Shown here one piece after another: positions 1-64,000 of a DNA stretch of 64,000 bases. The stretch covers positions 578,227-642,226 of the forward strand of contig ML992501.1 of the NCBI GenBank assembly GCA_010093995.1. Direction: 5' to 3'. Both the position numbers and the translations under genes were made by a program. Within the stretch, counting starts at the first letter, position 1; each line of letters begins with the position of its first letter. The DNA comes from Elsinoe ampelina (lineage: Eukaryota). The notes under the pieces are model-generated. The model searched no databases, was not told the DNA's origin, and was given only the letters and a program-made list of their open reading frames with translations.

Positions 1-681
1 TGGTGTAGACCTTCTGGAGGGGATCAGTCCGCTGATGACGGTCATACTCGAGAGGTCTCGCTTCGTTTGGAGTCGCAAGACACGACCACTCTGCCATTTG
101 CGAGACTGGCCGACCCAGTTGAGAACTCGCTCTTGACTCCCAGCGACGACTTCAAGACGTCAGACGATCATGATCGATCTCTACCATCCCTCATATGGAG
201 TTCTCTGCTTTCTCTTCCAGTCGATGTGCGAACCATATGTGTGTCTCGCATTGTTGTTATGGGAGAATCGGGTCGGTTGCCGGGATTGAAGGCGCGACTG
301 CTACACGATCTTGAGCTGATCATCTCGCGCCGAGCTTGGAATCCGGTCCTCGATCATGGTTCACGAAAAGGGGGAGTAGCCAGAGCACTTGTCAAGCCAG
401 TTGTTGCTGATGAAGAGAATGCAGCGGATGAAGAACACAGCGACGCTTTCAGACAAGCTGTCGGGAATGTTATGAATGACGCGGATGATGAGAGAGATGA
501 GATCACCGAGAGGCTGGAGAGACAAAATGTAAAGTCGAGACCTCCTTGTATTTCCAAGTCTGTTCGCTCAGTGGAGTCATTAGAAGCATGGGCAGGTGCG
601 AGTCTGACGGGTCACCTCAAGGTGGAAGGAAGGACCCAAATCATGAAGGATGACTTTCTCAAGCAAGGCATGAGCTTTTAG
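1..681 (+). CDS. actin-like ATPase fold protein (Arp10-like), 3' part; 5' end outside window
   Basis: Frame open from base 1 to TAG at 679-681. LPSLIWSSLLSLPVDVRTICVSRIVVMGESGRLPGLKARLLHDL and LEAWAGASL resemble C-terminal actin-fold motifs of divergent fungal Arps. Confidence 0.6.
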   Translation, partial: WCRPSGGDQSADDGHTREVSLRLESQDTTTLPFARLADPVENSLLTPSDDFKTSDDHDRSLPSLIWSSLLSLPVDVRTICVSRIVVMGESGRLPGLKARLLHDLELIISRRAWNPVLDHGSRKGGVARALVKPVVADEENAADEEHSDAFRQAVGNVMNDADDERDEITERLERQNVKSRPPCISKSVRSVESLEAWAGASLTGHLKVEGRTQIMKDDFLKQGMSF

Positions 682-905
682 ATACCCAGTTATTCAATGA
701 TTAATCACCGCGTCTGTCCATTTAACTGTGCTCTATGATCAGGCCGATTTCAACCAATGTCGGCACGTGACATGCGAAGCAGGCGCCAAGACCGCCAATG
801 GGAAATGTTCATGCTTGCGTTCTATTTCGCCCGTCTTTCTTATAGTCAACCTTCACCTCGCAGGCAACTGCGAAGGCCGGAATCGGGCTTCCGAATTGCG
901 CCACC

Positions 906-1423
906 ATGAAGGTATTATCCTACATTCCTACCAACAGTGCGCTTCGCTGACTTGCAAGGTCCTTGATGCTGGCACCAAGGTCTTGTCAGATCACGAAGTT
1001 CTGAAATTCATTCAAGAGAAGCGACAGCAACACAAAGACGAAGACGAAAAGGCAAAATCAGCAGGCCAAGCTGTCCTTCCTCGACCAGGAAATTTCATAC
1101 TCGCACTAGAACGACACGAGTATCATCTCAATCACAAGCGACGACCATACCTCGAGAACCCGAACTACAAATCCGATCAGTCGCATATCATACAGCTTAT
1201 GGAGGCTCTGGAGCCACGAGTACAGCTCACGAAGACCGAATTGCTCATGCTGGTGAATCATCGGCCACATAATCGGGTCATGATGTTGCCCATGATTGAG
1301 GATGCCGAGAGTCGTTACAGTGAGGAGGACCAGAATTGGATCGTGGAAAAGGTGGTGGAGATTCTGGGTGAACCTCGACCGATCACGCCTGATCCCAATC
1401 AGATGGACGAGGAAGAAGGATGA
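906..1423 (+). CDS. RPC17: RNA polymerase III subunit C17/RPC9 (Rpb4-like HRDC fold)
   Basis: ATGAAG at 906, intron 912-958 (GTATTA..GCTGAC..CAAG), giving MKVLDAGTKVLSDHEVL...LTKTELLMLVNHRP...MIEDAESRYSEEDQ. Confidence 0.85.
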
Positions 1424-1874
1424 GGACAATTGGAGGATCATCAGAAAGAAGACCACATGAGCAATCCCAACAAGGACGATGACGCCTCAATGGCACGATT
1501 TACCCCGAGGTCGATCAAGGACCTCAGCTCTGGCTGTCACGTCCAAATTTTGGCGCTGGAATGAGGCCGGCCCAAGATGGGCACAGAATCGCTCTGAATG
1601 TATCAGAGCATGATCCTCGCCATGGGCAGTAGGGAGCGAGGGTGGATCTGGATGGAGATTTGATGACTTATGCAACAGATGATACCCATAGAACTACAGA
1701 TCTACCGGCTAGCAGTGGAATTTCGCTATCTGGCATATTCGAACATCCTCTCACGTTTCCTTGGTGTCGTCGGCTTTCTTGACATGTGAAGTGCGTGTCG
1801 GTGCATCCGCATCAGGAAATGGCCGCATCCGCACTCGGAATGGACTACTAAGTTAGACCCGGGCCTGTGCGCCT

Positions 1875-2245
1875 AGCTCTATATAAATAATCTATGCCTC
1901 TTAACTTTACTTTCTCTTTCTCTTTTTGTGCTTCCTTAGACACCATGCTAGCCTTTCTCGTTTTACCTCTTCTATTATTATATATATAGAGATATATTAA
2001 AGATACTACCTTTAAGTAGTTTAAACTCTATCTTCTAGTTTCTAAATAGATTTTTTTTTGAATAAAATAAAAGTTATTTATATCTTACATTCTTACTAGT
2101 TATATCTAATACTATATAACTACTTAGATTCTTACCTAGATAAGCTGTATCTAAGTTAGATTAATAACTAACCTATATAATTATTTAAGAGTAAATGCGT
2201 TCAAAAAAGAGAGTAGTAATGCAAGATAGAAACGAGTTAGATTCA
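1875..2245. repeat. short RIP-mutated AT-rich relic
   Basis: Abrupt AT-rich island with dense TpA (tatatataga, ctag, ttaa) and depleted CpA/TpG inside otherwise ~50% GC DNA. Confidence 0.7.
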
Positions 2246-2574
2246 GTTGGGATCTAGTTCGGATTGGTCACGTGATCTCGGCATCGCGGCCCAGGCTTCC
2301 GACGCTCTGCCCTCGATATCTGCGTACTCTTGTACACTAGTTTCTTCTCTTCTTCTTTTCGAATTCTCGATTACTTGACAAATGGACGCAATTGACCCCT
2401 TATCTTGCCAGTCGTGGTCAGGCACGAGAATACTACCGTATCCAAAATCGGCACAGTAAGTGCAAGTCCAAGTTCAAAATGCACAGAAATCGTCATACAA
2501 TCATGGATTACTATCATTTAACTGTACAAGTTGCACCCCCGTTTCGCAAAGGTGTTGTACCCGCCTGCTTATGT

Positions 2575-4173
2575 TCACAAGCCAGCTCTTGTGGGGCTAC
2601 CTGGTGCGCTACGAAAGCCCGTCGATTTCGATGCTGGCGTGCCTAATGCACTCTGCGGAAGCGTATCCTGGATTTCCACAATCCGGTGGAAGGTAGTCTT
2701 TGTTACAAGATCCTCGATGTGGTGGTCCTCAACTTTCCAGTAGAAATCGTTAGCGGTGACTAAGACCTTGAGAGTTCCGACAGCAGACTCAACCATGCCG
2801 TGCAACAACCTCAGCATCAGTCGTTGCTCAGGACGGTCGCAGGCGTCCAATCGGTCGATAATCAGCCAAAAAGGACAAGCTTCGTGCAAATGTGTTGCGA
2901 CCAGAACGGCAGCCTTTTGCAAAGACTTTGCGCAATTGGTATCTTTTGCAGGTGACTTTGCATCTTTGAGATGGTCTTGATAGATATCGATCAAAGTCCG
3001 CAACTTCGGCAGATCAAGAGACGGCAGCGCGACAGCCATCTGTATCAGGATCTCTGCGACGCAAGTATGCATGTCGCGAGGGCCAACAGAGTCGAATATG
3101 TAATACGCAAGTGCTTCAGTCTTCGCACGGCGGGACTGGATGAGGTTCACAGCAAATGGCGACACCCAGGCATGTTCATGTCGCGGCATTCTTGTGTGGT
3201 TCTTCCCGACGAGGACCAGCATATAGGACGACTGGTTCGAGAACATGCCCGCCAATTCCGGTCGACACCGCATTTCTTCAATGACACTTGGTGACATCCA
3301 CGTAAATTGTGGATTAGTATCATGGACTTCTTGCAGAGTTCGCTCATAATATTGCAGGCTCTTCTGTTGTTCTTGATCAGAGCGTGGCCAAGTTCGAAGC
3401 GATCTTTGTAAGTCGGCGATCTGATGGCGGTTTTGTTCGGAACGAAACTTCTGGATTTCCAGTCTCGATCTCTTGGCTTCTTGCTGCAGCTGGGCGATGT
3501 TCCGTAGAAGCTCCGAATTTTGCTGACTTATACGGTCGATAACTACTGTCAACAGACCTTCTGCTTCGACTCGAACCGCTGATATCTTGTCCTGGACGTC
3601 TCGGACCACTTGCTGAAAGCCCTCCGGACGACCGAAAGCTTTGAGCCACCTCTTGGTTCCCGATTGCAGACAATGCTGCGCAGCGATGATGGAGAGATCG
3701 ACTATACCACCCCATGCTACGGTCATTTTGGCGCGAAGCCGGGCCTCGAGAAGTGTTTCCTGATTGTAGATCTGCTTCAGCATGTCCAAAGTCGGCAAAC
3801 GGTCCATCACGCCTGCCATGGCCTGTACGATGCTTCGATCGATTGTATCTTTGGCCCAAGCGATTGCGAAAAGGCCACTAACAACTCCGATTGCGAGGCC
3901 ACCACACGGCGCTGTGCTTGCGGCCAAATTGACCAGCGGCTGGAGAGTCTGGATGAAAGTGCTTGCGGCAGCGGCTTTGCTCTGTGCAGAGCGAGCCCAA
4001 TGTCTGAGACCGTGTGCATGTAAATCGTCTGCAACATTCTGGCCCTGTCTTGCGATGTCTGCCCAGTACTGAGCTGCGTCTGAAAGGTCTTGTTGGTGAA
4101 AGCATTTAGATTGTTCTGCCGTGATTTGCCCGTGTTTAGCCAGCCAAACGTTGAAATCCTGTTGGCGCGCCAC
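2575..4173 (-). CDS. NACHT/STAND-like protein: N-terminal helical domain, coiled coil, degenerate P-loop domain, no C-terminal repeats
   Basis: Intronless 532-aa ORF. N-terminal APCGGLAIGVVSGLFAIA...MDRLPTLDMLKQIY...RWLKAF helical domain as in fungal NACHT proteins. LVLVG (Walker A position, no GKS/T), ALAYYIF, FWLIIDRLDAC (Walker B-like), LKVLVT. Confidence 0.65.
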   Translation of the reverse strand: MARQQDFNVWLAKHGQITAEQSKCFHQQDLSDAAQYWADIARQGQNVADDLHAHGLRHWARSAQSKAAAASTFIQTLQPLVNLAASTAPCGGLAIGVVSGLFAIAWAKDTIDRSIVQAMAGVMDRLPTLDMLKQIYNQETLLEARLRAKMTVAWGGIVDLSIIAAQHCLQSGTKRWLKAFGRPEGFQQVVRDVQDKISAVRVEAEGLLTVVIDRISQQNSELLRNIAQLQQEAKRSRLEIQKFRSEQNRHQIADLQRSLRTWPRSDQEQQKSLQYYERTLQEVHDTNPQFTWMSPSVIEEMRCRPELAGMFSNQSSYMLVLVGKNHTRMPRHEHAWVSPFAVNLIQSRRAKTEALAYYIFDSVGPRDMHTCVAEILIQMAVALPSLDLPKLRTLIDIYQDHLKDAKSPAKDTNCAKSLQKAAVLVATHLHEACPFWLIIDRLDACDRPEQRLMLRLLHGMVESAVGTLKVLVTANDFYWKVEDHHIEDLVTKTTFHRIVEIQDTLPQSALGTPASKSTGFRSAPGSPTRAGL

Positions 4174-4979
4174 GACATCCTTTATGTATTGTCTACAATG
4201 TCAGCTGCAGCTCGATCTGAGACATGTACAGATTGGGACATGCACACTCTTCGGAACTCGTCAATTCGGAATCTGGAGGTATTGTTCCATTCTGCGATGG
4301 TCCGCGATCTGTAGATGAATGCGAAGGCATGGTGGTACGGCCGGGGACGTCAGGAGCCGAACACGCTTCAGACCACGCACGCTATTTGATCTGGCGGCGC
4401 TGACCAGATTGCCCGGATCATGAATTTCCGCCTGGCGAATTATGCAAATGCATCTCACTATTTTCAGCCCTGGAGCCAAGGCATTTTGGCTCAGCTGACA
4501 CCCTTTTGGCTAGACGTCTGAGACTTCTCAGATGTCACTCCAAGCTGGGCGATGCAGCTGAGATCTAGGGCGTAAGCGCTGACCTCCTCATTCGCGGATA
4601 TTCGAGAGCAATGCATCTGGCTGTCGACTGTTGGTCACGCCAGCGATTGCGGAGGCAAGTAACCCAATCACGGTGCAGAAGTCTTCTGCAACCATTGTTT
4701 GGAGGCTTAGAGCTGCGTCAAACTATTGAGAGCTGGATCCATCCTGTTCGTCGAGCAATCTCCCGCGCTGCCCGATGGCTTGCAAAGTAGTATTGTCTCT
4801 GGTGGCGAAGCGGCTTGCTAAGGGACGGCAATCTCTCTCAATCGCTTTTCATCCCGCGGTGCTCAGCTCTACAGGTGGCTTTCTTATTTGGTCGTTGAGC
4901 CACCAATCCCTCCCGTTCTTCCTGTTTTTTGCCCGTCATCGAAGCCGAGGACTACCACCAGCGTTTACATATCATCAAC

Positions 4980-7733
4980 ATGGCTGCGGTCGAGACTGCG
5001 AAGGTACTCGAGGCCCCCAAGGTTGAGACCAACGACGTTGCAGTGAATGGCAATGGCGACCGCGAGGGGCTGAATAAGGTGAGAAGAGCTATGCTCATTC
5101 TTCTCGGAAAGGATCAATGGCTGACGCGATGTAGACCCAGCTAACACTCAAAGAGGAGGTTGTGAGACTTTCAGAGCAGCTGCTTGAAATGGACAAAAGC
5201 ATCAAAGATTTGCACAAGAAGCTGAATGAGGATGCGATTCCTATAGCAGAGACTAACGGCACGACTGTCGGTAACACTTTACAGGACTGCAAACGAATGC
5301 TGAATTGTTCAGGCAAAGGAAAATGAAAACAAGCCACCCGTCGACGGTGAAGAGAATAGCAAGTCGCCGAAGAAGCACGTCCAAGTTGTGATCAACAGGG
5401 CAGACGACACTGGTGATCGGAAGGATTACTCTCCGTCCTCTGCTCAGGACGCCGACGAAAAGACCAAAAAGAAGCAGGAATATGGAGTATTACTGCGACG
5501 TAACTTGGATCTCCGCAATCCTGGTACAGGCGAAATCGAGATCTTCGATCGCGATGCCCGAGATCTGCTTCGAAAACTCCTTGCTCACTATCCTTCTCAC
5601 CAATTCATCGGCGAGCAAGTGGAACTGTCTTCTCCATACGAAGCCCTGATCATGAATTGGGATCTGCTCTGGGAAGATTGCAATCAACCTACTGGGGACA
5701 TGAAACTCAGCAACGCCAGAGCCATTGTCAAAGACTTACTAGAGGAACTGAAGGTCTTATCAGGAGATGCCAAATTGGACGCTTATCTCAAGATTAGAGA
5801 TGACCTCAAAAGACAGAACTTGATCACGTTCGAGTCTCTCTGGACAATCTTCCCGCCTGGAGTGTTGGTGAAAGGCAACATTTTCCTCCGCGGTGGGAAG
5901 CAAGATCAAATTTTCATCGTGGAGGACAACATACAGCCGTGGCCGCAGGAGCCAGAGACTATTCGTACCCGGGCTCCACTCAAATGGTCTCTTGAATGCT
6001 GGCTCTATGATTTCACGGGGAAGGACTTCACGAAGCGTCGTGTGCGTCTCTTTATCGAGTCTTTTGAGGGGCAGAAGCCAATCACATCTCTCCCATTTTA
6101 TCCGCTGGCATATATGGAGAGGACGGCGCGAGATGACCTTGAGAAGCGGCTGAAGACGAGAGGCGAATCCTTCAGGAAGTTCTGTGTCGGCAGTATGGGC
6201 GATGGATCAGAAAGGCAGAATGGCAAAATGATGTTCAATTACGAAGGTGCGGCAATACTGGAGAAGCAAGGGTTCAGAGGGGTCCAGAACGCGGACGACT
6301 CTGACGATGTGAGTCAAGCGACAACGTGTAGTCTATTAGTACTAACAGCACCAGGAATTGGACAGCCGCTTCTCGTTGAGTCGGATGAAACGGTATCTGG
6401 AAAAGAAGTCGCGCGGAACGAAAATGCAACCATTCACACGGCTGACCGAGACCAATGTTATGGTGGATTTCGAGTCATACTTCCGCTATGGTCCGGAGTA
6501 TGCTTCCATTGGGGACACCGCTGTTTTCGATGATGTGTATGCTTGCCCTTGCAAAGAGTGCACAACAAATGAAGCGCAGAAAAGGTTGTTCAAACCACAC
6601 TACGATGGGATGAGCGGCCACGAGAGCGAGACGTGGGAGGACTTGCAGTATATGCTGTGTCCTCCGAGAGTCCTCGGCTACGTCCTCAAGGAGAAACAAT
6701 GGGCTCAACTCGCAGTCGAAAATCTTCGAGAGATACCAGCACAGAACCATGAGGAAGTGATGCGCAACCTGTACCTGGCGGGGAAGAACAGTGGTCAAGA
6801 TCAGAAGAGACTTCTTTTCGGCTTGGTGAAGCACCATGGCCAGCATGAAAATGATCCGGAAGACATCGTCGCCGAAAAAGGGAAAGGCCTGATCTTCCTG
6901 CTCTATGGAGCTCCTGGTGTGGGAAAGACATCTACTGGTTCGTCGATGAAGCTCAAACATATTTTGTGACCCGCTGACTCATGTAGCTCAAATGATCGCG
7001 AAAGCAGCCCGCAAGCCACTTTTCTCCATAGGTGTTGCTGACGTTGGTACCAAAGCGCGTCAAGTCGAGTCGAATCTAGAGACAATCTTCGAGCTTGCAA
7101 CCACGTGGCGGGCAATTCTACTCATGTCAGTTGCGCCTGAGTATAGGAGAGTTTGATTACTAACAGTCACGTAGAGACGAGGCAGACGTCTTCTTGCAAA
7201 GTAGAAGTCATGGTGGGGCTGGTCCATCTGCGGAAGGCAGCGCTTTAGTGTCCGGTCAGTCAGTCGATCTCACTCGGAGAACCATCTAATAGGGTTGTGC
7301 AGTATTCTTGCGAGTCTTGGAGTACTATCGCGGTATCATGTTCTTGACCACAAATCAGATTGCGCAGTTTGACGTTGCGGTCCAGTCCAGAGTGCACATC
7401 GCGCTGAAATACGACAAGCTGGATGAAGATCAGACTGAGAAGATTTTCAAGAGCTTCGTCGACAAGTACAAAGAGCAAGGCGGTATTGATAGCCGCGAAC
7501 ACGAAGCCATCATCGAGTACGGCAAAGAAGATTTCGTCTTCAAGGGCTTCGATGGTAGGCAGATTCGCAACATCGTCACTTCAGCTATGGGCTATGCAAG
7601 GGGACGAGGTCAAAGCCAAATGACCAAGAAGGACATCATTGCTGTCGTCAAGAATGTTGACTCATTCAGACAGGACCTCTCAGGAGCAATGATGTTGTGG
7701 CGGAAGCAGCAAGAAGGCACGAGGATGTCCTGA
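4980..7733 (+). CDS. fungal AAA+ ATPase (long N-terminal domain plus single AAA module)
   Basis: Seven exons; introns ~5079-5134, 5267-5312, 6309-6354, 6938-6986, 7126-7174, ~7255-7302. Walker A LLYGAPGVGKT, Walker B IDEADVFL, FLRVLEYYRGIMFLTTN, Arg finger SRVH, lid GRQIRN. N-terminal ITFESLWTIFPPG and ITSLPFYPL motifs are typical of this fungal family. Confidence 0.9.
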
Positions 7734-7996
7734 TCATCAACGATCGGAATCGAGTCCCTTCGGGCGCGAATTTGTCTAAGATTCTTCTCTCTTTTTGTCG
7801 TTCTATCTGTCCCTCATTTCGACCGTCGCAACCTATTTCTCGATTCGATCATTCAAATGCTCGTGGTTGAGAGAGGCAATGCTGTGCAATCATGTCTTTC
7901 AAGCTTTTCGCTACAATGACGACTCGAGGAGAGCAACGCCTATGACGCAACGTGATCATGTTGTCTGCAGGCAAAAGTCACAGCAAAGTTATGTTA

Positions 7997-8978
7997 TTAC
8001 TCAGATTCGTTCTCACTAACAAGCGTATCCTTAGCGCTAGCCGCGACCGAGCCTCTCTCATCTCGCCGTACACCAAGCCCAGCAGCTTTCCTCGTGCTTG
8101 AAACATCACCCCTCAGGATGCCTTCCCAATTCACGCTTGCAATATTGCGCAAAGGACTCGTCTCCATCACCGACCTCGTCCATCCAGACTTGAAGCTCTC
8201 CCTCCTATCCAGGCCCTTCTCCTCAGCACTGACTGCCCACTCCCGTCTCATCGTAATCCCTCCATCGAAGCTGTTTTGCATGCTACCCATCGCGCTGCCT
8301 GCGCCGCCATTGCCCCTCACTAGCCCTCGTACGCCACATGCTTTGCGTGCTGGCAGCTGACCTTCGCCTGCACCCATGTATGCCAATGCGTATGTTAGAT
8401 TTGGCAGCGTTTGCTGGATGTCGAGCACGCGGACGCCATATGTGCCATTGAGCCGCCGATTGGCACCTTTTGTCATCTCATGGACTCCCAGTCGTGTCAA
8501 CCCGCTCTCATCGTCGAACACAAGGAATGGGCGAAAGTCCCTGTAGTTGACTCTCACTTCAGTCTCTTCAGTCTCAAGCAAAGTTTCGTCTTGATTATCG
8601 ACAAAGACTGCACTGTCGTTTGCAGACGAATTGTCGCCGTTCCGTGGCGCCAGCGGGGTTGCGCAGCTCGCAGCATCTTCACCATATTTTATCTTTTCTG
8701 GCTTTGAAGGTGCACTCCGTTGCTCGCTCTTCTCTTCTTTGCATCGGTCGTCAAACTTGGCCGCACCTCACTGCAAGCCATTCTTTAAAGCCGTGCAGAG
8801 ATCGGGATTCTGCTTGCGAGGCCCAGTTTTGCCATACGAAGTCGAGGTTCTCCTCCGACGTCACCGCAAGGATATATTCATGCGCACCCACCGTGGTCTC
8901 TATTGGCCGCGAGCCTATGGCACCATTTGTCGTCGTCTGTCGCGGCCATTCAGGCTTGAAGTGATGCGTGGTGCGCAT
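7997..8978 (-). CDS. hypothetical protein, gene structure uncertain (possible frameshift or atypical intron near 8760)
   Basis: Frame open from ~8767 to stop at 7997. A second coding-like frame runs from ATG 8978 to a stop at 8751. No clean intron joins them. Confidence 0.35.
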
Positions 8979-9603
8979 TATGGGAGGAGCAATTGACCGT
9001 ACAGATATAAGACCAAGTCGGGGCGAGGGGAATGGGGCTTCTGCGGCACGGAAAGGCACGTCGCAAGTGAGGGTGATGTAGCGAGGCTTACCTCCGGACG
9101 TGGGGGCGAGCGGGCCTGATCGGAAGTGGATACTTCTTCAACACATTCGGTTCACACACTAGTCCGTATGCGGTAACCGCTGGTAATATTATCGTCCGTC
9201 ATGTGCCCAAATGCATTCATATCACCGGCTTGCGTTCTGTTTCATTGCTGATCTAGAAACTATACTTACATTCTTCGATTTCATCAATTGCCTCGTCCAT
9301 CTTTGTGGTATTTCCTTTGAGCGTCTCGGAATTATCCAAGGGGTCATCAGACGTCAGCGAAGGCGGGGCAGTGTCGAAGGCATCAATTTACACACAAGGG
9401 CTGGACCCATATCATCATACATTCGTAGTATTTGCCGCACGTCGCCTGAACCGCAATACTGCTTGTAGCAGCGCTCTTGTAAACGCACACCGGATATTGT
9501 TCAACCAATTCGTAGCCTGGTCTCATCCCCTTCGGCACTCAGAAGCGTCTGAAAGCTCGCAAATCGTGACAGCACATCTCGACAGGCTGTGACATCGTGC
9601 ACG

Positions 9604-10944
9604 ATGAGCATCTGGGGAGGCTCGGTACGTTCGATCTGCTTCCCCTCCGTGCCGCATCTTCTGCTTGAAAAGATACACCCATCACGTTTCTATCTGGCGT
9701 CTCTGCAACGAACCAGAACTAACTTGCCCAGTCGGCGAAGCCGTACACGGCCGTGTCTGTTCAGATTGATCGCATGACTAGCGAGCAGTACGAAGAAGAT
9801 GACCTCTCCGGCCTGATTGACCTCATTGAGGTCATCCGTATCCAAGGGTCTGGGCCTACCGAAGCTGCCAGAGCAATCAGGAAGAAGCTGTAAGACTCAC
9901 TGGTTTGGAGCAGCATCGAGCGATCTGACATTACATAGCAAGTACGGCAGCTCGCATAGACAATTGCGTGCGCTCGTTGTTCTTGACGGACTAATCCAAA
10001 ATGCCGGCTCTCGATTCCAGAAGACCTTTGCGGATGGACCTCTGCTCGAGCGACTTCGGGTCATGGCCCGAGACGACACTGTAGATCCAGCCGTACGACA
10101 AAAGTGCAACCTGCTCTTCCGCCAGTGGGCCGTAGCATACAAAGACACCGCTGGGCTATCGTCCGTGGCTGCATTGCACAAGGAACTACCACAGCCCAAA
10201 CGTCGTGCACAGCAGAAGCCTAAATCTATACGAGAAACAGATCTAAACTCCGAGGACGAACGGCCAGCTCCAAAAACTCATACGAGGAATGCCTCTGGTC
10301 CATCAGCCAGTTCCTCTTCACCAAAACCGAAAGCAGCTGCTGACTTGAGTGGCATTATGGAGCCGTCAAGCAAGTCGTCGAAAAAGAACAAAGCTGGTGT
10401 CAAGTTCAACGTGGAACGCGAAAAGCCTCAAATCATGCAGACGATAGCCCAGTCGACCATCGCATCGACGAATCTGCTGAACGGCCTGCAGTTGATCAAT
10501 CGCGAGCATGAGCGAGTCTCCGAGAACCAAGAAGTCGCCACCAAATTCGAGATTTGCAAGCAGCTCCGTCGAAAAGTGCTCGGCTATATTCAGCTTGTCG
10601 AGAACAACGAGCTGGTCGGCAGTCTGCTCACTGCGAATGACGAGCTTGTCAAGGCCCTCACTGCATACGATGTTATGGATAGGAGCATGGACGACGACAG
10701 CGATAGTGATCAATGGGAAGATCCTGCAGGCTTTGATGCTCCATCAGGTGCTGCGAGTCAATTGAAGGGACTCAAACTTGAAGAGAAGCCGCCTGCGAAG
10801 CCTGCACGACCTGTACAACAGGAGGAGAGTGAGGATGAGGAAAGTGAGCCAGAAGAGATTGATGAGGACAATCCGTTTGGAGATCAAAACGCGGTCAAGA
10901 CGCCTGGGATTGAGAGGCCTGGTATGACTTGGAAGACTGTGTGA
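9604..10944 (+). CDS. LSB5: VHS/GAT-domain endocytic adaptor Lsb5
   Basis: Introns 9625-9731 and 9890-9938. KPYTAVSVQIDRMTSEQYEEDDLSGLIDLIEVIRIQGSGPTEAARAIRKKLKYG (VHS), GAT-like helices, C-terminal NPF motif (DNPFGD). Confidence 0.9.
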
Positions 10945-11324
10945 TCAGAAGGCTCGATCTCTACCATTGTACTATCTTTGAGCGAGCGTGATCAGAAGCA
11001 ATTCATCATTTCCAACCTACGACGTGGTCCATTCTCGCTCAGCATTGACACCTACTTCTGTGTCACACTGCCACGTCTGTGCAATGAAGATCCAACTGCG
11101 CCTCGGTGACGTAGGCTGCCCCTCGACCAATCGCACATTTCCATGAAACCACACCTCAACCCTGTTTCATCTGCCACGCGCCCATCGTGATATAATCCCC
11201 AGCGTCCCCCAATTCGTTCGTTACCTCTTCCCAGACCAGATCTTTATACCTAAGAACGCACCTAGGATCCTCCTACAAGACCTCTGAGAATCCTCTATCC
11301 AACCGACATCTCTTTACCACAACA

Positions 11325-11495
11325 ATGCCTCAAGCAGAGATCAAGTCCTCCTCGACCTTGAGCGTCACCTCAAGCGCCTCATCCTCTGGCTCAGTCCAGG
11401 GGTTGAAGACCAAGACTCCCGGCGTCAAGCTCCCCTGCTGGTGCGGCGACGACTGCTCGTGCTGCTGCATCCCAATTCCCTGCACCGTCATGTAG
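11325..11495 (+). CDS. 56-aa Cys-rich microprotein with C-terminal CaaX (CTVM)
   Basis: ACAATGCCT start; MPQAEIKSSSTLSVTSSASSSGSVQGLKTKTPGVKLPCWCGDDCSCCCIPIPCTVM*; TATA-like TATAAT near 11190. Below the 60-aa ORF-track cutoff. Confidence 0.65.
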   Translation: MPQAEIKSSSTLSVTSSASSSGSVQGLKTKTPGVKLPCWCGDDCSCCCIPIPCTVM

Positions 11496-11651
11496 GAGTC
11501 GCACGGTGGACAGGGAGTAGCAGGTGAGGGGCAGCTGGATGGAGCATAGGAGCCAGGAGAATACCAAGCCGCGCACCTAGCGAGGAGAAGACTAGTAGTC
11601 GGCTGGCTGAACAAGCAAGGCAAAGAATGGGAAGAAGGGTACGGCAACGAA

Positions 11652-12203
11652 ATGCACGCACACACAGAGCCGGACTCTGCAAAACACCTACGACACAACA
11701 CACTCTCCATGCTACCGGTAGTACTCCCGACCCACCCGCGATCTCCCACCGACCCCGACGAACTCCCCCCTCCCTTCCGCCCCTCAAACCTCCACTTCTT
11801 CAACCACCCCGACGCCCTCGCCGCCCACCCCTCCCTCAAAACTCGACCTCGTCCCCCTCCGCCCCACGACCCACATGGCCACCCCCCGCCCCCCCTCGAC
11901 GGCTTCATGGACTCCTCCATCCGCTCCGTAGACGACTACTGGGCCAAAATGCAGACCCGCGGCCGGCCCCCGCCCGAAGCGGCAAAGATAATCCACAAAC
12001 GCAAGGCCAAGCGCGGAGGCAAGAATATGCTCCAAGGAGCGAAGGATGTGGTCGATGCGGTGGGCGGGATGGTTGATGTGCAGAGGTGGAAGCTCAAGCG
12101 GGTTGGGAAGAGGGCGGGGAGGGCGGTGAGGAGGGTTGGGAAGAAGGTGAGGGATGTGGGGAGGAGGGAGAGTTATGTGAGTTACACGGGGAGTACTGGG
12201 TAG
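11652..12203 (+). CDS. hypothetical Pro-rich, basic protein
   Basis: 183-aa ORF with in-frame third-position bias (C-ending then G-ending codons). Confidence 0.5.
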   Translation: MHAHTEPDSAKHLRHNTLSMLPVVLPTHPRSPTDPDELPPPFRPSNLHFFNHPDALAAHPSLKTRPRPPPPHDPHGHPPPPLDGFMDSSIRSVDDYWAKMQTRGRPPPEAAKIIHKRKAKRGGKNMLQGAKDVVDAVGGMVDVQRWKLKRVGKRAGRAVRRVGKKVRDVGRRESYVSYTGSTG

Positions 12204-12456
12204 GTGGCTCTTGGGCTTGTAGAGGCGGTGAGGGAGGGGGAGGAGGTAATGGTTTAGAGGGGTCAAATGAGATATGAATTCTTTCCAATCTATGCAAATG
12301 GCTGTGAAACGTGCCAATGATATCGCCGTGGCGAATGGGGTATCTTTGAAAGGATGAAACCCAAACCATGATGTGCAAAGACATCCAACACTCCTTGGTC
12401 ATGCCGGTGACACGGCCTTACCTCCACAATACTCCCACACCCCTGCCCGCACCGCT

Positions 12457-15400
12457 CTACGGCACCTTGGCTGGACTAGGACTCGGTCTCGCGCTGTCCA
12501 TGTTCCCTTTCCACCGCGCCGACTCGGCGCCGATCTGCTCGTTTAGCTCTTCCAATTGACGGACTTGTTCTTGGATACTCGCGAGCTGGGGAGAAATTAG
12601 TATCTCATGTCAAGCAGGGGGATAGGTACGACATACTGTGCCCTCGACTGTCCTGCCCTGCTCATCAATCTCGTATCCATTCTCATCCCCCAACCCTAAG
12701 TCGTCACCTTTGAACCCCTCCGTGAACGGATCCTCCATGCCTCTTGTCCCAATACTGCCCCGACTGCCTCTACTCCCCCCTTTGCCCCCGGACCACGGCC
12801 TCGATCCCCCGCCTATACTCAAACCAGATGCATTCCCATCCACAATCCCCAACACATTCCTGGCCCCTCCCCCGGCGAGCCGCCACCTCTCCCCTTCCGC
12901 CCGACTCGCACTCAACTCCATCTCCAACTCCGCCACCCTCCCGCTCAACTCCCTCACCATCCGCGTCTTGACATCCAACTGCTCCTCCACGTCCCCGATC
13001 TCCGCCGCCACGAGCCGTACCTTCTCCGCATCGACGCCCTGCCCCGCCAGTCCCGCGAGGGAAGCAGCCACGCTTCTCTCCTCCGCCGCGCGTTCACGCT
13101 GATGCGCGTCCGCGAGAGCCGTCTGGAGCGAGGAGATGGTGGATTCGTACTCGGCCACTAGGTCGGCAGTGGTGGATTCTTCGTTGAGAGAGCGGGCTTC
13201 GCGTTCGGTGGTGAGGGCGTCTTGGGTTTCTGAGAGGAGGGCCTCGGCGCGTTTGAGGCGGGATTGGAGGGAGGTGAGTTCGGTGGCGTGGTGTTCTTTG
13301 GTGGAGGCGAGTTCGTGTTCGAGCGAGGTGGAGATGCGTCGGGAGATGTCGTCTTCGAGGACTTGGCGGGCTTCTTCGAGGGAGAGCTTGTGTTCAAGGC
13401 GCAGGTCTTCGATGGCGGAGGCGTGTTCGGACTTGAGCATTTCGGTGATTGAGGACGAGGAGGTTTGGGCTTCTTGCAGGGCGGCTCGGAGGGAGGAGAG
13501 TTCGGACTCGTGTGCCTCCACGGTGCTCGTTTGCGCGTTGGTAAGTTCGGTAGCGTGGGCGGCGAGGATGAGTTCGATCTGTTCGCGCAAGGAGGCGACT
13601 TGTGAGCGGAGGGCGTCGTTGTCGGCTTGGACTGACTTGAGCTCGGCCGCAGAGGTGGCTGATCGGCTGGCTTCCAGGGAGGCATTCTCTGCGCGAAGAG
13701 AGGAGAGCTCTGCCTGGAGTGCTTCTAGCTCGGATTTGTGGGTAGCCTGGAGTCCGGCTGCGCGAGTCTCGAGCTCGGTATTGTGCTTCTCGATCAATGC
13801 GGTACTCTCTTCCTCCAACTCAGAAATCCGACTCTCCGCATTCGTAAGCTTGGTAGTTACTGCATCGACGTCGGTAGCTGAGTTGCGGAGTGCCTCGAGT
13901 TCCCTATCCTTTGCCTCCAGCGCCTGGCTATGGGTATTGCCGAGCTCTGAGAGCTCAGTCTCAAGGTGCTGAGTATGTTGCTTGGTCAAGCTCTCAACCT
14001 TACTCTCGAATTCGCCAGCGGCAGTCTCAAGAGCGGCCTTTGCCTGTTCTGCTGCCGCGAGCTTCTCAGCTAGGCCTTTGCTATCGGCGGAAGAAGCTTT
14101 CAAGGATTCGATCTCGGTGTCTCTGGTCTTCAGTACATGAGCATGGCCGGACTGAATCTCAGCAATCTTCGTCTCGAGTTGCTGAGCGTGCTCTGTTGCA
14201 AAAGCATCAAATTTCGTTTGCAATTCCATAAAGCTCTGTTCCAGTGTCTCCTTTTCTTTTCCCAGAATAGACAACTTCTCAGTAGCATCGGCATGGTCTG
14301 CAGTTACGGATTGGAGGGAAGCAAGCTCCTTGTCCTTTGCAGCGATTGCTTCATTGTGGGAAGATTTGAGCTCCTCGATACTAGAATGGTTGCTCTCCCG
14401 CTCCTTCTCGACAGCATCGAGCTTCTGCTTCAGCTCGCCGAGCATCTGCTCCAAGTCTGCTTTGTCCTTCTCGACCGCGATCAGCTTGGAAGCAGCAGCG
14501 GTACTATCCTCGAAAGACGACTGGAGAGACGCCATCTCGTTATGCTTGTCCCACAGAGCCTTTTCGTGCTTTGTCTTTAGATTTTCGACTTCAGTCTGGC
14601 TATCAGCGTATTTCTGCTCCAGCTCGGTAGCTTGCTGCTTAAGGTCGGCGTTGATGCTCTCAAGCTTCTCCTGTCGTTGTTCCAGTTCGGCGAGCCTGCT
14701 TGCTCGAGCAGTGGCTCCCTCCAACGATGAGCGAAGTGTCGCAAGCTCTGCATCTTTCTGTCGCAACAGTGTCTCGCTCTCGGCTTTCGCAGCAGTGGCA
14801 GCGGACTCAAGCTCGTTAATGCGATCGCCCAAAGTGGTCTTCTCGAAGCCGCTGACTGCACTTTGCTCTTTCAGCAGATTGAGCTCCTTTTCGAGTTCAC
14901 CGTGGGCATTCTGCAAACGCTCAGTCTCCTCGTTACTTGCTGTAGCTGCTTCGAGCTGTGATTTCAACGATGCAATCTCGGACTGCAGCGAGTCCCGATT
15001 ACTGGCAGACTCGTCGAGCGACCTCGACCGTTCTTGGATCGCTTCTCGATGCTTGGTCTCCAATTCTGCAGACTCCTTCTCCAGCCTAGCAATGGTCTTC
15101 TGGAGCTCTTTCGCCTTGCCTTCATGGTCTGAGCGCAGATGGTCCATCTGCTTCTCCAGATCTTGATTTTGACGTTTGAGGTCCTGGCCGGTCTCCTCTG
15201 AGGACGCAACAAGATCTTTGTTCTCCTTTCGAAGCTGTTGACTGAGATCCTCGTATTGCTTGAGCTCTTTTTGAAGCTTTTCTGTCATGGAAGTCATCTC
15301 TTTGAGGTCGGCTTCCTGCTTTGATGCCTGGCTGGCGTTTGTTGCATGCAGGGCGTCGATCTCAGCTTGGAGATCCTGGACGACTTTTTTCCCATCTGCC

Positions 15401-17163
15401 CCTTCTTGCTGAAGCTTCTTGATGGTTTCCTCGAGGTCTCGGAGGTGCTTCGCTGAAGCGTCCTTGTCCTGAGCAACAGAAGCTCTGTCGGTCTCGATGG
15501 ACTGTCGCAAAGCGTCCAGTTCCTCCTGCAGCTTGGAATTGTCTAAACCGGCTTGCTCATGCTTGGTTGAAAGATCCGAAAGCCTCGACGACGCTTCTGA
15601 TCTTGCCTTGTCGAGCTCATCTTGTGCTTTCTTGAGTTCCTGGCCATGTTTTCCAGCTGTCTCTGTAGCAAGCCTGCTTGCGTTCTCGAGAGCCTTTTTA
15701 ACCTCGTCAAGCTCCCTTTGCAGACCTTGTGCAGCAGTGACCTTCCCATCAGAAGTTTGAAGCTTGTTCTTCAGCTCTTGGACCATCTTCTCCGCTTTGT
15801 CTGCTCTGCTCTTCACATCCGCACTCTCACCAACCTGCTTCTTGACCACTTCCAACTCTTTCCTAAGGCTCTCGGTGACCTTGACAGCAGCTTCCTTCTC
15901 TTCCCTCTCCCTCTTGGATTCCTCGTCCAGGGTCTTTTGAGCACGGTCGATCTCCTCTCGCAGATCCTGGATTGTCTTGGCCAGCTCCTTCTTATCGCGG
16001 CTCTCCTTGCTCAAGTCGTCTTTCAAGGTCTTCTCATTCTCGCTCTTCTCTTGCAGGGCTGCTTCGACATCGGCGATCTTCCCTTCGACTCCGGCCAGCT
16101 TATTGCTCTTGCTCTTCAGACCCTCAATTTCGGATTGGAGGTCTTTGATCTGCTTCTCGTAGCGTTTACGCATCTGGTCCATGAATTCATTCCCAGGAGT
16201 AGCTGCTGGCCTATCATCTTTCCTCTTTGCGCCTTCGATCTTCAGCTTCTGCACCTCCTTCTCGCTTCTCCCAAGATCCGCCCTGAGCGACTCTATTTGC
16301 TCCTCCAATTCTTCACGTCGCCGCGTCTCCTTGAAGAAGTCATTCATGATGCGATATTCCCGCATGTTCTGATCTTCGTCGTCATCGTGGCCAGATGTGT
16401 GTGGTCTCGGCCGGCCGATGACAACACTACGAGCCCGTCCATGGCCCGGCTTGCGCGGTACTTCCACTTCAGCATCCGATGCAATTTGACTCGGAGCGCG
16501 AGCTCGTAAGGGCAGCTCAGGGACTGTGGGCAGAGTGGCGGGCGGAGAGCGGGCGGAGCACGAAGGAGATCGTGGAGGGATGCGTTTGGGTGAGGGTGAG
16601 CTTGCCTTTGTAGGCGAGGGGGGCAACTTGGCTGGAGAGCGAGGCGCATTGGCTATGGTCTGCTTCGTCGGCCTGGACAGAGGGGCCGGCACCTTCTTGA
16701 CGACGGAAGGTGAGCTCGCGGCAGGACTGGTCTTGCTACTGGAAGTAGGCCCCGGTGTCTTGGTTGTGGTGACCGGTCGGCGAGGGGCAGCAGAGACAGT
16801 CGAGGTGGTTGAGATGGTAGGCTTGGTCGGTCTAGCACCGCTGACACTCGACGTCAAGGTGGATGTTCGCCTTGTTGCGGCGGTCCCAGCGGGGACATCA
16901 CTCGACTTTGAGTCGACATCTGAATCTGTACGTGAGGACTTTGGCCGTGCAGTAGTCGAGGTCAGATGGGGTCGAGTCGGGGGCTTGCTGATAGTCGCCC
17001 CCGTGGTCCTTGAAGCTGAAGAGGAAGGCCTGGGGGCAGCATTGGTCGAGTGTGCGAGGGATGCCTTGGTAGCCGTGGAAGTTCTGCTAGAGGCAGGGCT
17101 GGCCGTCTTCTTCCGCAGAGCCTCTTCGCTAGCTAGCTTAGCACGCTCTCTCGCCGTGGACAT
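12457..17163 (-). CDS. large coiled-coil protein with Ser/Thr/Pro-rich basic N-terminus
   Basis: 1517-aa ORF plus terminal exon (intron 12636-12586 GTATGT..CTAAT..CCAG; last exon LASIQEQVRQLEELNEQI...KVP*). About 1000 aa of E/K/L heptads. Confidence 0.85.
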
Positions 17164-17733
17164 GTTGGTGTGCCGAGCATGTGATGATGATGTCGAGATG
17201 CAGAGTCAAGTGTCAGGTAGTCAATGCCGGAGGCCGAGTCGGCGACTGTACGAGCATCCCAAATAGAAAATAATAGCTGGCAACACGGACGCGGGTCCAT
17301 ATCCCTGATTTTCAGGCACGCGCTTCGTCACTCGTCATGGTACCAGGCGAATCAGGAGCGGCTTGAGGGGGAATTGGCACGTCGAGGCCGTCCCCACTTA
17401 ATCGCGAGCTAGGGCATTTGGTCGTGGACCTTGCATCGAGCAATGATTGAGGCGCGTCATCGAGATCTTCTACGTCGGATCGATCAAGAGCTTCGAGTTT
17501 CACCCATCGTCTTACTTTTGCTCAAACCAAACACTCAAACGGAACGCCTTCGGGGATTTTGCACCCTCGGGGAATGCTACTGTAGAGCTCAGCTCTCGGG
17601 GACATTGACATGTACCACCGCTGGGAAAGAGTCTTCAAATACCAGCAGAAACCCTGGTAAGTACGGTAAGAAACAGTAAGCATCCCCTTTCAAGCAGATC
17701 ACGTCTCCAAAGTCCAATCTTTCCGATACCATC

Positions 17734-18332
17734 ATGGCCGTCCCAGCAGGAACTTCCGTCCGCCAATTGGGCACTCTGCCCGGCTCCTTCGAGTTCAACA
17801 AGAAGCTTTCCGACAGCGACGACAAGATGCTCGACCTACAGGGCATTGGCTGGATCATGCGTCAAGCCATCAAGCACTCCGGCGTGACCCTCAACATCCA
17901 CAGCAAGACCGACGACAAGGGTGTCTTTCACCTCGACATTGAGCAGATCGCTTCTGGAGGATACAAGAACTGGGAATACCGACCAATGGACTGGGAGGTT
18001 CAGCAGAAGGAGGACGGCGCCTATGGCCAGATTAAGCTCAAGTCCCGTTTCGTGGACGCCAGCGAAATCGGCAATGGCTTCCTCAAGAATGGCTTCTCCG
18101 GAGAGGTGATCAATACCTACTCCGAGTCGGTTGGCCTGAAGGGCGACCAGTGGCAAGCTGATCAGGTCTGGGGCATCGAGACCGTTGACGGTGGTCCTCA
18201 GTAAGTGTTGTCTATGCCGGCTATGCCATTCAATGCTAATTTCGTGGCAGCTATACCCGCCACATCCACTTCACGCGTGGCAATGAAGTCCTCGACATTA
18301 GAAAGGTCTATGACTTCAAGCCTACAGCATAA
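17734..18332 (+). CDS. conserved fungal calycin/lipocalin-like beta-barrel protein
   Basis: NKKLSDSDDKMLDLQGIGWIMRQAI...WQADQVWGIETVDG; intron 18201-18250; last exon YTRHIHFTRGNEVLDIRKVYDF. Confidence 0.7.
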
Positions 18333-18750
18333 GCATCAGAATGATTGGAGGACACGTTATACCCTTGGATCACCTTCTCACGACCCTATTGAACCAATGC
18401 TGGTCATTTTGCGAATATCACTACTGTAGCCTTGAATGCAAATCAATTGCTGCTCCATATCTCCGCGTGCTCCTTTCTTTCCTGGCATCTCCAATGCGTA
18501 GATACCCTCAAGATCCTATTTCTAGTGCTTCATGTACCGTCGTACAGTCACCAAACAATAGCTGAATGATGCTTTCTAATTTCAATGGAGGTCGGCTCAG
18601 ATGTGGCAAGCTTGCATTGAGCCGAGCCACTAACATTCACTCTGTAATGACCTCGCAGTTGCCATCTCGTCTTTCCAACATGCACTTTCACAATTGAATC
18701 GCTCGATCCAGCGAGGCTGACACATCGTCAATCATGAGTGACTCCCAATC

Positions 18751-19386
18751 ATGATGCTCTCAATCAAACGGCCAACCTCGTCCGCGGTGCTTTACACCAT
18801 CTCAACACGACCGCCCGCGCCAACATTCTCCACCAGAGCCCAGCGGCTCTTCAGAGGATCCCTACGTGTCGCAGTCGCCACATTCATACTCGTCACGTTA
18901 TTTTGGAAGCTCCATTCGACTCACCTGGCAATTCGCAATGTCACCAATCCTTTCCAGCACACCTTTCCGGATGCTTTGGCCAACGCAGCACAGTGGAGAT
19001 GGCTCGTCCCGATCTCGATCATGTTTCTCTATCTATCCGTCCGCAAAGGATACACTGAGGAGAGTCTCCTTGTGATCCGAGGACTAGGCGTACAGACTTC
19101 GACCAGCAGTCCGACATATCTGAGCACGGCATCGACAAGGTTCATCCCTACTAGCTCGATCCAGGATATCTTCTTGCATGAAGCATTCAAGGATTTTGAG
19201 GTGAAATTCTATCTGTCAATCGTCGTAGAGAACGAGGAGGATCTCGTGGTGGTGTTTCCGGTATGAGCTTCCGGTCACTCAATCTCATGGTGCAGCAGCT
19301 TACAGTCACAGAACGTATTTCCGAAGCGACAGTTGCTCGAAGAAGTCTGGCGAGGCAGTAAAGCTTGTTTATACGAGCCCAAATGA
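18751..19386 (+). CDS. GPI15: GPI-GlcNAc transferase subunit PIG-H/Gpi15
   Basis: Two TM segments, then EESLLVIRGLGVQTST...RFIPTSSIQDIFLHEAF...VKFYLSIVVE.E.DLVVVFP; intron 19261-19311; end FPKRQLLEEVWRGSKACLYEPK*. Confidence 0.9.
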
Positions 19387-19455
19387 AGCTGTGGTCAAAA
19401 ATAGTCACCATGGCCACGCATCATGGTAGCAGAGACGGGGCAGGGCAAGGTATGT

Positions 19456-21234
19456 CTATTCATCTACATCCATGGTCTGAGCAGCCTTCTCATCAAGACC
19501 TTTCTTCTGACGATACCTAGCATTCAAGTCCATGTAATGCTCTGTCCTTTCCTTACGCATGATCGGCACGTATGTACCATTCGGCCTTGGGTCATTCCCG
19601 CCATCAAACACTCTCTGGCTACGGCGCGACTCTCCCCCTACCCTCTCAGGAAGACTGGTCTGTCTCCCTTGAAATGCTACCAAGTCCGCAAGACTCCCCG
19701 CTAGGACCTCATCGATCTTCCGCGATCGCCATGTGGTCCATAAAGAGTCCATAATCCCATTGCGACCAAATTTGCCGTCACCGCCGTCAATGTCGGCTTG
19801 CTTGCTGAGATCTCGACCGCCATCGTCGCCGACGTAGACCCATTTCAGACTCTCCTTCCCATCTGAACTGCCTTTCTCCGGGAATTTGCAGTCCCACAAC
19901 ACGAGTGGTGCGTCTGATGCCATCTCATACTTTGGACGGGTCGGAGTCTTCCTTACATCCAGAAGATCTGAAACGACTGAAGGCGCCTCGAGACCTTGAC
20001 CGACCAGGAACAACACTGCGACCATGTTGCGCACTTGATGCCACAAGAATGCCGAGCCATTCACATTGAAGGTATAAAGCTTTGGCGGACTCGCGGAAAT
20101 GATGGTGCCGGCGCCGCCATTGATTTGTGTATCCTCGTCGACCGCAAAATCTGGAGAACCAACATAGCCAACCGGCCCCTTTGTCGAATCCAGCTCTTCT
20201 ATGCTCGCGTGGAATATACGCCGCTCGAAGTTTGTAATTTGCTTGCCCGGATCAATCTTACAGAAGTTTCTAAAGTCATGCAAGCCTTCCAGCCTCTTCG
20301 CGGCATCTCGCATGGCATCGATGTCTAGCCAGCCCTCGCGAAGCGGCCTCCCCATCACGGTCTTGTTCATTCCACGGGCGCCTGGTACTGGTGCATACCC
20401 TGGGTTGGTGAAGAAGTATCGATACTGTCGCTCCTCGCAGGAGAATCGAGCCGAGAAATCAGGTGGAGGATCAGGACACCATGCGAGCACTCGAATGTCG
20501 TCTGGCAGGACACGGTTCAATGTCTGGATGTATGGTACCTCGTCTCGTATCGGGTCAAATGGCTTCTCTTCTTGCTCGATCTGCTCGTCCGTTGGCCGAC
20601 TTGCATCACCCGCTCCTTCTTCCACATCGGCGCTTTCCACCTTCTTCCTCTTCTTCAGACCTGGCACTGGTCTCGCGCTCCGGACCTTTAATGCTACCAC
20701 TTGACCGAAAGCGCTGACGCCTCGATCGGTCCTCCCGCACTTTGAGTACTCGCATCCTTCCCAATTCACCTCTCCTTGTCCGGTCGGGAAGATCAACCTT
20801 GTCTTCATAAGCGCCTTCCAGAGCTCTTCCTCGATCGTAGGTAGTGGGGTGGTGTTATTCGCATGGTGTTCCAGGCCGTTATACCTTTGTCCGAGGTACG
20901 CGAACTTCAGAGCAATATACCGAGTCGAGTAGCGACTTGCGTCGAATGTCTTCAGCCCATCTTTCTTTGCCCTCTTTGCCTGCCTTTTTGCGAAACCGGG
21001 CGATACTTGTGATTTGGCCTCAGCTGTTAGCGCATGTAGTCGGGACTCCAGCTCCTCTACGCGCTTCACCAGCTTGTCGGCTGGCCATTGACGGTAGTCC
21101 AGCGCATCGGCCATGGTTTTCGAGCTTGCTGGTCGAGGTGAGGCGTGGGATGCCGCGCTGTGGAAGTTTCCGACTTTGAGATGCTTCAGTGTCGTGACAT
21201 GTCTTCTGCCAGTCGGAACGACAGAAGTAAGCAT
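19456..21234 (-). CDS. PUS3: tRNA pseudouridine(38/39) synthase (TruA family)
   Basis: RYIALKFAYLGQRYNG, YSKCGRTDRGVSAFGQV (catalytic Asp), FSARFSC..RQYRYFF, HDFRNFCK, GSAFLWHQVRNMV. Candidate starts at 21234 or 21114. Confidence 0.93.
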   Translation of the reverse strand: MLTSVVPTGRRHVTTLKHLKVGNFHSAASHASPRPASSKTMADALDYRQWPADKLVKRVEELESRLHALTAEAKSQVSPGFAKRQAKRAKKDGLKTFDASRYSTRYIALKFAYLGQRYNGLEHHANNTTPLPTIEEELWKALMKTRLIFPTGQGEVNWEGCEYSKCGRTDRGVSAFGQVVALKVRSARPVPGLKKRKKVESADVEEGAGDASRPTDEQIEQEEKPFDPIRDEVPYIQTLNRVLPDDIRVLAWCPDPPPDFSARFSCEERQYRYFFTNPGYAPVPGARGMNKTVMGRPLREGWLDIDAMRDAAKRLEGLHDFRNFCKIDPGKQITNFERRIFHASIEELDSTKGPVGYVGSPDFAVDEDTQINGGAGTIISASPPKLYTFNVNGSAFLWHQVRNMVAVLFLVGQGLEAPSVVSDLLDVRKTPTRPKYEMASDAPLVLWDCKFPEKGSSDGKESLKWVYVGDDGGRDLSKQADIDGGDGKFGRNGIMDSLWTTWRSRKIDEVLAGSLADLVAFQGRQTSLPERVGGESRRSQRVFDGGNDPRPNGTYVPIMRKERTEHYMDLNARYRQKKGLDEKAAQTMDVDE

Positions 21235-21413
21235 AGAAACAAGACAAATGATCTTTGTAGTGAACTGCTGAGTGATTGAGCAATCTGGATGACGAGGACC
21301 AAAAACCGAGTCATGTATAAAATTTGCTTGACTCGAGCCCAAAGCTCTGCCTAGGTCATCTTGACCTTGACCTCACTTTCGGATCTCACATCCGACCTGA
21401 TTTGAGACTCAGC

Positions 21414-22181
21414 ATGGCACGATCCCGCTCTCGCTCCCCCGAGCGGCCCAAGAAATCCAAAGGCGGATTCAAATGGAAAGATAAACCCAGCAAAGACACG
21501 CCCTCCTCCGACGCTCCCTCGAAATCCACCTACCGCGAACGATCACCCAAATACGACTCCCGACCCCGCGACAGGAGCCCCGACCGCACCCACGAACGCC
21601 GTCGCTCACGCTCCCGGGAACGAAGACGCCACAGCGACCGCGACACCGCCTACCGCGAAGACCGCTACCACGACCGCGACTCCACGCGCCGCGCACCAAA
21701 AGCAGACCCCAAAGAACCCCCCCCCAAATCCCACCCCACTCCCACCCCCGTCCCCGCCCCAGCACCACCCGCAGTCGACAAAACCTCCATCGCCGCCAAA
21801 TTCGGCGCCAAAGCCGCATCCGCCGCCCGCAAACCCCCTCCCAGCACCTCCACAAGCAACCCCTCCGCCCCGGCGTCCCACAGCGACATCCCCCCCGTCC
21901 GCCCCCCTCCCGAGAAGAAACACACCCTCCCCTCCGCCTCGGAACCCATGATCATAGTGCACGTCAACGACCGCCTCGGGACCAAGGCCGCGATCCCGTG
22001 TCTCGCGAGCGATCCGGTGAAGGCGTTCAAAGCCATGGTGGCGGCGCGGATAGGTAGGCAGCCGCATGAGATCATGCTCAAGAGGCAGGGGGAGAGGCCG
22101 TTTAAGGATCAGTTGACGTTGGAGGATTATGGGGTTAGTAATGGGGTGCAGTTGGATTTGGAGTTGGATACGGGGGATTAG
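21414..22181 (+). CDS. HUB1: Hub1/UBL5 ubiquitin-like protein with RS-rich N-terminal extension
   Basis: C-terminal MIIVHVNDRLGTKAAIPCLASDPVKAFKAMVAARIGRQPHEIMLKR...FKDQLTLEDYGVSNGVQLDL matches Hub1. N-terminus MARSRSRSPER... Confidence 0.88.
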   Translation: MARSRSRSPERPKKSKGGFKWKDKPSKDTPSSDAPSKSTYRERSPKYDSRPRDRSPDRTHERRRSRSRERRRHSDRDTAYREDRYHDRDSTRRAPKADPKEPPPKSHPTPTPVPAPAPPAVDKTSIAAKFGAKAASAARKPPPSTSTSNPSAPASHSDIPPVRPPPEKKHTLPSASEPMIIVHVNDRLGTKAAIPCLASDPVKAFKAMVAARIGRQPHEIMLKRQGERPFKDQLTLEDYGVSNGVQLDLELDTGD

Positions 22182-22429
22182 GTTGGGGAGAGGGATGGAG
22201 GGGGGAATGCAGGGGATGAGGGAGGGGAAGGGGGAAGGGAGGGAGGCAAGGAAGAAAGGGGCGTGGGAGAAGGGGAGAAGGCGGGTGGAACGGTGGGCAA
22301 AGGACCCAAGGGCATAATGAGAGGTGAAGTGAAGTAATACCCTATCTGGCATGGCGAGTTATATATGAAGCATCGACGACGGCAGAAAATTTGGTATCAT
22401 TACAGTCCACTATTTACCCGCAAGACCAT

Positions 22430-23632
22430 CTAAAACACGCTGATGTAGTTGCCGATCCGATCCTTTTGCTGTTGAGCAATACACTCGGCGATCCATGTGA
22501 TGTTTCTGATTTCCTGGGACATGTTAGCCATGGTTTGTTCGGAGTGCCGGATGCACCTACCTGCTCCCTCAACTTGACCCAAGCATATACGATTGCGTGC
22601 GTGAACTGGTGTGTGAATGCAATCTTGCTCAACTCCATCTCCTTCTGGTAGAATAGATCTTCCAGACTCTTGCCCTCGTCTCCCATGTTGCCTCCTTGGC
22701 CCCCTGACATGCCAGTTTGATCGAACGCGGATCGATAGTCGTGCACACCGTCGATAGCGATGCGTACACCTTCTGGGTCTTCGGCTCGGCTGAGCATCAG
22801 TGTGCCTTCAGGATGCAGCTTGCCAAAGTTGGGGTATAGCTTCTTCCGGTCTGCCTTGCTCAACTCAGTTCCAAAGCTGTTTAGTGTGATGTTGATGGAT
22901 CGTCTGTCTGCCTCAAACTCTAGTACCTCGCTCATGATCTCCTGCGTGGGGGTTCCTGATAGCTCGGGGTGCGTATTGACAAAGTTGTGGAAGTCTTCGA
23001 GGTAGTTCTTGTACAGAGTGTTGCGGATGATCTCAATGTTGAGCTCGTCGAGATCCTGATGCGACAGCGAACCCTTGAAATATGGCGCGAGAGGTGTCTC
23101 GATGAGAACAGAGTTGTACAGCTCTTCGATGTTTGTTGCGACGCAAAGTGCTGGCATGGTCTCGAAGTAGCCAAGAGGATGGCACTTCTCAAGGAGTTCC
23201 CGGGTGTCTCGGTCGTGGAGCGTCCCAGTGATGAGTAGCGCCACGTTATCGATCATGTATCCATATGTGATGTACTCGCAGAACTTTGAAAGTGATCCAA
23301 CAGCGTTTGCCTGGATGTACCGAAACTCTGCTACGAGCTTCTCGAGAGTCTTGTCTGCTAGGGCGCTGGTTGATGGGTTTGGGGGAAGGTTACCGAGAAA
23401 GTCGCCATATGATGGGCCTAGCTGGAGTTTCACATCTGTGGATATACAGTCAGCATACATTCACTACCTTGCATGTATACCTTTCCAAGCTGGGTGGCTG
23501 AAGCATACCATCAATCGTTTCGCATTGTGTAAGGTTGCCGTACGCCGCGCTCGTGAGTAATGTGTTCCTGTAGCCTCGTACTATCCCCTCGATGTAGCCA
23601 TTTGCTACGTTGTAGAACAGTCCCTCCGCCAT
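22430..23632 (-). CDS. VMA6: V-ATPase V0 subunit d
   Basis: MAEGLFYNVANGYIEGIVRGYRN...; introns 23508-23436 and 22560-22514; ends EIRNITWIAECIAQQQKDRIGNYISVF*. Confidence 0.97.
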
Positions 23633-23826
23633 AGTGACAGAGCGTGGTGAATGTTCGAGCAAGAAGCAGGCTGTCTGATGCGGCGAAGAGGTCATGGCTC
23701 GACAATACTACGGTGGTCCAAACCTGCATCCCGTCGTGCAAGCTGCTTCACGGTGATTGGACCACGAACAAACGTCACCCCGCGGAAGCTCAGGGATTCA
23801 AAAGAATCTCCCTGTCTCTCTCCCTA

Positions 23827-25053
23827 ATGCTATTCTCCAAGCCATTGAAACATCACCTCTTCTTGATCTTTCTTGTAATCCTGGCTTCAGCTCTCTTACC
23901 TTCACTTCTGCCGCGTCTGCGACTTTTCAGCCAGCATCTCGGTTCTCCTACAGCTCTCCTTCGATCTTTCTCAACCCCTCCATCGGCAACCATGGCCTAC
24001 GAGAAGGAGCTTCATATTGCTCTGTTGGCAGTCCAACGAGCGACTATCCTGACAAAGAAAGTCTTCAATTCTCATGCGAAGGGCACATTGTCCAAGTCGG
24101 ACGCATCTCCAGTCACTATCGGTGATTTTGGTGCCCAAGCTTTGATCATCGCCGCAATCCAACACAACTTTCCCGATGACGAAGTGGTTGGCGAGGAAGA
24201 GAGCAAGGATCTCCGCGAGAACAGCGAGTTAAGATCGACTGTATGGGATCTGGTCAAGGAGGTCGCTTTGGACGACTCGGCTGCGGACAATGAGCTAGGA
24301 GGCAAGATCAAGAGTGACTCCTCCATGCTCGACATTATCGACAAGGGCAACAGCAAAGGTGGCGCGAAGGGTAGGATCTGGGCCCTCGATCCTATTGATG
24401 GTACCAAAGGCTTTCTCCGAGGAGGCCAATATGCCGTGTGCCTAGCACTCATGGTAGACGGAGATGTCAAGGTTGGTGTCCTGGGATGCCCCAATCTCCC
24501 AGAGGATGACTCTGCGCCACTCACCGAGAGCATTGGCAAAGACGCGTCAGACGAGGAAGGTAAGGGCGTGCTCTTTGGCGCAGTCCAAGGCGAAGGAGCG
24601 ACGAGTCGACCCATGACCAAAGGCGGACTTGCCAAGGACCAACCGATCAAAATGAGCCAGATTTCCGATCTCAAGAATGCCACGTTCTGCGAGAGCGTAG
24701 AAGCTGCACACTCGAGTCACAGTGATCAGGCTCAGATCGCTGAAAAGCTAGGCATTACAAAAGCCAGTGTGAGAATGGACAGCCAGGCGAAATACGCTAG
24801 CATTGCTAGAGGCGCAGGAGATATCTACCTTCGACTTCCCGTAAGGAAAGACTATCAGGAGAAGATCTGGGATCACGCAGCTGGTGACCTGATCGTGAGA
24901 GAGGCTGGTGGCCAGGTCACCGACGCAGAAGGGAAGAGACTCGATTTCAGTATTGGCCGCACCCTCGCTCAAAATAAGGGGGTTGTTGCTGCGCCAAAGC
25001 AGGTCCACGACGAAGTCCTGAAGGCTGTCATGAGCGTACTCGGTTCCAAATGA
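23827..25053 (+). CDS. MET22: 3'(2'),5'-bisphosphate nucleotidase (PAP phosphatase)
   Basis: SPVTIGDFGAQALI, VGEE, WALDPIDGTKGFLRGGQYAVCLAL, MDSQAKY, EKIWDHAAG. Conserved start 23992; upstream in-frame ATG 23827. Confidence 0.95.
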   Translation: MLFSKPLKHHLFLIFLVILASALLPSLLPRLRLFSQHLGSPTALLRSFSTPPSATMAYEKELHIALLAVQRATILTKKVFNSHAKGTLSKSDASPVTIGDFGAQALIIAAIQHNFPDDEVVGEEESKDLRENSELRSTVWDLVKEVALDDSAADNELGGKIKSDSSMLDIIDKGNSKGGAKGRIWALDPIDGTKGFLRGGQYAVCLALMVDGDVKVGVLGCPNLPEDDSAPLTESIGKDASDEEGKGVLFGAVQGEGATSRPMTKGGLAKDQPIKMSQISDLKNATFCESVEAAHSSHSDQAQIAEKLGITKASVRMDSQAKYASIARGAGDIYLRLPVRKDYQEKIWDHAAGDLIVREAGGQVTDAEGKRLDFSIGRTLAQNKGVVAAPKQVHDEVLKAVMSVLGSK

Positions 25054-25170
25054 GACACGAATGATGAACAATGACTATATAGGTAGGCACACAGACGCCA
25101 CAAAAAGTAAAAAGGCAAATGCCGAGCTTCATTCGATCGTCACCGTCATCTTCGTCGTCGTTGTGTCGTT

Positions 25171-26782
25171 TCACTGATAAGGCTTGTAGTCCATCCACAA
25201 GCCTCGCTCTTCTGGCATCATCCCTCTCGGTAACCCACCAGTTCTACCAGTCACGACCTTTCCTTTCTGCCTTTTCAAGAATTGGCCGTACCCTTTCTCC
25301 CCAACAACAGCCCCATTATCTCTATCCCACACCAATTTCCCCCTCACAATCGTCCATCTCGGCCAGTTTCCTACTTCGATTCCCTCAAATGGTGTGTAGT
25401 CAATATCATGGTGCAGATTCGTCTGCTGGATAACCGTCCGCCCTTTGTCCGCAGGATACCACACCACAAGATCAGCATCATACCCAGGAGCAATACTCCC
25501 TTTCCTCCCCTCCAGTCCATACAACCTCGCCGCGTTCCCAGCAGTCAACTGCACAAACCTCGGCAACGACAACCTCGCCTCCGCCACCCCCCTACACGCC
25601 TCCGTCTGCCCAAACAACAACGCCATCCTCGTCTCAATCCCCGGCAACCCATTCGGGATCTTACTAAACCGCGGCACCCCATCCACCAACCCCACCTTCT
25701 TCCCCTCAGGATGATCATACTTGCTCGGCGCATGATCACTACTAAACACGGTAAACGTCCCATTCGCGATGCCCCTCCACAACGCATCCAGATCCTCCAC
25801 CCTATGCCTCAACGGCGGGGAACACACATGTTTCGCCCCGGAGAAATGGTCATGCGCGCCCGCCTTCAACGCATCGGACAACAGAAACAGATACTGCGGA
25901 CACGTCTCGGCGTGCACCGGAAGCATTCGCGTCTGGGCATCCCGCACATGCCCCATGGCCACTTCCGACGACATATGCACTATCAATATCGGGGCGTCGA
26001 CGAGTTCCGCGAGCGAGATGGCACGGTACGCCGCCTCGTCCTCGGCGACGCGCGGGCGCGCGATGGCGTGGTAGTACGGCTCCGTGTGGCCTCTCTCCTC
26101 GAGGCCGCGGATGATGAGGGAGATCATGTCGTGGTTCTCGGCGTGGATCATGGTCGTCATGCCGAGCGAGCGACACGCCATGAGCACGTCCAGCACTTGT
26201 TTGTCGTCGAGCTTGAGCGCGTCGTACGTGAGGTAGAGTTTCGTCGACGTGATCCCCTCCTGGCGGGCCATGAGGGGGAGTTCATCGCGGAGGATCTCCG
26301 GTGTGGGGTTGGACAGGATGAAGTGGAAGCCGTAGTCGGTGTAGGATTGGGCCGTGGCTTTGGAGTGGTAGTCTTTCAGGACGGGCCAGAGGGAGGTGTC
26401 GGTGCGGCTTTGCGGGGCGAAGGCGATGATCGTGGTTGTCCCGCCTGCGATGGCGGAGCGGGATCCGGTCTCCCAGCCGTCGGCGGTGGGGATTTGAGCG
26501 AGGTGGACGTGGCTGTCGATGCCGCCTGGGGTGATGTAGGCGCCTTCGCAGTCGAGGATTCGGGTGGTGGAGGTGGTGGGGAGGGAGTGCCCGATGCAGC
26601 TGATTTTGCCGGATTTGATGCCGATTTCGAGGCCGGGGGCAAGGACCTCGGAGGCGGTCACCTAGAGGATAATTAGAAGATGTTTATTGTGTGATTTAAA
26701 GCGTAGAGAGACATTGCAGACAGTCACTGAAGGGATGGCCACTTACGATTATGCCATTCTTCACCACCAGGTCAAAGTCCAT
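25171..26782 (-). CDS. D-hydantoinase / dihydropyrimidinase (cyclic amidohydrolase)
   Basis: Exon 1 MDFDLVVKNGII, intron 26746-26662. Metal ligands GGIDSHVH, KLYLTY (carbamylated Lys), MIHAEN, VHMS, SSDHAP; PNGLPGIETRM; GSIAPGYDADLVVW. Confidence 0.92.
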
Positions 26783-27231
26783 GCTGAGCTTCAGGAGAGT
26801 GCAATTTGGAGGATGCAGCTCTTTTGAGATTTGTCTGAACGACTTCGATGAAGGCTTATGGTCAGAGTGCAATCGACCATAGCTATCACGATAGCGGGTA
26901 TAGTCGGTGTTGGTAGAGAAGTGAACGACGTCAAGTGCGGGGCATTGTTGATACGATGGAGGGGTAATCAGGCCGATAGCAACTTGCCTATCTATGATTG
27001 CCCGCATGAGTGAACTCGTTCAGAACCTCTTGAGTGCGTTGCATATCAACCTTTGTCAACTTCCTCTAGTACACTTGATGAACTGACCGCTTGTCTGCTC
27101 ACCCAAATCTACCACTCCACAACCAGCTACAACAGTAACATCCCTCGAGCCCAACTTCTTCAACACCCACGACTGCCCAGAAACACCTCTCTCGCCACCA
27201 TCTCATACCCGTCCCAACCTCCCCAAGCACC

Positions 27232-28332
27232 ATGTCCCGCCCCCTCCGCATCGCCGCCGCCCAAATCGGCGCCATCGACGCCACCACCCCACGCCCAGCC
27301 GTCCTCTCCCGCCTCCTCGCCCTCCTCTCCTCGGCCGCAGCCCAATCCATCCGCCTCGTCATCTTCCCCGAAATCGCCCTCACGACCTTCTTCCCCCGGT
27401 ACCTCCTCACCCCCACCGAACTCGACACCTACTTCGAGACCTCCGACCCCTTGACCTCCCCCAACACCGCCCCAATCTTCCGCTCCGCCCACGACAAGAA
27501 CATCGACGTTGTCCTCGGGTACGCCGAGCGGGACGAACAAGGCCGGGGGTGGAATACGTGCGTGTATTACAGCGCGAGCCAGGACAAGGTGCTGAGCAAG
27601 TACCGCAAGGTCCACCTCCCTGGCACCGTGGAGCCGTTCGAAGACCCCGACGCCATCAACCAGCTCGAGAAGCGGTACTTCACGCCCGGCGATCTGGGGT
27701 TTCGCGCGTTCCGCGCGCCGGGGCTGGTTGAGGGGGCGGTGAAGAAGGGGGATTTGCAGAAGGCGTTGATGGAGGGGAGGGAGTTGCAGACCGAAGGCAG
27801 GGGGGATGCGATTTTGGGAATGTTGATTTGTAATGATCGCAGGTGGCCCGAGGCGTGGCGGGTGTTGACGTTGCAGGGGGCCGAGGTGGTGGTGTTTGGG
27901 TATAATACTGGCGCGAATATGGGGCACTTATGGGGGAGTAAGCCAATGCCGAAGGAGGAGGCGGAGAGGGAGGCTTTATTTCATTCGAGATTGGTGCAGC
28001 AGGCGAATAGTTATCAAAATGCTTGTTGGAGTGTGAGTGCTGCGAGGTGTGGGATGGACGACGGGAAGTATGAGTTGATTGCTGGGAGTGCTATTGTGAG
28101 TCCCGAGGGGCATGTTGTGGCGGAGGCAAAGACGAAAGGGGACGAGTTGGTTGTGGCGGAGATTGATCTTGCAGACTGCCGGCAGGGAAAGGAGAAGGTG
28201 AAAAGAATGCTTGATTGGGGGTATCTATGCTGACGTGGAAAACAGACGTTCGATTATAAGCGCCACAGAAGGATCGAGCATTATGGCTTAATTGCGAGCC
28301 AGACTGGAGTCGTTGAGCCAGAGTTGCTCTGA
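27232..28332 (+). CDS. N-carbamoyl-D-amino acid amidohydrolase (D-carbamoylase, nitrilase superfamily)
   Basis: Triad FPEIALTTFFPR / YRKVHLPG / ICNDRRWPEAWRV; QLEKRYFTPGDLGF; intron 28198-28245; end FDYKRHRRIEHYGLIA. These match the Agrobacterium DCase motifs as I recall them. Confidence 0.9.
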
Positions 28333-28338
28333 GGGTGC

Positions 28339-31040
28339 TCACTCATTGAACTTGTGGAGGTATTGAAGTCGTCGATTGATATGCCTCGGTCCATGCTTGC
28401 CGTGAAGCAACTCTATCTTCACGGCGTCCCCAGATTGGAGGTCCTCGTCGTCCTGCTCCGTGAAAATACCGCTAGTGGTTCTTGGAATACCTTTTCCTTT
28501 GCTGATGCGGTTCAGAGCAGCGTCGAATAGCTGGGGCCGCATGGAACAGGCATGCATTGCTGTATCGATGTCGGCGCCCCTGAAACCGGCCCGCTTCTTC
28601 GACTCAATGTAATCCGTGAAGTCTTCGCCATCGCTAGCAATGGGAGTAATGGACCTCACGTCATCTCGGAAATTTGAAGTCCTTCTCCTCGAGTCTCTCC
28701 TATCGGCGACAGATGACTCTCGAATAGGATCATCCAAATCGGGCAGATCAAAGTCCAGATTGTTGTCCAGATTATCGAAAATGGCCTGAGTCTCCACTGC
28801 TGCTGGTCTCGCCTGGACTCCGTGGCGCTGCGAGTCCTCTACCGATGGTAAAGGATGGTCGGACGACAGGGATGAAAGAGGTTCAGGCCATCCGCCCTCC
28901 GGGTCTGGCAGATCGAGCTTGATAAGTGTGCGATCTCCGTCATTATCGTCCTGACTTCCGTCTACTCCTGGAGGGTCTGAGGAAGCAAGAGGAGGTGGCG
29001 AAGAGGTCATCTTCGCTTCAGGTGGGCGTATTTCCAGTGGCGGGAATGCCATTTGATGAGCCATCGAGCCTAGTTGTGCAAACGCATTTCGTGACCCGCT
29101 TGTGCGCTTCGCTGGGACGAAGGGCTTCCGAGGACTTTCTGCAGTTCGCGGAATGGCCTTTGGGTGGTCGTTCATCTGAGGTTTCGATATTTCAACGTCA
29201 GAGTCATCTGGAGGGAGCTGAGCGGTCTGCTTGCGTCTGGTTTGTGGTGGCGAAGAGCCGAGACTTTGCGAAGGCTGACTGGGAAGTTTCGGGCCCTCTT
29301 CTTCCTCTTCTTCGCTCTCACCTTCAACCGATTCGGGGATCTCGACGACCACGTTCTTTCTTGGAGTTGGACGATAGATTGTCGTGGATTTCTTCGTAGA
29401 TCGAAGTGGAGATTGGGCGGCAACTCTTGGTTTGTCTGCAGCTGGCGCTGTGGCGGTCTTTGATTGTCTTTCATCGATAGCGTGCTTCATGATATTTTGC
29501 AAATATCCCGCGAACTGTTCCTGATCATCATCGTCGTCATCTTGAATGAGGTCTCTGGCACGATTCGTTCTTACCGCTCGATGCTGAGCTTGCATTTGTG
29601 ATAGATTCTCTTCAGTGAGCTGGGACACGGCTGGCTCAGGTGTGACCTGTTCAGGAGTCGGGTCTGCTTCTGGCAGACTTGGTGAAGCTTCTTGGTAGCT
29701 GGTATCTCGAGCTTCGTCATCAAGAAGTAAATCTTCCGGATCAATTCGTGGACGTTTGGCTGCACTTCCAAGATCTTCGTGCGAGGGTCGCTTCTTTGAC
29801 TCGTCCGGTACCCGTGTCTCTCTGTATGTCGAGGCTGGTACAAAATCAGAAGGTAGCGTCCTCTTCGGAGTTGTTCTCGTAGCAACTGTGGCTCCTATTC
29901 GCTTAGGCGGCGAAGATGGTAGTTCTTGCGATTTCGGGGGCTTTGGTGTTACCACCTTCGGCTTTGTCTCTCGAGGTCTCTGAGGTGACGCAGATGGCCT
30001 CTCGGTCCCGACCGATCGTCGAAGTGCTGAACCCACAGCTCCGTCGAATTGTGGAATTGATCCAGTATCATCTTCCACACGCACTCGAGATCTCATGGCC
30101 TGCTCCCTCGCAGCTTTCCGTCTTTTCCACTCAGGTCTCGCATGCTTGATGTAGAACTCCGCCCACTCCTCTGCCGTATGATGATTGTGATGTGCAGCGT
30201 ACTTTTGCCATGCATCTTCGAGGTCGCCGAACAGGATATTCTCGATATGTGTGGCCTCATCTATAAGCAATTCCAGGTCGCCCTCGGAGAAGCCGTGCGG
30301 CAAACCATTCGCCGTCACAGCCTGTCCTCGTTGCTCAAGTGAACGAAGGCCGCTTTGAGCAGGCATGGCCGTGCTCGCAGGTCTTGACGCGACTCTTGAA
30401 TCTTCAACTCGTGTAGTTTGTGGCACTGGCTGTGTCTTTGGGGCTGGTGGAGGCGCATGGTCCGAAGGCGGTGTAAGAGGGCCGGCTTGAGTGGCTCCCA
30501 AGGGTGGTCGGAGTGACACAATCTTCAGATATCGGTCACGCCATGACTGGTATGTGTGACGCGGGTTCTAATATTGTCAGTCGATCCCCGCCTTATCTCT
30601 GACAGACTCACTCTTCTCTCGAGCTCTTTGTAGATCTCATTCCCTTTCAACGCGGCTCCCTGAGCTTCGGCATGCTTGACCCAATTCCATAGCTCCAGGT
30701 CATCTGCCGTGCTAAAAGGTGTACGAGTACCCTTGGTCGGCGCTGAGAGGCCTCCAAGTGGTCGTGAGGAGGGAGGGGCGGTGGAAGTCGGAGGACCGAT
30801 CCTGTGCTTTTCTAGCTCAGGCAGCGCGCCAGATCTGATAGCGTCGTCAACGAAGTCGTATGACAGTGAGCCGTATGGCGCATCTTTGCGCACATGGTCC
30901 GCAATCACATAATCCGCTTGCTGCTCGACCCTCACAACGCGCCCGCCGTGGTGCTCGATCTTCTCGATATATGAGCTTCGGAACGGTACGCGCTGTAAGA
31001 CGAAGAAGGCTTTATCTGAGAAGAGTTGAACGCCAGGCAT
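28339..31040 (-). CDS. RAP1: telomere-associated protein Rap1 (BRCT, Myb and RCT domains)
   Basis: BRCT (IEHHGGRVVRVEQQADYVIADH), Myb (RTPFSTADDLELWNWV...GNEIYKELE.RNPRHTYQSWRDRYLK across intron 30611-30568), RCT (GIFTEQDDEDLQSGD...KHGPRHINRRLQYL). Confidence 0.9.
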
Positions 31041-31765
31041 CCTGCTAGCCCCGCAGCGGAGGGGTTGAGTAAATGCGATCGGAGGTTGTACGACCGCGAC
31101 GGGTGAGGTTGACGCGACTTCCCCGCGTGAAGCTCAAAATCACGTGAACAAATTAGCATACAGTAATTAGCAACCGCTGAATGAATCAATATGATTGAAC
31201 CGAGCAAAACAATTTATAACACAAGCAGTCTATGGGTATCATGCTCAAGTATCAACCTTCCTGACTTCCTAGTAGGATTCCATGAACACGCTGATGAACG
31301 CCGCCACCCAGCACCAAAGCCATGCCCATACTACCACAATCGTTGTGGTAGTCTCCCGAAAACGCCAGAGGACACCCATACCGGTCTCAAGCGACCCGGC
31401 CAAGAACCACTAAGCACGTTGGCAATCTGGTGGTGACATCAAAGAAAAAGGTCGTTGCGGTCGTCAATGGTCGACAACATCGACATCCGCCGTGCCAGTC
31501 TCGCGGCCGCCCGTGACGGCGGACATGGCGTGTGGTATTTATAATATATTTCGTAAGGATCCGGCGACCGTAAATGCCTCTTCGACCGTGCAGACGTGTC
31601 CAGCGTGGTAGGTACTGGCGAACACATACTACCAGGTTCTGGACTATCACAAAAGGGATCGTCGTATATAGAATCAAAGCCATTATCGAACCGTGGCTGA
31701 CATGGATCGATGGGTTGTAAAGATCGGAGAAATTCTCTCATCTCTGCTACTGCCGCTCTGGTTTT

Positions 31766-34006
31766 CTACGCCACAGCAAGCGGGTGGAAAAAGCTTCCGA
31801 CTCCTACACTGAATGCTCGGGCAGCAGCTTCTATCTGCTGCTCTGTCTCCTCAGTGTCGGGAAGCTGAGGGAGGGAATCGATAGGGATGTCAGCTGACAG
31901 TGGAGATGAAGACGGGAAGGTGAGTAAATCTGCAGGTGGCGAGTCGAGAGGTGTGAATGATACAGTCGCAGGCGTGTAGGATGTCAACGCAGGAGGAGTG
32001 AATACGGCTTTACTAGGTGCCACGCCAGATGGTGTAAAGGACTTTCGAGACGGAGGAGTTGAGGGCATATCAGCGGCCGCAGTGCCGGCTCTGTTTGCGA
32101 CCTGTGGCGGGAACAGCGCTTCTGTAGGAGGCGTAGTAGTAGGAGTAGTAGAGCTGAAGCCACTGAGCGAAGAGGACTGAGACCTTGGAGCAGACCCAGC
32201 AGGTGTGGAAGACGTTTGTTTGCTGATGATAGGCGACGTCGCAGGAGCAGTGTAAAGGGTGCCTTCTTGAGGGGTGTCTCTAGGGGTGAATGATATGCTA
32301 CCCGAGGTCAGAGGTGTTGCTGCTGGGGCATTGAATGCAAGAGTGGGCGGAGAGATAGTAGGTGTGATTGTTGCAGCCGAGTTCGAGAAGAGGTATTCAG
32401 GAGGGGCGTCTGTAGGTGAGGTAGAATCGTCAACAATGAATTCGTGCTGCGGTGATTCTAGTAGCGTGCTGGTTGACGACAGGCGCTGCATTTCTTTGAG
32501 TCGAGAACCTTTTGTTGGCTTGTATTTCTCGGCTTCGCTGCGCTTTCTTTGCAGAGATTCAATGTGCTGCTCAGGTCCTTGAGGACTTGACACATTGTCG
32601 TTGGAGACTTCGGCAAAGCCAAAGTTGGCTTGTTTATGAGACGCTGATGCATCCATAGGACTGCCTTGATAATGTTGTGGACCGTCCAGATCTATTGGAC
32701 TACCAGCTGCCTGCGGTGTCGTCTTTTTGACACTCTGCATTCTGGCTGAGTCTGGTGTGGTGAATGCGTCGTTGAAGTGATGTGACGTGGCTGCGTTGTT
32801 GGGTGTAGTAGGTAGTTCTTCATCGCTATCGTCTTCCGGGACGGCAAACTGTACTCGTGCCGGGGTCGGGATCTTATCCGCGAGAGCCGATGGCGTACTG
32901 AGGAACGAGCTCTTTTCTGGACTCCTATGTCTGCTCCGTTTGGTAGGGCTGATGGATCGGTCTCTCTTCTTAGGACTCCTGCTTTGGGAGACTTGCTTCT
33001 GAGGGCTTGTGAGGTCGAAGACATTATTCTCAGTCCTGGTCCTCTTGGATGGTCGTTCTGATAAGAGTTCAAGCTGGCTTTCATCGACTTCGACTGAATC
33101 TTCGTCTTCAACGAAAAATTCGTCAAGAAGCGCGAAAGTGCCTGTGGACTGGCCCGGACGACGGCTCGGAATGTGCTTGAGGTCGTCAATCTTCACCCGC
33201 TTCCTTTTCTTGCCTGTAGAGGCTTCAGCACCCGGGCCCATGGTTGACTCCATAGTTGCCGCAGGTGGGTGTGATACTGGGTGAGTGGGTGAAGTTTGTC
33301 GGTGAGTTCTGGCGGAATGGCTCGCGGTTGACTCCACGACTGCCGGGGTGAGGGGTTTAGAAGGTGAAGATGATGTGAGAGGTGCGGATGTGAATTTGGT
33401 GGGGCTTGCGGTTGACTCCGCAATTGCCTCTCTTTGCTCTCGAACAATTTTTGCTGTGCGTCGAGCAGAATACTTGACCCTCTTTGGGGTGCTGGTATTG
33501 TCATCGGAAGACCGTCGCTTCCGGCTCATGATCGGGGGTTCGGGTGTAGATGCGGGCGGAGGAAGGGAAGGTGCGGGACGCGACTCCACGCGTTTCGGTG
33601 ACTCCTCTGTGATGGGAGCCAGCTCCCTCCTGCTAGGAGGGAACGGCGACAGAATCCGCCGCACGTTCGTGAAGAAGGAGCCGAAGCCCCACGGGCGAGG
33701 AGTGGCGGAGGGAGGTGGGGAAGAGTCGTGAGGAGGGGTGGTGGGAGGGGGCGAAGGGGCGGAGGGAAGGGAGGGAGTTGGTTTGGCAGTCTCCTCCTGC
33801 CTTGCTCGATCCATTGCTCGCAGCTCAGCTGCGGGCAGTTCGATGGTCATAAGTCGCCGAAGCGACCTCTTTCTTGGTAGAGCAGGTGCCCTTTCTGTCT
33901 CCGAGGTTGAAGACGCGCTGCTTGCTGACATCTTCCTCTTGCGAGGAAGGGGAGAGTCTGCGGAGCGGGAAGCTCCACGCACACCACTGCGTGTTGTTGG
34001 TGCCAT
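31766..34006 (-). CDS. hypothetical Ser/Pro/Thr-rich, probably disordered nuclear protein
   Basis: Intronless ~746-aa ORF from ATG 34006 (MAPTTRSG); basic NLS-like clusters (RKRK, KKRKRVK). Confidence 0.75.
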   Translation of the reverse strand: MAPTTRSGVRGASRSADSPLPRKRKMSASSASSTSETERAPALPRKRSLRRLMTIELPAAELRAMDRARQEETAKPTPSLPSAPSPPPTTPPHDSSPPPSATPRPWGFGSFFTNVRRILSPFPPSRRELAPITEESPKRVESRPAPSLPPPASTPEPPIMSRKRRSSDDNTSTPKRVKYSARRTAKIVREQREAIAESTASPTKFTSAPLTSSSPSKPLTPAVVESTASHSARTHRQTSPTHPVSHPPAATMESTMGPGAEASTGKKRKRVKIDDLKHIPSRRPGQSTGTFALLDEFFVEDEDSVEVDESQLELLSERPSKRTRTENNVFDLTSPQKQVSQSRSPKKRDRSISPTKRSRHRSPEKSSFLSTPSALADKIPTPARVQFAVPEDDSDEELPTTPNNAATSHHFNDAFTTPDSARMQSVKKTTPQAAGSPIDLDGPQHYQGSPMDASASHKQANFGFAEVSNDNVSSPQGPEQHIESLQRKRSEAEKYKPTKGSRLKEMQRLSSTSTLLESPQHEFIVDDSTSPTDAPPEYLFSNSAATITPTISPPTLAFNAPAATPLTSGSISFTPRDTPQEGTLYTAPATSPIISKQTSSTPAGSAPRSQSSSLSGFSSTTPTTTPPTEALFPPQVANRAGTAAADMPSTPPSRKSFTPSGVAPSKAVFTPPALTSYTPATVSFTPLDSPPADLLTFPSSSPLSADIPIDSLPQLPDTEETEQQIEAAARAFSVGVGSFFHPLAVA

Positions 34007-34511
34007 TCTGATTGATATGGATTTCAAAACGACAAATTGCTTGCGGTATGTTATGTGGAATTGATATAGTGCGGTTCGCGTGACGCTTTTTGGAGCGTAC
34101 AAAAAGTTGAGCACAGACTCTCTTGGCAAAGTCGGCGGCTACAGCTCTCGGTCCGCGCCGAGCCTGGTGCATCCACGTTGTCGGGTCACTTCCATTCAGG
34201 ATGCATCTGTGGTAGTGTCTTGATCATTCGTGGGAATAGCACTGGTAGTATTTCCTTGGTAACCTCCTTGCTGATTCAGTATTTACGAGGGATGCATCAT
34301 GTATATCTTGGAAGTTTGGAAGTACATGAGACTTTACAACCAGAATTTAGCAGTGGTCAAATGGCCACAGCTATTAATCGATGCAACAATGTCGACAGCA
34401 CTTTGTCATTCAACTACCAAATGGCGATGCGCTGCCACCTTCATGACCTTCCCTAACGCCAGTACGAAAGCCAAATTACGGTATCCCTCCAGCAATGTCG
34501 CAGCAGACGGC

Positions 34512-35900
34512 TTAGTCATACTGGAATAGTACACTAATGCTCTCACCATGATGCACTCGCCGAATAGCCTGGTTCGTGTTAGTCTTGACGCTTGCTTCAT
34601 GCCCAAGAATACATTATACCTCTGCAAAAACATTTCCGACCTCCAGCACTTCCAACTTGTGACACTTTCGAACATGATCCTCCTGTACTACAGTGTTCGT
34701 CACGACAAGCTTGTCGACAGCGCTTGCATCGACTCTCTCGATAGCATCACCGCTCAGCACGCCATGCGTAACCAACGCGATGACCTTGGTCGCCCCCTCC
34801 TTCTTCAGTAGCTTAGCTGCCCTTGTGATGGTGTTACAGGTGTCCGCAAGATCGTCAATAAGGATAGCCACCCGGTCCTTGACGTCACCCACCAGCAACA
34901 TTGTCGCATTCTGACGATCTGTGATACGAGTGGGTCGTCGCTCCTTGTGAATCAAAGCAAACGGCATGCCCAATGCATCAGCGATAGCAGTCGCACGTTT
35001 GGCACCACCGGCATCTGGGGAGACCGTCACAGCTTGTTGGTAGTTGGGGATATTGTACTGAATATACTTCTGCAAAAGGTGGCGTCCGTATAGATTGTCG
35101 ACAGGGATGTCGAAGAAGCCTTGGTACTGTGGATCATGCAAGTCCATGGTAATGATGTGATCTGCCCCAGCTGCCGTCAGAAGATCTGCGACAAGCGTAC
35201 CTGCTTGCGCTACCCATTGCTTGTAGCCACGCTGCGGCTCAAAGTGGGGGGGCTTGCCAATTGAGAGCCTAGTGTGTGGATCTTCGGTATTAATGCTATG
35301 GTTGTGGTGATGCCCGTGAGCAGGAGTCTGTGGGACTGCGTTGTCGTTGAAGTAGTCTTGATTAGATTCAATGGTCGATCTGCGGCTCAGACTATGATCG
35401 CCATTGTCTTTGGTTCCATTGGTCTGTTCCTTTAGCTGAAGACTGTGAAGCTTCTTGTGAAGACCGTCAGGACCTCTCACACCAGCGCTTTCCGGCCCTC
35501 CTGGGTATGGCGTCTGAGGTCTACTGTCGAATGTGTAGCCACTCTTTGTGTTGATGGTGGGAGCCTTGGACAGCGGGGCCCCAGTCTTGTTGTAAGGAAT
35601 GTCACTTTGCCGCGAGTACGGGAAAAGAGGTAAGACCGCCGTAACCCGTTTCGCAGATGCGGTCTTGCATGCCGAGATGGTGATGAGAAGTTCCATCAAG
35701 TGATCATTGACCTTGCCACCTCCAGACTGAATGATGAACACATCTTTCTCGCGAACAGACTCGATGATTTCGACGCGAGTCTCCCCCACAGCAAATTTTC
35801 CAAGCAGAATCTTCGCGGGCGGAATGCCCAAGTGGTTGCAGATGATCTCAGTCAATTGTGGATGGGAGCTGAGCCCGAGAACGACGATATTGCGAACCAT
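34512..35900 (-). CDS. PRS5: ribose-phosphate pyrophosphokinase (Prs5-type, with internal insertion)
   Basis: MVRNIVVLG...FPYSRQSD [~130-aa insertion] LVADLL...TMDLH, VSPDAGGAKRA, ILIDDLADTCNT; intron 34619-34569; end AIRRVHHGESISVLFQYD*. Confidence 0.9.
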
Positions 35901-36300
35901 TTTGCCGGGAGATTGGACAGTCGCTGTAAGCAATCGAGGTCAGTTGGGAGTAAGAGGTGAAGGCGGGGCTCGTGAAAGCAGAGAGATTTACTGTCCTTGC
36001 CAATCCTCGGGAGATTGGTAGTGTCGCTGTCTATAGAAGGGTCCAGTACATTGCTGTTCAGATCTAGCGGCCTTACGAAAGGCTCATCCAGTATATCGAT
36101 CTATCCTACCTCGCTGAAGGAGATGTAGTCACGTTGTGAGACACGGTGGACGCGGTTCTGGAGGCGGAAATTTCCCCTGCGCTGCCCCACGTTGACGCCA
36201 TTTTGCCGGATCCTCCCGACAGCTGGCGACAACTGTGGTGGCGGAACAGATCTGCGTCTCTCACATCCCAACAGCACAACATTTCACGGCCTTACAGATT

Positions 36301-36933
36301 ATGGAGATTACCAGCGAGCAGGAAGAGGTTAGCATTCTGTTGCTTGGTGATGCGGAGGTAGGGAAGTCGACGTTCCTTTCGTATGTCCTGTGCTATTGAT
36401 CTGCCACCACTTATCTAATCACGTGAAGACGTCTATCAGCACTGAAGGAAGGCCCATCGATCAAGCGGCTGCCTGTCTTACGAGACTCTGAACAGCCATT
36501 CGTATTCGATGTGACCATGTATCGAAAGTCTTTCAGGCTAGAGTTCTACGACACGGCCTCACCAACGTCTTATCTTCTTCAGCGTCCGTCAATCATTATA
36601 CTATGCTTTTCAATCGTAGATCGAAAATCTCTGTTCTCTCTCCACTCCACTTGGAAGGATGTCGTCGAAGCGAATTTCAACCTGAACGAGCAGATTCCTG
36701 TTCTGGTCCTGGGACTCAAGCGCGATCTGCGGAGAGAGCACGATTCTGAATCCATCTATCCGCATGAGGCCGTCTCCATTGCTCAGGCCATGCGATGCGA
36801 CAGGTACTGCGAGTGCAGTGCACTCACTGGCGAGCTTTGCGATCTAGTATTCGAGGACATTGCCAAGACTGCAGCGGCCACGACGACCGAGGAAGGAGGG
36901 CGAAGTCAAGGACCAGCATGCAGTGTAATGTAG
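36301..36933 (+). CDS. atypical Rho-family small GTPase with CaaX
   Basis: G1 LLLGDAEVGKST, intron 36381-36428, G3 FYDTASP, G4 LGLKRD, G5 ECSAL, C-terminal CSVM. Confidence 0.85.
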
Positions 36934-38519
36934 ACTGCAGCATGCAGAGATGGCTTCTGTATCCAAGCTTTCTTGAAAGGCAGCGATTCTGGTCGATATT
37001 CTGCATACTTTCAAGCGGAGGGTTCGTCAATCAACCTCCGTTCGACCCGCCTGATTTGAACAAGTCAACGGTCTTTCCACGACAGGAAGGACAGGCCGTA
37101 TACCTTTTTGACTCGGGATCGGTGTCCTGTAGCAGTCATGGAGCAATACACACTATCGCTCAGATGGTACTACGTTCAGGTCTCTTGTCAACATGGCGGC
37201 CAGCTCCGAGACACACAGCGGAAGTTACAAGTGCTGTTCCGACATACCGTCCGATACCGACTACTCCTGGTGAAGGGATCAAGCAGGTCATGCAAGCCTG
37301 TCGTGGCTGTACAGATTACGACGACCGGCCAGATCCTATCAAGATTATTACCTGCATGCACTGGGTACATGAAAGTCAAAATCCACTTTCTAATAAGCCC
37401 TTGAAGATACATCGATGCGCTTTGCCAGCGAAGGAAGCAAGCTACTGCAAGGGCCTGTTGTGAGGAAGTGGGGGAAGGGCGTGTCTTGGAGCCAAGGTGC
37501 ACAGCGAGTCAGTCACCATGGAAGGGCTGTCATGGTTCCATGCACGTGTTCAAGCCATGGCACAGCCGCAAGTGGCCTGTGACTACACACAGTGACAGGA
37601 GCCATCAGGTACGGGCAAAGACTGAGCACCGCAGTGATTGTCTCACCAATGGCCACTACCATACATGCGGCTGCCTGACAGGCGAGGAACGACCTCTCCT
37701 GCTCAGAATAGTGAACAGAACAAGAACCGATGATCAAGCACCGAAATGTGCACTTCTGGCGAGATTGTAACCCTGTTCCCGGAACAGCCCTGCTTGGCCA
37801 CATATTGATCGGCGGGATGCAGACGACCCTTGGCCATCGCCCGCCTCAGCTCAGTTTCGGAGAATATTCTGTCTCGCATTCATTCCAAGCGAGGATACTT
37901 CATTTCATGCATCTCTCCGCGTGATCATTTTATCCATGAGTACATGTCCTCGCCGTCGCTTGCTTGTACTCCAACTAGTCATGAAGTCGTGAGATAAGGG
38001 TTCCCAGATATTAAAGTCGGGCACGTCCGAAGTTCGCGTAATAGCATGTCGCATTTCGACCAAAGCAAGACAGCGGCAGATCACCCACCATTCCTGATCG
38101 TTCTCGTGCTTGTTTGCATTTTAGCCAATCACTCGCGCACTCATTCACGTTTCATGCAGATCATGCCGACCTCCACCCATTTTCGGGGTTGTTTAAGCTC
38201 TCCTGCTTCCGCTCATTTCCTTCTTCACCTACCACATCCGTCCGAGGGGTTCAATGGACGGAGGGCAAACCGCGCTTGGCATGCATCGCCGACCACACGG
38301 GTTATCCTGGACTGATATGAGTGGATGCGGAGATGTGTGTTCCTGAGCGGTCAAGGCGCTATCTGTCGCTAGGGTTTGGACGAGTAGCATGCGGTCGTCT
38401 GGGAATGTGGTATCGATTGTAATCAGCAGGGCATCGTGGCGATTGTCTATAAAGGTCTTGGAATGCCCACGTGAAACGGAGAGTATTCAGATCATCTCAA
38501 GACATCAGCCTCAATCATC

Positions 38520-39315
38520 ATGAAGACCGCCATCATCTTGTCCGTCGTTGCCTCTGCGCTTGCCGCTCCTCTCCAGATCCGCGAGGCGGCTCCTGTGAGT
38601 ACTCCACTTCTTCACCTTGATGCTTCAGCCTCTGGCCCGTACGCTTGGGCAAAAGACGCTTGGACTGCTGCTTATTTGGAGGGTGTATTTTGAGCATGTT
38701 CTAATTTGCTTGCTAGCCTGGGATCCCTTCCGCCTCCACCGCGCAGACCCAACTCAATGGTCTGACCGTCCGTGCCACTGGCTCCTCGACTGGCTACTCT
38801 CGTGATCTGTTCCCCCACTGGATTACCATCAGCGGGGCATGCAACACGCGTGAGACTGTCCTCGCTCGCGACGGCACTGGTGTCGTTCAGGACTCTTCGT
38901 CTTGCGCCGCCAACTCAGGCACCTGGAGGTCACCATACGATGGTGCGACCTGGACAGCTGCTTCGGACGTAGACATTGACCACATGGTCCCGCTGGCCAA
39001 CGCATGGAGGGTGAGTCCCCATCCTGGCAGCTTCATCGGAAATCACCACTAACATTGAACCAGTCCGGTGCTTCCTCGTGGACCACCGCTCGCCGCCAGG
39101 CCTTTGCCAACGACCTCAGCGCTCCTCAGCTCTGGGCCGTCACCGACAACGTAAACCAGTCGAAGAGCGACCAGTCCCCTGACCAGTGGTTGCCTTCCCT
39201 CACCAGCTTCCACTGCACATATGCTCGCTCTTGGATCGCCGTCAAGAACAAGTACGCTCTCAGCATCACCAGCGCCGAGAAGACTGCTCTTCAGACTGCC
39301 CTGAACCGTTGCTAG
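38520..39315 (+). CDS. secreted HNH-type nuclease (DUF1524/GmrSD C-terminal-like)
   Basis: Signal peptide MKTAIILSVVASALA; introns 38595-38716 and 39011-39063; GYSRDLFPHW, CNTRETVLARDG, W.SPYDG, DIDHMVPL..AW, FANDL..PQLWAVTDNVNQSKSD. TATAAA near 38448. Confidence 0.9.
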
Positions 39316-40130
39316 ATGTCCATACGAGCCAAAAGGCCCAATAGCAGGGATGGAACTTGCCGTCACTGTCAGGCGTCCTGGGCGTATAGCGCCGGGCGGT
39401 GGAACCAAAGCCTCGTAGGGCGAACCGCATCCTTCTGGCTTGAAAGGCAGATTCTTGTACATACTTCATGCTGCACATTATTGAGGTGGAAAAAGTTCTT
39501 CGAGACGAGACAGTCTGAAAAGCTATCACGAATGTTATTTGAACCCAAACCTCATCGGATGTTCGCGCCTGGGTCATTTGATGCATGAGGACTAATGCTC
39601 TAGCATGCGCATAATCACCGTAGACACAAGAGTCCAGTAGCCATGGGACGTGATGCATCACCAAAGTATGTTCGCTCGTCAAAGTGTCAGGTAAATTACC
39701 ATGTAGGCCGCCCTATGGGATACCACAAACTGCTTCGAGCATGAGCGCGGCTTTCGAGACGAACGCCATACAAGCATTCCTGCCGGGAATAGCCAGAGAC
39801 GTCAATCGAGCTTGGTATCGCCATGTCAAACGATCTAGCGCAGCGCAAGAGCCGCTCTCATTCGTCGTAGGATGCTCGTTCAGTCATCCTACAGAGTCAA
39901 GTGAGAGAGGAACCAGGCAAAGGAGCCAAAATTGGAGACACGGCAGTCGGCCTGTCTTGTTGGTTGGCCCGTGCGCTTTTGTCAGCCGGTGCAAGGCAAC
40001 CAAGTCAAGGCGCAGTCATGCCACCCTTCAAATGCATCTCTAACGCTCTCTTCCACCTCCGTCATCCCTCACTTCACCTATCGAATCACTACCTGGACTT
40101 GAGGAACCAAACATCTGGATAGTGATCATC

Positions 40131-41399
40131 ATGTCTGGAGTACACGGCCAGATCTTTGGCCACTTGGCCAAGCGAGGCGTCGAGCTGATCTCGACTGGTG
40201 GCTATTCGACGACTTCGGAGGTTCATGGAAAATCAGTCGACAACTCGCCTGCGGAGAATCCGGCGTGGGGCATGATTGTCATTCCCTTGACTGTCGTTCT
40301 GTTTCTGGTAGTGTATGCATCGGTATGTTGAGGCAAAGCAAGCTATACAGGACACTAGGCTAAATCAAGTGTGCAGGTCAAGTACACCCTCGGCGAAGTC
40401 GTTGCCTCACTCGCCATGATCGAACAGCCAAAGACTCTTATCGTGTCCGAGCTACGACCTGCAGATGATGACAGCAAGAACAATGTCGACGCGCCGCTGG
40501 CGAAGGACCGTCTTCTGGACGAGGAGGTTACCATATATAGAGAGAAGCCCATCACAGCATCGATCCGCCAGACCGTTCGTCATCTCGCCTCTGTGGGTGG
40601 CTATACGGCACGATGGAGAGGTCTCTCGGTCAGCGTCGTTTACCACCTGTTGCAGGCTATTACCGGACACGCTATCGCGGTTCTCCTGTCCTTCATCCCC
40701 AAGCTAGGAGCCGTGAGCTTCATCATTGCCAACATCTTGGCAACAGTCCTCCTCGCACGCATCCACATGACTTGGACACACATTATGATCTCCAACCCTT
40801 CTCCTCTTCCGTGGTATCGCCGCATTCCCCATGGAAGGACCTATTTCAAGGCTCTCATCACACCTTCATTCATCTTCGCGATCGCACAGTACCTGACTGT
40901 GCTCCTCCCTATGATGGTCTACCTTTCCTTCGGCCCCATGAAGAGCTCTGCTCCAGACGCAGATGGCATTCGGGTGGTCGCCGACCCGAAGCACGAACTC
41001 TTTCGTCTCGGCGCCACTCTTGCAACCATGGCATTCGTTGCCATCGCGTTGCTCCTACCAGCCAGCGTAACTCTCACACGCGTCGAAGCGTCGCTTCTGC
41101 CAGACGACTACGAGACCATCGTCAACTTTGACCGTACCCTTGGTGGCGCCGCTGCCAATTTAGTCGGGTTCGGCAAGATCAACTTCCGTGCTTTGTACGA
41201 CGCTGCATGGCGTAGCTTCGACAAGCCCAGCCGCATCAGGTTGATCAAGTTTTACGTCAAGTACTTCTGCATCTTGTTCGCCTTGGTCATGATGTTCACG
41301 ATAGTCATTGGTGCCGAGGTCGCAACATTCGGTAGTTCCAAGTTCTTGCTGGTTGTGCAGGGTGCGCACTCGACTGTCGAGAGTGCTGCGAGGCATTAG
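40131..41399 (+). CDS. conserved fungal multi-pass membrane protein
   Basis: Intron 40323-40376; YTLGEVVASLAMIE, KPITASIRQTVRHL, PASVTLTRVEASLLPDDYETIVNFDRT; about 7 hydrophobic segments. Confidence 0.8.
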
Positions 41400-41729
41400 G
41401 CTGGATAGTAGCTGTTGAGCAAGATGTACATGTTCACGAGCGACTGCGGGTGGGCACGGGCATAATGGGACTGGTGTACTCTAGCGATTCAAATGACTAT
41501 TTCTGTATCCAATTGGTTCTCTGTTCCGTCAAACCCCTGAACGTGTGCTGTGTTCTGTGGGCGTTTGCCCCTCGACCACATCCACCCTTCCCGCGGGGTC
41601 TTGACGTCACCTCCACTCTCTCGCTCTCCGAGCTTCCATCAGCTCGAGCATCAAACACAAATACCTCTACTTCGCCACACCCCAGGCCTCCCTTTGACAA
41701 ATCCTCACCACAGCATCACGACTATATCC

Positions 41730-42338
41730 ATGCGCCTCCCCCCCTTCCTCCTGCGCACCTTCTACGCCTGCACCAACACCACAACCCGCACATTCCCACC
41801 CTCACCCATCCCGGCCACCCTCCGACCCATCGCCCTCAAATCCATGCCCACGATCCCCTTCCTCGGCTCCCTCTTCAGCACCACCACCACCAGCGCCCAA
41901 TCCACCATGTCCTTCCCGGTCCACAAACCCGACAGCGAATGGCGCGCGCAACTCACCCCCGAACAATTCCGCATCCTCCGCGAAAAAGGCACCGAAGCGC
42001 CCTTCACGGGCGAATACGACAAACACTACCCTTCCTCGGGGGTGTACACGTGCGCCGGGTGCGAGGCGCCCCTGTACACGGCCAAGCAGAAATTCAAGAG
42101 CGGGTGCGGGTGGCCGGCGTTTTTCGACACGGTACCCGGGGCGGTGACGCGGAACGTGGACCGCACGTTTGGGATGGAGAGGGTCGAGATCGTGTGTAGT
42201 AATTGCGGGGGCCATTTGGGGCATGTTTTCAAGGGGGAAGGGTATGGGACGCCGACGGATGAGAGGCATTGTGTTAATAGTGTGAGTATTAAGTTTGGGA
42301 AGGAGGATCCGGTCATGGAGAAGGAGAGTAAGGTGTAG
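41730..42338 (+). CDS. MXR2: peptide methionine-R-sulfoxide reductase MsrB
   Basis: EWRAQLTPEQFRILREKGTEAPF, CAGC, SGCGWPAF, CSNCGGHLGHVF, ERHCVNSVS; N-terminal presequence-like extension. Confidence 0.95.
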   Translation: MRLPPFLLRTFYACTNTTTRTFPPSPIPATLRPIALKSMPTIPFLGSLFSTTTTSAQSTMSFPVHKPDSEWRAQLTPEQFRILREKGTEAPFTGEYDKHYPSSGVYTCAGCEAPLYTAKQKFKSGCGWPAFFDTVPGAVTRNVDRTFGMERVEIVCSNCGGHLGHVFKGEGYGTPTDERHCVNSVSIKFGKEDPVMEKESKV

Positions 42339-42730
42339 GTGGTGGAGGGAGCGGATGCATGAGGCGGCGCAGGGTTGGTGAGGGGTTGGTAGAGGGGGAG
42401 TTCTGGAGACAGATAGGGTGTGGAGGGGGTGAGTTTCATTGGGCAATGGGAAACGTAGTCGCGGTTGTACTGCACTTCGCCGTGGAGAACCTGTGGATCG
42501 ATCTATAAGGAGTTTGTCCAACCAAGATGAGAAGAAGCGTTGCAAGTGGTCGTGAGAGTGACTTGGCCTGTGGCCACAAGCACGTATCCTTTGACGGTGG
42601 AGAGGATGGGACCTAGCCAGGTCGAAGCCCTCCATGATGAAGTAGTGTTCAAGGACATGCCTTCATTACATTATATAACACCACTCTTGCAGACTCCATT
42701 CCTTCACAGAGCGTGCACCACTTCAATTCC

Positions 42731-43774
42731 TTACAGAACATACACCAGCGCTCCGGCAGCCGCCAACAACGCTACATTCACCCCCTCTCTACTCCCCGCC
42801 CCAGGAGATGCAACCACACTCGCCGACGCCGAAGCCTGCCCCCTCGTGGAAGATGCAGTAGGCGTAGTCCCAGCATCAGCCGTAGTGAACAGCGTCGAAG
42901 TCGTCCCGTTCGTCACACCACTCTTGTAACCATTACACAGACCATTATTGCACGTGTTCAGTGCGCAGTTGGCGTCGCTCGAGCAAGTCGCGTTGAACCC
43001 ACCGCAGATCGTGGCCGCCACTGGGGCCGAGGGCGTGAGTGGTGGGTTGTTCAGGCATTGCACGTTGTCCGGACACTGGGCGTCGATTTCGCAGGGTTGG
43101 CCGACTTGGGCGGCGGCGTAGGTGATGACGTTTGTGACGGTTGGGGGAGGGGCGGCGGTTGTGGCGGCGCTGGAGGCTGCTGAGGAGGTGGGGGATGTCG
43201 TGGAGGGTGGAGCCGAGGATGAGAGAGTGGAAGAGGCTGTGGACGAGGCAGTCGTGGTAGTATTAGTTGGCGAGCTGCTGACAATGGTAGAAGTTGTGCT
43301 AGAGAGACCGCCCTTGTAGCCGTTGCAGAGGCCTCGGTTGCACGTGTTTAAGGCACATTGAGAGTCGTCTGTGCAGGTGGCATTGAAGCCGCCACATACC
43401 GGTACGGCGGTGGGAGCTGATGGCGTAAGAGGCGGATTATTATAGCAATAGACACCAGTGGGGCAATCGCTATCGCTAGAGCGGTTTGTACCTAGACTGA
43501 CTGGTGATGATGCAGCTGAGGCTGATGAAGTAGCGGTGGAAGAGGTGCTACTCGGAGTACTCTGGTTGAGCGTGGCAGTCGCGCAGAACTCGCGAATACG
43601 GGCAGAGTCTTCGCCAGTGCATGTCGTCAGGTCACAGGAGCACTTGTTTTGCGAGAAGCCATCCTGGATACACTTTCGGTAGGCGGCCTGGCAGGCGTCG
43701 GCACTCTGTCTCTCGGACAGTGTAGCAGTGGAGATTCCCAGCAGGGCAGCGGACAGAAAAATGATGGACTTCAT
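42731..43774 (-). CDS. secreted, probably GPI-anchored Ser/Thr-rich cell-wall protein with two Cys-rich repeats
   Basis: Signal MKSIIFLSAALLGISTA; two copies of C.NNPPLTPSAP.A...CGGFNATC..D..CALNTCN.GLCNGYK; hydrophobic C-terminus VNVALLAAAGALVYVL. Confidence 0.85.
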   Translation of the reverse strand: MKSIIFLSAALLGISTATLSERQSADACQAAYRKCIQDGFSQNKCSCDLTTCTGEDSARIREFCATATLNQSTPSSTSSTATSSASAASSPVSLGTNRSSDSDCPTGVYCYNNPPLTPSAPTAVPVCGGFNATCTDDSQCALNTCNRGLCNGYKGGLSSTTSTIVSSSPTNTTTTASSTASSTLSSSAPPSTTSPTSSAASSAATTAAPPPTVTNVITYAAAQVGQPCEIDAQCPDNVQCLNNPPLTPSAPVAATICGGFNATCSSDANCALNTCNNGLCNGYKSGVTNGTTSTLFTTADAGTTPTASSTRGQASASASVVASPGAGSREGVNVALLAAAGALVYVL

Positions 43775-43785
43775 GTTGATGAATT

Positions 43786-43835
43786 TGTGGTCGTGGTTGT
43801 GGTTGTAGTTGTGGTTGTAGTTGTGATAGTAGTAA
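43786..43835. repeat. imperfect (GTT/GTG/GTA)n trinucleotide microsatellite in the 5' leader of the cell-wall gene
   Basis: tgtggtcgtggttgtggttgtagttgtggttgtagttgtgatagtagta. Confidence 0.8.
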
Positions 43836-44970
43836 CAAAGACAGAATTTCATGACCTACCAGTGCGACCTTCTTCCGATATACACATTCACACCCGCCGG
43901 AAGCAAGCCAGACATGTGCATGTCACATCCCCAATAAGATGTTGGACCGTCCGTCGGCCCGTTGGATGAAGATGCTTAACTTTTCCTTGTTCGTATTTTG
44001 CCGAAAATAGCTGAAACCAATGATGTCACCTATGCAACCCGACCATGAACAATGTATTGCAGAGCGTTTCACTGAAAGGATATCTCAATGCCAGGTCGGA
44101 ATAGTGACCCGTGATGGAAGCACTTGGGAGGCATAGTAAAGCAAGGTGTGCTGTACATTCGTGGTTGACCAGGGCAGTCTAGCCATGACCTGGATCCGAC
44201 ACCGCCGGGTGACATTCGGGCCGAGTCTGTCAGGCGATGCTTGTCAAACGAGCCTGTACATAATCGAAGATCTGAATGCTGAAAGCCGTACGCCGGGCGC
44301 GGTAGTAATAACACGAGTCCGTACATGAGATGACCTGAAGGTCCAAAAGTGCAAGAGGCGGATGCGACCACTTTCGGACCGAAACTCCGATCACCCGCTC
44401 CAACGCTTCTAGCGTGAACCTTATCAGCTCATCCCCCACACGTTCACGGCATCTTTTCACATGCAACGGGTGACCATCATGCATCAACCCACGCCCATCT
44501 GCATATACAACGTACAACGCATCAAGAAGTACCACTCTAGCTTGTCAATGACCTCAACAATGACTGAATGAGCCAGCCGGCCAATCAAGCCGCGCGATTG
44601 CTGCACTAATGCCCCTGCCATGCGGCCCAGCCACGCGGTGGCGGGCCTGTAGATCTCCAAACCACCTGGTTTTTGGTAGAATATAGCTATCACTTTTGTT
44701 TGCGCTACGCATCTTCTTTTATTCTCACACATTTGCTCGCACTACTACTCGCATTACACAACACTGATATCGTCCATTTCCGTCCGTCAATCTCGTCATC
44801 CCTTCAACCACATTCAAATCGTACAGACGCAACTCGCAATTCAACACTCGGACTCACTCGATCCTCCACAGTTCATCCAACTTCACGCCGAACCTCACAT
44901 CGGGACCTCTGCAGCAAGGCCAAAGACCTCTCTCCCTACCAACCCTCACGCACCAATCATAACCCTCACA

Positions 44971-45114
44971 ATGGTCCGCCGCAACATCGTCGTAGCAATC
45001 ATCATCATCGTCCTCTTCGTCGTTCTCTCGGCAGTCGGCTTCGCCATCTGGTTCGTCACCCGCAACGTGAGCGGCGGAACGAGAAAGAGCGTGCGGAGCA
45101 GGAGTAGTGTCTAG
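44971..45114 (+). CDS. 47-aa single-pass membrane microprotein
   Basis: CACAATGG start context; MVRRNIVVAIIIIVLFVVLSAVGFAIWFVTRNVSGGTRKSVRSRSSV*; strongly C-ending codons. Confidence 0.7.
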   Translation: MVRRNIVVAIIIIVLFVVLSAVGFAIWFVTRNVSGGTRKSVRSRSSV

Positions 45115-45581
45115 CCCTGCTGTCACGCCCCTGCGTGGTCATGTGTGGGAAAGGAGGAACTCGGAGTAGACGATGAATGATGGTGGTGGCTGTTGGTACC
45201 CATCGAAATGGTGGGACCTTAGGAAGATGATCACGGTATCTTGAGTAAGAGAAGGGAGTGACACGAAAGACTAAGCAACACGGAAAAATCGGCGCATAGC
45301 ATTTCACGGCGTTGAAGGATGGGAAACGATACACCAATGGCATAGGCACGAATGAAAGAGACAAGGAACCGGAACGGGAGCAAGCGCAACAGCTGCTCCG
45401 TTCCAGGAGAGGTTCATATACCGGACAAAACATGTACATAACCCAATACAACTTTTACCCACAACACCTCGCTACACGTACACCATGAATATTTCCTTTC
45501 TTCCTCTCCCCGCTCACCTCCTTTTCCCTTCCCGTCCATACCCTTCCAACCCCCTTCGAACCCGTCTCCCCTCCCCACCAA

Positions 45582-47615
45582 CTACCCCCAAATCTCCTCC
45601 CCCGCCCCCGCCGGCCTCCCATCCCCCCAACTCCTCGGCCTCACCCTCTTCCCATTCCCATTGACCCCGTCCTCTTCGCCCTTCCTCTCGCCACCACTCT
45701 CGGGGGGCACGTTGCGCTCTTTCATGACTCTCACCACAGCCTGGCTGGCCGCGTCGAGCCAGTCTTTATCTCCCTCCCTGGCGCGGGATGAGGGGCGGGA
45801 GACAGTCTCTACTTCGGAGGGGTTGGTGTCGCGGTCGGGGGGCCGGCGCCGGGGGATGTGGGTGTCGCGGTCGCGGTCGCGGTCCCGGTCGTCGTCCCGG
45901 TCTCGGTCGCGTTCTCGGTCGCGGTCTCGCTCTTTCTCCCTTTCGGCATCCCGATCGCGTTCTCGGTTTGGGACGGATTGTGGTAGGCCTTGTTGTATCT
46001 CCCTCATCGTCGGCGTGCCCCTCGCGCCTGACCCTGTGCCTGTGGGAGTCGATCCTGCCCCCGCTCCTGCCGTGCTGCTCTCGCTGCAATCGCCTCTGTT
46101 CCCCATCAACTTCGGTGTCTCCCAGAAGAACCTCACTGGCTGCTCCCTGTCCATGCGCAATGGTGGAGCCATGGTCGGACTCGGCCCGTATGTAGCGGGG
46201 GACATGCCTTGACCACTGCCCCTGTCACGGGGATCACGGCGTTCGCGGACACTGTCAATGTCGCCATTCGCGTCGGCCGTGGTACGCGGGGTATCTGCTT
46301 CAACGGCGGTATCGCCTCGTAATCTTCCGCGCCATTTGCCGATCAGACGGTCGTAGTCCCATGCTCTTTTCTCTGGATCGGCTTCGAGATCGCGGAGGGC
46401 TTCGGTGCCGACGGGGAGGGGTTGGGCGGAGAGGAGGTAAGCGTCTTTGGGGTCGAGGGAGCGGACGAGACGTTCGTATTGTTGTCGGAAGAACTCGGCT
46501 TGTTGGCGGGCGAGTTTGAGTTCGGCGCATCTCTCGACACTCTTTTTCTGAGCTTGGGAGTAGGCGCGGAGGACTTCGAGGTGCCATGTTTGATGTTTCT
46601 CTGAGTCGGGAATGCTACCCCAGTGGGCGTAAGAGGTGTCGAGGTGACGGAGGGCGCGAAGGACTTCGGGAGAGGAAAGGTCATAGCCGGCTGTAGCAGC
46701 GCGGGCGGTGATGGTGTCGCGGACGGCTCGGTGTTGTTGCTCGGTAGGAGGATGAAGGGACCACGTTTCTGGAGTGGAGAATGGGTTGAGTGAGAAGAGG
46801 GTCCGTGGACTCGGGAGGAGCTTGAGGCATAAGCTGCTAAAGCTGTGACCAAAGTAGTCAAAGTCGAATAGCGACAATGGGGCAGCTTGAGATCGCGCGG
46901 CATCTATCGAGTCGAGGACCTCACGCAGAGCAAGCTGAGCAGCCTTTCCCGTCTCGTCTCCCTCAACAGTGGCAGGGGATTGTGGTCGTCCGTTCGCGCG
47001 AGCAGCATTCAGGGAAGAGTTGTAGACATTCTTGTAATGATGCTGGAATCGATTCATGTCAGCCGAGAAGCTTGGAAGTCCTGTAATGACGCCGGTGCCC
47101 TGCCAATTCGAGGTACCAAAGGCGTTTCGTACGCGCTCCTCTGGTCGTGAGCGGTCTGGATTTCCTGTAAAGTTGCCCGCAGGTGATAACATGTCCATCT
47201 CTCGCTCCGCCAGACTCGACCTCTTGGCAGCCAGAAGCGGAGGTATATTGGTTTGTATGGGCCGCAAGGGTTCTGTCGCTGACTGAGGCTCCTGGCTGGT
47301 CTCCTGTACATGTCCTTCCCGCGACTCATTGGTATCCTGCTTCTTCAAGCTGTTGCGCGGCTGGCGACGAGTAATCTTGCCGCGCAACTCCCGAATCCTG
47401 GCGACATTGTGGATACCATCTGGCGGCTTCGGATTCTTTGGTTTGATATACAGGTCAAGGTGTCTACCGAGTGAAGAGGATGTAAAAGGCTGATGGCAGA
47501 AGGGGCATTCCTTGTCCTTGGGCGCCTTTGGCTGGTTGCTCGAGTGGTGATCTCCATTATGGCTACCCTCACCGTGAAGAGACGGGGAACGCGAGGAGGC
47601 CTCCGAGTCTGGCAT
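45582..47615 (-). CDS. conserved fungal protein with N-terminal zinc-finger-like motif
   Basis: 677-aa ORF; KDKECPFCHQPFTSSSLGRHLDLYIK...DGIHNV; RD dipeptide tract near the C-terminus. Confidence 0.8.
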   Translation of the reverse strand: MPDSEASSRSPSLHGEGSHNGDHHSSNQPKAPKDKECPFCHQPFTSSSLGRHLDLYIKPKNPKPPDGIHNVARIRELRGKITRRQPRNSLKKQDTNESREGHVQETSQEPQSATEPLRPIQTNIPPLLAAKRSSLAEREMDMLSPAGNFTGNPDRSRPEERVRNAFGTSNWQGTGVITGLPSFSADMNRFQHHYKNVYNSSLNAARANGRPQSPATVEGDETGKAAQLALREVLDSIDAARSQAAPLSLFDFDYFGHSFSSLCLKLLPSPRTLFSLNPFSTPETWSLHPPTEQQHRAVRDTITARAATAGYDLSSPEVLRALRHLDTSYAHWGSIPDSEKHQTWHLEVLRAYSQAQKKSVERCAELKLARQQAEFFRQQYERLVRSLDPKDAYLLSAQPLPVGTEALRDLEADPEKRAWDYDRLIGKWRGRLRGDTAVEADTPRTTADANGDIDSVRERRDPRDRGSGQGMSPATYGPSPTMAPPLRMDREQPVRFFWETPKLMGNRGDCSESSTAGAGAGSTPTGTGSGARGTPTMREIQQGLPQSVPNRERDRDAEREKERDRDRERDRDRDDDRDRDRDRDTHIPRRRPPDRDTNPSEVETVSRPSSRAREGDKDWLDAASQAVVRVMKERNVPPESGGERKGEEDGVNGNGKRVRPRSWGDGRPAGAGEEIWG

Positions 47616-47874
47616 GTTGTGGACCTGTTTCCGGATAGGTCATCGAAATTTGCCAGGGGACCACGCACAGGAAGGGTGTCGGTGTCGCTTCCAGCTGCCT
47701 CATGCCGCAAGATACTGCGAATCGTGCAGCGGACTATTGATTGAGAGATAAGCCATGGCGGTTCCCGAAGCTCGTCGAGTCGTCAGAATGTCAATAGGAC
47801 GTTCGTTTGGAAACGAGGCCGGAGCTCCAAGGGCTCGCGTTTGATGTCATTCTGGTTCGCCGGGTCCCGCCGGA

Positions 47875-47940
47875 TTGCCATGGCAAGTTTACACGAGGCA
47901 GACAGGCAGGAAATGCTTGCAAGACAGTGCTCGAGTCAGT
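47875..47940. repeat. direct repeat copy A containing palindrome TTGCCATGGCAA (X-box-like)
   Basis: 24 bp TTGCCATGGCAAGTTTACACGAGG identical to 50685-50708; weaker similarity continues ~40 bp further. Confidence 0.85.
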
Positions 47941-48316
47941 GTGCTCGCTGCCCTATTATACCGTCGTGCAGTGCCAAGGTAGGTGCCGACAATCCTTTGA
48001 CATGATTTTGCTTAGCGTTGGATTGTACTACACAGACACGGATTCAACAACTTGACAGAACAATTCAACATGATCGATTCAGAGCATCCTCCGCGAAACC
48101 TACTGAGAGCCACTAAAGGTATCATCAAAAAGGCTCGGAAATCTTCTCGGAAGTCTTCGTGGGGACGATGAGTGGTCATGAAAAGGGATACCTGTCTCGT
48201 TATTGGTGCCTTCGAAGACTACAGATATGCCACTACACTTTGGGCTTCGCCTCTGATCACCCTTCACGACCGTCCGCTACCAATTGCCAGAACCAATCAT
48301 TCAGGATCTGCAGACA

Positions 48317-50455
48317 TCAAGCGACGCTAAACGATTCAGCAGTCCATCCGTAAACCCTCTGCAGTCTACGTGCAAGGATGAGTAGTCTATAGCCCTCTAT
48401 TCCAGACACATGTGGCCTGTGCAACGTGATCGGTCTGGAGTTCATCGAAGTCGGAGGGATGAACGTGTAGATCGATCCTCCCTTGGGCGTGACCGAGAAT
48501 CCTAGATCTGTCATCGCAGATTCGAAGTTCGTCCATGACACGGAGCCGTGTGCTTCTAGTCTAGAGAATAGAGTGGTGAAAACCGATGCTGTCGCCGTCT
48601 TGACCTGGAACTGTTGAACAGACTCAGCAATGGAGGGTTGGGGTGGCGCGGCCAAGGGAGGGATGATGGTGTACACAGATGAGTTGGTAGGATGTTTCCT
48701 TTCTCTGGCTCTTCGTTGAGCTTGCCGCGAAACTCTGTCAGGCAATGGCTCAGCAGGTAGTGGAACATACGTCGTCTTCTGGTCGGCTGTTTCTTGTCTG
48801 GCTTTTGCTTCTGTGTACATCTTCTCTAGATCTGCTAGAGACTCCTGTACAATGTCTTCGTAGAGCGCCCCTAGCCTCACCCCCGTTTCTTGCACAATGA
48901 GATTGTCTAGTGCGCCCAGAGCGTCAGTCGCCATGCGTGGCTCGAGAAGATTGTCTATCGGGACTAGATAGTCACTTAAATCAGCCTTCACCTTCAAACT
49001 GTTCAGCTCAGCCTCCAGCTCTGTAGATCGAGCAGTGAACAAAAGTCCCGACTTCCGTGACATTGGGATCATAGAGACGGCCGTCGAACTCATGTGGATG
49101 AAGCTGACGATGATGGCGAGATCGTCCAAAGCAGCCATCTCAGCTTCGCTGATCTTCTTTGCATCCTCAAAGTGACGAGCGTTGTATTCAACTGTCTTCT
49201 GCACCCACTGCACAGCATCGACGGGAGAGGTATCCGGGTGACACAGTCGAAGGATGTAATGGAGCTGAGGATCAGAGACAGTGTAGTCTGATGGCTGACC
49301 CTTCATGACAATTTTCGATTGAGCGGATGCAGTATCAGTCACACGCTTGAATCTTTTGACACCAAAGTGTCGAGCGATGTTGCGCTTCAAGCTTTCTTGA
49401 GCCCGACGATATTCCAGGTGGCAAGTATTGGACAATTCTTGCAGGATGAGGCCTCGCCTCGCCTTATCGATGGCGCCATCGAGTAGCTGGAGGAGATGAG
49501 TGATGTAGTCCCAGATGGCAATAGTTTTGACCGCCGTCGTCAAAGTGTCGAAGAAGGCTGTGCTCAAGTAGCGGTCTGTAATAGCCGGCAGAATGCGGCC
49601 GCGATCATCAGGCACGAGCTCTGCGCGACTCCAATATGCAGTGTTTACAGCCTGATTGAGCACCACTGCCTCGGTCCGCAGCAAGAATAGATAGTCCTGC
49701 AGTGCGTCCTTTTGTTCCATTGCCTGCGCGTGCACTTCCGGCAAAGAGCTTTTGAGGGCCTTTGGCTGGATACTGAGGTTGGAAGTAGCAGTCACTAGTG
49801 CTTTATTCTCGCGCTTGTCGAGAGCTTTCTTGTCTCTAGTCTCGGACCCAAGATCTAGAATCTCTTCCACAATGGAATTGAGAAACTGAAACAAGTACCC
49901 TTGTCTGAGGTAAACTAGTTCACCGAGTGCGCGTGGTAGAACAATGGCCTGTACGATGACCGGAGGTATGCCAGGGAAAAGTTCGCTAGTGGCTCTCGTA
50001 GACGTGAAGCTCTTCCCATAGTGCTCGCCTTCGAGGAAGCAGGTTATTTCATTATCAGAGGCTTGTGCATAGCGCAAGCCAGTCTTCTCCATCACCTCAC
50101 GGTCAACTGGCCCTCCATTAGTGCCTTCGTAGAGCTGCTGATCCAGCCGCGTGTGCGCTCGAAAATTGAACATGTCCAAGAAGTGCTCAGGCTTGGAGGT
50201 CATGTCCCGTAAATTGTACTCCGGAATGTACTTGCAGAGGTCTCCTAGGGCCCGATCTCGACTGTGCTTGAGCACCATACCATCCCCAGTCGACTCTCTC
50301 ATCGCCTTCTCACGTTGCTTCGGCGTGAAACGGCGCCAGATCATATCCACCTTGCTGCACACGTTGCGATGTTTGCGTGCGAGATCGCGCTGCAGCTCCT
50401 GCACGTTAAGCTGCCCATCCATTTTGACGGCGTCGCCGTGTTTTTCCCACGACAT
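48317..50455 (-). CDS. intronless fungal protein with C-terminal HicA-like domain
   Basis: 712-aa ORF. C-terminal VSWTNFESAMTDLGFSVTPKGGSIYTFIP...RPITLHRPH follows the HicA pattern (W..f..ll..lGf......GS...f.....hH.PH). Confidence 0.75.
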   Translation of the reverse strand: MSWEKHGDAVKMDGQLNVQELQRDLARKHRNVCSKVDMIWRRFTPKQREKAMRESTGDGMVLKHSRDRALGDLCKYIPEYNLRDMTSKPEHFLDMFNFRAHTRLDQQLYEGTNGGPVDREVMEKTGLRYAQASDNEITCFLEGEHYGKSFTSTRATSELFPGIPPVIVQAIVLPRALGELVYLRQGYLFQFLNSIVEEILDLGSETRDKKALDKRENKALVTATSNLSIQPKALKSSLPEVHAQAMEQKDALQDYLFLLRTEAVVLNQAVNTAYWSRAELVPDDRGRILPAITDRYLSTAFFDTLTTAVKTIAIWDYITHLLQLLDGAIDKARRGLILQELSNTCHLEYRRAQESLKRNIARHFGVKRFKRVTDTASAQSKIVMKGQPSDYTVSDPQLHYILRLCHPDTSPVDAVQWVQKTVEYNARHFEDAKKISEAEMAALDDLAIIVSFIHMSSTAVSMIPMSRKSGLLFTARSTELEAELNSLKVKADLSDYLVPIDNLLEPRMATDALGALDNLIVQETGVRLGALYEDIVQESLADLEKMYTEAKARQETADQKTTYVPLPAEPLPDRVSRQAQRRARERKHPTNSSVYTIIPPLAAPPQPSIAESVQQFQVKTATASVFTTLFSRLEAHGSVSWTNFESAMTDLGFSVTPKGGSIYTFIPPTSMNSRPITLHRPHVSGIEGYRLLILARRLQRVYGWTAESFSVA

Positions 50456-50684
50456 GGTGAAAAGATATGTATGATCAAGTGGTGGTGTTCTGTCACGAAG
50501 GTCCTCTTAAGGTACGAAAGCGATGTTCCAGCCTACGTTGTAGTAGTTCCGCAGGCCCGGTCAGTCCCATACGATGGACGGCCGTCGAAGTAAGTGGAGC
50601 GTCAACGGATGTGTAGACTCCTTTGCAGTCCGAGTAAAGTATTGGCAGGTGTCAATGAACCGCAAAGTATGAAGTTGTAGGGAG

Positions 50685-50749
50685 TTGCCATGGCAAGTTT
50701 ACACGAGGAGCCAGGCAAAAATTGCCCCGCAGACGTCGCTCGACTCAGT
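50685..50749. repeat. direct repeat copy B containing palindrome (G)TTGCCATGGCAA (X-box-like)
   Basis: Matches copy A at 47875-47940. Confidence 0.85.
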
Positions 50750-52331
50750 CGTTGCTGTACTGTGCTGCACAATGACTCACTGTGTCTGTCTTGCATTACC
50801 GTAGTGTCCTCGGCGAACACTATTTGTCCAGACGGAATTTGCCTTGCATTTGGGGTTCATGCATAGAAGAAAGGGTCCGCTCTTCAATGTAGGGATCGTG
50901 GTTCTGGTCAGAGTTTATTGAAGTACCTGATAGGGCACGAACTTGTGGTTGAGTCTGTCGTCTGCGCAATGGATCATGCTTCAAGACCGCTCTTCACGGC
51001 GAAAAGGGTTGAGACCCTTCCACTGTCTGAGCAAGTTACTGACAGATGTCAATGAGGGCAGACGAAGTTTTCGCAACATACCAAGGTCGTGGCAGGAGAT
51101 TTCCCAGACCTGCTGCAGGCATAGCCAGCGGACCCGCGGCCAATCATGCTGAGACTCTCTGATACAAGCTCTGCGGTTTGGGTCTTGAAGTTGTTTGGGA
51201 GTGTTTGTGAAGCTACACGTATGCTGAGGTCAGCAATACAGTAGTAGCCCCGAGCAGTGACGAAGATTGGTACGGCATGGCTCGCGTGGCAGCAACCACA
51301 GTCGACGCCGAGCGAATGAGCTGCATGGCATTTTGGCACAGCTTGGTATTCCTCGCACGAGACAGATGCTGGACTCGTCTCGGGACAAAGGGCTATGTCT
51401 CGCCATTCTAGGGCACATGCGACCTCGGCGTCACGTCTGCTGATCCCCAATGACCAGGACATGCCTGTGGGATGATCGTCTTCGCAGGACAATGTTGCAC
51501 ATTAGCCGGTACAAGGCATGTATAGAGGATAATAACACCCGGTGGGAGTTGTGAACCACCACGCCGAGCGGCCTTATTCAAGGCCGTATCTCTGCCATGC
51601 CGTCATCACAAGCCGTGCTTGCTGGCGACTCGCTCATGTCCGGATCAGTCCGAGGCAATATCGACGACTCGTGAAACATTCGAGCCCAACTTCCAGCACA
51701 TGTACAACCAAATGCTTGTCAAAACTCTCTTGCATGCTCAACGAGGCACATACAGTAGCATCCCGACCATGGTTCGGCGTTCATGTCCTTCTGCAGCTGT
51801 CATGGCACGTCCCGGGCGATTCAACTAAATCCCACCCACCCACTTTCTCAATGGCAGACACCCACTTTGTCGTTACTCGGTCCAGGACTAAATTTCAGGC
51901 CTGATCCGCGTTCGATAGCACGTGCGGAGGTCACGGAAAAGAGCCAACTGGTTGGATCGAGGCAGGGATTCTTTTGTCCTTTGTCGTCACACCCACCCCT
52001 CCGAATCTCTCCTTCGAGTCGTCCGGCAGCCCTGGCTTGTCCATGTCGGGCACATGCGACCACGATCGAGATCCCTCAGCGCCTTGGAATGTCGGCTTTA
52101 TATGAAGTCGACGCTGGCGCCGTCGATCATGATTCAGTGCTGGTTGGTAAACCCGTTGCTTCGGTCTGGCCTGACTACTAGCTTGCCGTGTACCCATGTA
52201 CCACGTGCAATGACATTCAGGCCCTGTAATTCTTTCAGCTGAGCTCGACCTTTATAATGCTTGCCACATCATGGCCACTCGATGTGACCAACTTGAACAC
52301 TGCGACTGCTGGCCCACTGGCAAGGAAGACC

Positions 52332-53631
52332 ATGAGTGACAGGCGACCACTCAGGGTTGCCATCATCGGTGCTGGTATCGCTGGGCTAGCAGCCGCAGTC
52401 GTTCTTCGGAGAGCACACGATGTGACCGTCTACGATGCTAATCCTGAAGGACATGTCGAGCCCAGCAATGCTTGTGGTTTGGGACCGAATGGTAGTAGGA
52501 TGGCTCGTCTTCTCGGACTCAGCGATCTCGACGTCAAAGCATGCACCATTACCGGCTACACCACCTGGACAAAGGAGATGCATCTGGTGTACAACCAGAA
52601 TATGGACTATCAGAAATACACTGGCTCAAACTCGTGGACGGTCTACCGACATGATCTCAAGGAAGCTCTTTTGAATGCTGCTACATCTGCTCACGGCGGT
52701 CGTCCTGTCAACGTGATAGCAGACAAGGAGCTCATCCACGTGGATCCTGATGCTGGTATCATGGACTTTCTCGACGGCAGTCAAGCGGCGGTAGACCTTG
52801 TGATAGGTGAACATGTTCAACACTGCTCACCGGGACTTCACTAACAAGTTTCTAGGGGCAGACGGAGTCCATTCAAAGGTCCGCTCATCTGTAGTCAGCG
52901 ATGCTCTTCCGGCCCCCATCCCCGCCGATCTTTCCTTCTACCGCTTTTCGGTTCCCTACAACACTCTGGTGGCCCTTTTGCACACCATGCCGCAACCGCT
53001 GGACTTTACGAAAGGACCTTTCCTTTCCGTCGTGGTAGCCAACGACGGGACCAATCGCAACATAGTCATCTTCCCCTGTCGGTCCGGCACCATTGTCAAC
53101 TTTGGCCTCGCAGTACCTGATCATGTGATCAAGGAGTCTACTCGTCAGTCCTGGTACGCCACTGGGTCCATTGCGCAACTCCGTTCACATTTTTCCGACT
53201 TTCCGACCTGGGTCCACACCATCTTCTCGATCGTCAAGCCGTCTGACCTTCACCTCTATCAAGTCCGCGACCTCGAACCCCTCAACGCCTACGTCAAAGG
53301 CCGAACCGTATTGATCGGCGACGCCGCTCACCCCATGACGCCACATATGGGCCAAGGCGCGAACCAAGCACTCGAAGATGCGGAGGGACTCACCTTACTG
53401 CTCAACCCCAAAGTCAACGCTACAAACATCACAGATCATTTGCTGAAATGGGAGGCTGTGCGTAAACCGCGAGCGAGCGAGATCCAGCTCAATTCCCGAA
53501 TGGCATCAGCGAAAGTAGAGCCAGCGGTCTTCATGGAACGACTACGTTTCATCTGGGACTATCACGGTATCGACGACCAACTGGAGAAGATGATGGGCCA
53601 TCTGGCAGCAACGTACATGGATCGTCGATGA
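52332..53631 (+). CDS. FAD-dependent monooxygenase (salicylate hydroxylase-like, group A)
   Basis: VAIIGAGIAGLAAA, DLVIGADGVHS (across intron 52807-52855), VLIGDAAHPMTPHMGQGANQALEDA. Confidence 0.92.
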
Positions 53632-55706
53632 ATAGCGACGCGCGTTCCAGCCTCTATCGCTCAAGAAATGCCACATACAAGCCGGAGAACCTGAAGCGCC
53701 AGGATATTTCCCCTGATCAGTGAGCCCTCGTCTGATCCCGGGACTGTCGTCGGTCGCCGGAGAAATGTCGCTCAGGACTCCACGGTGGGGAAGGCGCTCC
53801 AACAGAGCCCTGGTCACGCTCGAAGCGAGTCAGGCGCACATCCAGGGATTGACGGAGCAGGGAACAAACACCCTTCTAGCGCTCGCTGTATATTGGCGCT
53901 AGAACAACCTCCTACGACAAAGCGCGGCAGGTACGTGCGCAGTACCAGTGCCCTTCGTCCTCGCCTTGACAGCCCAAGAGGAGAAATTACGGCAGTGGCG
54001 CATGTCGCCATGGCATGCAATAGCAGAAGAGGAGAAAGGGTCTGTGAAACCAGGCTGATAAGGACGACCCTTCAAACACCACTGTACCTGGAGACCCCGA
54101 CAGTACCTCATCACGTCGTCGCTTTCTCCACTGCCTAGACCATCCCGACAACAAGCCCAAACTCAAACCCACAAAGCAACAGAGCAGCCACATCCGTAGC
54201 CTGCCAAAGCAGAAGCTTATTAGACACCACTAGACGCAAAGCTAGATAGACGCTCTTCGTATCATGATACAACTGCCTCGTGGCTCCGGAGCCAAAGCAG
54301 TGTCACGGGACAGCGAGGCAGCGTGAAATGCAGGAAAATCAACGCCAAAAAACCCAATGCCACGTTCTCACTAATTAGCTTTCTGTAACCTCTGCCTTGG
54401 TCTGCTCCGAACCTTGAAATCTACCCAAGACCTGCTATCAAACCTACGTCTTGTACGTGTTTTCTGAATTCCAAATCCATAACAGCGCGACTCAAGACAT
54501 TTGATTCGTGATCTGCACGGCAAGGCTCGATGAGGCGATGTCTGACCAGATGCTCCCATGTCCGACCGATGCTCACCTTCCCCCCGCACGAAATTGCAGG
54601 CGCACAAGTGGGACAGCTCGGGGAGAGGGCAGCGGGGACGAGCGTTGGACACCGGGGAATGAACGGGCTCCGTGTCCGTCCGGAGGGGTCACCACTGAGC
54701 GTCAAACCTGAGGTGACCATGATATCTATGGTCGGGAGCAATGATAGGAGCCCTCGCTCTGGGTAGAGGCCGCGGAGATGGAGACTCTTGTGCCCTGCAT
54801 GATAAGCAGCCACTTCTGTCTACATGCAGCAGAAGTAGGGCATCGCCAACGTAACACAACCCTGGCAGGCTATGACCCTTTTGAAAAAAAATCGTGCAGT
54901 GACGTCGCCCCGTGGCATCTATACACGGCACGGGCGCAACCATGCCGAAGAAGTGCAATGAGTCTCCTCCAGTGCCCGTCTTGTTTTTCTGGGGAACGGC
55001 AGAAGCTCCAGTGCAGCCCTTCGAGGTCGCTTCGTGCTCCCGACTTCAAGCGAGATGCACCGCGAGTCCATAGCACGACTGCAGAAACGAAGCGAACAAG
55101 TCATCGCCCGATCGTCAGGCACCCCGTTCCCATCCCGCCCGGTGCTCGCCCAAGCTCTGAGACGGCACATCAGGCACATCAGGCCCATCACTCTCACATC
55201 CCCATCCCCATCCCCATCCCTAAGCACGGCTCGAAGGCGTCCACGAGCAGCTTCTTCAGCCCTGCCCTTCCCTTCCTTTCCCCTGCCCTGCTCAGCCGTG
55301 TCCATGATGCATACCCTCGGCTCCAGCGCCGCACGGTCATGTTTCCTGCACATGCACATGCACATGCAATTTCCACCTGCATGAGCTGATCAACCCACGA
55401 GCACGGGTACGGGTATTGGTAAGTGCGTGCATGCAGCTTCCATAATGCAGCGGCTAGTCACGGCTCGCAAAGGCACAGTGGGGGGACGGGAGATCAGATA
55501 AGAGTATTGCACTTTCACTGTCCTGCGTTGGGTGTGGGGGGAAAGGGAAACCGGGCGAGTGGGAAGTGGGTATATACATGAACTGGAATGTATCTAATGT
55601 CCGAGTCGGTCGTCGGTTTCTTCTTGTTGTGTCGGTGATTCTGTGGTCGTGAAAGAGCGGTAGTAGGGACTGGGAAGGGGAAAGGGCAAAGGGCATGGCG
55701 TGATCA

Positions 55707-57462
55707 TCACTTGTGCAACAGACCGCCCGTGTACTCTGCCAACGCGAGCATTTTCTCTTCCTGCAATCTGCGGCCGACGAGTTGGACTGCTACTGGTGCG
55801 CCGTCGTAGATTTCCGGGTCATCTGGAGAGGGGTTAGTGGGGGACTACTGCGGGCAGCGGAGGAGGGATGGGCTCACAGGTCTCCATGGTCTTTGCGTCG
55901 AATTCGTCGTTGGCTGGCTTGAAGTTGTCGATCTTCTTGTCGGTGTCCTTCTTCGCGAACGTCACTGGTACTACGACGCTGGTGTAGTCGACGACGTTCA
56001 CCCACACGCTGTAGCCGTAGTAGGTGTACTTCTCTGGTCGGGCGGCGGCGAAAGGCGCGAGAGGGCTGACGACAAAGTCGACGCCGGTCTGGTTCCAGTA
56101 CTCCATGTACTCTTTGCAGGCTTCTCGCTTCTCGACCATGACTCTCATGATCTCGGTCGCGGTGTACTCCTTGTCTGGCTTCTCGGGTACCATGACCTGA
56201 GGACGATTTGGCTCGCCGGACAACGCAAAAGCTTGGATGGCATCCCGACCGCCGTCAAAGTTCCAGCATTTATTCACAATCTCCATCAGGCGACCATGAT
56301 TGGGGGTGGGGGACCATTCGACTGCTTTGTGTCCGGCGGCGGTCAGAGCTGACACAGTCTCCTCAATAGCTCGAGCTACAGGAGGGTGAGGCGTGCAGAG
56401 ACCATCGTGCCGAAGAACACCAAAGGTGAGCTTGCCACTCTTCGCACGGCTGATAGCTTCGGTCTCGGAATCTTGTCGGTATGGCAGCTCGTGGACCAGT
56501 GGGTCATGGAACCACGGTGAGGTGCTGAGGATAGACTGCGTGATCAGTCTGAGCGCTGAGACGGACGGCGCGAGAGGTCCAACAACGCTCAGTACTCCAG
56601 GAGCACCATCAAAGCTGTTCGCCATACCCTGATAGGGCAGACGGCCAGTCGAGGGCCTCAGACCATACAGTCCGTTGAAAGCGGCAGGGATGCGGATGCT
56701 GCCACCAATGTCTGTGCCCAAACCGACAGGGGAACCCCGGAGCGCAATCAGAGCACCTTCACCGCCAGACGAACCGCCTGTTGACAAATTCCGATTCGTC
56801 GGGTTCCAGGTATAGTCGATGAAGTTGTTGGTGGTCTCACCGCACATGAGCGTGTGTGGTACTGATGTTTTGCAGTAGAGCACGGCTCCCAGGGATCGAA
56901 ATTCGCGAACCATTTCGGATTCGAAGACGCGCTCCTTGCCAGTACCTTTCTTACCTTCGAACGTTCCTAGCCAGCCGACATAGCCCATGTGGGTATCAAC
57001 ACCTTTGACGTGGAACTGGTCCTTGAGAGATACCGGCAGGCCGTGCAGCGGGCCCTTGGGCTTGCCATTCTTCTCTAGGTACTCATCAAGTTCTTTGGCC
57101 GTGGCATAAGCATCCTCGAAGAAGATCTCGTGAAGACAATTGACCTGATACGACTCTTAGTGACGTTGCCGTACCACCATGTAGGTCGGTAGAGATACCA
57201 ATTGATGAGCAATTGCGGCTCGGTGAGCAAAAGCTTGGGTAATCTCCAGCGAGGTCCAAGTCTTGTCGGCTGCCTTCTTTACAATCTCTGTGGCATCACT
57301 CTCGGTGATGTCAATCTCCTTTTCGTTGAGATACTGCTGGACGAATGCGCCGGTGACGTTTGGTTGATCTTTGGCCGATGGCGGGGGCGGAATTTGCCAC
57401 TCCTTAGGGATCAGTGACAAGACCGAATCGCGCTTCTCCTGGGCGACCTTTTTCCAGTCCAT
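55707..57462 (-). CDS. amidase-signature family enzyme (acetamidase/general amidase-like)
   Basis: Introns 57198-57145 and 55877-55823; GPLHGLPVSLKD, GGSSGGEGALI, GTDIGGSIRIPA, PVAVQLVGRRLQEEK. Confidence 0.92.
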
Positions 57463-57840
57463 GTTCGGTTGTGGTGAAGGTTAGGGAAGAGGATAGGTCG
57501 TCAGGAATCTCCAAGGTCAAATGAATGAGTGGCCACGACGTGATTAACATATCAGCAGTCAGCTACCCGCACACGCATACCTTGCAATGACGATTGCCCT
57601 ACAATCGGAGCCGAGTTGCCGCCCAGCGAGCTAATCTCCAATGGTGTGGTTGGCTTTAGACAACTACCACAAGTGGATGGGTCATCACAGGAACTGGCGG
57701 TTCAGCTCTGCGCAGGAGGCACAACAGCAAGGTCTACCTTCCCGAAGCAGCATGTCGATGGGTGACGCGGACGATGGTCGACTGGGGGAGATATTGATGG
57801 CGGGGCAATCGACGAAAGGGCCCAGCTAATCACAGCTTGT

Positions 57841-58560
57841 CTATTGCTTTTCTGGGAGGTAGCCTCCAACGGAAAGGCCGATGTCGGCGGGGTATCTCCA
57901 TTCATGCGACCAAGGGAACGACTTGTTGAGACATGGGGCATCGAAGGAGCTGGGGCAAGCGAGATAGGCTCCAACAGATCGTATCTGAGCTGTTCTGGAG
58001 GTAATCGTGACATACGGCAGTCTGGCGTGTGCCATGGGCCTGACATCGCGTGGCAGCGCCAAGGGAGACGGAAGAGACCAAAGAGCGGGCAACAAGTCGT
58101 TGCTTGACTTGATTTGGTAGGTGGCATCTGGACAAGAAGAAGATGGCACGGCGAGCTTATGAGAGATTAGCTTCTTCGGATGCGACCAGCCAAGTGTTGT
58201 AGCTTGACGACGAGCTGCATGGCCGGGGACGAGTTCATATGGGAGCTGGGCTGCCTGCAACCGAAGGACCTGAATAGGCCGTTTTAGCTGGTGGCAGAAT
58301 CCTTTCAGTTTGTCAGTTAGAGTTTCACCGATTGCCTTTAGCTCACCAAATTTGGCAGGGATAGACACGAGCGGCGATATCTCTTGGCCCTCTTCTTTAT
58401 GCTTAAGCAACTCTTTCACGTCGTTAGTATAGCTAAATTAAAGCTGTAAAAAGGTGTTATAATGCTACTAAGTAACTACTAGTGTGTCATTACAGCTATA
58501 GCTGCCCTTATAATTCTCCTTCTTATATAAGATAAGGAGTAAGCTCCTTAGCCTCCTCTA
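57841..58560 (-). pseudogene. 3' remnant of a gene whose 5' part lies in the RIP-mutated block
   Basis: 192-codon ORF without an ATG start. The same frame continues past 58420, interrupted by TAA/TAG stops compatible with RIP of Gln codons. Confidence 0.5.

Positions 58561-64000: not shown

Follow-up and report, generated by a model that had tools for sequence, protein, structure and literature searches.

The plant NLR pairs RGA4/RGA5 and RRS1/RPS4 are reportedly encoded head to head, with the P-loop of the sensor member being dispensable, and several fungal clusters besides nwd2/het-S are said to hold a gene of NLR lineage immediately beside its presumed functional partner. The nwd2/het-S cluster, in the excerpt of its description used here, places an NLR-lineage gene next to its presumed functional partner (PMC4344463). 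Fungal NLRs with Goodbye-like or NACHT_N heads carry, according to excerpts of two reports, a NACHT or NPHP3_N domain plus WD40, ANK or TPR repeats (Dyrka et al. 2014, PMC4986451; Wojciechowski et al. 2022, PMC9815663). For Goodbye-like domains, a MLKL/HeLo-like four-helix-bundle core was reported (excerpt of PMC9815663), and their function was described as unknown or open in the excerpted passages (PMC9815663, PMC4986451).

In the grapevine fungus Elsinoe ampelina, two genes, gene A and gene B, are transcribed divergently, both inside positions 2575-7733 of the 64,000-nt stretch of DNA that was analyzed (the window), and probably cooperate. The reading favored here, at a little short of an even chance, is that the two form a module that is conserved in filamentous fungi and co-expressed; a dedicated AAA+ ATPase (gene B) would exert control in trans over an NLR-derived effector or scaffold (gene A). 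No description of either family or of such a pairing was found in the literature searched, as the original prediction, which knew of no characterized system with this pairing, had anticipated.

Gene models, transcription and surroundings

The predicted products of gene A and gene B are identical to the deposited proteins P0001 and P0002, respectively (Table 1). A divergent pair with conserved genes on either side had been predicted, and both points were borne out, an actin-family fragment, Rpb4 and VHS/GAT being identified in the flanks. The length of 532 aa originally given for the gene A product was wrong, as the upstream exon had been missed; an in-frame ATG is absent between 4200 and 3819 on the minus strand. 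Because gene A starts at the ATG at 4330, the shared region of ~800 bp (4174-4979) had to be corrected as well, to the inter-CDS spacer listed in Table 1.

Both genes were present and spliced in one RNA-type run, X3, whose contigs showed all 7 introns of the pair removed; fragments of both were also found in X4, from a second study. The X3 contig of gene A extends to 4738 and that of gene B begins at 4723, and the spacer is therefore almost wholly 5′ UTR. No promoter motif common to this spacer and that of the metagenome contig L001 (see below) was found. The tract immediately 3′ of gene A has a GC content of 0.33-0.36, a TpA/ApT index of 1.27-1.41 and a (CpA+TpG)/(ApC+GpT) index of 0.69-0.73; read against the customary thresholds for RIP indices, the RIP scar predicted there was confirmed as a RIP-like patch. 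Neither a paralogue of gene A or gene B elsewhere in the 64-kb window nor a transposase, repeat or element boundary was found.

Table 1 Features of the divergent gene pair and its flanks (positions in the window)
Feature	Position	Strand	Details
Actin-family fragment	1-678		Flanking conserved gene
Rpb4 gene	701-1420		Flanking conserved gene
AT-rich RIP-like patch	1751-2500	none	GC and dinucleotide indices; immediately 3′ of gene A
Gene A (P0001)	2575-4330	-	566 aa; DUF7708/long helix/NACHT-derived pseudo-NTPase (predicted)
Gene A exon 1	4248-4330	-	Start ATG at 4330
Gene A intron	4193-4247	-	55 nt; spliced out in RNA contig
Gene A exon 2	2575-4192	-	Stop included
DUF7708 match, residues 125-239	3559-3903	-	Pfam; within helical head (residues ~25-215; AF2 helices)
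Single long helix, residues 217-292	3400-3627	-	Coiled-coil-like; AF2, pLDDT mostly >90 there
Pseudo-NBD, residues 351-535	2671-3225	-	Five-stranded alpha/beta, AAA+/STAND type (AF2); NPHP3_N match
Walker A site, residues 351-375	3151-3225	-	Reads YMLVLVGKNHTRMPRHEHAWVSPFA; no GK[ST] (alignment A1)
Walker B-like strand FWLIIDRLDAC, residues 469-479	2839-2871	-	Sequence and alignment A1
Spacer between the two start codons	4331-4979	none	649 bp; nearly all transcribed as two 5′ UTRs
Gene B (P0002)	4980-7733	+	819 aa; DUF7025-AAA-lid ATPase; 7 exons
Gene B exons	4980-5078, 5135-5266, 5313-6308, 6355-6937, 6987-7125, 7175-7254, 7303-7733	+	Sequence; six introns skipped in RNA contigs
DUF7025, residues 240-345	5799-6116	+	Pfam E 1.1e-21, 77.4 bits (cut-off 27)
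AAA module, residues 591-709	6898-7400	+	Pfam AAA 63 bits; coding interrupted by three introns
Gene B Walker A (GAPGVGKT)	6907-6930	+	Conserved in alignment A4
Gene B Walker B (ILLIDEAD)	7115-7187	+	Spans intron 7126-7174
Lid domain, residues 716-792	7419-7649	+	Invariant R762, R765 (alignment A4)
VHS/GAT gene	9817-10941		Flanking conserved gene

Domains and motifs of the two proteins

In the HMM searches that had been suggested, gene A was matched by DUF7708 (34.1 bits, E 2.8e-8; cut-off 25 bits) and NPHP3_N (30.9 bits; cut-off 24.8 bits), and gene B by DUF7025 and AAA. The NPHP3_N match is partial, covering profile positions 41-162 of 164; it begins only at position 41. The head of gene A contains a conserved Gly-rich hydrophobic helix (residues 121-141) of borderline hydropathy (1.73), and a head-only model (pLDDT 87, pTM 0.82) returned generic four-helix-bundle rows at Z<=8.5, with no MLKL/HeLo row. 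Coiled-coil Pfam matches in the protein were weak and sub-threshold.

In the AF2 model of the entire gene A protein (pLDDT 86.5), the strands of the pseudo-NBD lie at residues 351-358, 389-393, 469-474, 502-509 and 529-535. VIA-align matched this domain at Z 9-11.4 over 150-190 residues to AAA+/STAND structures (Cdc6/ORC, Avs3, MalT, STAND-TPR (6mfv), Dark, Apaf-1, NRC2 and CED-4), STAND-type and ORC-type rows being tied. As modelled, the NBD is a P-loop NTPase fold of STAND/AAA+ type, and the STAND fold that was to be checked for the supposed 532-aa protein was recovered to that extent. The Walker A motif Gx4GK[ST] is absent from P0001, where the sequence reads LVLVGKNHTRMP...HAWVSP. The description of both genes as P-loop-fold genes accordingly holds for the fold of gene A and fails for its Walker A motif, whose absence had been overlooked. 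Walker B (hhhhD, then acidic) is present as WLIIDRLDACD, with R475 in place of the usual small residue.

No helical or winged-helix arm follows the NBD in the AF2 model, and a full NOD module is not present: the C-terminus consists of the strand 529-535, a short helix (541-544) and a disordered tail to residue 566, the protein stopping ~30 residues past the pseudo-NBD. A C-terminal repeat sensor (WD40, ANK, TPR, LRR) was not detected, with no Pfam repeat family matching at E<=1. The Pfam matches, the fold and the domain co-occurrence in the DUF7708 family agree with the NACHT lineage, the NLR-type helical head and the lack of a repeat sensor that were originally proposed.

Gene B is, judging from its motifs, an intact classic-clade AAA+ ATPase. 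In an alignment of 23 sequences (A4), residues G594/P596-T601 of Walker A, T692-N694 of sensor 1, S705-R706 of the arginine finger and R762/R765 were invariant, and D651-D654 of Walker B were conserved at >=90%; the motifs GAPGVGKT, ILLIDEAD, TTN, SR and GRQIRN were invariant or nearly so, as expected from the intact Walker A/B, sensor and Arg-finger motifs noted before. The N-terminal region is conserved over residues ~125-545 (A4), with DUF7025 inside. The AAA_lid_13 score was 27.5 bits for the exon ORF and 24.1 bits for the full-length protein (cut-off 27); the architecture DUF7025 + AAA + AAA_lid_13 is common to gene B and its Atlas neighbors, and DUF7025-AAA occurs in many fungal Atlas clusters. 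Relatives in the PDB were p97, NSF, Afg2, Msp1 and Vps4 (E 5e-10 to 8e-5). Inspected by eye, the pore-loop region VADVGTKARQVES, lying between the two Walker motifs, contains no aromatic residue; a threading unfoldase would not normally be expected to lack one.

Family conservation, recurrence and possible roles

Searches with gene A returned 163 cluster representatives at E<=1e-3 (26 at E<=1e-30), mostly of ~480-570 aa and aligning end to end. Among the 150 of 163 relatives listed, the longest does not exceed 649 aa, and therefore no full-length NLR is among these close relatives. Walker A (Gx4GK[ST]) was found in 0/149 relatives checked, the family consensus at this site being hhLxGxN...HCWLSP (alignment A1). 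The same alignment showed conservation of W370, S372-P373, D474-R475 and C479, with D474, R475 and C479 nearly invariant and D477 common. Scanning of 47 family members gave DUF7708 matches in all 47, NPHP3_N matches in 37 and NACHT_N matches also in 3; in DUF7708 Atlas clusters, Goodbye occurs in 16-22% of members and NACHT_N in 10-12%. On this evidence, gene A encodes a member of a conserved short family, not a one-off truncated NLR, and its NACHT-like domain is by motif a family-wide pseudo-NTPase. This alters the mechanism to be expected, as the AAA+ protein would be the sole working ATPase of the pair. Between the same species, identity is 25-27% for gene A vs. 40-45% for gene B, which points to faster evolution of gene A. 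The best non-self match of gene A has 34% identity; its distribution looks patchy, and no close orthologue turned up in protein searches.

The survey of pairing covered 20 gene A relatives among the 163, looked up by name, and an AAA list of 24 matches. Homologues lying unlinked in other genomes had been named as evidence against a unit; the two were instead linked in 5/5 assemblies with both proteins identified, in addition to the window and L001, and were direct neighbors in 6 of these 7 cases. In Fonsecaea, four assemblies, from 3 species, gave same-contig pairs whose locus tags or accessions follow one another (AYO21_03852/03853; AYO20_09640/09639; Z517_06276/06275; KAH0840518/KAH0840519), the adjacency being read from tags and accessions rather than DNA and thus covering order but not orientation; as close relatives, these count as about one independent lineage. 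On L001, a gene A homologue 28% identical to P0001 stands head to head, with 942 bp between the start codons, with an upstream gene giving a collinear match to P0002 residues 79-158 (BLASTP E 1e-6), and for the following gene downstream the 64-kb window contains no homologue. In Pseudocercospora musae, both homologues lie on one 43,543-nt contig with locus tags 7 apart, not consecutive. Both families are also present in the basidiomycete genus Lentinula, in proteins from different species, the AAA protein being 45% identical to that of E. ampelina, equal to that of the dothideomycete P. musae. Since the genes are neighbors also in distantly related fungi, joint action as a hitherto undescribed unit of two genes is probable; this recurrent adjacency and the transcription and splicing of both genes in X3 lend support to the co-regulated unit originally envisaged. 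The original interpretation is thereby supported in part, the defence or allorecognition role and the remodelling by the AAA staying candidate features.

Under the favored reading, gene A would be NLR-derived, with Walker A lost across the family and the winged-helix arm and repeat sensor either never present or lost, and on motif grounds should not itself run a nucleotide switch. Gene B would most likely supply in trans the missing ATP-driven step and would assemble, disassemble or unlock the gene A protein, which through its Goodbye-like head would then serve as effector or scaffold in a stress or cell-death pathway of NLR-like type. The two proteins would be in contact, with control running from the ATPase to its partner and an immune or cell-death output.

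A real module might also serve another role, gene B being a Msp1/p97-type proteostasis or membrane-extraction ATPase and gene A a protein dedicated to it as adaptor, as substrate receptor or as membrane anchor. This is possible though rather unlikely: the closest solved ATPase relatives (p97, NSF, Afg2, Msp1, Vps4), the DUF7025-AAA architecture in many fungal Atlas clusters, the conserved borderline-hydrophobic helix of gene A and the housekeeping genes around the locus speak for it, but both recognizable gene A domains are of NLR lineage, and the fast evolution and patchy-looking distribution of gene A, for which no close orthologue was found, make it a poor fit to a core housekeeping adaptor. 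The adjacency may alternatively have no cause beyond a bidirectional promoter used by both genes or synteny that was inherited, the proteins being functionally unlinked. Compact fungal genomes are rich in divergent gene pairs, and no promoter motif is common to the window and L001; however, the pair is kept in Dothideomycetes and Chaetothyriales as well as on an unrelated metagenome contig despite gene A identities of 25-28%, and the sole further comparable flank, the downstream gene of L001, differs, which makes this account improbable.

A selfish or mobile toxin-antidote or killer-protector element, spread by transfer between lineages, in which the AAA+ protein would neutralize a harmful Goodbye-like protein, is regarded as quite improbable. 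The patchy-looking distribution with a best non-self gene A match of 34%, the presence of both families in Lentinula with an AAA protein as close to that of E. ampelina as is that of P. musae, and the RIP-like patch adjoining gene A would suit it, but no transposase, repeat, element boundary or paralogue within the window was found, and the two Lentinula proteins belong to different species. That gene A is what is left of a decaying full-length NLR gene is hardly credible, even with Walker A, winged helix and repeats lacking and a RIP-like patch alongside, as its ORF is intact, spliced and expressed, 163 relatives have both its short architecture and its conserved motifs, and no match exceeds 649 aa among the 150 of 163 listed. 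A pseudogene or truncated NLR allele was rejected, being contradicted by the intact expressed ORF and the conserved short family.

Returning to the favored two-gene module, a more specific and doubtful version of it would be a 'split NLR', in which a widespread NACHT-derived family keeps an effector-type Goodbye-like head, has given up its own switch and sensor, and is operated by a co-inherited classic-clade AAA+ ATPase with the DUF7025 region sensing or docking. If true, this would be a previously undescribed two-gene build of an NLR-like cell-fate switch.

Comparison with described systems

The divergent arrangement, in which a member with no working P-loop is paired with an active NTPase, resembles that of RGA4/RGA5 and RRS1/RPS4, whereas gene B is predicted to be a classic-clade AAA+ ATPase and not a second NLR, and the pair has no integrated decoy or LRR. 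With bacterial IetA/IetS and CBASS TRIP13 (Cap6)/HORMA, the locus would share the logic of an ATPase controlling an immune-type partner; the partners there (protease, HORMA protein) are unrelated to gene A, and the hosts are bacteria. The PADLOC models IetA (E 1.6e-13) and TRIP13 (E 1.3e-10) covered only the generic AAA module of gene B, and no S8 protease or HORMA match was obtained for gene A with the Pfam and PADLOC models. Membership in IetAS or CBASS TRIP13-HORMA was rejected, as the AAA module alone matches and the defining partner is absent. In the AAA+-like domain of Sir3 and in ORC subunits whose sites are degenerate, an AAA+/STAND-type fold is kept as a scaffold without ATP binding, as it would be in gene A (fold comparison Z 10.2 to Sir3 and up to Z 11.4 to ORC/Cdc6), but their biology is that of chromatin, and the likeness shown is one of structure.

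Compared with the fungal Goodbye-like/NACHT_N NLRs, as far as the excerpted reports describe them, gene A shares a head of the DUF7708/Goodbye/NACHT_N group and an NBD fold of NACHT lineage (NPHP3_N); unlike them, it has no Walker A, winged-helix/helical arm or repeat sensor, measures ~550 aa vs. >1000, and is linked to a separate AAA+ gene in all genomes checked. As in nwd2/het-S, a gene of NLR lineage lies directly beside its presumed partner (PMC4344463). In that cluster, as given in the excerpt, a complete NLR sensor is combined with a pore-forming effector triggered by an amyloid motif (PMC4344463), whereas here gene A itself would carry the effector-type head and be catalytically dead by motif, with an ATPase as its partner.

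Gene models, transcription and surroundings

Gene A (minus strand; deposited protein P0001) and gene B (plus strand; deposited protein P0002) were modelled from the sequence of Elsinoe ampelina, the source organism according to the source names of both proteins, and their features are collected in the table. The minus-strand frame 4200-2575 is open but has no ATG before 3819; with an upstream first exon the product is 566 aa, identical to P0001, and not the 532 aa of the original prediction, whose spacer boundary at 4174 was likewise revised. The gene B product (819 aa) is identical to P0002, and the predicted divergent transcription was confirmed.

Features of the gene pair and predicted domains of the gene A protein
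Feature	Position	Strand	Basis or remark
Gene A, exon 1 start ATG	4330	-	sequence
Gene A, intron (55 nt, gctgac branch site)	4193-4247	-	sequence and X3 contig
Gene A, exon 2	4192-2575	-	sequence
Spacer between the two start codons (649 bp)	4331-4979		both genes point outward
Gene B, seven exons	4980-5078, 5135-5266, 5313-6308, 6355-6937, 6987-7125, 7175-7254, 7303-7733	+	sequence
Gene A, helical head	residues 25-215		AlphaFold2
Gene A, single helix (76 residues)	residues 217-292		AlphaFold2
Gene A, five-stranded alpha/beta domain, protein ending after it	residues 351-535		AlphaFold2

All seven introns of the two genes were exactly skipped in contigs of the public sequencing run X3, and these contigs were therefore taken as RNA-derived; for X3 and X4, the latter a run of another study with spliced pieces of gene B and one piece of gene A, the RNA nature was deduced from spliced contigs, no run being recorded as RNA. 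The X3 contigs cover 2653-4738 (gene A) and 4723-7900 (gene B). Since they end at 4738 and 4723, the spacer is almost all 5' UTR (at least 408 nt for gene A and at least 257 nt for gene B), with transcripts that abut or overlap by about 16 nt at 4723-4738 and no promoter stretch left untranscribed between the genes. Co-expression of the pair, implied by the predicted co-regulated unit, is thus seen as spliced RNA-type contigs of both genes in X3; contig depths give no ranking of their expression.

The flanks were ordinary, with an actin-family fragment, Rpb4 and VHS/GAT on the two sides and more housekeeping genes along the window (52 of the 137 listed window ORFs of at least 110 aa were scanned with Pfam). 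Directly 3' of gene A, before Rpb4, an AT-rich patch of ~700 bp at 1751-2500 has RIP-like composition by its dinucleotide indices, in line with the conserved neighbours and the RIP scar of the original prediction. Three differences from the window recurred in contigs belonging to three runs of two other studies: 2935 A>C in all three runs (N447K in gene A), 4393 G>T in X5 and X7, and 6747 C>A in X7 and X4 (N540K in gene B), both coding differences being non-synonymous upon translation by hand. A 1531-aa open frame at 12613-17205 (minus strand) had no Pfam match at E<=1e-5.

A NACHT-derived protein and its AAA+ neighbour

Profile searches returned the families anticipated for both proteins: on gene A, DUF7708 (residues 125-239) and NPHP3_N (residues 377-507, spanning only profile positions 41-162 of 164), and on gene B, DUF7025 (77.4 bits) and AAA (63 bits), with AAA_lid_13 at its threshold. 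A word-index homologue search with P0001 or with the 47-sequence family alignment of gene A gave no relative beyond the query itself; an exhaustive HMMER search gave 163 cluster representatives at E<=1e-3, of which 68 reached E<=1e-10 and 26 reached E<=1e-30. The relatives are almost all 480-570 aa long, their alignments extend from about residue 20 to about 530, and none among the 150 of 163 matches listed exceeds 649 aa, which defines a family of short proteins. This family contradicts a reading of gene A as a truncated pseudogene or as the shortened version of a long NLR.

DUF7708 was found in all 47 family members scanned and NPHP3_N in 37 of them. At the Walker A position the 47-sequence alignment reads hhLxGxN...HCWLSP, with W370 invariant and S372-P373 nearly so, and the Walker B strand reads hhhhDRxDxC; Gx4GK[ST] was present in 0 of 149 relatives. 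The original prediction of a NACHT-like protein without repeat sensor therefore stood with respect to the NPHP3_N match and the missing sensor, but Walker A was lacking as well. Since gene A lacks Walker A, the arm and the sensor, it falls outside the functional STAND NTPases; despite this it is clearly NACHT-derived.

The AlphaFold2 model of gene A, built with the family alignment, was confident (pLDDT 86.5). Across 150-190 residues its alpha/beta domain matches AAA+/STAND nucleotide-binding domains (Z: Cdc6/ORC 11.4, Avs3 10.9, MalT 10.3, STAND-TPR protein 10.0, Dark 9.7, NRC2 9.2, Apaf-1 9.1, CED-4 8.9), in line with the STAND fold expected for the minus-strand protein. Because rows within 1 Z were counted as tied, these matches support the fold class; the lineage assignment comes from the Pfam match. 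Foldseek with this model and a head-only model gave no match at E<=1e-3, and a search of the PDB with the family alignment yielded coiled-coil noise only.

The head is, judged from its sequence relatives, the 'Goodbye-like' head type of fungal NLRs: the nearest Atlas clusters are DUF7708 clusters, with Goodbye in 16-22% and NACHT_N in 10-12% of members. Passages of PMC9815663 report an MLKL-like core for Goodbye-likes, and the function of these heads is called unknown or open in parts of PMC4986451 and PMC9815663. The head-only model (pLDDT 87, pTM 0.82) matched generic four-helix bundles (Z<=8.5), and no MLKL, HeLo or plant CC was among the head-domain fold matches listed. A Gly-rich hydrophobic helix at residues 121-141 is conserved, has a borderline hydropathy of 1.73 and exceeds all other segments in hydrophobicity in 4 of 7 members checked; a membrane-active role for it would be speculation.

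Gene B is an ordinary fungal DUF7025-AAA protein. The predicted intactness of its ATPase motifs was corroborated by the 23-sequence orthogroup alignment, which shows no variation in the Walker A residues, sensor 1, the SR arginine finger or the lid arginines, and almost none in Walker B. By sequence, the nearest solved relatives are the classic-clade AAA proteins p97/Cdc48, NSF, Afg2, Msp1 and Vps4, and the closest homologues found (40-55% identical) come from Helotiales, Chaetothyriales, Xylariales, lichen fungi, Pseudocercospora and the basidiomycete Lentinula. Cysteines C473-x-C475-x2-C478 (window 6544-6561) and C368 are invariant in the orthogroup and C511 nearly invariant; this set of N-terminal residues is a putative zinc site. 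Read by eye, the pore-loop-1 region VADVGTKARQVES (window 6987-7125, P0002 residues ~618-632) has no aromatic residue, in which it would resemble p97 D1, unlike a threading ring.

Recurrence of the pair

Pairing in other genomes was assessed by three indirect routes, namely metagenome contigs, the source names of relatives and genera with both families. A metagenome contig scan with close gene A relatives gave two loci, L001 and L002, the latter uninformative on pairing with only ~590 nt of upstream sequence. In L001 the gene A homologue (28% identical to P0001) is divergent from a second gene, which is cut off by the contig end, and 942 bp separate the two start codons. By reading of ORFs and pairwise BLASTP, the N-terminus of this second gene matches P0002 residues 79-158 collinearly (E 1e-6; 0.007 for the Botrytis orthologue), and tblastn of whole AAA proteins against L001 and L002 gave no match at E<=1e-2. 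The next L001 ORF on the other side had no homologue in the 64-kb window, three flanking L001 ORFs had no Pfam match, and k-mers common to the intergenic regions of the window and L001 were not above shuffles. At L001 1392-1500 the gene A homologue seemingly also opens with a short exon and an intron, similarly placed to that of E. ampelina (splice sites by eye).

Source names were checked for 20 gene A and 10 AAA relatives, a small part of each family. In four Fonsecaea assemblies (F. monophora, F. nubica and two of F. pedrosoi) a single contig carries both homologues under consecutive locus tags or accessions, and in P. musae both are on one contig of 43,543 nt with locus tags 7 apart. The adjacency proposed for checking in other fungi was accordingly upheld in part: the homologues are linked in 5/5 assemblies where both were placed and divergent in L001, but the Fonsecaea genomes count as one lineage and few family members were covered. 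Direct neighbours were found in 6 of 7 loci (five assemblies, window and L001), and head-to-head orientation was established for the window and L001. A two-gene module is well supported. Identities between E. ampelina and the other species are 25-27% for gene A and 40-45% for gene B.

Among the names checked, genera with both families were Fonsecaea, Pseudocercospora, Lentinula and Daldinia. The basidiomycete Lentinula proteins (P0037 and P0011) are from different species; the AAA is 45% identical to that of E. ampelina and so no more distant than the AAA of the dothideomycete P. musae, which hints at a transfer of the pair between phyla.

Proposed mechanism and comparison with known systems

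The NACHT-lineage fold of this pair, P-loop-less and fused to an NLR-type head, is inherited and transcribed together with an intact AAA+ ATPase. We infer that gene A would be unable to switch by nucleotide exchange, and that the gene B protein would exert ATP-dependent control, activating gene A by assembly or restraining it by disassembly, with output through the Goodbye-like head. A complex prediction that joined residues 125-545 of the AAA protein (downstream of its coiled-coil-like residues 1-124) to residues 20-545 of gene A, run without alignments or controls, scored 0.00 and 0.00 and carries no weight for or against binding.

Among the many NLR-like proteins of fungi, only a few have been studied. 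A compact unit that ties a dead NACHT fold and a Goodbye-like head to one intact AAA+ ATPase offers a tractable system, as both genes can be expressed singly or jointly with death or membrane damage as the readout; it could address the role of the head and the control of an NLR-type fold without its own ATP site, and would give DUF7708, DUF7025 and AAA_lid_13, three domains of unknown function, their first functional context. Even if the link were only syntenic, a new conserved pseudo-NTPase family is defined.

Searches of a literature library found nothing on DUF7025, DUF7708, AAA_lid_13, their accessions or six locus tags, and no description of a NACHT-like protein paired with an AAA family ATPase, including in the context of heterokaryon incompatibility, in agreement with the original prediction, for which no characterised system with this pairing was known. 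The PADLOC matches of gene B, bacterial IetA and TRIP13, resemble it in the AAA module only. Plants have head-to-head pairs with one dispensable P-loop, but unlike gene A and gene B these are without a classic AAA+ partner. In fungi, adjacent NLR and partner genes are known from nwd2/het-S (PMC4344463), an arrangement as here, though without a classic AAA+ partner.
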